This document shows, piece after piece, positions 1 to 39,554 of a stretch of 39,554 nt of DNA. Within the stretch, counting starts at the first letter, position 1; each line of letters starts with the position of its first letter. The stretch comes from Silvanigrellaceae bacterium (GTDB lineage Bacteria > Bdellovibrionota_B > Oligoflexia > Silvanigrellales > Silvanigrellaceae), in the NCBI GenBank assembly GCA_049423385.1, contig JBMSQQ010000025.1, positions 1-39,554 of the forward strand. Direction: 5' to 3'. The position numbers and the translations under genes are program-made. Under the pieces are notes generated by a model. That model was given only the letters and a program-made list of their open reading frames with translations. It did not search any database and was not told where the DNA came from.

Positions 1-624
1 TCACTCGATGTATTGGCAGTCTACGTTCACCGTGACAACCCAATCAAATCCCTGAGTCTGCAGGACGTCGACGCGATTTTTTCCAAAACCCGCAAGGCCG
101 GTGCGGCAAAGGACATCGTCACTTGGGGTGACCTCGGCGTGAAAGGAGAGTGGGCAAGCAAACCCATCCAACTCTATGGCCGAAACAGCGCATCGGGAAC
201 GTACGGCTACTTCAAGGAGCACGCACTTGCCAAAGGTGATTTCAAGGACAGCGTGAAAGAGCAACCTGGCTCTGCTGCCGTGGTCCAGGCGGTTGCGTCT
301 GACAAATTCGGCATCGGTTACAGCGGCATTGGCTACAAGACCGATGCGGTCAAGGCCGTTCCGCTCTCGCTCAAACCTGGCAAGGAAGCAGTCGCAGCAA
401 CTGAAGAAAAGGCCTTGTCGGGAGTGTACCCGTTGGGACGATATCTACTGATCTATTTGAACAAAACTCCGAACAAGGAACTTGATCCGGCGCGTCGCGA
501 GTTTCTGCTCTATGTATTGTCTGCGGAAGGACAAGAAGCGGTTGAGAAGAACGGATACATTTCATTGCCGCTCAAAGTTCTGAAACAAGAACGCGCCAAA
601 TTGGGCGCAGTGACCGGAGGCTGA
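1..624 (+). CDS. pstS: Phosphate ABC transporter substrate-binding protein (5' end outside window)
   Basis: Frame open from base 1. Motifs YGRNSASGTYGYFKE, IGYSGIGY and YPLGRYLLIY are typical of PstS. Directly upstream of pstCAB. Confidence 0.93.
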   Translation, partial: SLDVLAVYVHRDNPIKSLSLQDVDAIFSKTRKAGAAKDIVTWGDLGVKGEWASKPIQLYGRNSASGTYGYFKEHALAKGDFKDSVKEQPGSAAVVQAVASDKFGIGYSGIGYKTDAVKAVPLSLKPGKEAVAATEEKALSGVYPLGRYLLIYLNKTPNKELDPARREFLLYVLSAEGQEAVEKNGYISLPLKVLKQERAKLGAVTGG

Positions 625-629
625 AGCCT

Positions 630-3338
630 TTGTACAAAACCCGCCGCAGGGCGTTGTTGATAGATCATTTATCCACGGGTGTTATCACTGCTGTTGGACT
701 CAGCGTCATTCTGGCTGTCGCCGGAATGATGCTTTTCCTTGTTCTCAGCAGCTGGCCACTGTTCAAGAGAGAATCCATCCAGGCGGTGGGCTCAATGTCC
801 GGATTGGGCTTTGAAGCCAATGCAGGTCCAGGCGAACTCTTGTTCGACGACAATGCGCCCATCGGCTTTGTTCTGCCCGGCCCCGGCAGCAAGTCATGCA
901 CAATCCGTGCGCGATCGGTTGAGAAACCATCAAGCAAGAACAGCGCAGCCGATTCAACGCAGACGCAGTACCGCCAGCAATTCATTCTCTCAAAAAACGG
1001 GGCCGCTGCTGCTGACTCAAGCAACATTCCGCTCACTTTGATTCAAACCGACGAGCGGACGTCACTCGAATCCGCGATCCAAGACCAGCTCGAATGCAAC
1101 ACGCAATCTGAAGGTCGCTGGCTCATTCGCGACGGCCAAAGCCTAATTGCAGGCCGAATTCAGTTCGTGCGGAGTTTTCTTTCCAGCGAGGAACTTCGCG
1201 AACTCTCCAACGAAGTCAGGCAAGCTCTCAAGGAAAAGCGTTGGGCCATTGTGGGCCAGGATATTCTCGTCAAACCATCGGCGCAGTCTCCCAGTGCAAG
1301 ACTCATCCTGCAGCATGACATCGAGTGGTCTTTGCCCGACTTTTTCTCCCGGAATCCAATGACCCGGCTGAATGAAATCCGCTTTGTCCACCGTCCCGGC
1401 AAAAAGGACGGAGTGCTCGTCACAACGGGCAACAATGTTCCTGCGCGTTATTCAATCGTGAGCATTGCAGAAAACGAAATCACTGGCGAAAAGACAACCA
1501 CCAACAACGAGCTGAACATTCCATCTGCGCTCGAATCGCAGTCACCGTTTTTGCAATTGAATCCGGTTTGGATTGAAGGTCGCTATTTGCTTGTCGTGGA
1601 ATCGACGTCTTCGCTTCAGGCTTTTGACCTCGAAGACGGACAATTGTTGGGATTGAAACTCGCCATTCCAAAAGAGTTGGGGACAATGGCCACCCTGTCT
1701 GGCAATTTTGGCGGAGCGTCTGTTTTCGCAGAGTTCAAGACGGATGGGCAATTCAGGTGCTCTTCTCTCGACGCCGGGGTGGCAATCCGGAAGGCAGCAA
1801 ATGCGCCTGAACGAATGGCGGAATTGCCCGTATTGTGGTCGGACTTTTGTTCGCCGTCGATTCGCCTGATGCCTCATCCACATCAACGCGCGATCTACCG
1901 CTGGCTTGAGAGTTCGGCTGCGGCTTCTGATTCGCGCAAGGATTCAGGAAAACTTGAAGTCCGTGAATTGACCACCGGTCGCATCGCCGTCACAAAGGAA
2001 TTGCCTGCATTGGCATGGCGCACTGCTGTTACCGATGGCAAAGGCAACTTGATTGCCTGGAGCGTTCCCGAAACCAAAAGCATTGAAATCATTCGTCTCG
2101 ACGCACCGCATCTGGAGGTTTCACTCCAGAGTTTGTTCTCGAAAATTCGCTATGAAAGCTATGAAAACGCCTCCTACTCGTGGCAAAGCACCTCGGGCAA
2201 CGACGAGTTTCAATCCAAGTTTTCTCTCATTCCGCTGATCTGGGGAACCATAAAAGCAACGCTCTACTCGCTCCTGTTCGCAGTCCCGCTTGCAATTTTT
2301 GCAGCTGTCTACAGCAGTGAAATTCTCGATCGCCAAACCCGAAACGTCGTCAAGCCCACGCTCGAAATGATGGCCAGCGTTCCATCGGTGGTTCTTGGCT
2401 TTCTTGCTGCGATCATCATCGCGCCGTGGATTGAAAACCACATCCTGAGTGTTTTGCTGATAGGTGTTGCCATGCCTTTCATGCTCTACGCCGCAGGAGT
2501 TTTCATGCAGATCCCTTCGGCTCGCCACCTCACGACCCGGGGCCTCTATGCCTCCCGACGGCTTTTGGTTTGGGTTATCCTCGGTTTCGTCGCACTCATC
2601 TGGATGCTGGGACGTGCTGGATTGTGGATTGAAAAAACGGCTTTTGGGGGAGATCTGAAAGCGTTTCTTTCAGGCGGACCCGGAACGGAAGGTGTTCTGT
2701 GGGGTTTGCTGATGCTGCCGCTGATATTTATCGGACTGTGGAGTCTACCTGTCCGCAAAGCCCGCAATTGGTATCGAATCAGCGTCTTCGTTCTTGGGCC
2801 GATATTGTCTGTATGGTTGGGATCCTTTTTCTCCGCGCACACGACACTTCGGGATGATGTGCTTGGAATGTATGCTCAACGCAACACGCTTGTCATTGCG
2901 ATCGCGATGGGTTTTGCGATTATCCCTATTATCTATTCGCTTGCCGAAGATGCGCTGACGTCCGTTCCTGCAAGCCTGCGAGCAGGTTCGCTGGCTTGTG
3001 GCGCGTCGGTTTGGCAAACCACGGCAAGGGTCGTCCTTCCGACAGCAGCCAGCGGCCTTTTCTCGGCAATCATGGTTGGACTCGGACGAGGAATTGGGGA
3101 AACCATGATTGCCGTGATGGCAACCGGCAATACGGCTGTCATGACCTTGAACCCATTTGATGGACTCAGAAGCATGGCGGCAAACATTGCGGTTGAGTTG
3201 CCGGAAGCTGCTCAGGGAAGTACGCATTACCGCATCCTTTTCCTGTCCGCGCTTGTGCTTTTCATGTTCACCTTTTCACTCAATTCATTTGCGGAATTTT
3301 TGCGGGCTCGGTACCGGGCGCGCAACAAGGCACTTTGA
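630..3338 (+). CDS. pstC: Phosphate ABC transporter permease PstC, long form with ~490-aa soluble insertion
   Basis: TTG start with GGAGG at 616-620. One N-terminal TM helix, then a C-terminal permease core (GTIKAT, KPTLEMMASVPSVVLG, EAA-like loop SLRAGSLACGAS, RGIGETM, LPEA). Confidence 0.88.
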   Translation: MYKTRRRALLIDHLSTGVITAVGLSVILAVAGMMLFLVLSSWPLFKRESIQAVGSMSGLGFEANAGPGELLFDDNAPIGFVLPGPGSKSCTIRARSVEKPSSKNSAADSTQTQYRQQFILSKNGAAAADSSNIPLTLIQTDERTSLESAIQDQLECNTQSEGRWLIRDGQSLIAGRIQFVRSFLSSEELRELSNEVRQALKEKRWAIVGQDILVKPSAQSPSARLILQHDIEWSLPDFFSRNPMTRLNEIRFVHRPGKKDGVLVTTGNNVPARYSIVSIAENEITGEKTTTNNELNIPSALESQSPFLQLNPVWIEGRYLLVVESTSSLQAFDLEDGQLLGLKLAIPKELGTMATLSGNFGGASVFAEFKTDGQFRCSSLDAGVAIRKAANAPERMAELPVLWSDFCSPSIRLMPHPHQRAIYRWLESSAAASDSRKDSGKLEVRELTTGRIAVTKELPALAWRTAVTDGKGNLIAWSVPETKSIEIIRLDAPHLEVSLQSLFSKIRYESYENASYSWQSTSGNDEFQSKFSLIPLIWGTIKATLYSLLFAVPLAIFAAVYSSEILDRQTRNVVKPTLEMMASVPSVVLGFLAAIIIAPWIENHILSVLLIGVAMPFMLYAAGVFMQIPSARHLTTRGLYASRRLLVWVILGFVALIWMLGRAGLWIEKTAFGGDLKAFLSGGPGTEGVLWGLLMLPLIFIGLWSLPVRKARNWYRISVFVLGPILSVWLGSFFSAHTTLRDDVLGMYAQRNTLVIAIAMGFAIIPIIYSLAEDALTSVPASLRAGSLACGASVWQTTARVVLPTAASGLFSAIMVGLGRGIGETMIAVMATGNTAVMTLNPFDGLRSMAANIAVELPEAAQGSTHYRILFLSALVLFMFTFSLNSFAEFLRARYRARNKAL

Positions 3339-3345
3339 GGACTTC

Positions 3346-5067
3346 ATGTTTGAATTTCTGCGGAAAAATTCAGATGCACATGCCATCACCAAAGGAAGTT
3401 CTGAACCTTCGGTGATTTTCAAAACGGCAGTCCGCATCCGGTCGCGTGCATCCTACAATGCGACTGAAGGTGTTCCGTGGATCTGGGTGTGTGCTGGCGC
3501 ACTCGTGACAATACTGTTGCTCATTTTTGCCATGTTCGGGATCATCATCACACAGGGGATATCTGCCTTGTGGCCCCATGATGTGATTCAGGTGAAAACA
3601 GAAACAGGAAACTTCGTCGGGGTCATGACGCGCCTCGAAGAAGGAACCGATTCACAAACAGGTGCGAGAGTCAGTCGTCGACTTGTTTATCAAGCGAATC
3701 GAGACCTTGGCGTGAATGAATTTGCCTTTGTTCCCGTCGAACAGACCATCAATGCCGAAAAACCAAAAGAGCTCTGGTTTGTCGAACGTGCGGAATGGGG
3801 ACCCTTCATCGGCACCATTCTGAAGGCAAACGAAACACCCGCAAGCGAACTCACACACGAGGAAATCGAGCAGTCGATTGATGCCGCATCGCGGAGAATG
3901 TCGAGCATAAAATCAATTGAAAAAAAACAACTCGCTGATCTGAATGCACAGCTGGAGGATCTCCGACTTGAAAGAAAATCTGTCGAACTGAGGCTCGAGC
4001 AAGGCTTGATTGATTCCGCCAACGCGCAAAAGATCTCAGCAGACATTGATGCCAAACTACAGACTCTTCTGGCGGAGCACGGAAAAATTTCCGAGCAGGT
4101 TCAGAAAATGAGAGCCGAAGATGACAACTACAAGCTGACTCTTCTTGCTCCCAATGGCCAAACAAAAACACTGCCCGCCAGTCAGATTCTGCGTGCCTAC
4201 AAGCCGAACGACTCAAGTTTTGTGCGCAAGATTTTTATTTTCATGACCAAACTTTGGTCGTTTGTTTCCGAAGAACCGCGTGAAGCAAACACTGAAGGCG
4301 GGGTTTTTCCGGCACTGTTTGGCACTGTTGCCATGACATTGATTATGACGGTTGCCGTTTTGCCGGTGGGAGTCATGACTGCTGTGTACATGCGGGAAAT
4401 CGCAAAGCAGGGACTTCTGGTGAGTTTCGTGCGAATCGCCGTGAACAACCTGGCAGGCGTGCCTTCCATCGTCTACGGCGTCTTTGGAGTTGGATTTTTC
4501 TGTTATACTCTCGGAGCGTCCATCGACCAGCTTTTCTTTCAGGAAAAGTTGCCCAACCCGACATTCGGCACAGGTGGAATTCTTTGGGCAAGCCTGACGC
4601 TCGCACTTCTGACTGTTCCAGTGGTGATCGTCAGTACCGAAGAGGCGCTTTCGGCAGTTCCACGCTCTTTGCGCGAAGCTTCATACGGCTGCGGCGCAAC
4701 TCGCATGCAGACGTTGTGGAACATTGTGCTTCCAAAAGCCCTTCCAGGCGTCATGACTGGGCTCATTTTGGCCATGGCACGTGCCGTGGGCGAAGTGGCT
4801 CCACTTCTGATGACCGGGGTCGTCAAATTGGCTCCTGCGTTGCCTGTGGATGGACATTTTCCGTTTATTCATCTCGACCGCAGCTTCATGCATCTTGGAT
4901 TTCATATTTACGATCTCGGGTTCCAGTCCCGCTCAACGGAGCTCAGCAGGCCAATGGTCTTTGCTTCGACCTCACTTTTGGTGGGGGTTGTTTTGTTTCT
5001 AAATTTTGTTGCCATTAAAATCCGCTCGCAACTGCGCAAGCGATTCGAAGGACGAGGTGCATTCTGA
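3346..5067 (+). CDS. pstA: Phosphate ABC transporter permease PstA, long form with coiled-coil insertion
   Basis: ATG 3346 after GAGG. Motifs [55 protein letters not shown] overlap with pstB. Confidence 0.92.
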
Positions 5068-5876
5068 TGCTCAATCCGGCCGATCTTCCCAAACCATACG
5101 TGCATTCGGAAATTCATTCCGGCCCCGCGCAGATCTCCATCCAGGAGTTCAACCTCTGGTACGGCAAATCACAAGCTCTGCACGACATCAATCTTCCCAT
5201 CCTGCAGCACCAAATCACTTCCTTCATTGGACCCAGCGGCTGCGGAAAGTCGACCCTGTTGCGCTCGATCAACCGGCTTAACGATCTTATCGACAACGTT
5301 TCCGTCACTGGAGATATCCGCATTGGCGAACGTTCGGTTTATGAGAGACATCTGGACGTCACATCGCTCCGCAAGCGGATTGGTATGGTTTTTCAAAAGA
5401 GCAATCCGTTTCCGATGAGCATTTATGAAAATGTCTGTTATCCCCTGCGGATTAGTGGAATCACGTCGCGCGCCATTCTGGATGAAGCTGTTGAGACAAG
5501 TTTGCGCTCGGCTGCACTTTGGGATGAAGTCAAGGACAGACTGAAACGAAGTGCCCTCGATCTTTCAGGTGGTCAACAACAACGTTTGTGCATCGCCCGG
5601 GCAATCGCAGGAAATCCGGAAGTTCTTCTGATGGACGAGCCGTGTTCGGCACTCGATCCGATTTCAACCGCCAAAATCGAAGAACTGATTCTTGAAATGC
5701 GAGGGCGTTTTACAGTGGTGATCGTTACACACTCGATGTCGCAGGCGTCGCGTGTCTCGGATCACACAGCATTTTTCTACCTGGGACGATTGATTGAGGC
5801 AGGACCAACAAAAACCCTGTTTGAAAATGCTCATGCCAAGGCAACCCAAGACTACATCTCCGGCCGTTTCGGCTAA
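5067..5876 (+). CDS. pstB: Phosphate ABC transporter ATP-binding protein
   Basis: Walker [26 protein letters not shown], signature LSGGQQQR, Walker B LLMDEP, C-terminal YISGRFG. Confidence 0.97.
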
Positions 5877-5882
5877 ACCCGG

Positions 5883-7595
5883 CTAGAAAGGCTTGTTGTC
5901 GATTGCATTGATCATCAATGTGAGACTGCCGCTCGACGTGAGAATCCCTTTGACGTAAACAACATTGCTGCGCGCAACTTTTTTCCAGGGCATTGCAACG
6001 AATGAACTCAGGGTGATTGTTGTGCCATCGGACAAAAATCCGCTTCCACGACAAGGCGCACATTTTTTGGCCGGCCTGTCTTGCAACGTGATGGGGCCCA
6101 CAACGACGAAACTCTTTGGTCCAGCCTTGGCAAGATATCTCTTGAGATCTGCGCCGGTCACGAAAATGTCATTCCTGAATGCGGGTGCTGTCAATTTCGG
6201 AAGATCAACTTGATTGTTTGGAAGTGGACGAGCTTTGAGGTTGCTTTTTTTCTTGCCGCCTGTTTCTGGTGGCGACTTGTTGAACTGAGGTGCCTGCGTT
6301 GGAACAACGTTGGGAATTGCAGCCACCTTTTTCGTCCCTGGCTCGACACCCTCGGCGCGTTCTGGTTTCTGCTTCTTTTTGCGTTTCGGCGGAACAGTGG
6401 ATTCAAGGACTGGAGCAGAGGGCTCTGAGACTTCTGCTGTCGATGTCTCAATCGGGGCATTTTTCTTCTTGTAGTAAAAAAAAGCTGCAGTTCCCACAAC
6501 CAAGATCATTCCCAAAAATGCAACGGCGAGCGTTCGAAGATTCCAGGCCTGGGCACCGCTGCCAATTTGTCCATTCAAAAGACGCCCAATGTCGACCAGG
6601 CCAAATTTCTGTTTTGACCTTGAACCAGACCCCTTTCCGCGTCTGCGGGGAGCTGTCGGATTGACCCTGCGAAACTTTATTTGAGTCGCTGAAGTATGGT
6701 CAACCAGACTGACGGAACCTTCGCTGACCTTCGCTGGTGACTGCACCGCGTCATGCTTCCCGACTTTACGGGCACCAACACCCAACGGTTCGGCAGACTC
6801 AGAATCCAGGACAACTTCATCTTTTTTCGCATTGACACCTGGCAGTTTGCGCTTCTCGAATTCCTGGGTTTCCCGTTCACCTTCCTGAATGGCTGCAGCT
6901 GCTGCGCGGATGACACTGTTGCTGGTTTTGGAGGAAAACTCATTCTTCTTTTCGGGCTTCAGTGAAACGGGCGCAGAAGGTGTCAATGAAAATGGCGCTA
7001 CCTGCACCAACTCTCCCGACTCAATTTGCTCCGTGTTGAGCCTTTCTCTTTTGACATCGTCCCGCGATCTTTTTGCTCCTGCGAGTTCTGTTGTCAGAAA
7101 ATCAAAATCTCCATCGGATGGAATTTTGGGTTTTTCAAACGACAAACTCTGGGAATTTCCCCTGAAACCCGTCCGCGGACCAAATTGAACTTCATTCGAG
7201 TCCGTCTCGGGTTGCAGGGCTTTGGCGTTCATGACCGGCGGAGGCGGAGATGGTGGGAGTGGAGGTTCGGGTGGTGGCGGTGGTGGTATTGGTGCCGCTT
7301 GAGCATTTGGCCTTGTTCCGCCAGACAGAAGCGGAGTCACCGCTTTTTCGATATACATGGGCGATGCTATTTGAGTGGACTCATGCATGGGTGCAAGTTC
7401 ACGCACAATCGTTTTTTCGGATTCATTTTTCTCTTCGGTCCACTCCGGCAACATCCAAACCAACGGACGAAACACGCTGGATTGCTCTGGGCGAACCAAA
7501 AGCGTCAGAGGCCACTGCCCGCTCGCAACGCGCCGGCAGATCTCCAGTTCGCTAAAGGGACCCGTTCGGGTCCGTCCATCCCAAACAAACCACAT
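5883..7595 (-). CDS. Single-pass membrane protein with N-terminal GYF_2-like domain and poly-proline tract
   Basis: 570-codon ORF (ATG 7595; alternative TTG 7604). N-terminus WFVWDGRTRTGPFSELEI...GQW resembles GYF_2/DUF4339. TM LAVAFLGMILVVGTAAFFYY. C-terminal beta-rich domain with CAPC. Confidence 0.7.
   Translation of the reverse strand: MWFVWDGRTRTGPFSELEICRRVASGQWPLTLLVRPEQSSVFRPLVWMLPEWTEEKNESEKTIVRELAPMHESTQIASPMYIEKAVTPLLSGGTRPNAQAAPIPPPPPPEPPLPPSPPPPVMNAKALQPETDSNEVQFGPRTGFRGNSQSLSFEKPKIPSDGDFDFLTTELAGAKRSRDDVKRERLNTEQIESGELVQVAPFSLTPSAPVSLKPEKKNEFSSKTSNSVIRAAAAAIQEGERETQEFEKRKLPGVNAKKDEVVLDSESAEPLGVGARKVGKHDAVQSPAKVSEGSVSLVDHTSATQIKFRRVNPTAPRRRGKGSGSRSKQKFGLVDIGRLLNGQIGSGAQAWNLRTLAVAFLGMILVVGTAAFFYYKKKNAPIETSTAEVSEPSAPVLESTVPPKRKKKQKPERAEGVEPGTKKVAAIPNVVPTQAPQFNKSPPETGGKKKSNLKARPLPNNQVDLPKLTAPAFRNDIFVTGADLKRYLAKAGPKSFVVVGPITLQDRPAKKCAPCRGSGFLSDGTTITLSSFVAMPWKKVARSNVVYVKGILTSSGSLTLMINAIDNKPF
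7236..7292 (-). repeat. Poly-proline coding tract (PIPPPPPPEPPLPPSPPPP)
   Basis: Run of tgg/cgg/agg triplets on the + strand encoding 15 Pro in 19 codons on the minus strand. Confidence 0.85.
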
Positions 7596-7673
7596 AAAAA
7601 TCAAAAACTCCGGATCACGACATTCCGGAGGATGTATCGGAGCAATTCAGGATTAAATTCGCGGGGATGTCAT

Positions 7674-8309
7674 TCAACCGACAGCCGGCAATGGGCTCAA
7701 GAAAATTGACGAATTTGCTGTCAAATCATCTGAGTTCGAGTTGGATCTGACATCCAAAAGACGATCGCTGACCGACAAATCCACGTAACCAACCCAGGGT
7801 TCGGGAATGTTTCGACTCGTCAGTCCGTAGCGGAGTGCAAAAAGTGCCGTACGGTTGAATTGTGGTTGCTCCGGCATGCGTGGGAGATGGATTCCCAGCT
7901 CCTCTATTGTCCGGGCTCCTTTTCTCAAATTGCATGTCTTGCACGCGGTCACGATGTTATCCCAGCTCGTCTTCCCACCACGAGCCAAAGGAATGAGGTG
8001 ATCCAACGTGAGGTTGACCAGGGAACCCGAACAATTGCAGTACTGGCAGCGAAAACCGTCACGCAGATAGACGTTTTGCCTTGAAAACCGGGGACCATGT
8101 GCGCGGCGGATCTTGGGCGCACAATTGAACAGGCGAATGATCCAGGGAACCGTGAATGATTGCGAAACGCCTCGAATGAGCCTCGGAGAGTCGAGAACGG
8201 GCACTGCCCGGTCGGTGTACAGGAGAACAAAACCCACGTGAAGACCAACAATTTTCACAGGTTCGTATCGCGAATCGAGAACGAGGACACGTCTTTCAAA
8301 GTTCGCCAT
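7674..8309 (-). CDS. HNH endonuclease (McrA-like, zinc-binding)
   Basis: VLVLDSRYEP N-terminus, RQNVYLRDGFRCQYC, TLDHLIPLARGG, WDNIVTACKTCNLRKG. RBS GAGGAAGGTGG. Confidence 0.92.
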   Translation of the reverse strand: MANFERRVLVLDSRYEPVKIVGLHVGFVLLYTDRAVPVLDSPRLIRGVSQSFTVPWIIRLFNCAPKIRRAHGPRFSRQNVYLRDGFRCQYCNCSGSLVNLTLDHLIPLARGGKTSWDNIVTACKTCNLRKGARTIEELGIHLPRMPEQPQFNRTALFALRYGLTSRNIPEPWVGYVDLSVSDRLLDVRSNSNSDDLTANSSIFLSPLPAVG

Positions 8310-8451
8310 GACACCACCTTCCTCAAGTGGGATCGGAATAATTGCCGCAATATTAAGTCCAATTTGATGCGAATGGACTTCAATCGCGCGAACGTGGACA
8401 CTTTGAAAGTATTTCCGGCCACCTGGCCAAAGTCAAGATCATGGCGAAATG

Positions 8452-8649
8452 TCACCGGAAAGCAACAATCCACAACCCAATGATGACAACCGCGAGAGCC
8501 AGGGCAAAAACAATACCCAGTCCAAACTTCGACAAGCCACTGAGGCCAGTTTGCCGTCGGCTGTATTTTGACCACAACTCACCCGCTTCAGGATTTTGAA
8601 TTGAACCGGACGGGCGTGTCACGTCGTCGTCTTTTCCACTCTTTTGCAC
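8452..8649 (-). CDS. Small hypothetical protein with C-terminal transmembrane helix (65 aa)
   Basis: GAGGAG 6 nt before an in-frame GTG at 8649, 28 nt after the dus stop. Ends in hydrophobic FGLGIVFALALAVVIIGLWIVAFR. Confidence 0.6.
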   Translation of the reverse strand: MQKSGKDDDVTRPSGSIQNPEAGELWSKYSRRQTGLSGLSKFGLGIVFALALAVVIIGLWIVAFR

Positions 8650-8677
8650 AATTTTCTCCTCACAGAATGCAATGTCG

Positions 8678-9907
8678 TCAAGATTTTTCCACGACTGAAT
8701 CCGCCTTCCCTGCCCCGGCGAAAACCCAATCCCAATCGCTCCGATAGGCGAGATCGATAGTATCGTCTGACAATGATGCAAGTATTCTGTCCAACACATC
8801 CAGGAACGAAGTCCAGTCGCCCGCCCGCAACAAAGCGACCGAGGACTCCGGGCTCACCGCAAGACCGCTGCGGAGATAATTCCAGATCATCTTGGTGCGC
8901 GCGACACTCGCTCTGCCAATTTGCCACTGCTTCGGTTCCCAGCGGAATACCTGGTTGCGATAAAATGTCCGCTGCAACAGCTCCCGGATTTGCTCTTCAC
9001 GGATCGAAACAGACTCACCACAGCCGTGTCTCGCATCTGTCGCAAATACCCCGTCGACCACGGCAGTCAAAAAATCATTCCAATGATTCGCCTGAAGCTC
9101 TTGCATCAGAGCGAATTGCATCAAGGCCAAACGAAATTGCTCTCTGCCGACTCGAGTCTCTCCTCCACGAAGAGAAGAAAAGATCCATGGATTGCGCAAG
9201 GCACCGCGGCCCACAATGACACCCGAAACACTGGGGGCAACCTGCAGACGGGCTTGCAGGCTTGCAAGGTCCAGCACGTCTCCGGAACCATAAACCGGAT
9301 ATGGCAGACCTTTTGCGGCCGATTCGATGAATGACCATCGCGCGTGTCCCGTGTAGCGATCGGCCCTGGTTCGGCCATGAACCGTCAATCGTGCCAATGG
9401 CAACCGCGCAAGCACTTCGAGCAAAGTTTCAAATTCATCCTGATGATCAAATCCAAGACGCATTTTGACACTGACCCGCCCGGCTCCCAGGGCATCAACG
9501 ATTTTTCCGAGGTAATCGGCAAAACGCAGAGGATCTTTCAGGAGACTGCTGCCAGCCCCATGGCCGACCACAGTTGGAGATGGACATCCACAATTGATGT
9601 CAACGAAAGGAGTTTCTTCCAAAAAGCAATGGGCAATCCGAACCAGGTCTGCCTCATCGGAAGCCATCAATTGTGGAATGCAAGGTACAACACCATGTTG
9701 TTTCGACAATCGGGATTCTGGAAAGAAATTTGCTGAAATTCGCTTGCAAGGGTAATCTTTTGTCACCCGGAGAAACGGGGTGGTTGTGAAGTCGGGCGCG
9801 CTGTTTTGTGATATCCAAAGACGGGTCGCAAAATCGGTCACTCCCTCCATGGGAGCCAGACCAAGCCCAATCTGCGAAGAGCTGTCGCCCTGACTCTTCA
9901 CTCCCAT
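8678..9907 (-). CDS. tRNA-dihydrouridine synthase family protein
   Basis: LAPMEGVTD, DINCGCP (catalytic Cys), GAGSSLL, VSVKMRLG, TVHGRT, GDV, VGRGALRNPWIF. Subfamily (DusB/C) not resolvable by eye. Confidence 0.93.
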   Translation of the reverse strand: MGVKSQGDSSSQIGLGLAPMEGVTDFATRLWISQNSAPDFTTTPFLRVTKDYPCKRISANFFPESRLSKQHGVVPCIPQLMASDEADLVRIAHCFLEETPFVDINCGCPSPTVVGHGAGSSLLKDPLRFADYLGKIVDALGAGRVSVKMRLGFDHQDEFETLLEVLARLPLARLTVHGRTRADRYTGHARWSFIESAAKGLPYPVYGSGDVLDLASLQARLQVAPSVSGVIVGRGALRNPWIFSSLRGGETRVGREQFRLALMQFALMQELQANHWNDFLTAVVDGVFATDARHGCGESVSIREEQIRELLQRTFYRNQVFRWEPKQWQIGRASVARTKMIWNYLRSGLAVSPESSVALLRAGDWTSFLDVLDRILASLSDDTIDLAYRSDWDWVFAGAGKADSVVEKS

Positions 9908-9962
9908 TCTTCACCTTCTTTTCGCATCGATTCAAGACACTCGCCGAACAGGGGAAAACCTG

Positions 9963-11084
9963 ATGTCCAAGCGCCCACAAAAACCAGATGACAACAATCA
10001 CTTCGAAGCACATCTGGATGACAATCTCCTAACCCCGGGCACGAAAGATGTCTACGCGAAGATTGGAATGACGGGAGCCTCGGGTTTTCGTGGACATTTG
10101 GTGCTCAAACGCCTGGTCGAGTTGCCGCACGTCAAGGAAATTCACGTTTTCGACTTCAAGGCTCCTCTTGTCCATGCGGCAAAGGTGATTTTTCATCGGG
10201 TCGATTTGACACGCGACGGAGCCGATGAGCTGATGGCCAGCCTGTGGGCTAAAAACGAAATCAAATGCATCGTTCATGGCGCACTGTTCTCCGGCCCTGG
10301 TAGAGGTGGTTCCCAGCGCAGGGAGGTTGAGACAATTGGCACATTCCATGTCCTGAATGCTCTTGCTGAGGCCAAGATTGAGCGCTGTGTGGTTCTTGGC
10401 GACACCTTTGTTTACGGAGCCCACAGCCAAAATCCCAATTTCATCACGGAATCAAAGCCGCTCAAAGCACTGGGTCCGGATTTCGTGAGGGCTCGGGTGG
10501 ACGTGGAAAATCAACTCAAGGAATTCGCCGACGACTATCCCAATTGTTCAATATGTGTTCTCAGGTTTGCACCCATCCTCGGTCCAAACTCCACGAATGT
10601 CCGTGCACGATATTTTCTTGCTGGAATAATTCCAAAAGTTCTCGGCTATGATCCCCTTCTGCAATTCATCCACGAAGACGATGCTGCCCAGGCTGCAATG
10701 CTGGCGGTTTTTTCTAAAGCAAAGGGTGCGTTCAACATCGCCGGCAAGGGAGTGTTGCCCCTCAGCACTGGAATTCATCTCTCGGGCCGTGTCCCGGTTC
10801 CGGTGGCAACACCCATCTGCAAGACAGTCTTTTCTTTGGGCTTCATGCTCAGGCTTTGGGACCTTCCATCGGCAATGGTGCCATTTTTCCAATACATCTG
10901 TGTGGCGGACGGTTCCAAAGCCAACAAGGTTTTGGGATTCTACCCAAAGTATTCGAGCCGGCAGGCGCTCAAGGCGCTCATTGAAGCGGCGCGTCTCAGA
11001 AGTGTCGGATTCTCACCGCCATCATCGGCACTGGGAGAAGAAAAGCCCTTGAAGCAGGATGAAGGGTTTGTTCGCGTCTTTTGA
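9963..11084 (+). CDS. NAD-dependent epimerase/dehydratase (extended SDR) family protein
   Basis: Rossmann motif TGASGFRG, VYGAHSQNPNFITE, LRFAPILGP, LGYDPLLQFIHEDD, GAFNIAG. Confidence 0.88.
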   Translation: MSKRPQKPDDNNHFEAHLDDNLLTPGTKDVYAKIGMTGASGFRGHLVLKRLVELPHVKEIHVFDFKAPLVHAAKVIFHRVDLTRDGADELMASLWAKNEIKCIVHGALFSGPGRGGSQRREVETIGTFHVLNALAEAKIERCVVLGDTFVYGAHSQNPNFITESKPLKALGPDFVRARVDVENQLKEFADDYPNCSICVLRFAPILGPNSTNVRARYFLAGIIPKVLGYDPLLQFIHEDDAAQAAMLAVFSKAKGAFNIAGKGVLPLSTGIHLSGRVPVPVATPICKTVFSLGFMLRLWDLPSAMVPFFQYICVADGSKANKVLGFYPKYSSRQALKALIEAARLRSVGFSPPSSALGEEKPLKQDEGFVRVF

Positions 11085-11123
11085 AATCGAACTGAATTTC
11101 CAAAGTACATTGAGGGCGTCAAC

Positions 11124-12332
11124 ATGACAGGCACCAAATCGCAACCCGACAACACCAGCGAAAACGACTCAAGACGCAGGAACTCCAAACAGGACGATCT
11201 GGTCAATCTCTCGAGCAACGTTTTCAAAGTCCGTCGCACTCTGCTCGAACAATTCAGCCGAATTGAACGCGACATGGAAAAAAGGGCAAACGCAAACAAC
11301 AAGCAGTTCGCTTCGAAGGATGAGCTCAAGACGGTTATCGAGAGACTGCATGAATTTCGTGGAGAACTCGACACGGTTCTCCTGAAAATTGAAGAGCGCA
11401 TCCAAACGTCCGCCGACTCCATGCGCTCGACCTATATCGACAAGACTGAACCCGCCAGCGCAAACAAGGACAGTTCGCTCGATGACATCGTCACTGGCCT
11501 GAACCCGTTCAACCTGCGCAGGAAATATCACGAATTTTCGCTCAGCATGCGCAGTGAAGAAGTGGACCTGTTTGGTTTCGATCCCATTTTTGATCGCTTT
11601 GTAAGACCCCTGTTCGACTTCCTCTACACGAAGTATTGGCGGGTTGAAACCTACGGCATCTCGAATATCCCACGCAGTGGCCCATGTCTGATGGTCGGCA
11701 ATCACTCGGGTTCACTCCCCTATGACGCAACCATGCTCAAAATGGCAGTCCTGAAGGAACATCAGAATCATCGCGAAGTACGCTTCATGGTTGAAGACTT
11801 TTTGTTTCACTTTCCTTTTCTTGGCAGCCTCATGAACCGATTTGGTGGTGTGCGCGCAAGTCAGGAAAACGCACAGCAACTCCTCAACGCACAAATGCCT
11901 GTGGTCGTTTTTCCCGAAGGCGTGAAAGGTTTGGGCAAGCTCTATCGTGACAAATACCACCTCGCGCGATTTGGTCGCGGTGGCTTCATCAAGTTGTGCC
12001 TCAGAACAGGTGCACCATTGGTCCCTGTTGCATTTATCGGACCAGAGGAAATTCATCCGATGCTCGCGCGCGAAACTTTTTTTGCGGGAATGTTCGGAAT
12101 CCCATACGTTCCAATCACTCCAACCTTTCCATGGCTGGGCCCGGCAGGACTTATTCCACTGCCCAGCAAATGGTTCATTCACATTCTCCCACCCATCGAC
12201 TTGTCGGAATATGGCCCCGAGGCCGAGAAGGACCGAGTCCTCGTCTATCGTTTGGCGCAAAAGGTGAAGAATCAAATTCAAGAGGTTATTGTTGAACAAT
12301 TGAAGAATCGCAGAAGCATCTGGTTTGGGTAA
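11124..12332 (+). CDS. Lysophospholipid/glycerolipid acyltransferase (PlsC-like fold) with N-terminal coiled-coil extension
   Basis: [15 protein letters not shown] and RFGRGGF motifs; GLIPLPSKW near the C-terminus. ~140-aa helical N-terminal extension. Confidence 0.88.
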
Positions 12333-12355
12333 CTTTGGGGATCGGGGGCAAACAA

Positions 12356-13207
12356 ATGTCAATGCAACCTGTTGTGCGAGTCATCTACAATCAAAAAGGC
12401 GGCGTGGGAAAAACGACTTTGGCCGTCAATCTGGCTGCCTGTTCCGCTGCATCCGGACTCAGAACATTGCTTGTCGACACCGATCCCCAGGGGAACTCAA
12501 CCACCCATCTGCTGGGAAGCCGAAAGACTCCCGTGAAATCAATTTCCGATTTCTACGAGAGCTGCCTCGGCCTAAACCTCTTCAGGCAAAGCCTTCTTGA
12601 ATATGTGACAACCGACACTGGCGTTGAAAACCTTCACCTGGTTGCTGCCGATCGCGAACTCGAAGAGCTCAGGAACAAGCTCGAAAACAAGCACAAAATC
12701 ATGAAGCTGAAAGACGGCATTCGTTCTACAAACTACGAGGCAATCTATTTTGATCCGCCTCCAGCCAACGATTTTTATGCGCTGAGCAGTCTGATTGCCG
12801 CAAATGAAATTCTTGTGCCGATCGATTGCGATGCCTTCAGCGTCAGGGCAGCCCAAGATATTTTCAACACCATCCGCGAGGTTCAGGCCGACCACAATCC
12901 CGACTTGCGGGTTGTCGGCATCGTCGTGAATCAATTTCAGAAGGGCACGAAACACTCGGCGTCCATCATCAATGAGCTCAAGACATTGGGTTATGACGTT
13001 CTCGAACCTTTCATACCTTCGAGCATCAAGGTCAGGGAGTCACATTCGGAATCGGTTCCTGTTGTTTGCCAATTTCCTGATCATGCCGTCTCTGCTGCGT
13101 TTCGCGAATTGTTCTTGAACATCGAAAAGAAGACTGGACGCACCTTGGCACCGAAGAAATCCAACACGGGACGCTCAAAGTCGACAGAAGCGAGCATCGA
13201 CCCATGA
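12356..13207 (+). CDS. Orphan ParA/Soj family ATPase
   Basis: Deviant Walker [34 protein letters not shown] 12356 after GGGGG. No parB in the window. Confidence 0.9.
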
Positions 13208-14175
13208 AGACTGCCCCGACGCTGACTTCCTCGCGACGGGTTCGCGTGGTTCTTGCCGCAACGGCAATCCTGGCATCAACGACAATTTTCGGAATGTCGC
13301 CCGAAACTTTTGCTGCGACCACTCCTCTCAGCACACTGAGTGACGGCAATTTTGAACGCCAACTCGAGCTTCCCGGTCATCAACCACTGGAAACAAGCTC
13401 GTCATTGTGGAGCGACGCCAACAAAACCTATCAGCGCTTGCCATTTGATATCGGCGAACGATTGCGCTTCGTCGTCACATACCTTGGAGTGAGTGGGGGC
13501 CAGGCCGAGGTCACAATCCAGCCCCCGGTGAAACTGGGAGACGGTTGGGCACACAGATTGACGGGAGAGGTCAAGAGTGCGCGATGGTATCGATGGATCA
13601 TGCAAATCCATGACTCCATCGAAGCGCTTATGTCCAACGGAGCCGAGGTCGTGCCCGCACGCTTCTATATCAATCAGCAGGAAGGCTCTTTCCGGCAAAC
13701 GAAGATCATTCACTTTGATGCAACCAAAGGTGAGATCAATCAGCAAACAAAACGAAAGGACCGTGACGAAACGAAATCAACCTTCCCTTTTGCATCCGGA
13801 ACAAAGGATGCTTTGGGGGCGCTTTACTATTTGCGGGTGAAATTGGCTGCCAGCAATCCGCCTCCGTTGCAGCTGGATGTGCCCATTTTCACATCTGAAA
13901 AGACCTGGACGGGAAAAGCCACCTATCTGGGCAGCGACAACAGGAAGATTGGCAAAAAAACCTATGATTCCGACGTTTACAGACTGATCACGACTTTTGG
14001 CGGATTGATGGAACAACGGGGCGACATCAAGATTTGGTTCACCCGGGATGAGCGACGCATTCCCCTTTATATCGAGGCAAGTGTCCGATTTGGTTATATC
14101 AAAGTCACACTTGACGAATGGACTCCAGGCGAAAACCGCAAAGCCCAATATCCAGCCATTCAGCACGATCTGTAA
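13204..14175 (+). CDS. Secreted DUF3108-like protein
   Basis: Signal peptide, [43 protein letters not shown] overlap with the parA stop. Confidence 0.7.
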
Positions 14176-14297
14176 ACGGCGACGACTTCCTCTTGACTGC
14201 GGCCTGCAGCTATGATTATCAAAGCGTTCTATTTGCTGTCCAAGGCTGCGTCGTCCCAACGACTGACGCTGCTGCCCAAACATAAAGGAAGGTTGTC

Positions 14298-14546
14298 ATG
14301 GCAGTATCCGGAGCCAAAAAGAAGCGCCGCTATTCACGTCCCAAGCGCGTGCTCGATCCAAACATCAAGTTTGATTACAAAGACACTCAATTGCTGCGTC
14401 GTTTCGTGACCGAACACGGCAAGATCGTTCCCCGTCGCATCAGCGGCGCGAGCGCTCAGCAACAGCGCGAATTGACCGTCGCGGTCAAGCGCGCACGCAC
14501 CATGGCCCTGCTGGGTCACGGCCCGACAATCGACTTCCGTTCTTGA
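14298..14546 (+). CDS. rpsR: 30S ribosomal protein S18 (Cys-free)
   Basis: [26 protein letters not shown] and [30 protein letters not shown]. Confidence 0.95.
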
Positions 14547-14567
14547 TTGAGAACTGAAGCCGTTTTC

Positions 14568-14604
14568 AAAAGGCTCTCTCTGCAGCCGCAGAGAGAGCCT
14601 TTTT
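14568..14604 (+). terminator. Rho-independent terminator after rpsR (potentially bidirectional)
   Basis: Perfect 16-bp inverted repeat aaaaggctctctctgc-agcc-gcagagagagcctttt running into a T-rich tail. Confidence 0.9.
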
Positions 14605-14800
14605 GTTTTCTGACGAATGAAGTTGCGGCTCAGTCCCTCCGCTGACGAGAACCGAGGAGTGACTATTCGAACATTCCGTTCGGACAATTTGGCCGACCTA
14701 TATTATTTTCTTATTTGCCCCATAAACAGATTGACGAACTCCGAACTCTTGGATACCTGCCAAGTGTCAGCAGACATTCAAATACGCAGAGGAGTCTAAA

Positions 14801-15553
14801 ATGCATCCGCATCAGATGTTCCCGTGGTCCTGGAGAATTGCTTCCGCTCTCGTCGCACTTCCACTCGCCATGCTCTTCTCTGCCCCTGATGCTCTTGCAA
14901 ATCCTCCCCAGAATCCTGCTGATTGCAAAAGTTCCGACCAGTCCTGCATCCGCGAAACCCTGAGAACCTACGCACAATCCGAAAAAAAGACTCTCACATA
15001 CAGTGGTGCTCGCGAAGCCATGTTCCAAAAAGTCGACGTTTACCTCGACGAAAAAGGCACACGGGTGGTCAAGTCATGTTATTCGCCCGAAATCTTTGAA
15101 GTGGGTCACAGCATTCCCAAGAATGGTGTGAACACTGAACACACTTGGCCACAAACGTTCTTGAAAAGGTCGGGGCGTTTTGAAGAAGCTCGCGCCGACA
15201 TCTATCATCTTTTCCCCTCCGAGATCCAAATCAATGGCCTGCGTGGCAGCCTGCCATTCCGCGAATGTGGACACGAGAGCAACGTCGAGGGAGCCATTTG
15301 CGAAAACAGTTCACGCGGCTTCGAACCTCCGGAAGATCACAAGGGAGTCGTGGCTCGCGCGATGTTCTATATTTCGGTTCTGTACAGTCTTCCGATTGAC
15401 CAGGGCCAGGAAAAGACCCTGCGTGAATGGGCATCAAGCCATCCCGTTTCCAACACCGAAGTGCAACGGGCAGACAAAATCCAGTCTGTTCAGGGCAACC
15501 GCAATCCATTCATCGATCATCCCGAATGGATCGATATCGTGAGCGACTTTTAA
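14801..15553 (+). CDS. Secreted endonuclease I family nuclease
   Basis: Signal peptide ending ALA. Motifs NTEHTWPQ, DIYHLFPS, HKGVVARAMFY, QGNRNPFIDHP. RBS GAGGAG. Confidence 0.92.
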   Translation: MHPHQMFPWSWRIASALVALPLAMLFSAPDALANPPQNPADCKSSDQSCIRETLRTYAQSEKKTLTYSGAREAMFQKVDVYLDEKGTRVVKSCYSPEIFEVGHSIPKNGVNTEHTWPQTFLKRSGRFEEARADIYHLFPSEIQINGLRGSLPFRECGHESNVEGAICENSSRGFEPPEDHKGVVARAMFYISVLYSLPIDQGQEKTLREWASSHPVSNTEVQRADKIQSVQGNRNPFIDHPEWIDIVSDF

Positions 15554-15570
15554 TTCAGTTCAATGTCGAT

Positions 15571-16863
15571 TCACTTGGCCTCGAGAGCCTCGCGGAATGC
15601 ACGGGTAAAGCCGCGAGGCCCCTGTTCGCCGCTGTACTTGCGACCATTGATGACGATCAGCGGTGTGCCCGTCAGGCCCATTTTTTTCCCAATCTCCACG
15701 TCGTCCTGAATTTTCGCGATCTCGACTTTGTCCTTCAAGCATGATTCAAATCGCGCAACGTCGAGATTCAATTTCTTTGCTTGTGCGGAAAAGCCCTCTG
15801 GCGAAAACTGTTTGGCCTGCTCCTCGGGACTCATGTCGATTCCAGAAAACGCCCAAGTCTTGAGTTCCCAAAATGCATCTTTTTTCTGACTTCCCGCACA
15901 ACGGGCTGCCATTGCCATTTCGCAAGCATAAGGATGCCCTTCACTTGCCACGTTCGCATTGCACTTGTTGCTCAGCGGATAATTTCGATAGACAAACAAA
16001 ACTCTGTCCTCGCCCACCGCGCTCATCGCGGCCGCGATGTCTTCACTCGCGACTTTGCAATGTGGGCACTGCATGTCCGAAAACATGTGCACAACAACTT
16101 TCGCCTGTTCGTTTCCAATCCGATAATCCTCACCCTTGCCAACATAATTGCTTCGCGCAATTTGCAACCACTCGGAAGGAAATGGAGTCGCTGCACCGGA
16201 TGACTCTGCAACTTCGTTGGCAGGCGTGGGGACGGATTTTGCTTCGCCTCCGACAACCGAGGAAATGGTTGGCAGGAGCGCACCCACGAGCAGGGGAGGA
16301 ATTGCAAGGGCCAGGCCCGCAGCGAGCAATTTGAGGGAGCCTCCTTGACCAACTATCTGCGGAACCGTGCGCACCTTGAGAAAACAGATCAGGGTCCAGA
16401 TGAAATTCAAAATTGAAATGGCATGCACACTCGTGCAGACGAGACAAACTGCGCCAACCTTGAAATAAGAAACATAGGCCAGAAAAAGTGAAACGCTCGC
16501 TCCGACAGTCGCCACGATCAATTGACGACGTGCCATCCATGACTCTGAAGCCTGCAAAAAAGCGGGCACAAACGCCATGGCCATAACGATTCCAAAATAG
16601 GACATCCCAAGAGCACCCAACGGCAAACCCATGAATTCGCCATATTCGCCACCAATCACCTTGCTGCAATTGACTGCGTCGTTGATGTCACATGTCAGAG
16701 CCTGAGTTGAGGCCTTTGTCTGCATGTGAAGTGTTAGTGCATAGAGGGACACACCAAAACCAACAAGACCGAGCACCAATGACGGGATATTCAACTTCGC
16801 AATCGAACCTGCGGACGCACTTGACCCATTTCCATCCTGAAAATTGAATCGGTTTGTAAACAT
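15571..16863 (-). CDS. VKOR (vitamin K epoxide reductase family)-DsbA/thioredoxin fusion
   Basis: VKOR loop cysteines CDINDAVNC and membrane CLVC with about five TM helices, then a DsbA-like domain with FSDMQCPHC and the GTP cis-Pro loop. ATG 16863 after GGGGGAAG. Confidence 0.9.
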   Translation of the reverse strand: MFTNRFNFQDGNGSSASAGSIAKLNIPSLVLGLVGFGVSLYALTLHMQTKASTQALTCDINDAVNCSKVIGGEYGEFMGLPLGALGMSYFGIVMAMAFVPAFLQASESWMARRQLIVATVGASVSLFLAYVSYFKVGAVCLVCTSVHAISILNFIWTLICFLKVRTVPQIVGQGGSLKLLAAGLALAIPPLLVGALLPTISSVVGGEAKSVPTPANEVAESSGAATPFPSEWLQIARSNYVGKGEDYRIGNEQAKVVVHMFSDMQCPHCKVASEDIAAAMSAVGEDRVLFVYRNYPLSNKCNANVASEGHPYACEMAMAARCAGSQKKDAFWELKTWAFSGIDMSPEEQAKQFSPEGFSAQAKKLNLDVARFESCLKDKVEIAKIQDDVEIGKKMGLTGTPLIVINGRKYSGEQGPRGFTRAFREALEAK

Positions 16864-16982
16864 GACTTCCCCCAAAACATCTCGTTCCGATATGCCTTGA
16901 GTGAACGGTTTTTTCGCTTTCGCGTCAAGCTTGCGAGAGCACAAGTGCCGGCATTTTACGTCGATTCATAAAGAAAACATCT

Positions 16983-18233
16983 TCAGAACTGGATTTGGGA
17001 ATACAATCTGGTGGACATGAGGCGGTTGGGGCGTTGACCAGAGTAAGCACCGTTTTCGCGTGCAGACAAGGCAAACTCAAATTTGAACACAATAAAATCA
17101 ATGTGAGCAGACAATACGGGATAGCCAGAATGCATGCCCACGTTCAACCCAAGCGAGGTTTGCTGACGAAACGGCAGGCGAGCAGAATACTGGGCTGCCC
17201 ATTGAAGACGCAATAGAAATTCGTTCCAGCCTCCCTTGATCCCGGCAAGATCCTGCAATTCAGAGGCAACATGCAGCGACTGGAGTGAACTTCCGGGAAT
17301 CGCGACTTCACGAAGAACTCCCAGGTTCAACCGACTCTGCAATCTCCCGGGACTGCCACTCAAAGTTTTGAGTGGGCTTGCATCAAAAGTGTTCTTTGAG
17401 ACTGCGTGTATCCTTGTTGATTTGTCCACCCACCAGCCCAACGCAAGATCCAAAGGGCAATAGACTGCGGTCGGAAATTCGAGAAGGTCATTCAAGGGAC
17501 TTGAGCCGGAACTTGTTGCCGCATTTGTTCCCAGAAAATCACCGAGCAGGGACAAATCGACCTCATAACCCCGAAAGCCGCCCACCCCTGGCCGCACTGA
17601 AACACCGAGATCAAAGTCGTTTTTTACGATTTGAGCATAACTGACAAGCACACCGCCGTACCCACCACCCATGGAGTCGAGTTTGGGCCATGCAGCATTG
17701 TCGATACTCGCATCAAACAACGCAGAAGCGTATGGAGCAATCCCAACCCTTCCAATGCGAGGCGACAGAAAGTTGCTCTGCGCCTGAAGAGTCATGCTCT
17801 TGCCGAAGACTGCCCTGACCTTGTCGAGAGCATTGACCGTGGCCTGGGCAGCAGAAGTACCATTGGACTGGTTTGTTTGGTTCGTCAGGGATTGCACAGT
17901 GTCCACAACAGTATTGACGGCATCTCTCGAAACCGACGCCGACAAGTTTGCAAATTCGAGTTCAAAGTTGGACCTTCGCCTTGCCAACAAAGACGGATCT
18001 GTATGGGCCTGATCGACCCAGGATTCAGAGAAAGCGCCAATCCCGGCGGAACCCTGCAATGCCGGACTGGACCATTCCTTTTCGCCACTGACATCGCGGT
18101 GCTGAAGCGCGAAAGCGTTTTGTATCGAGCCGATGCCGAAAACTGCCAAGAGCGCGGCAGATTGAAAAAAATTCAGGCGCGTGCGCGGCGGGAGATCATA
18201 CACAACCGACTTTCTGACATCTTTGAACAACAT
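16983..18233 (-). CDS. Hypothetical outer-membrane beta-barrel protein (TraF_2/FadL-like)
   Basis: Signal-like segment ending NAFA, AHTDPSLLA resembling the NPA motif of FadL/TraF-like barrels, alternating beta-strand patterns, C-terminal Phe (YSQIQF). ATG 18233 after GGGGGAG. Confidence 0.6.
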   Translation of the reverse strand: MLFKDVRKSVVYDLPPRTRLNFFQSAALLAVFGIGSIQNAFALQHRDVSGEKEWSSPALQGSAGIGAFSESWVDQAHTDPSLLARRRSNFELEFANLSASVSRDAVNTVVDTVQSLTNQTNQSNGTSAAQATVNALDKVRAVFGKSMTLQAQSNFLSPRIGRVGIAPYASALFDASIDNAAWPKLDSMGGGYGGVLVSYAQIVKNDFDLGVSVRPGVGGFRGYEVDLSLLGDFLGTNAATSSGSSPLNDLLEFPTAVYCPLDLALGWWVDKSTRIHAVSKNTFDASPLKTLSGSPGRLQSRLNLGVLREVAIPGSSLQSLHVASELQDLAGIKGGWNEFLLRLQWAAQYSARLPFRQQTSLGLNVGMHSGYPVLSAHIDFIVFKFEFALSARENGAYSGQRPNRLMSTRLYSQIQF

Positions 18234-18356
18234 GCACGCTCCCCCTGCTGACAAAAGAATGCCTCAAGAAGAAGTATTCACAGGTAGGCAATTGTTTCCG
18301 TCAATTTCATCCGCGTCCAAAATCTGCACCGAGTTGTGAAGCAAGGGAGTGAGACA

Positions 18357-19109
18357 ATGCGTAAAGACCGGTTTCGATGGATAGGGTGCATCATGAAATC
18401 AAAATTGTGTTTGAAATCTGGCCTCGCGCTTTCCTGCTGGTTCGCGGTTTCTTTTTTGGCGACCGGATGCGTCGGCGTCGGCCTGGAGAATTCACCCAAA
18501 ACCTCACTGTTCGGCGGCGGAACGAGAAATCAAAGAGGTCAGACTGCGCCATCCAACCCAATGGCCGCAGCGTCTGCTGCGGCGATACCAATGCGTCCTT
18601 CAAACACCATGGAACAACTACCCGTCAACGGAGCATTCTTGCCGCAATTGTCCAACTCGCTGAATGGAAATTCACCGAGCAACGGCATCGCTCAACCGAT
18701 GGTCAGCTCACCCCTGCTCTTTCAAAGATTGGACAGAAACACCTGGCGTGTTGCCTCTCCGGCCGGTCAGCTTTTTCAGACCGTCGCACGAATCCTTTCA
18801 CAAACCTATATTATTTCGCAGGCCGACAGGCACGCTCTCAGCTTGAGCACTGACTGGGACAAATTCTTTATCGATGGACGACTTTTCAGAAACAGGATTT
18901 CTGTCAACGTCTTTCCTCTTTCTCCGAGATCAGCTGACCTCGTGATCAAGAACAGCATTGAATATTACGCCCAGAACGGACGAAATTTGGAAGACAACAA
19001 CCCGACTCAATGGCTTCCAACCCAGGATGTCACCGACGAACTTGATCGCGTTCTGGAAAAAACCCAAAACCAGCTGCTTGCCAACTTGAACTCCGGTGCG
19101 ACCAGATAA
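18357..19109 (+). CDS. Lipoprotein with BamC-like C-terminal domain
   Basis: Lipobox-like LATGC, low-complexity linker, then a helix-grip-like pattern (LFQTVARIL...LSTDWDKF...RNRISVNV). Start 18357 or 18393. Confidence 0.55.
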   Translation: MRKDRFRWIGCIMKSKLCLKSGLALSCWFAVSFLATGCVGVGLENSPKTSLFGGGTRNQRGQTAPSNPMAAASAAAIPMRPSNTMEQLPVNGAFLPQLSNSLNGNSPSNGIAQPMVSSPLLFQRLDRNTWRVASPAGQLFQTVARILSQTYIISQADRHALSLSTDWDKFFIDGRLFRNRISVNVFPLSPRSADLVIKNSIEYYAQNGRNLEDNNPTQWLPTQDVTDELDRVLEKTQNQLLANLNSGATR

Positions 19110-19128
19110 CAGACAAGAGGGCGACACA

Positions 19129-19767
19129 ATGACGAAGAGCCGGAATGGAATCATTAAAATCGTCATCAGAAAGCGCAGTGCCACGGGATTGTGTGTGGCT
19201 CTGATTGCGAGCCTATTTCCAAATATTGGCAAAGCAGGTGCCCGCTATATCGACATATCGCTGACCGGCAGTTATCAATCCGACATTCAAAAATATCTCA
19301 CAAGCACACGTCGCAGCCTTGGTGTGGAAATTGGACTGCCACTCACAAACTATCTCGATTTGAGCCTTTCACACACCCAAATCCTCGATCGCGACATTTA
19401 TAATGAACTTTACCGCGAGACCAAGAAGTCCCAAGGCGTTGCTGTACCTGATGGAGACATCGAGCAAAAAACCCAGATTGCCGACACCAGTGCGAATGCT
19501 GCCATTGGATACTCTTTCGGGTATATCAAACCAACACTTTTCGGTGGTGCACTGTGGAGGCGCTCGTGCCTTGAAGACACTTTCCAGGACTATGGCTGTA
19601 CAGACCAAACTGTCACCTGGAATGCCGGAATCGCCATTTCAGCTTATATCGGTATGAGCGGCACCCGCTTCCGCCTCAGTTATCGTCGTTCTCCATCGGC
19701 ATCACAGGAATCGACAAAGAAAAACTTCGATGAACTTACAAGTGTCGGTTTGACCTGGAGCCTTTGA
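19129..19767 (+). CDS. Hypothetical exported protein, probable small beta-barrel
   Basis: ATG 19129 after GAGGG. Signal peptide, amphipathic strands (LGVEIGLPL, AAIGYSFG, FRLSYR), C-terminal VGLTWSL. Confidence 0.6.
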   Translation: MTKSRNGIIKIVIRKRSATGLCVALIASLFPNIGKAGARYIDISLTGSYQSDIQKYLTSTRRSLGVEIGLPLTNYLDLSLSHTQILDRDIYNELYRETKKSQGVAVPDGDIEQKTQIADTSANAAIGYSFGYIKPTLFGGALWRRSCLEDTFQDYGCTDQTVTWNAGIAISAYIGMSGTRFRLSYRRSPSASQESTKKNFDELTSVGLTWSL

Positions 19768-21080
19768 TGTTATCCTTGAACAACAGTGGCAACATCATGG
19801 ACTCACTCGGCCCGAAGCACTTCCTGCTGATGGTCTTGGCAGGCGTTGCCATCTCGGCCACTGTCTATTTGTTGCGACAGAAGGAAGGCGGAAACGAAAA
19901 GTTCAATTCGAAGGCCAATCGTCTCAAAACCCCTGGAATGCCCAGGGGCGCAACCTTGGGAACCCTCCCGAGTCAAAAGACGGGTGGCCAGAGAAGCCTC
20001 GACGAAATAAATCTTTCGCCAGAAGCCCAGATCAAGCGCGCAGAGGCTCAAAAGCTCGTCCGGAATGGAAATTTGGCTGACGCCGCATTGATTCTCGAAC
20101 AAATCAGCTTGCAACGCGAGGCTATTGATCTTCTCGAATCAAATGGACTGCTGGACGATGCAGCTGCAATGCTCATGCGAATGAATCGCCCCAACCGCGC
20201 GGGAGTGATTTATGAGCGCAACAAGAAGTTTGAACATGCCGCAATCTATTTTCTGAAGGCCAAACTGGTTGACGATGCAAAGCGGTGCTGCCGGCAAATC
20301 AAAAACTTTACGCTTGCCCTTTCCATTGAGCTTGCAGTCCTGTTTGCGGAGGCGGGCGACAACAAATCCGCGATTCGCTTGCTGGCAGACATCAATGACC
20401 GGACACGTATTCTCAAGATTGTCAGGGAAAAGTTCGCATACAGCGATCTTGCTGAATTTCTCGATTATCCTGCAGCTCGTCAGCTCATGTTGAGCACACT
20501 GATTGTCACCGATGTGGAACACATGCTCCAGAACATGCCCTCGGATTCGAATTCACCGCTCAACCGGGCTCTGCTGTGGTTGAATGAAAGCAAAAAAACT
20601 GAATGGATCACGCCCATCTTCAAGTTTATCGGAGACAACCGCGGGGTTGGATCAAAATTCATTGAGAAGGTCGACCCTCAGGTTTGCGATTCATACGGTG
20701 ACCTTGTGATGAAGTTCGACAATCGAGATTTCGAAATGCATCGGCAAACCATCGAATGGGTCGCCCGCAGTTTTCATGATGCCATGGCCATGCGTCCCGC
20801 CGGCATGATATATGAAAGACTTGGCAATGCGACGCTCGCAGGAAAGTGCTGGGCCATTGCCGGCAATTTTCAAAAAGCGCTCAACCAACTCAGCAGCGCG
20901 GAAGGTGACCTTGCACTCGCCGGACTCTTCCAACAGGAACTCAACAAACTTGGTCGCTACACAACTGATCAAAAACCGCTCAGCGAGCACGAGAGAGATG
21001 CTGTTTCCCGTCTCTTTTTCAACATCGACCCCGACACGGAAAAAAACAGGGCCAACAGTCCTTTCTCCATTGCTTCCTGA
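19767..21080 (+). CDS. Membrane-anchored alpha-solenoid (TPR/SNAP-like) repeat protein
   Basis: TGATG overlap with the upstream stop. N-terminal TM FLLMVLAGVAISATVYLL. 13-residue helical repeats. Confidence 0.7.
   Translation: MLSLNNSGNIMDSLGPKHFLLMVLAGVAISATVYLLRQKEGGNEKFNSKANRLKTPGMPRGATLGTLPSQKTGGQRSLDEINLSPEAQIKRAEAQKLVRNGNLADAALILEQISLQREAIDLLESNGLLDDAAAMLMRMNRPNRAGVIYERNKKFEHAAIYFLKAKLVDDAKRCCRQIKNFTLALSIELAVLFAEAGDNKSAIRLLADINDRTRILKIVREKFAYSDLAEFLDYPAARQLMLSTLIVTDVEHMLQNMPSDSNSPLNRALLWLNESKKTEWITPIFKFIGDNRGVGSKFIEKVDPQVCDSYGDLVMKFDNRDFEMHRQTIEWVARSFHDAMAMRPAGMIYERLGNATLAGKCWAIAGNFQKALNQLSSAEGDLALAGLFQQELNKLGRYTTDQKPLSEHERDAVSRLFFNIDPDTEKNRANSPFSIAS
20067..20300 (+). repeat. Six tandem 13-aa helical repeats (protein level)
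   Basis: GNLADAALILEQI / SLQREAIDLLESN / GLLDDAAAMLMRM / NRPNRAGVIYERN / KKFEHAAIYFLKA / KLVDDAKRCCRQI, with Ala fixed at position 6. Confidence 0.7.
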
Positions 21081-21137
21081 TCCACGCGCGGCGCTCAAAC
21101 AGTTTGAAGCGTTGTGCTGAAACTGGTTGGCGGTGGA

Positions 21138-22193
21138 TCAGCGGGAACGGGAATTTTTCGATTCTTTTTCTTTCCGCAGTTTATGGAGTGCGCTGCCGAG
21201 GTCTTTGATTCTCGGCACATCATCCGAGAACACCCGCCACGCGGACACGGGACTCGACTGAAAGTCCTGGGCATGCAGCGGCAGCAAGCCCCTCCTCTGC
21301 GCCAAAACGTCCCGCTTTTCATAGATGAATCGAATAAAATCCAGGGCTACTGCTTCATTCCGACAGTCAGAAACCAGACCAATGCCGATGCGTTCAAAAT
21401 AAGATCCCTGCACCGGAACTGTGAATGCGAGATTTTTGATATAACGCGAAGCGTGAATATAATCGGACTGCCAAGCAAGTCCCACCGCGATCTTTTTAGC
21501 CAAAAACGCCGGTATTGCAGAGGAAAGCGAATATGGGCGACCCTGCAGTTGCGCCTGGTTCAACCAGATGTTGACGTTCTGGGCATCATGCAATTGTTCC
21601 ACAGGAAATTTGAGTCCCGTGGCCACCGCTGCCGTCATCAAGTTCATGCGTTCATCGGAAAACAGGGCCAAGCGGGAACGCCACAATGGATTGGTCACAG
21701 GGTTCACCACCCAATCCCAGCTCACGGGACCCGATGCGATCAAAGACTTCCGGAGAAACATGATCCCCAAAGGATCAGCCATCAGATTCAAGTGTGTCCT
21801 GCCATCGGGATTGGCCCGGGCACGCCGTTCAAGCCCCGCGACATCTGCGGGAACACTGATCCCCTCTGGCAAGTTCTTGAGAATCTTGGCAAGGCTTAGA
21901 TTGACGAGGCGCTGCTCGTCCGCCACGACGAGGTCCCAATTGTGCGGCAGGGAGCGAATTTTCGATTCATAATCCAGAGCCGAAGTGACGAACTCAACCC
22001 TCACCGAGAGTTTTCGGGATGCCTCGAATTCCTGAACCAATGCGGCGTCAAGCCGCTGGGTTTGGGTCAAAATACTGAGTGACGCTTCTGCGTTCGCCAC
22101 AGTGGAACAAAAGCAGAGAGCGACAATAACACCGCGGTTGATTTGATCTCGCAGATCTGTTGTGGCAAGACCTAGCCGTTTGACAAGCCTCAT
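21138..22193 (-). CDS. Orphan ABC substrate-binding protein, PotD/PotF-like (divergent)
   Basis: Patterns LVQEFEASRKLSVRVE, WDLVV, PVSWDWVVNP, VPVQGS and NEAVALDFIRFI parallel PotD. Start uncertain (22193 or 22220). Confidence 0.7.
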   Translation of the reverse strand: MRLVKRLGLATTDLRDQINRGVIVALCFCSTVANAEASLSILTQTQRLDAALVQEFEASRKLSVRVEFVTSALDYESKIRSLPHNWDLVVADEQRLVNLSLAKILKNLPEGISVPADVAGLERRARANPDGRTHLNLMADPLGIMFLRKSLIASGPVSWDWVVNPVTNPLWRSRLALFSDERMNLMTAAVATGLKFPVEQLHDAQNVNIWLNQAQLQGRPYSLSSAIPAFLAKKIAVGLAWQSDYIHASRYIKNLAFTVPVQGSYFERIGIGLVSDCRNEAVALDFIRFIYEKRDVLAQRRGLLPLHAQDFQSSPVSAWRVFSDDVPRIKDLGSALHKLRKEKESKNSRSR

Positions 22194-22218
22194 CCTTGCA
22201 GAGAGGAACAAAGTCTTC

Positions 22219-23271
22219 ATGAGTAAGATCCGTTTCGTAGATACCGATGACCTTGGGAGCGATCCATTCGCATCCGAGAACCATGTAACCACAGAATTTG
22301 AAAAGTTGCTTGAGTCGGAATCCACTTCTGCCTCATTGAAGCGCTACCGACCCGGCGAGTCGATCACCGGAACGGTCCTCCGTTGCAGTGCCGAGTTTGT
22401 TTTTGTTGACCTTGGCGGCAAGAGCACCGCGACTTTGGCACTCGAAGAATTCACCACCGCGGGTCTGACTCCACCGGCAGCTGGCGAAGATATTCAGGCT
22501 TTCATTCGCAAGGACAACGGCTCCGAGATTATCTTGACACGTTCCCTTCGCCGCGGAGAGCAGGACGACGGCATGCTGCGCAATGCGCACGAAACCCGAC
22601 TTCCTGTCGAAGCCAAGGTCGAAAAGGTGGTCAAGGGCGGATTCGAGGCGTCTCTCTCGGGCAAACGTGCCTTTGTTCCCCTGAGCCAAATGGAAATCGG
22701 TCAGGTTGCGGATCCCGAGAGCTACATTGGTCAGGTCCTCAAATTCATCATCACCGAGTACAAGGCTGGCGGCAAAAATATTGTTTTGTCACGAAAGTCG
22801 ATTCTCAAGGACGAAAAAGATGCGCGCGCAGGCGAAATGCTGCGCACCCTCGAAGTCGGCCAGAAAATGGTCGCAACAATCACCCGACTGGCAGATTTTG
22901 GTGCGTTTGCAGACCTGGGTGGATTTGAAGGGCTTATCCCCATGTCTGAATTGGCATGGAAGCGCGTCGCCAAGGCTCAGGATGTGGTCAAGGTTGGTGA
23001 AACGGTGAACGTCAAGGTCATCCGCATTGAACACGCCCCTCGCCTTCGGGTCGCCCTGAGCCTCAAACAGGCCATGCCTGAAGAACTGGCCATGAAGCTC
23101 TCCGGCAAACATGGATCCACCGCTGGTGCACTGCAGGCCGAGGAACGCGACAACCAACAGGCCTGGGCATCATACAAAGACAAACAAAACCAGCCGGTTG
23201 CCAAAAACGACTCGAACGAAGGCGGGATTCTTGCGGCGGCCTTCGCAAGCGCCCGTAAAAGAAAGCAATAG
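22219..23271 (+). CDS. S1 RNA-binding domain protein; short (3-domain) ribosomal protein S1 paralog
   Basis: ATG 22219 after GAGAGGA. Three S1 repeats (VFVDLGGKS; KGGFEASLSGKRAFVPLSQ; DFGAFADLGGFEGLIPMSEL). Confidence 0.9.
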   Translation: MSKIRFVDTDDLGSDPFASENHVTTEFEKLLESESTSASLKRYRPGESITGTVLRCSAEFVFVDLGGKSTATLALEEFTTAGLTPPAAGEDIQAFIRKDNGSEIILTRSLRRGEQDDGMLRNAHETRLPVEAKVEKVVKGGFEASLSGKRAFVPLSQMEIGQVADPESYIGQVLKFIITEYKAGGKNIVLSRKSILKDEKDARAGEMLRTLEVGQKMVATITRLADFGAFADLGGFEGLIPMSELAWKRVAKAQDVVKVGETVNVKVIRIEHAPRLRVALSLKQAMPEELAMKLSGKHGSTAGALQAEERDNQQAWASYKDKQNQPVAKNDSNEGGILAAAFASARKRKQ

Positions 23272-23340
23272 TCGAGCTGTACAGACCCTGCCTCCTGTGT
23301 TAACTGCGCGGCAGTGCAGGGCCGAGGCGATCCGCTTCTG

Positions 23341-23368
23341 ACGCACCACGGTGGTGCGTTTTTTTTTT
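23341..23368 (+). terminator. Terminator-like hairpin with 10-T run between the S1 paralog and rpsA
   Basis: acgcacca-cgg-tggtgcgt followed by a T run at 23359-23368. Confidence 0.75.
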
Positions 23369-23409
23369 GCAACGGCGCAATCGATCCTGTTCAGAGAGGT
23401 ATTCACATC

Positions 23410-25185
23410 ATGGCAACAGTTCACTCCGATTCCACCAAGCGCAAAGGCAGTTATTCGAGTCTTGAATGGCTCGACGAAGATGTCGATTTTGCAAATCCAG
23501 AAGCATCTGAGAAAGAAGCCTTTGCAGCGCTTTTCGGCGAAAGCACAACCGGCTCCAACATCAAGGAAGGCCAGGTTGTCAAAGGCAAGGTGATGGAAAT
23601 TCTCGACGACAGCGTTGTTGTCGACATCGGTCACAAGTCTGCTGGCGCCGTGCCAAAGAGTGAATTCGCAACCGACGGTGTGTTCTCTCTGAAAGTTGGC
23701 GACATTGTCGACGTCTTCGTTGACGTGTTCGAAGACGATGATGGTGAGTTGGTTCTCTCGAAAGACAAAGCTGACCTCCTCAAAGCTTGGGACCGCATTT
23801 CTGAAGCATTCGAAAAAGACGAATTGGTCGAAGGCCGCATCGTTGGCCGCGTCAAGGGCGGGTTGTCTGTGGACATCGGCGTCAAGGCGTTCCTCCCCGG
23901 TTCGCAAGTTGATCTGCGTCCTGTCCGCAACCTCGAAAAACTTCTTGGACAGGTTCTCCAGTTCAAGATCATCAAGTTCAACAAGAAGCGCGGCAACATC
24001 GTTCTGTCTCGCCGAGTTCTCCTCGAGCAGGATCGCGAGCGCCTGCGCAGCGAAACCCTCAAGAGCCTCGAAGCTGGCAGCGTCATGGCCGGTATCGTCA
24101 AGAACATCACCGACTACGGTGCGTTCATTGACCTCGGCGGAATCGACGGCCTCCTGCACATCACGGACATGTCTTGGGGACGCCTCAACAGTCCTGCTGA
24201 AGTGCTCAACGTCGGCGACGAAATCCAGGTCAAGGTTCTCAGCTACGACGCAGGAACCCACCGCGTTTCTCTCGGCCTCAAGCAACTCCAGTCTGATCCA
24301 TGGGTCAAGGTTGCTGAGCGTTACAACCCCAACCAGCGTTTGAAGGGCAAGGTTGTCAGCCTGACCGACTACGGCGCATTTGTTGAGCTCGAGCCTGGCG
24401 TTGAAGGCCTCATCCACGTCACTGAAATGACCTGGAACCGCCGCGTCAAGCATCCTTCGAAACTCGTTGCCATCGGCGACGAAGTTGAAGTCGTGGTACT
24501 TGCTGTTGACCTCGAAAACCACCGCATCTCGCTCGGCATGAAGCAAACCGAACCCAATCCTTGGGAACTCGTTCTCGAGAAATACCAGGTGGGCGACGTC
24601 ATCCGTGGCAAGATCCGCAACATCACCGACTTCGGTGTGTTTGTTGGAATTGAAGAAGGCGTTGACGGCTTGATTCACGTTTCCGACATCTCGTGGACCG
24701 AGCGCATCAAGCACCCACAAGACCTGTACAAGAAGGGTGATGAAGTCGAAGCCAAGGTTCTCCAAATCGACGTGGAAAACATGCGCTTCTCGCTTGGCAT
24801 CAAGCAACTTCAGGAAGACCCCTACGAAGCAGCTTCGCGCGTTTTCGTTCCTGGCACACGTGCCAAGGGCAAAGTCACCCGCAATGCAGAATTCGGTTCG
24901 TTTGTTGAGTTGTCGCCCGGTGTGGAAGGACTCATTCACGTCTCCGAGCTCGATATGGAACCTGGAAAGCTTCCTGACATCGACACGGAACTCGAGTTCA
25001 TCGTCCTGCGCGTCGACCTGACTGAGCGTCGTTTTGAACTTTCGCACAAGGCTGCAACCCGCGGTCTCGACGAAACCCACAACCGCGCCATCCAGGCAGC
25101 AAGTGCAACACCTGCAGCCACTGGCTTTGCAGAAGCATTTGCCCGTGCGAAGAACCGCACAACAAAAGAACGCACTGAGGAATAA
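23410..25185 (+). CDS. rpsA: 30S ribosomal protein S1
   Basis: Six S1 domains (AFLPGSQVD, ITDYGAFIDLGGIDGLLHITDMSW, YGAFVELEPGVEGLIHVTEM etc.). SD GAGAGGT. Strongly biased codon usage. Confidence 0.97.
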   Translation: MATVHSDSTKRKGSYSSLEWLDEDVDFANPEASEKEAFAALFGESTTGSNIKEGQVVKGKVMEILDDSVVVDIGHKSAGAVPKSEFATDGVFSLKVGDIVDVFVDVFEDDDGELVLSKDKADLLKAWDRISEAFEKDELVEGRIVGRVKGGLSVDIGVKAFLPGSQVDLRPVRNLEKLLGQVLQFKIIKFNKKRGNIVLSRRVLLEQDRERLRSETLKSLEAGSVMAGIVKNITDYGAFIDLGGIDGLLHITDMSWGRLNSPAEVLNVGDEIQVKVLSYDAGTHRVSLGLKQLQSDPWVKVAERYNPNQRLKGKVVSLTDYGAFVELEPGVEGLIHVTEMTWNRRVKHPSKLVAIGDEVEVVVLAVDLENHRISLGMKQTEPNPWELVLEKYQVGDVIRGKIRNITDFGVFVGIEEGVDGLIHVSDISWTERIKHPQDLYKKGDEVEAKVLQIDVENMRFSLGIKQLQEDPYEAASRVFVPGTRAKGKVTRNAEFGSFVELSPGVEGLIHVSELDMEPGKLPDIDTELEFIVLRVDLTERRFELSHKAATRGLDETHNRAIQAASATPAATGFAEAFARAKNRTTKERTEE

Positions 25186-25190
25186 TTCCC

Positions 25191-26219
25191 ATGTACAAAG
25201 ACCCTGACTCTCGTGAAAAGCGCTGGTCGGGTGGAGTACTGTTCTTGGCCGCGATTGGAGCTTTGGCTCTTCTCGCGGCCTTGGCATTTCTTGCACTCGG
25301 CATCGCTGCAATGAAGTTTTTCTCACCCTCGGGCAGCGTCGCGTCAGACGAACACAGATATTTGGAACACCGAACATTCACGAACGGTCTTGCAGAAATC
25401 AAGCTGGACAGTCCGATTGACTCGGACGTTGCAAACATCGTGGTTGCAAAGCTGAAGGAAGCCTCGGAAGACAAACGCATCAAGGGAGTGCTTCTGGAAA
25501 TCAACAGCCCAGGCGGTTCGGTGGTTGCAAGCCAGGAGATCCACGACACCATCAAACGCATCAAGGAAAAAACTCCGGTGGTCGCCTACATGCGCGAAGT
25601 TGCTGCCAGTGGAGCATATTATTCCGCGGTGCCTTCGTCCTGGATTGTCGCCAACCGAGGAACCATGGTGGGCAGCATTGGTGTGATCATGTCGAGCATC
25701 GAAGCGACACAGCTGATCGAGTGGTTGAAACTAAAGCCGGTGACACTCAAAACCGGACGCCTGAAAGACACGGGCTCGCCGATGAGAAGCTGGACTGTCG
25801 AGGACAAAGCCTATCTGCAGGCATTGATCGACAGCACCCGCGACCAGTTCGTCTCGGATGTGCGTGCGGCCCGTCCCAAAATCACACCCGAGAGTCTCCG
25901 TCACATGAGTGATGGCCGGGTCGTCCTGGGAACAGAGGCATTCAGCCGTCAGCTGGTCGACAGTCTCGGTGGACGACCGGATGCGATTGCCAAAGCGGCA
26001 GAGTTTGCCGGGCTCAACACCGGTGCCGATACGCCAGTCATTCCGATGGAAGAACCCGAAATCCGCAGCCTTCTTGCCGAAGTGTTGAGGGGTTCGATGA
26101 CTTCGCTTGCAACTCTGGTTGTTCAGGAATTCAAACAGCAGCGTCAATCCTTCAGCCTCCCTCTCCTGTCGAGCCCTCGTCTCAATCTGAATTCTTCCGA
26201 AACTCCATCGAACCCATGA
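25191..26219 (+). CDS. sppA: Signal peptide peptidase SppA (S49, short type)
   Basis: N-terminal TM. INSPGGSV, AASGAYY (catalytic Ser), GSIGV, KTGRLKD (catalytic Lys). Follows rpsA by 5 nt. Confidence 0.93.
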   Translation: MYKDPDSREKRWSGGVLFLAAIGALALLAALAFLALGIAAMKFFSPSGSVASDEHRYLEHRTFTNGLAEIKLDSPIDSDVANIVVAKLKEASEDKRIKGVLLEINSPGGSVVASQEIHDTIKRIKEKTPVVAYMREVAASGAYYSAVPSSWIVANRGTMVGSIGVIMSSIEATQLIEWLKLKPVTLKTGRLKDTGSPMRSWTVEDKAYLQALIDSTRDQFVSDVRAARPKITPESLRHMSDGRVVLGTEAFSRQLVDSLGGRPDAIAKAAEFAGLNTGADTPVIPMEEPEIRSLLAEVLRGSMTSLATLVVQEFKQQRQSFSLPLLSSPRLNLNSSETPSNP

Positions 26220-26285
26220 AGGATTGAAACGCCACCACGCGATTCGGTCCTCATGTTGAGCATGAAGACAAGGGAGCGATGGAAC

Positions 26286-28535
26286 GTGGACGCGTCTGAA
26301 CTCAGGCAGATTGTCGAGATGTTCATCCAGGAATCGGATGAAACTCTCGCGCAATTTGAGCAATGCTTTCTGGAGCTGGAAAAATCAGGTCCGGACAGCC
26401 GCGTGATCGACCGGCTTTGCCGCATGTCGCGAAATCTGAGGGGCTCAGCTGCTGCACTCGGATTTACTGAAATTTCGAATTTCACTTCACATCTTGAAAC
26501 TTTTTTGTCGACCCTGAAAGACGAAAAACTTGTCATCTCGTCTGAGATTGTTTCGTTGCTTCTCGCATCGCGCGATTTTCTTGCCAATGGAATTCAAACA
26601 CTGCGCTCGGGAAAAAAATCTACTGAAACCGGCGAAACAATCGTGGATGCGATGGCAAATTTGCGACGCAGCAAGCCAGAGTTTCAACCCATCAACCTGC
26701 CACGCCCTGCAGAAGCCGGCGACATCTGGTTTGTTGGCAACGATCTCAAAGCGGTGTTGTTTGAAATGCCCGAACAACCTCTACCCGATGCAATCGACGA
26801 AGCACACTCAAACCAATCCACTCCAAACGCAAACCCCGTTTCGGAGGGCGCTGGCAACTCCATCACCGGTTTCGCCTCGATTGATCCGAAGCTTGCAGCA
26901 ATTCAAGCAGAAATCCTCCGCCTGACGATGCTGGCAGCCCAGGTGAATCTCAACACGGTTCAGGCTGCGACGGCGTTGGAGACGGCAGCATCCACGACCG
27001 CGCTCATCATTCCACAGCAGCAGGAAAAATCAGACGAAGACTTGAAGTCAAGCGACGATAAAACAACCGCAGTGCCGACAGAACCATTGAATTCATCTGA
27101 AGAGATTGAAGCTTCCATTGCCCATGCTGAAACTGCTGAAGAACACAATACTGCAACAATTTTTGAAGTATCCACCGTTGCATCACCGGAAAAGTTAGAA
27201 ACTTCAGACGAAACGGCACCGGAGAACGAAGCCGGACAAGCACCAATGGAAGATCACACCGTGATCGTCCCGGAAATGGAAACATTGCTTCCTGGAGTCT
27301 TGCTGGGCGGCTTGGGGACATCCGTGGACCAGGTCAAGATTGGACTGGACCGAATCGATCGGTTGGTGAATTACGTGGGCGAGCTGGTCATTCTCCAGAG
27401 TGCAATCGAAGAACACAGAAAAGACATCGAACATGTCCAGCTCCAAAGAAGTTTTTCACAACTTGCAAAAGTCGTGCACGAGGTTCAGGAAATCGCCCTC
27501 GGCTTGCGGATGGTCAAGGTCAAGCCGATTCAGTTGAAACTTCAACGTATTGTTCGCGACCATGCGCAGGAACTCAACAAGCCTGTCGATTTCTCCTTTA
27601 TCGGAGAAGAAGTGGAAATGGACAAAACTGTCCTGGACCTCGTCGCTGAGCCAATCTTCAACCTTGTCAGATATTCACTCAAATTCGGCATCGAAAACAC
27701 AGAAACAAGGAGCCGCTCAGGGAAACCTGTCCAGGGCAAACTGGAGATGAGCATCAAACAGCAGTCCAGGGGCGTTGTTATCGAAATCCGTGATGATGGT
27801 CGAGGCATCGACTTTGAAGCGGTCCGCCGGAGCGCAGTTGAAAGGGGACTCGTCACTCCCTTCGAAAAAATTTCAGAAGAAAAATTGTCCGCATTGATTT
27901 TCCATCCAGGATTTTCGCAGCGAAACAGTCTTGCGAATGGATCCGAGCCCATGTTCGACATGAGCAAAATTGCCTCTTTGACAGAGTCCCTGAACGGAAA
28001 AATTCAACTCGAATCCAAGCTGGGCCATGGAAGCTGCTTCAGGCTTGTTCTGCCGAACACAATTTCAATTGTCGACGGAGTTGTTGTCAAATCGGGTCGG
28101 GAACGATTTGTTGTCGCAAAAACGCAGGTCAGCGAAACAATCCGTCCGCACGAAAAGGAAATAGCCCTCGTTCATGGAAAAAGTGAACTGATCAGTTTGC
28201 ACGGAAAAAACATCCCGCTCTTCCATTTGTCGAAGCTTCTTGGCAAATCTGTTCATCTCAACCCCGAGAGAAGCACATTCGACGGTATTGCACTTGTGGT
28301 CGAGAATGATGAAAAAAAGACATTTGCCGTGATTGTCGACGACGTTGTGAACCAGCAACAAGTTGTTATCAAAAAACTCGGAAACGAACTTCAGCACATC
28401 CAGGGACTTGTGGGTGCAACGATTCTGGGCGACGGCCGACCTGCCATCGTGGTTGACCTCGAGGAACTTGTAAATTCACTTCCCGCGAGACAACAGGAAG
28501 CAAGCAAATCCGGCGCGAAGACAAAGGCTGCGTGA
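26286..28535 (+). CDS. cheA: CheA-like protein with degenerate phosphotransfer and ATP-binding motifs (probable pseudokinase)
   Basis: HPt-like N-terminus, dimerisation domain (RIDRLVNYVGELVI), HATPase-like domain (IRDDGRGID, LIFHPGFS) and CheW-like P5 (QQQVVIKKL, GATILGDGR). His, N-box and G2 box are substituted. GTG 26286 follows AGGGAG (alternatives ATG 26253 and 26262). Confidence 0.9.
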   Translation: MDASELRQIVEMFIQESDETLAQFEQCFLELEKSGPDSRVIDRLCRMSRNLRGSAAALGFTEISNFTSHLETFLSTLKDEKLVISSEIVSLLLASRDFLANGIQTLRSGKKSTETGETIVDAMANLRRSKPEFQPINLPRPAEAGDIWFVGNDLKAVLFEMPEQPLPDAIDEAHSNQSTPNANPVSEGAGNSITGFASIDPKLAAIQAEILRLTMLAAQVNLNTVQAATALETAASTTALIIPQQQEKSDEDLKSSDDKTTAVPTEPLNSSEEIEASIAHAETAEEHNTATIFEVSTVASPEKLETSDETAPENEAGQAPMEDHTVIVPEMETLLPGVLLGGLGTSVDQVKIGLDRIDRLVNYVGELVILQSAIEEHRKDIEHVQLQRSFSQLAKVVHEVQEIALGLRMVKVKPIQLKLQRIVRDHAQELNKPVDFSFIGEEVEMDKTVLDLVAEPIFNLVRYSLKFGIENTETRSRSGKPVQGKLEMSIKQQSRGVVIEIRDDGRGIDFEAVRRSAVERGLVTPFEKISEEKLSALIFHPGFSQRNSLANGSEPMFDMSKIASLTESLNGKIQLESKLGHGSCFRLVLPNTISIVDGVVVKSGRERFVVAKTQVSETIRPHEKEIALVHGKSELISLHGKNIPLFHLSKLLGKSVHLNPERSTFDGIALVVENDEKKTFAVIVDDVVNQQQVVIKKLGNELQHIQGLVGATILGDGRPAIVVDLEELVNSLPARQQEASKSGAKTKAA

Positions 28536-28550
28536 GGCAAAGGAGCTCCC

Positions 28551-29024
28551 GTGAACCTCGTTGACAACTATCTTTCATTCATTGTCGGTGGCGAACGTTT
28601 TGCCATCTCCTTGAAGGAAGTCCGGGAAGTTGTGCCATTGAGGGACCTCGCACCGGTTCCCTTCACACCAGATTATATTCAGGGAATCTTGAACCTGCGG
28701 GGAAGCATTGTCACCGTGATCGACCTCGGCAAACGGTTCGAGCTCAAACAGACCCAGGAAAATGAGGAAGAATCCATCCTGATTGTGGAACACAACCAAA
28801 CCCTGCTTGGACTTAAAATCGACAGCATGGACGGCGTGATTCATTTGTCAGCCGAGGAACTTGCGGCACCTCCCGATTTTGGCGAAACCGCGGTCAGCAG
28901 ATTCATGACCGCGCTGGTTCGCAGGGAACGTCAGTTCATTGTCGTTCTCGGTACAGAAAAACTTTTTTTGTTCGATGAGTTCTCGTCGCCCGCTGCAAGG
29001 AGTGAATCCAAGGCTGCGGTCTAG
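28551..29024 (+). CDS. cheW: Chemotaxis adaptor CheW
   Basis: YLSFIVGGERFAI, VREVV, PVPFTPDYIQGILNLRGSIVTVIDL. GTG start after AGGAG. Confidence 0.95.
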   Translation: MNLVDNYLSFIVGGERFAISLKEVREVVPLRDLAPVPFTPDYIQGILNLRGSIVTVIDLGKRFELKQTQENEEESILIVEHNQTLLGLKIDSMDGVIHLSAEELAAPPDFGETAVSRFMTALVRRERQFIVVLGTEKLFLFDEFSSPAARSESKAAV

Positions 29025-29033
29025 GGGAAGTTC

Positions 29034-30830
29034 ATGAGAAACTGGAGCTTCAACGAAAAGAAAATTGCTGTCGGGGCGATCCTTGTCCTGACACTGATGG
29101 CAGTTTCGGCTGTTGGAATCACCGGTATATTCCGACTGGACAAAGCTATCGACATGCAGGCATCCGCCTTTGAAACCGAGACAACACTCAACAATCTCGG
29201 CTCATCCCTGGAAGGCATCAGATCCATCGAGGCGGAAGCCATTCTTGAACCGACACTGGAAGAAATGTCCATCTACCCGAAAAAAATGGCAGATGCCTAC
29301 AGGAACTGGAACGAGCTGCTGAATGCTCTTGAAACAAGAACATCAGACATCGCGCAAAAAAACAGAATCGGCGATTTCAGAACCTTGATCGCAAAACGCA
29401 AAGAGCTGAGTGACAGGGTCTTGAAGGCCGCCATCGAGGGAGACAACGATCAGGCCTTTGCATTTCACAATTCAAACGAAGTTCCGGTGCGACCCCTCGA
29501 GGAAAGAATTTCACAAGTTGTCGGCGAGGTTGTGCAATTTGAACGCGCAGGTATGAGCCTCATCAAGCGGGAAACTGCTCATCAAAGCAGGGTCTGGAAT
29601 TACTGGATGTGGCTTTCCACAGGTATTGGCCTGTTTTTAAGCCTCTCTTTCCTCAGTGGCACAATGACAAGTCTTGGGAAAAACCTGACAAGGCTTTCTG
29701 CAAACATTATTGAATCGGCACAGCAGACCAGTTTTTCGGCACAACAGACGGCAACGACCGCCTCGCGACTTGCGGCAGGAGCAATCATTGAATCGAACCA
29801 CGCCGATGATTCCGCAACTTCTGCAATGGAGTTTTCTTCCGCAATGTCACTTGCTGCGGAAAATTCGAAAAAGACGAGCGAATTTGCGACACGATGCGCA
29901 CTGGAAACCGAGCAGGGAAAAGATGTTTTCGAAGATGCACTGCAGACCCTGATGGACGTGAACCTCGGCAGCGGCGAACTTGTTGGTCAAATCAAAAACG
30001 ACGCACAGCGTCTTTCGGAAATTTCAGGATTGATCAGCTGCATTGGCGAAAAAAGCAAAGTCATCAATGAAATCTCATTTCAGGCGAAATTGCTCGCATT
30101 CAACGCATCTGTTGAAGCGGCCCGCGCCGGCGAAAACGGAAAGGGATTTGCTGTCATCGCAGATGAAATCGGGAATCTGGCTCTCACCTGCACCTCTCTT
30201 GTCCGCGAAGTGAATTCACTTTGTGAAAGGAGTGTTCTCAAGGCAGAGGCAATTTCCAGGGAAACGCAGGCGAAGTTGAACCTGTTGGCGCAAGTTGTAC
30301 AAGACAAACGGTCAGAAGGAATGCAGATTTCGGCCCAATGCGAACAAATGTTCGTCAAGCTTTGCTCCAACGCAAATCGAATGGCCGAAATGACGCATGA
30401 ATTGAGCAAGGCGTCGATTGAAAAATCAGAAGCCATGACTATCATCACCCAGGCACTCAACGATTTGAGGCAAAATGCCCTGAACAACGCAACAAGCGCC
30501 CAGGAATGTTCGGCAGCAACCGAAGAACTTTCGGCTCAGTGCGAGAATCTTCATGTGGCAGTTCGGAGTCTGCAGAATGCTGTGAATGGCAATCCACCAA
30601 ATCCGACAAGATCGAGGGGCTCAATTCCATCAGCACGGCCTGTGACTCAGGGAGGCGAAAAAGAAGTGCAATCGGTTGAATCGCCTCGGCCAGGACTGAG
30701 AGCCATCGTCGGAAGAACCGAGGGCAGGACAAACCGGTTTCGCATCGCTCAGCGCACCTCCGGAGAGGAGCATCTGCGCAAGGCTGTGGGTGCAGAAGAC
30801 ATTCCATTTGAAAGTTCGGATGACACCTGA
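29034..30830 (+). CDS. Methyl-accepting chemotaxis protein (2 TM, helical periplasmic sensor)
   Basis: Two TM helices flanking a ~155-aa helical domain. Signalling tip FQAKLLAFNASVEAARAGENGKGFAVIADEIGNLA. Confidence 0.93.
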   Translation: MRNWSFNEKKIAVGAILVLTLMAVSAVGITGIFRLDKAIDMQASAFETETTLNNLGSSLEGIRSIEAEAILEPTLEEMSIYPKKMADAYRNWNELLNALETRTSDIAQKNRIGDFRTLIAKRKELSDRVLKAAIEGDNDQAFAFHNSNEVPVRPLEERISQVVGEVVQFERAGMSLIKRETAHQSRVWNYWMWLSTGIGLFLSLSFLSGTMTSLGKNLTRLSANIIESAQQTSFSAQQTATTASRLAAGAIIESNHADDSATSAMEFSSAMSLAAENSKKTSEFATRCALETEQGKDVFEDALQTLMDVNLGSGELVGQIKNDAQRLSEISGLISCIGEKSKVINEISFQAKLLAFNASVEAARAGENGKGFAVIADEIGNLALTCTSLVREVNSLCERSVLKAEAISRETQAKLNLLAQVVQDKRSEGMQISAQCEQMFVKLCSNANRMAEMTHELSKASIEKSEAMTIITQALNDLRQNALNNATSAQECSAATEELSAQCENLHVAVRSLQNAVNGNPPNPTRSRGSIPSARPVTQGGEKEVQSVESPRPGLRAIVGRTEGRTNRFRIAQRTSGEEHLRKAVGAEDIPFESSDDT

Positions 30831-30854
30831 TTGTTCGTTCGGATTGTTCGGAAC

Positions 30855-31481
30855 TCAAGCCGACCTGGAGCGTTTTGATCTGCGCCTTTCCGTGGGAATC
30901 TCTTCCTCGGAACTTCCAATCTCGGGCGTGTCGGGAGAAATTTCTTCGCCGCCTGTTTCATCAAACTCTTCGCCTTCTTCGTCGCCTTCTTCCATCAGGA
31001 CATCGAAGGCGCGTTTCCATTCCGTTGTGATTTCAAGAAACTCCGGGCGCTGCTGAACTTCGCGGAAGGCCCTGAGCCACTGGGTGACGACAACCTCAGC
31101 CCTCGTGCCTTGCAATCCACCCCCAATGGAGTGGACGCGGGTGGGCAGAGTCACATCCAGAAAAGCGGAAAGACCAAGTTCAGGCTCCAGTCCAAGCAGC
31201 TCGGCAAAGGTGCCGGAAATCGACCACATCAATTGGCCCGCATTGGTTGGAGCTTCGAGAGCGGAAATCATGCTCTCAACGGAACGGCATTGCGCCGACT
31301 CGAGGACACGCTCAATCTCTGAGCCTTCGGCCTCAAGGAGCACAGGCATCACCAAAAGTAGAAAACCTTTCCAAAGCTCACGCTGTTTTGCGTGAGTCTT
31401 GTCGGAGAAAGCATAGAGAGTGAGCAGATCAACCCGCACGCGCACTCCTCGAAAGGTTAGAATTGCATAACTTTTGGACAC
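30855..31481 (-). CDS. Hypothetical protein with acidic-then-basic C-terminal tail
   Basis: 208-aa ORF filling the gap between mcp and tmk. Tail EEGDEEGEEFDETGGEE...ERRRSKRSRSA. GTG start uncertain. Confidence 0.65.
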   Translation of the reverse strand: MSKSYAILTFRGVRVRVDLLTLYAFSDKTHAKQRELWKGFLLLVMPVLLEAEGSEIERVLESAQCRSVESMISALEAPTNAGQLMWSISGTFAELLGLEPELGLSAFLDVTLPTRVHSIGGGLQGTRAEVVVTQWLRAFREVQQRPEFLEITTEWKRAFDVLMEEGDEEGEEFDETGGEEISPDTPEIGSSEEEIPTERRRSKRSRSA

Positions 31482-31594
31482 CCATTGTTCGTCTGGGCAC
31501 TCTGTGCAAAATGGTAACCCATCGACACAACCACGGCCATGGCCGGAGAGTTGACGTTTTTTTAAACATTTTTGTCCGACCTGCGGGGTTTGAG

Positions 31595-32251
31595 ATGCCT
31601 TTTATTGTTTTTGAAGGTGGAGAAGGCTCGGGAAAGAGCACTCAGGCAACCAAGCTGGCACATTTTTTTCGCGACAAGGGCTTGACGGTTCTTGAAACCC
31701 GCGAGCCGGGTGGAACCCCGTTGGCAGAAGACATCCGCAATGTCTTCAAAAGTGTTCCAAAAAGCGGTGATGTTCCAACTCCGCGCACCGAACTCCTGCT
31801 CGTCATGGCCGCCCGCGCGCAACACATCGAAAAGACGATTCAACCCGCTCTTGCTGCCGGAAAGTGGATCATCTGCGACCGGTTCCTCGACTCGAGTTAT
31901 ATCTACCAGGGATTTCGTGGCGGCCTTGCCAAGTCGGAGATTGACACCATTGCAGCACCCATTGTTGGCCAACTTCAGCCCGACCTGACTTTCGTTTTGA
32001 GGGTCGACATGGCAACCGCACATGAACGCCTCAAGGGAAGACCCGGCAGCGAAAACGACAGGCTCGACAACGAGCTCCTCAAGGATGCTTCACTGCATGC
32101 GGCATTTGAAGCGCTCACCACATCAAACACTCCTTATCCAGACGGGCGTGTACCCAAGCGCATCCTGATCGACGGCAGCGGTTCAGCCGAACAGGTTCAC
32201 GCGCGCATTCTGGAAGCGACACTTGCCCATTTTGGAAATCTCAAGAAATGA
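31595..32251 (+). CDS. tmk: Thymidylate kinase
   Basis: FIVFEGGEGSGKSTQ, TREPGGT, AARAQH, CDRFLDSSYIYQG, PDLT. Confidence 0.96.
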   Translation: MPFIVFEGGEGSGKSTQATKLAHFFRDKGLTVLETREPGGTPLAEDIRNVFKSVPKSGDVPTPRTELLLVMAARAQHIEKTIQPALAAGKWIICDRFLDSSYIYQGFRGGLAKSEIDTIAAPIVGQLQPDLTFVLRVDMATAHERLKGRPGSENDRLDNELLKDASLHAAFEALTTSNTPYPDGRVPKRILIDGSGSAEQVHARILEATLAHFGNLKK

Positions 32252-33120
32252 TTGGACTCGAAAAGATCCGCTCGGTGATCGACAGCTCGTTGGGCACAGC
32301 CCAACACCACGCCTACTTGTTCATCGGCAGCTCTTTTGCAGCTGATTCGACTCCAACCGAACTTGTTGGCTTTCTGTTGGACAAATTGGCCGGACTTCGG
32401 CTCCTCGACGGCCAAAGAACTCCCAACGAGACAGAGTTTTGGGAATCCTTCCAGCGCCATCCCGACCTTTTGCGGGCCGATTCTGAACGGGCGATTTTGC
32501 GCAAGGATGACGTCGAATTGTTTCGCGAACGATCGTTGTACCCACCGACCTTTGCCCGCAGACGTTTTTTTCTCATTGAACGGGCAGAGCGGATGAACAA
32601 CCAGAGTGCAAATGCCCTTTTGAAAACTCTCGAAGAGCCTCTGTCCCAATGCGTCTTCGTGTTGACAACCTCAAGGCCAGGACAATTGCCATCGACGATC
32701 TCCAGCCGCTGCCAGAAAATTCCGCTTCCTGTTTGGGACTCAGCAAATCGTCGAGCCATGGATGACATGGAACCCGAGGACGCTGAATTTCTGAAAAAGA
32801 TCTTTTCGGCAACTCATCTGACGACACCTCCCGTGATCACTTCACAAGACAACTTGTCGTCTGTTCAAAAAACATCTCTTTCTCCAAAAAAACTGGGAGA
32901 ATTGACCCAATGGAGTGATTCCACCGGGCGCAAATACGCGGGTCAACTGTTGCGCGACGCTGTTGTTGAAAACACATCAGATTCGCTCAAATCGGGCACG
33001 TTGTCGCAAACGCGTGCAACGATGATTTTGGCCGAAATCAACCGGTGGGCCGATGCTGAACCCTTCAATCCGACGAACAGCTTTTGGCTCGTGCGCATCC
33101 TGTTGACTCTGGCCATTTGA
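32248..33120 (+). CDS. holB: DNA polymerase III delta' subunit
   Basis: HAYLFIG, HPDL, AERMNNQSANALLKTLEEP, LPSTISSRCQ. ATGA overlap with tmk; the tmk-holB order is widely conserved. Confidence 0.88.
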   Translation: MIGLEKIRSVIDSSLGTAQHHAYLFIGSSFAADSTPTELVGFLLDKLAGLRLLDGQRTPNETEFWESFQRHPDLLRADSERAILRKDDVELFRERSLYPPTFARRRFFLIERAERMNNQSANALLKTLEEPLSQCVFVLTTSRPGQLPSTISSRCQKIPLPVWDSANRRAMDDMEPEDAEFLKKIFSATHLTTPPVITSQDNLSSVQKTSLSPKKLGELTQWSDSTGRKYAGQLLRDAVVENTSDSLKSGTLSQTRATMILAEINRWADAEPFNPTNSFWLVRILLTLAI

Positions 33121-33215
33121 TCTTCGCCCAAATCACTGCAACCATCCATGCCTAAGAAAAACAAATGACGAGTCGTGTCCAAGAGGACGCATCCAGGCAA
33201 GGGAGTCGCCGCACC

Positions 33216-35726
33216 ATGAACCACGTATTGCAAATTCACGTGAGAGCCCAACTTCCGTCGAGTCTTGAACCACTCTGGTCCATTGCGCGCAACGTCTGGT
33301 GGTCCTGGAATACCGATGCCGTCAATCTCTTCCGGAGAATCGATCCCACCGCATATGAGCAGAGCGGCCCATGTCCATTGCGCCTGCTGAGTCAGATCAG
33401 CCGTGAGCATTTCGACAGACTCGCGGCCGATCAGGGTTTTGTGGACCATCTCAACCGGGTGAAAACAAGTTTCGAAACGATGCTGCGCAGCACACCTGCC
33501 GGTCGTCCCGAGATCGCGGCCAGCAAGCCTTCAAGCATCGCTTATTTTTCGATGGAATTCGGCCTGCACGAAAGCATTCCACTTTACAGTGGTGGTTTGG
33601 GAATCCTTGCCGGCGACCACCTCAAGACAGCGAGCGACCTTGCGCTTCCGCTGATGGGAATCGGGCTTTTTTACAATGAAGGCTATTTCAATCAGTCGAT
33701 TGGAAAAGATGGCTGGCAGCGTGAACATTACAGCAACAATGATCCTTTGTTCATGCCGATGGAACTCGTTCGCGGTGAAAACGATTGCCCGCTTGTTTTT
33801 GAAGTTGCGATCTCGGGCGAGAAGGTTGCCGTGCAAATCTGGAAACTCCCGGTTGGCCGCATTCCACTTTATCTTCTCGACACCAACCTTTCACAAAACT
33901 CACAAGAAGCCAGGCAAATCACCAGCCGACTTTATGCAGGCGGACAGGATCTTCGGATCCGTCAGGAAATTCTCTTGGGTATCGGTGGTGTTCGCGCACT
34001 TCAAGCCATGGGTCTTGAGCCCGAAGTTTACCATCTGAACGAAGGTCACTCTGCGTTCCTGACACTCGCACGCGTTGCACTGGCAGTGAACAAGAACCTC
34101 ACCTGGCAGCAGGCTCTGCATCAGGTTCAATCGACCCAAATATTCACCGTCCACACTCCCCTGCCCGCCGGAAATGACAGCTTTCCGGTTGAAAAGGTCA
34201 AACACCATCTCGGCTCAACACTCGATCATTATGGTTTGCCAGACGAACAATTTTACGCTCTGGGAAGGCATCCCGAACACACGCAAGAATTTTCCATGCC
34301 TGTCTTCGCACTCCGGACTTCGCACTTCCGCAACGGCGTGAGCGCCCTGCACGGAGACGTGTCGCGCAGAATCTGGAAGAGTCTTTGGCCACACCTGAAT
34401 GAACACGAAAACCCTGTCAATCACGTGACCAACGGCGTGCACACCCGAACATGGATGTCGAACGAACTTGCCGACCTGTGTGACATGTATCTGGGGCGCG
34501 GATGGGACGATCGACTTGAGCAATCCAGCACCTGGGAACGCATCCACGGTATTCCCGATTCCGAATTTTGGGATGTTCACCTGCTGAGAAAGAGCAGATT
34601 GATATCCAGCGTCATCAAGTGCATGTCGACAAGCGATCGCGTTTCGCCCCATGCGCTTGCAGAATTGCGGCAATCGCTGCGTCCGCAAACACTCACGATT
34701 GGTTTTGCGCGCAGATTCGTTGCCTACAAGCGTGGCACGTTGATGTTTCGCAACATTGATAGACTCAAACGCATCCTCAACAATGCCGACCGTCCAGTGC
34801 AAATCCTGATTGCCGGAAAAGCACATCCCAACGACAATCACGGCAAGGAGATCATTCAACAGGTCGTCCAGATCATCGAACGGGAAAAGCTGACCAACAA
34901 AGTTCTGTTTTTGGAAAACTACGACATGAATCTGGCCCACCGCCTGGTTCGCGGCGTGGATATCTGGCTCAATACGCCTGTCCGAACTCTCGAGGCCTCG
35001 GGTACGAGCGGAATGAAGGTTGCATTGAATGGAGGACTTCATCTCTCCATTCTTGATGGATGGTGGGATGAGGCACACAACCCCGACGCCGGGTGGGCCA
35101 TTGGATCTCGCGATTTCCATTCCAGCGACGACGTGCGTGACGCGCGCGAAAGCGAGATGCTTTACGACTTGCTCGAACACGAAATTGCGCCGCTTTACTA
35201 CAGCGCTCCGGTTCCCGGCGAATGGATTCGCAAAATGAAGAATTCGGTGATGCGCTACGCGCCTGAATTCAGCGCTCAACGAATGGTTCTCGATTATTTC
35301 TCATCTGCATACCAACCTGCACTGCAGAACGCACAGAAGATTGGTATTTTGTCGCCAAACTCGAAACACAATCTTGTTGAGCATGAAAAGAACCTACAGA
35401 CACTGCGCACCGGCTGGAGCAAAACCGAAATCCGCAGTCTCGAAATGATGCCAAAGGCAGGCGCTTTTGTAGGTGAACCCATAACTGTGCGGGCAACAAT
35501 CCGTACCACTCTTCCTCTGGAATGGATTGATGTTCAATTGGTTCCGACACAGGCTCGTGGTGACACAATCACTCTCATGCCACGCGGCAGTGACGCTGAA
35601 AATACTTACCTTTACGAAGGTATTTTCACTCCCGTAAAACCATGCATGCTGTCTTTGGGATTACGTGTCACTCCTTCGACTCGGATTTTTCCGGAAGCCC
35701 TTGATCTGCAACTTGTCGCACGATAG
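33216..35726 (+). CDS. glgP: Alpha-glucan (glycogen/maltodextrin) phosphorylase, GT35
   Basis: NVWWSW, AYFSMEFGLHE, YSGGLGILAGDHLK, HLNEGH, GFARRFVAYKR and the PLP-lysine motif EASGTSGMK. Start 33216 (GGGAG) or 33165. Confidence 0.95.
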   Translation: MNHVLQIHVRAQLPSSLEPLWSIARNVWWSWNTDAVNLFRRIDPTAYEQSGPCPLRLLSQISREHFDRLAADQGFVDHLNRVKTSFETMLRSTPAGRPEIAASKPSSIAYFSMEFGLHESIPLYSGGLGILAGDHLKTASDLALPLMGIGLFYNEGYFNQSIGKDGWQREHYSNNDPLFMPMELVRGENDCPLVFEVAISGEKVAVQIWKLPVGRIPLYLLDTNLSQNSQEARQITSRLYAGGQDLRIRQEILLGIGGVRALQAMGLEPEVYHLNEGHSAFLTLARVALAVNKNLTWQQALHQVQSTQIFTVHTPLPAGNDSFPVEKVKHHLGSTLDHYGLPDEQFYALGRHPEHTQEFSMPVFALRTSHFRNGVSALHGDVSRRIWKSLWPHLNEHENPVNHVTNGVHTRTWMSNELADLCDMYLGRGWDDRLEQSSTWERIHGIPDSEFWDVHLLRKSRLISSVIKCMSTSDRVSPHALAELRQSLRPQTLTIGFARRFVAYKRGTLMFRNIDRLKRILNNADRPVQILIAGKAHPNDNHGKEIIQQVVQIIEREKLTNKVLFLENYDMNLAHRLVRGVDIWLNTPVRTLEASGTSGMKVALNGGLHLSILDGWWDEAHNPDAGWAIGSRDFHSSDDVRDARESEMLYDLLEHEIAPLYYSAPVPGEWIRKMKNSVMRYAPEFSAQRMVLDYFSSAYQPALQNAQKIGILSPNSKHNLVEHEKNLQTLRTGWSKTEIRSLEMMPKAGAFVGEPITVRATIRTTLPLEWIDVQLVPTQARGDTITLMPRGSDAENTYLYEGIFTPVKPCMLSLGLRVTPSTRIFPEALDLQLVAR

Positions 35727-35802
35727 GCATTTTCGGTAACAGATCCAAAGTGAAAATTGATGTTGACCTCGTCCTCTCTCTCAAACCATGTGTGGTGGTG
35801 CG

Positions 35803-37278
35803 ATGAAGATCCTGATGCTCGGATGGGAATTTCCTCCATTGATCTCCGGCGGTCTGGCGACCGCCACAGAAGGCCTTGTCTCGGGGCTCACGAAACTTGG
35901 CCATCAGGTTGCACTGGTGTTGCCACATTTCCCCCACGACAATGCGGAAAAGATCGAGGCCATCAATCCTCACCTGACCATTGTCAGTCCGGAGCATCCT
36001 TTCAACCTTGAAAGAATCAGCCGACCCGTGGACGAAACGTTTGTTGCATCCGGCGGAATCGAATTCAGTGCCTACGGTTCAGCCGAAGCCCTCCGCACGG
36101 CCGGCAAATCGTCCACTGATTCAGGTGCGGACGCCATGCACATGTTGAGTCATTACGAAACGGCGCACATCGAATCCCTCGCATTGTCTTCCGAAGAGAA
36201 AGTCCAGTTGCGGGAGCGCCTCTTCCAGTACAGAAAACTGCTTGCCGCCCAGAGTTCAGAGGAAAAACTGTCTTCCCAGACTGGACAATGGTCTCCCTTG
36301 CGCAGCGATGTTGGCGAACAAACCGAAATCCTGTCGATGCTTGCGACCGATGTTTTGCGCACCGAAAACAACACCATTTTTGAAGTTATTCATGCCCACG
36401 ACTGGATGAGTCTCAAAGCCATCGCCAATCTCAAGAACACGTCTACATTGCCTGTTGTCTTGCACGTCCACTCCACCGAGTACGATCGCGCGGGCCTCCA
36501 CGGAAACCAGAAAATTCAGGCCATGGAGAAGCTCGGTTTTCATCTGGCCGACAGGCTTGTTGCCGTTTCCAATCTCACGCGAAAGATTCTGGTTGATCAC
36601 TATGGCATCGACTCTGGAAAAATCGACGTGGTCTACAACGCCTCGAATCTTGCCCACAACAAGAACAAGAAGAACATCCGCAAGCAGCACCTGGACGAGA
36701 CCGAAGAGGCTTCCTTGAAGGCCGATGAGCGTTCGGCTCTGATTTCATTCGTGGGCCGAGTGACCTATCAAAAGGGCCCTGCCTATTTTGTTCAATCGGC
36801 TCATCGCGCGTTGCAACTGCAACCAAACCTGCGTTTTCAGGTGGTCGGAACAGGTGATTTGTTGCCCTCCATGCGCCAGCTGGCCTGGGAGCTTGGAATT
36901 CTCGACCGATTCACGTTTCACGGCTTCCAAAACTCCAAAAAGGTGGAATCGCTGTTGGCCGAATCAGACGTGTTCGTCATGCCCAGCGTTTCGGAACCCT
37001 TTGGCATTGTGGCTCTCGAAGCCATGGCACAAGACATCCCAATCATCATCTCGAAACAATCGGGTGCGGCTGAGTGCTTGATGCATGCCCTCAAAGTTGA
37101 TTTTTGGGATACCGATTTGATGGCTGATCGAATCGTCAGTATCGTGCGCCGTCCCCGATTGCATCGGGAACTCCGGCGCAATGCATCCCGCGAAGTGGAA
37201 CGCTTCAATTGGGAAAACTCGGCCCGTCGCTGTGTGGATGTTTACAGGAAAACCGCAAGCCGCTTCATCAAGATATGA
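35803..37278 (+). CDS. GT4 family glycosyltransferase (glycogen-synthase-like, GWEFPP type)
   Basis: MKILMLGWEFPPLISGGL, IHAHDW, HVHSTEYDR, GRVTYQKG, PSVSEPFGIVALEAM. Confidence 0.9.
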   Translation: MKILMLGWEFPPLISGGLATATEGLVSGLTKLGHQVALVLPHFPHDNAEKIEAINPHLTIVSPEHPFNLERISRPVDETFVASGGIEFSAYGSAEALRTAGKSSTDSGADAMHMLSHYETAHIESLALSSEEKVQLRERLFQYRKLLAAQSSEEKLSSQTGQWSPLRSDVGEQTEILSMLATDVLRTENNTIFEVIHAHDWMSLKAIANLKNTSTLPVVLHVHSTEYDRAGLHGNQKIQAMEKLGFHLADRLVAVSNLTRKILVDHYGIDSGKIDVVYNASNLAHNKNKKNIRKQHLDETEEASLKADERSALISFVGRVTYQKGPAYFVQSAHRALQLQPNLRFQVVGTGDLLPSMRQLAWELGILDRFTFHGFQNSKKVESLLAESDVFVMPSVSEPFGIVALEAMAQDIPIIISKQSGAAECLMHALKVDFWDTDLMADRIVSIVRRPRLHRELRRNASREVERFNWENSARRCVDVYRKTASRFIKI

Positions 37279-39083
37279 ATTCGACCATGTACAGCGCCCT
37301 TTTGGCAACGCCTTCATCACTTGCAGCATATGAACGCGATGGTCAGCTGAAGTCGTGGTGCTGGCCCCGCAAGGATGCTTTTCACAACCAATTGCGTTTT
37401 TTCATTATGGGGCTCGTGCAGAAAGACGAATGCATCTGGCTCGACCCCGAACGTGACCAAATCACTTTCACTTGGGTCACCCCTCTGGAACATCTCCAGA
37501 TCCATTGGCATATGCATCATCCTGCTGTCAGGGGATTGCACGTCCGTCTGGATGCCCGGATGGTCGACGAGCGCACCTTGGAACACACCTACACCATAGA
37601 TGCCTCGGAGCACAGCTCCCTGCACGACACGAGTTTTTGGTTTTTGATGGCTCCCGAGATTGCCGGCAGAAGGAGTCAATTCCAATGCGTCCGTGCGAGT
37701 TCGCAGGCGAATCAAATCCGATGCGACGCAGATCCGTATTGGTTGACAATGGAGCCCGGAAAAAGCGATTTCTTCAAGTTGACCGGAGCGCTGCAGATAG
37801 ACTCTCAATCATCGCTCGGACACCTCGTCCAAGCATTTGTCTCTCACCCTGGAGCGTTCAGATCTATCGAAATGGGTCGCTGCGCTGCCGTGGCGGTTTC
37901 GCCAGTCGTCCGCTGGAACAGCCCCTACACCATCCGCATGACCCTTCATCCTGACGTTGGAAACAACATTCATCCGCTTGAACTACCCGAACCAGTCGAC
38001 AGTGCCACAGCGCAAATTTCTCAACCAAAGAATCATACGCACTCCTTGTCTTTGAAAGTGCTCGATGCCCTCACCAGCCCGAACGGCGCCCTTTTGGCTT
38101 CTGCAGAGTGTGACTGGGAAATGCGATTCAGTGGTGGCTATGGCTTCGTTTGGCCAAGAGATGCTGCCTTTGTTGGTTTGTCGATGATGGAATGTGGCCA
38201 CGAAGAGCGTGCTGTCCGATTGGCACTGTTTTTGTCGAAGGCTCTTGGTCTGGCAAATGACTTTGAGCAGCGCTACACGGATGCTGCCCTGCCTGCACCC
38301 AGTTGGTGCATGCGTCAGCCCGATCAGAGACCACTCGTTTGCCTGCTTTGGATCTCACTCCTCCGCAGTGCGCATCTTGCAGCAACGGTTCGCGATGAAC
38401 TCAGGATTAAATTGAATACCTGCCTTTCCGCGATGGCTGATGAACTGTTGAATTCACCGGCAAAAGCACTTCAAGGGTTCGACCTTTGGGAAGAACGTGA
38501 AGGACAGCATTTTTTTGCCTTGGTTTGTGCTTATGGTGCGCTCAGTCGGGGAGCCGAGTTCGCGTTGACCGATGTTGCCGGTGAGCGATTTGATGCCGCT
38601 GCCCAGATTGCCTGCGAAATGGCTCAAGCACATTTCAGTCCGGAACATGCATGGCCCGCACGCACGCGTGCATCAAATGGAGTTTTCGATTTCACCGCCG
38701 ATGCAAGTCTGTTGGCATGTCTGATGCCCGTGCCTGAATTTCCTGTCGAGCCCGAAATTCGACGCAGGATGTTTGAAGGTCTCCAAGCTGCACTTCAACA
38801 CGGTGTCGGTTATCGACGCTACGTCGACGACACGTACCGGGGCGGAGGCTGTTGGCCGCTCGTGGGGTTGTGGTTTGGACTTTCGGCACGCGAGGTCATG
38901 TCGGAACCCGAATCGAAGGAGTTCATTCGGTTTGCAATAGTCCAGGCTGCCGCCGCGTCGACCACCTTGGGTTACTTGCCAGAGCAAATTGATCCCTCGA
39001 CAAGTCATCCGACCTGGGTAGTGCCATTGGCTTGGTCTCATGCATTTTTCATGCAGCTTTCTCGGCGCGCCCTGGAATTTTGA
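37275..39083 (+). CDS. Glycoside hydrolase family 15 (glucoamylase-like)
   Basis: GYGFVWPRDA, FDLWEE (acid), LPEQID (base), PLAWSHA. ATGA overlap with the GT4 stop. Confidence 0.9.
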   Translation: MNSTMYSALLATPSSLAAYERDGQLKSWCWPRKDAFHNQLRFFIMGLVQKDECIWLDPERDQITFTWVTPLEHLQIHWHMHHPAVRGLHVRLDARMVDERTLEHTYTIDASEHSSLHDTSFWFLMAPEIAGRRSQFQCVRASSQANQIRCDADPYWLTMEPGKSDFFKLTGALQIDSQSSLGHLVQAFVSHPGAFRSIEMGRCAAVAVSPVVRWNSPYTIRMTLHPDVGNNIHPLELPEPVDSATAQISQPKNHTHSLSLKVLDALTSPNGALLASAECDWEMRFSGGYGFVWPRDAAFVGLSMMECGHEERAVRLALFLSKALGLANDFEQRYTDAALPAPSWCMRQPDQRPLVCLLWISLLRSAHLAATVRDELRIKLNTCLSAMADELLNSPAKALQGFDLWEEREGQHFFALVCAYGALSRGAEFALTDVAGERFDAAAQIACEMAQAHFSPEHAWPARTRASNGVFDFTADASLLACLMPVPEFPVEPEIRRRMFEGLQAALQHGVGYRRYVDDTYRGGGCWPLVGLWFGLSAREVMSEPESKEFIRFAIVQAAAASTTLGYLPEQIDPSTSHPTWVVPLAWSHAFFMQLSRRALEF

Positions 39084-39220
39084 AAACGAATTCATATTGA
39101 AAATTGACCCATGAATCCGAACAAACCGGTTTTCATTCAGCGAACGGTTTTATCAGCATAAACTGGCGTGCTATGATCGACCTGGCACACGTCATTGTTT
39201 TCTTCTTTCGGGAATCGCTT

Positions 39221-39554
39221 ATGAATTCCAAAATTCGATTGATCGTCTTGTTGCTCCCTTTCTTTTCCGCCTGCACGACAACCAGGGTTGTGAGTGTCAG
39301 ACCGGGAAAAGGTGGCGTGATTGCAATAAACCAAGGAATTTTTGGCGGCGATGCCCGCAGTCAAGCCGAATCAATGATGAGATCCAATTGCAGAGGCCCC
39401 TTCCGGATTGTCAAAGAGTCCGAGGCGGTCGTCGGCTCGGTCAGCAATACTCAAGGACAAACACAAGGACAATTCAACAATTACAATCGCGGTGCAAATT
39501 TCAACAGCAACTCAGCGTCGACCACCACCACGGGCAATGTGACCGAATGGCGGC
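39221..39554 (+). CDS. Lipoprotein, 3' end outside window (absent from the ORF track)
   Basis: Manual translation MNSKIRLIVLLLPFFSA-CTTTRVVSVRPGKGGVIAI...MRSNC...IVKESEAVVG...TEWR has a lipobox (FSAC) and no stop before the window end. Confidence 0.8.
   Translation, partial: MNSKIRLIVLLLPFFSACTTTRVVSVRPGKGGVIAINQGIFGGDARSQAESMMRSNCRGPFRIVKESEAVVGSVSNTQGQTQGQFNNYNRGANFNSNSASTTTTGNVTEWR

Follow-up and report, generated by a model that had tools for sequence, protein, structure and literature searches.

Organization of the locus

What can keep a chemotaxis kinase gene in place once the residues for catalysis have gone? The question is raised by a cheA-derived gene of the window, i.e. the whole stretch of 39,554 nucleotides analyzed here. 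The gene lies at 26286..28535 on the + strand, has a GTG start and encodes a pseudokinase of 749 aa. An alternative in-frame ATG at 26253 would give 760 aa; the frame is open for all 760 codons, in agreement with the initial annotation, which had reported about 750 codons free of stops and frameshifts. The GTG at 26286 seems the likelier start, judging from the same VD that opens the orthologs. The profile search proposed at that stage finds Hpt, H-kinase_dim, HATPase_c and CheW in this order, all four above the Pfam cut-offs. By its domain order, its cheW and chemoreceptor neighbours and its orthology to canonical CheAs, the protein is a CheA (class II histidine kinase) by descent. The features are distributed as follows:

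26286..26657, + strand: P1 pseudo-Hpt domain, with a predicted Hpt fold that matches CheA P1 1i5n (rmsd about 2 A)
26430..26432, + strand: position of His48, a CGA codon for Arg; Arg in 7/7 dead orthologs (CGA, CGC, CGT), His in 5/5 live orthologs
26439..26489, + strand: Lys51 to Arg (26439-26441) and His67 to Ser (26487-26489), with Glu70 kept, from the alignment
26682..26780, + strand: linker motif 1, genus-specific (IxLPRPxxAGDIWFVxxDLKAxLFExP), with the highest conservation of any part in dead orthologs
26880..26972, + strand: linker motif 2, IQAEIxRLTxLAAxVN, genus-specific, a predicted isolated helix of 32 residues
27324..27512, + strand: P3 dimerisation domain, intact, yet relaxed
27513..28061, + strand: P4 HATPase_c pseudokinase domain, with Asn380 to Tyr, DH to KF, G1 kept, ATP lid and G2 replaced
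28062..28478, + strand: P5 CheW-like domain, CheW-interface residues retained
28551..29024, + strand: cheW of the cassette, adjoining the pseudokinase gene
29034..30830, + strand: MCP of the cassette, with a four-helix-bundle periplasmic domain below the Pfam cut-off and the hairpin tip kept

The pseudokinase has no P2 domain, and the cassette contains neither cheY, cheB nor cheR. A promoter and terminator scan gave no signal exceeding that of shuffled sequences, and no conserved element was found in the sppA-cheA intergenic stretch. A ParA-family gene is located 13 kb upstream (12335-13207), in another operon. The named homologs belong to Oligoflexia/Bdellovibrionota. A search of the genome contigs for related loci returned 2 loci. 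The genome also encodes flagella genes and two canonical CheAs, both on contig C5 and each with its own Hpt.

Loss of the catalytic residues

E. coli CheA (6s1k_A) was aligned by phmmer (E 8e-72), the critical motifs being gap-free; the numbering of His48, Lys51, His67 and Asn380 is that of E. coli CheA, taken from this alignment. Opposite His48, the codon at 26430-26432 reads CGA, i.e. Arg (residue 60 counted from the ATG at 26253), and opposite Asn380 the codon at 27672-27674 reads TAT, i.e. Tyr (residue 474 on the same count). DH is replaced by KF at 27681-27686, the N-box trio reading Lys-Phe-Gly. SEPMFDM, at 27942-27962, stands opposite SGRGVGM and every G2 glycine is lost; G1 is retained (DDGRG, 27792-27806) and the F box is present (FHPGFS). 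These are the replacements and retentions given in the initial annotation: codons and alignment agree with it, and its approximate G2 start is now fixed at 27942. The activating network of P1, formed by His48, Lys51, His67 and Glu70, reads Arg, Arg, Ser, Glu.

His, Asn and GRG are all present in 115 of the best 120 homologs, the remaining 5 being the pseudokinase and its close relatives, so that the loss of these residues is not due to chance. Among the dead sequences covering P4, the N-box Asn, His376, Asp383, His384 and G470/G472 are gone in 6/6 and G474 in 5/6; at the position of Asn380 the 5 clade-A sequences covering it have Tyr, Tyr, His, Phe and Tyr. At these positions, the pseudokinase lacks every residue class for CheA-type Mg-ATP binding and phosphate carriage. 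The His of FTSHLE (His80) was considered as a substitute phospho-site and rejected: its counterpart in E. coli is Leu68 rather than His67, and only 2/7 dead orthologs have a His there, which makes such a role unlikely. The AlphaFold model of P3-P5 (pLDDT 83.6, disorder confined to the lid with pLDDT below 50) leans to the CheA fold because its alignment consists mostly of canonical CheAs; the modelled P4 can be overlaid on that of T. maritima at 1.1-2.6 A.

Assembly errors, named initially as a possible source of the substitutions, were rejected. Two Logan proteins agree with the pseudokinase at all residues compared, contigs from 4/4 other runs (all from one other study, of which run X2 may be close to the source DNA and the holes in X4 and X6 are uninformative) show no difference at the critical codons, and there are independent dead orthologs. 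Among the sequencing runs, none with RNA was listed as containing the sequence.

Live and dead orthologs in the genus

The locus has the order rpsA-sppA-cheA-cheW-mcp-tmk and was found in 12/13 genomes of the genus; the ortholog was not found in G008, which is 70% complete, and no genus genome with assembled flanks lacks the cassette. At this same position the CheA is canonical in 5 genomes (G001, G002, G004, G006 and G011) and dead in 7. The 7 dead cheA frames contain no stop or frameshift as far as the contigs reach, and the Arg codon at the His48 site, present in all of them, drifts at its third position. At the family level the cassette reads cheA-cheW-mcp-cheR/REC/cheB; within the genus two members keep only cheR, three have a kinase without cheR or cheB, and seven have lost the kinase. 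The phospho-output may have been lost stepwise: cheB, then cheR, then the kinase itself. G012 compares at 82-93% in the flanking genes vs 62-66% in the cassette. Decay is graded across the dead orthologs from G009 to G005, in which the lid is lost and P4 keeps 23/86 live-invariant residues; by its residues, G005 seems to be further along in this loss. Since the enzyme is still functional at this locus in sister species, it can be compared before and after turning non-catalytic, and the locus offers a natural before/after pair for the roles of CheA beyond phosphorylation.

The number of losses was addressed with trees. A 17-gene tree nests the dead G005 among live genomes (p 0.995 for the flanks, p 0.998 for unlinked genes). 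For G005, 33 residues are shared exclusively with all live orthologs and 7 exclusively with clade A, although these may be ancestral states. With the cassette proteins, a single dead clade is preferred (AU p 0.97) and the species tree is rejected (p 0.016-0.038), a position of G005 basal to the live clade remaining acceptable (p 0.09-0.11). The signal for a single dead clade comes from fast-evolving parts only; it is reproduced in 0/30 homogeneous simulations, and simple long-branch attraction is therefore no explanation. GC3 gave no indication of a foreign source. Arg at the His48 site may have become fixed on two occasions, once in clade A and once in G005.

Selection and uneven constraint

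Over 5 dead sequences, omega of the core is 0.065 and omega=1 is rejected (lnL -7847.7 vs -8237.3 with omega fixed at 1); per domain, the dead clade gives 0.03-0.08. Between G000 and G012, both dead, omega is 0.05-0.14 across the four domains, with a saturated dS that makes the omega values imprecise. A recent pseudogene was rejected on the open frames, the omega far below 1 and the saturated dS; the marks of a pseudogene, i.e. stops, frameshifts and an omega near 1, were not found. The ortholog comparison suggested earlier (dN/dS<1) comes out as predicted, with 7 dead positional orthologs, all Arg at His48, and the view that the gene is not in random decay holds. Canonical relatives with neutral divergence had been listed as an observation that would speak against it: canonical relatives do exist (5/12 orthologs), but the divergence is not neutral. 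The substitution pattern indicates purifying selection on the dead cheA, its CheW and its MCP.

Constraint is unevenly distributed. Between G000 and G012, identical residues amount to 46/46 in P1 helices A-B (16 codons being silently changed), 32/32 in motif 1 and 29/29 in motif 2, so that these 107 N-terminal motif residues are 100% identical vs 32% in the lid (6/19); the counts are 112/139 for P5, 48/63 for P3 and 106/183 for P4. Amino-acid rates in dead relative to live orthologs, normalised to 5 control genes with 4 taxa in each group, are 0.84 for motif 1, 1.27 for motif 2, 1.3 for the MCP periplasm, 1.6 for P5, 2.0 for CheW, 2.2 for P1, 3.3 for P4 and 3.4 for P3. The cytoplasmic parts of the MCP reach 4.8-8.8 raw and 5.3-9.6 normalised, the tip being at 9.6. 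All 7 dead orthologs retain 16-17 of the 17 live-invariant residues of motif 1; in P3, just 21-27 of 42 are left in dead sequences. This domain had been described as well kept; it is intact, yet among the most relaxed. P1 identity is 0.37-0.57 across the whole dead clade vs 0.59-0.87 in live orthologs. The positions of P5 interface 1 equivalent to G619, L626-G627-D628-G629 and V631 show no variation among 6 dead and 5 live sequences. By these measures motifs 1 and 2 are under constraint as tight as that in active orthologs. An Atlas search with linker residues 136-262 gave a best feature score of 0.86 and a TM of at most 0.41, with no family assignable. Motif 2 may resemble the FliM N-terminal peptide; the fliM of this genome is cut by a contig end.

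For the receptor, omega of the periplasmic part is 0.019 in dead vs 0.023 in live lineages, and the signalling region has 0 indels over 305 residues in 12 sequences. The N-terminal methylation consensus is present in 5/5 live and 0/5 dead MCPs. The cassette MCP has lost the C-terminal D/E-x-R-F-type tail. Compared with Tsr, each of its arms has 21 extra residues, and its length is unlike that of the other aligned MCPs of the genome.

A proposed non-catalytic array adaptor and the alternatives

We hold with moderate confidence that the pseudokinase was once the active CheA of its cheA-cheW-mcp cassette and is now a non-catalytic array adaptor. The uneven constraint, slow in the motifs, P5 and the receptor periplasm and fast in P3, P4 and the receptor helices, favours an adaptor over simple decay or an inhibitor acting through P3 heterodimers. 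P5, CheW and the receptor tips would still assemble a baseplate of their own; among the roles first suggested, that of an array scaffold gains from the retained P5/CheW interface residues and receptor tip. With these residues P5 is a candidate for entering the baseplate. The dead P3-P4 may act as a folded spacer in which the aromatic residue at Asn380 probably plugs the pocket. The N-terminal arm, i.e. the linker motifs with the pseudo-Hpt, would be the working end and may hold or position a partner protein at the array, with linker motif 1 as a candidate docking site. Gradual erosion explains part of the signal, because P5 (1.6), CheW (2.0) and the MCP tip (9.6) are relaxed and P1 identity is lower in dead orthologs. 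The linker motifs, present in live orthologs too and absent in a second dead paralog, do not provide a general explanation of dead CheAs.

This second, independent CheA paralog (His to Gln) is dead in every genus genome where it is found, in the same three-gene layout. Like the two linker motifs, which are the best conserved regions, and the accompanying change in the neighbouring receptor, it is absent from the initial annotation. P1 is its most conserved domain (69% mean identity, 51/115 invariant), with Gln at the His site and Arg at Lys51 each in 12/13, and P3 the least conserved (39%). Its G1 is kept although the whole lid is deleted. CheZ/CheX-type phosphatases have an amide residue in their mechanism, and no CheZ was found above the cut-off in the 5 genomes searched. 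An array-tethered P1 acting as a decoy, which binds CheY/CheB receivers or the P4 of active CheA and damps the phosphorelay, with Arg contacting phosphate or an acidic pocket and the Gln of the second paralog working as a CheZ/CheX-type amide, would draw on these observations, on the Arg kept in 7/7 dead orthologs despite third-position drift and on the unchanged P1 helices A-B of G000 and G012. We consider it rather unlikely: P1 is relaxed 2.2 times over the whole dead clade, CAC to CGC is a single transition, so that Arg is also the easiest change, and a CheX-family match in the genome means that a phosphatase need not be missing. CheA3, a CheY6-P phosphatase (PMC2924250), and DivL, which binds DivK~P (PMC4211667), speak in favour of a decoy. 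A broader version, in which the phospho-His was repeatedly swapped in the genus for a working residue, making CheA a regulator independent of phosphorylation, the Arg type being an array-tethered pseudo-Hpt that grips phospho-receivers or active kinase and the Gln type a candidate Hpt-fold CheY~P phosphatase, is a little less probable still; if true, receptor-CheW-pseudoCheA arrays would be a chemosensory class that acts by binding or dephosphorylation instead of phosphorylation.

Two further readings, both quite unlikely in our opinion, concern the cassette as a whole. The receptor might still sense its ligand, with CheW/P5 rings relaying the signal to an active CheA from another locus and the dead CheA occupying positions in the baseplate. 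The receptor periplasm, constrained as in live orthologs, and the two canonical CheAs fit, as do the mixed baseplates of two Azospirillum systems (PMC6759762) and the rings thought to transmit signal between core units (PMC13098124); but relaxation within the cassette is strongest in the membrane-to-tip helices (5-10 times), the methylation consensus is gone in 5/5 dead MCPs and the receptor length is unlike that of the other aligned MCPs. Alternatively, the cassette could drift toward deletion with no positive role, misfolding or polar effects being weakly selected against. All three cassette genes outpace their flanks in dead lineages, decay is graded from G009 to G005 and cheB, then cheR, went before; against this stand 7 frames open over a saturated dS, an omega far below 1, 107 N-terminal residues 100% identical between G000 and G012 and a cassette never absent where flanks are assembled. 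P3 pairing with active CheA, halving or blocking trans-phosphorylation, had been put forward initially as heterodimer inhibition. The P3 helices are intact and predicted folded and active CheAs are encoded in the genome, yet the option is very unlikely and unsupported, because P3 changes 3.4 times more rapidly in dead than in live orthologs, with 21-27 of 42 live-invariant residues left, shares 37% identity with its counterpart in the G000:C5 CheA (the one active paralog compared) with a 10-residue gap, and is least conserved in the second dead paralog. Residual catalysis, i.e. nucleotide binding through the kept G1 Asp with weak or atypical kinase or ATPase activity, or a phospho-acceptor at another His, seems the least probable. 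The G1 Asp-x-Gly-x-Gly and F-box Phe occur in 5/5 clade-A sequences covering them, but N-box and G2 residues are lost in the dead sequences covering P4, His80 is kept in 2/7, and G1 is also kept in the lid-less second paralog, which points to a structural role.

CheA is usually treated as the always-catalytic marker of chemosensory systems; here a cassette persists with no phospho-output. As domain-level annotation calls the pseudokinase an ordinary CheA, counts of systems by architecture include silent ones. The surfaces still selected once catalysis is gone are the two linker motifs, P5 and the receptor periplasm, not P3, in organisms known from metagenome assemblies, which limits the scope.

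Comparison with known systems

Pseudo-histidine kinases and one half-dead CheA are already described, the closest published case being CheA3 of C. sphaeroides. The pseudokinase shares the P1-linker-P3-P4-P5 order, the fold, the cheW/MCP neighbours and the P5/CheW interface residues with its live orthologs and with canonical CheA (E. coli 6s1k/8c5v; T. maritima 1b3q); unlike canonical CheA, it lacks the phospho-His, the N-box Asn, G2 and P2. In plants, AHP6 is a pseudo-HPt whose phospho-His is replaced and which is repurposed for binding. CheA3 of Cereibacter (Rhodobacter) sphaeroides has a non-functional HATPase_c kept as structure, is array-localised with CheA4 as partner and is called "unique" among 13,673 CheAs in a survey (PMC10782961); a non-kinase activity, phosphatase, is given in PMC2924250. 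CheA3 keeps a phosphorylatable Hpt and a co-encoded P1-less kinase, whereas the single Hpt here has Arg. No P1-less kinase partner is found in the operon (neighbours sppA, cheW and mcp) and, with its His lost, the pseudokinase cannot be half of a split kinase; a split-kinase partner was rejected, both C5 CheAs carrying their own Hpt. His-less Hpt repeats are described for ChpA in PMC10782961; unlike the pseudokinase, ChpA retains other, His-bearing Hpts and an active kinase. DivL of Caulobacter is a pseudo-histidine kinase with its phospho-His replaced, repurposed for binding (PMC4211667); it is a HisKA-type kinase, whereas the pseudokinase is a class II CheA. Vibrio ParP joins an array-integrating P5/CheW-like domain to an N-terminal interaction domain (PMC5706961). 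ParP lacks P1, P3 and P4 and has ParC as its partner, whereas the cassette here has no parC-type/ParA gene. The likeness is at the level of design only: a non-catalytic part of the baseplate that would link the array to a partner via an N-terminal motif.

A kinase-dead CheA in a three-gene cassette

The gene under study opens a chemosensory cassette composed of:

26253/26286-28535, + strand: cheA-derived ORF, 760/749 residues by start codon
28551-29024, + strand: cheW, directly after cheA
29034-30830, + strand: MCP gene, after cheW

The four CheA domains, Hpt (P1), H-kinase_dim (P3), HATPase_c (P4) and CheW-like (P5), were all detected by Pfam over its cut-offs, and structure models of P1 and of P3-P5 match solved CheA domains. 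Residues of the His48, Asn380 and G2 type have established roles in phosphorylation and Mg-ATP binding. Alignment to E. coli CheA (6s1k_A) reproduced the losses described in the initial annotation: Arg (CGA, residue 60) stands opposite His48, Tyr (TAT, residue 474) opposite Asn380 with KF opposite DH, and SEPMFDM opposite SGRGVGM; G1 (DDGRG) and the F box are retained, as had also been described. The P1 network is changed as well (Lys51 to Arg, His67 to Ser). Assembly error was rejected, two Logan proteins agreeing at each compared residue and contigs from 4/4 sequencing runs being unchanged at these codons. Judged from its sequence, the product derives from CheA but is not an active kinase of that type.

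Several neighbouring genes were also noted. A short S1-domain paralog (22162-23271, +) precedes the full rpsA (23407-25185, +), a tandem kept across the genus and in G014, a related genome beyond it. A conserved hypothetical gene (30855-31481, -), with an acidic C-terminus and no Pfam match, is convergent with the MCP gene. A ParA/MinD-family ATPase gene (12335-13207, +), 13 kb upstream, shares an operon with genes for an epimerase, an acyltransferase and DUF3108.

Orthologs and number of losses

The order rpsA-sppA-cheA-cheW-mcp-(cheR)-hypothetical-tmk-holB-glgP is found, within contig reach, in 12/13 genus genomes; the exception, G008, is 70% complete and yielded no ortholog. Coverage is P1-P3 only in G003, lacks the first 25 residues in G012 and the MCP in G010, and is split over two contigs in G002. 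Loss of the catalytic sites in orthologs, a check proposed in the initial annotation, was seen in seven of the 12 (the window's genome G000, G012, G009, G007, G010, G003 and G005), all with Arg at His48, but not in the five canonical ones (G001, G002, G004, G006, G011). Each dead ortholog that covers the ATP lid has a different one. The G005 copy (G005:C36, L044:8116-10254, -) is the most decayed: the lid and G1 are gone and Pfam no longer detects HATPase_c or H-kinase_dim; P1, both linker motifs (genus-specific segments between P1 and P3) and P5 are retained.

The nearest cassettes of two family-level relatives read cheA-cheW-mcp-cheR/REC/cheB; within the genus only cheR remains, in G002 and G011. 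Cassettes of G019 and G014, both beyond the genus, end in CheR-REC-CheB fusion proteins (L046:3876-6176, L047:4262-6187, L049:3132-5423).

A 17-gene tree of 16 genomes groups G000, G012, G003, G010, G007 and G009, all dead, as clade A (support 0.996/98.8). Clade B is live but for G005, which is nested there by flanking and unlinked genes alike, therefore implying two losses with convergent His to Arg change. At Asn380 the five clade A sequences that cover it have Tyr, Tyr, His, Phe and Tyr, and G005 has Asp. Cassette proteins favour uniting the dead copies in one clade; with them the species tree is rejected (AU p 0.016-0.038), but a tree with G005 basal to clade B is not. The single-clade signal is confined to fast-evolving cassette parts; none of 30 homogeneous simulations reproduced it. 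A single loss, with the cassette exchanged laterally, is possible, and so are two losses.

Selection and retained contacts

The proposal that the gene is selected rather than decaying at random was borne out, omega among five dead sequences (species topology) being far under 1 at 0.027-0.083 by domain (P1 0.082, P3 0.083, P4 0.037, P5 0.027; core 0.065). Five live sequences gave 0.101, 0.023, 0.013, 0.025 and 0.038, respectively. Fixing omega at 1 for the dead sequences cost 390 log units. Selection continued after inactivation, since G000 and G012 share their dead residues at dS 1.0-2.3 with omega 0.05-0.14 over the four domains, values that dS saturation makes rough. These two proteins are identical in P1 helices A-B (46/46), linker motif 1 (32/32) and motif 2 (29/29), and share 58% of P4 and 6/19 lid residues; a third close protein, P0129, repeats this pattern. 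Dead/live amino-acid rates, normalised to five control genes with 4 taxa each, are near 1 for motif 1 (0.84), motif 2 (1.27) and the MCP periplasm (1.3), and reach 1.6 in P5, 2.0 in CheW, 2.2 in P1, 3.3 in P4, 3.4 in P3 and 5.3-9.6 in MCP cytoplasmic segments. P1 is relaxed when the whole dead clade is taken. Neither motif was seen in 36 linkers of homologs from outside the genus, the linker search gave no assignable family, and for motif 2 an isolated helix is predicted.

Dead-copy P5 positions matching E. coli CheW interfaces (numbering from PMC13098124) either keep the same residue or carry a conservative substitution. All cassettes compared still have a recognisable CheW N-L-R-G region and receptor tip, and the MCP signalling region keeps its exact length (305 residues in 12/12). 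The cassette MCP probably belongs to the 42H class, because each arm is 21 residues longer than in Tsr, which we take to be 36H; it is unlike the receptor on contig C33 of G000. The SLEETAAS methylation consensus is present in 5/5 live and 0/5 dead copies, and the C-terminal tail has its Phe in 4/5 and 0/5.

Other CheA proteins

Ordinary chemotaxis is supplied elsewhere in G000, as profiles match FliM, eight flagellins, six MCPs and one cheR, CheY lies in the flagellar cluster, and contig C5 encodes two canonical CheAs, one of REC-Hpt type and the other carrying two Hpt domains. One flagellin match has an internal TAA (G000:C31:14397-14810, +). The REC-Hpt CheA forms one operon with a CheD-REC-CheB-like fusion and a second cheB (G000:C5:44784-50003, L093). 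The other canonical gene and a second dead paralog are:

G000:C5:56865-59474: two-Hpt CheA, canonical
G000:C1:31314-32924 (L092:5315-6925), - strand: second dead cheA, in a cheA-cheW-dCache MCP cassette

The second paralog has orthologs in 12/12 other genus genomes searched, every one dead. His48 is Gln and Lys51 is Arg in 12/13 each, the N box is lost, the lid deleted, and G1 retained but for G005. Conservation is highest in P1 and lowest in P3; the protein is a candidate Hpt-fold phosphatase or decoy. Directly upstream, yet oriented to the divergent neighbour, lies TAAA-N15-GCCGATA (L092:7055-7081, +; conserved in L094, L095, L100 and L103), presumably sigma-28-like.

Named homologs suggest an Oligoflexia/Bdellovibrionota lineage. 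The 120 best database homologs of the window CheA divide into 115 canonical proteins and five dead ones, the latter all from its own group. For the second paralog, the best 150 representatives of a 1.84-billion library comprise 143 canonical proteins, five of its own family, one without P1, and P0231, which lacks the His only. A pattern screen of a further 76 CheA-like ORFs, taken from loci across genus, family and class, found all three motifs in 67; inspection showed Asn and G2 in eight of the remaining nine, the ninth being the G003 ortholog. The His motif was not found in five of these eight, two of which end at contig edges. This screen is unable to exclude heavily decayed CheAs elsewhere, because its HMM cut-off missed the second paralog of G005. 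P0231, L123, L132 and L136 are CheA-like with intact N box and G2 and no P1 His motif found.

Possible function and known systems

The window gene is a genuine kinase-dead CheA under selection, and its three-gene cassette is silenced. At the residue level, its catalytic positions are gone, purifying selection acts, and baseplate contacts and linker motifs are retained. We give an even chance to a non-catalytic array adaptor: the protein, its own CheW and its own receptor would together build a baseplate, and its N-terminal arm would hold a partner protein. A pseudo-Hpt decoy or phosphatase, bearing on a P1 that is invariant in helices A-B between G000 and G012 and relaxed over the whole dead clade, is unlikely. 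Somewhat less likely still, and on a par with each other, are a silent relay to an active CheA, of which C5 offers two candidates, and a slow vestige, to be set beside both the low omega and the raised dead/live rates. Inhibition by heterodimerisation through P3, a recognisable domain with a normalised rate of 3.4, is very improbable. Residual catalysis, for which the initial annotation had considered the His of FTSHLE, is slightly more improbable again; this His aligns with E. coli Leu68.

The protein can be compared with published systems. No description of a CheA dead at both sites was found in the literature searched, the scope of which leaves out most subscription journals. A survey of 13,673 CheAs (PMC10782961) ranks HATPase_c as the most conserved domain and describes CheA3/CheA4 of C. 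sphaeroides as a unique case; further comparison came from PMC2924250, PMC6759762, PMC5706961, PMC4211667 and PMC12471899. The main value of the present system lies in its matched live and dead orthologs and in a second, independent dead paralog. Its already known kindred are pseudo-histidine kinases and CheA3; CheA3 retains its His, whereas the window CheA has none at that site.
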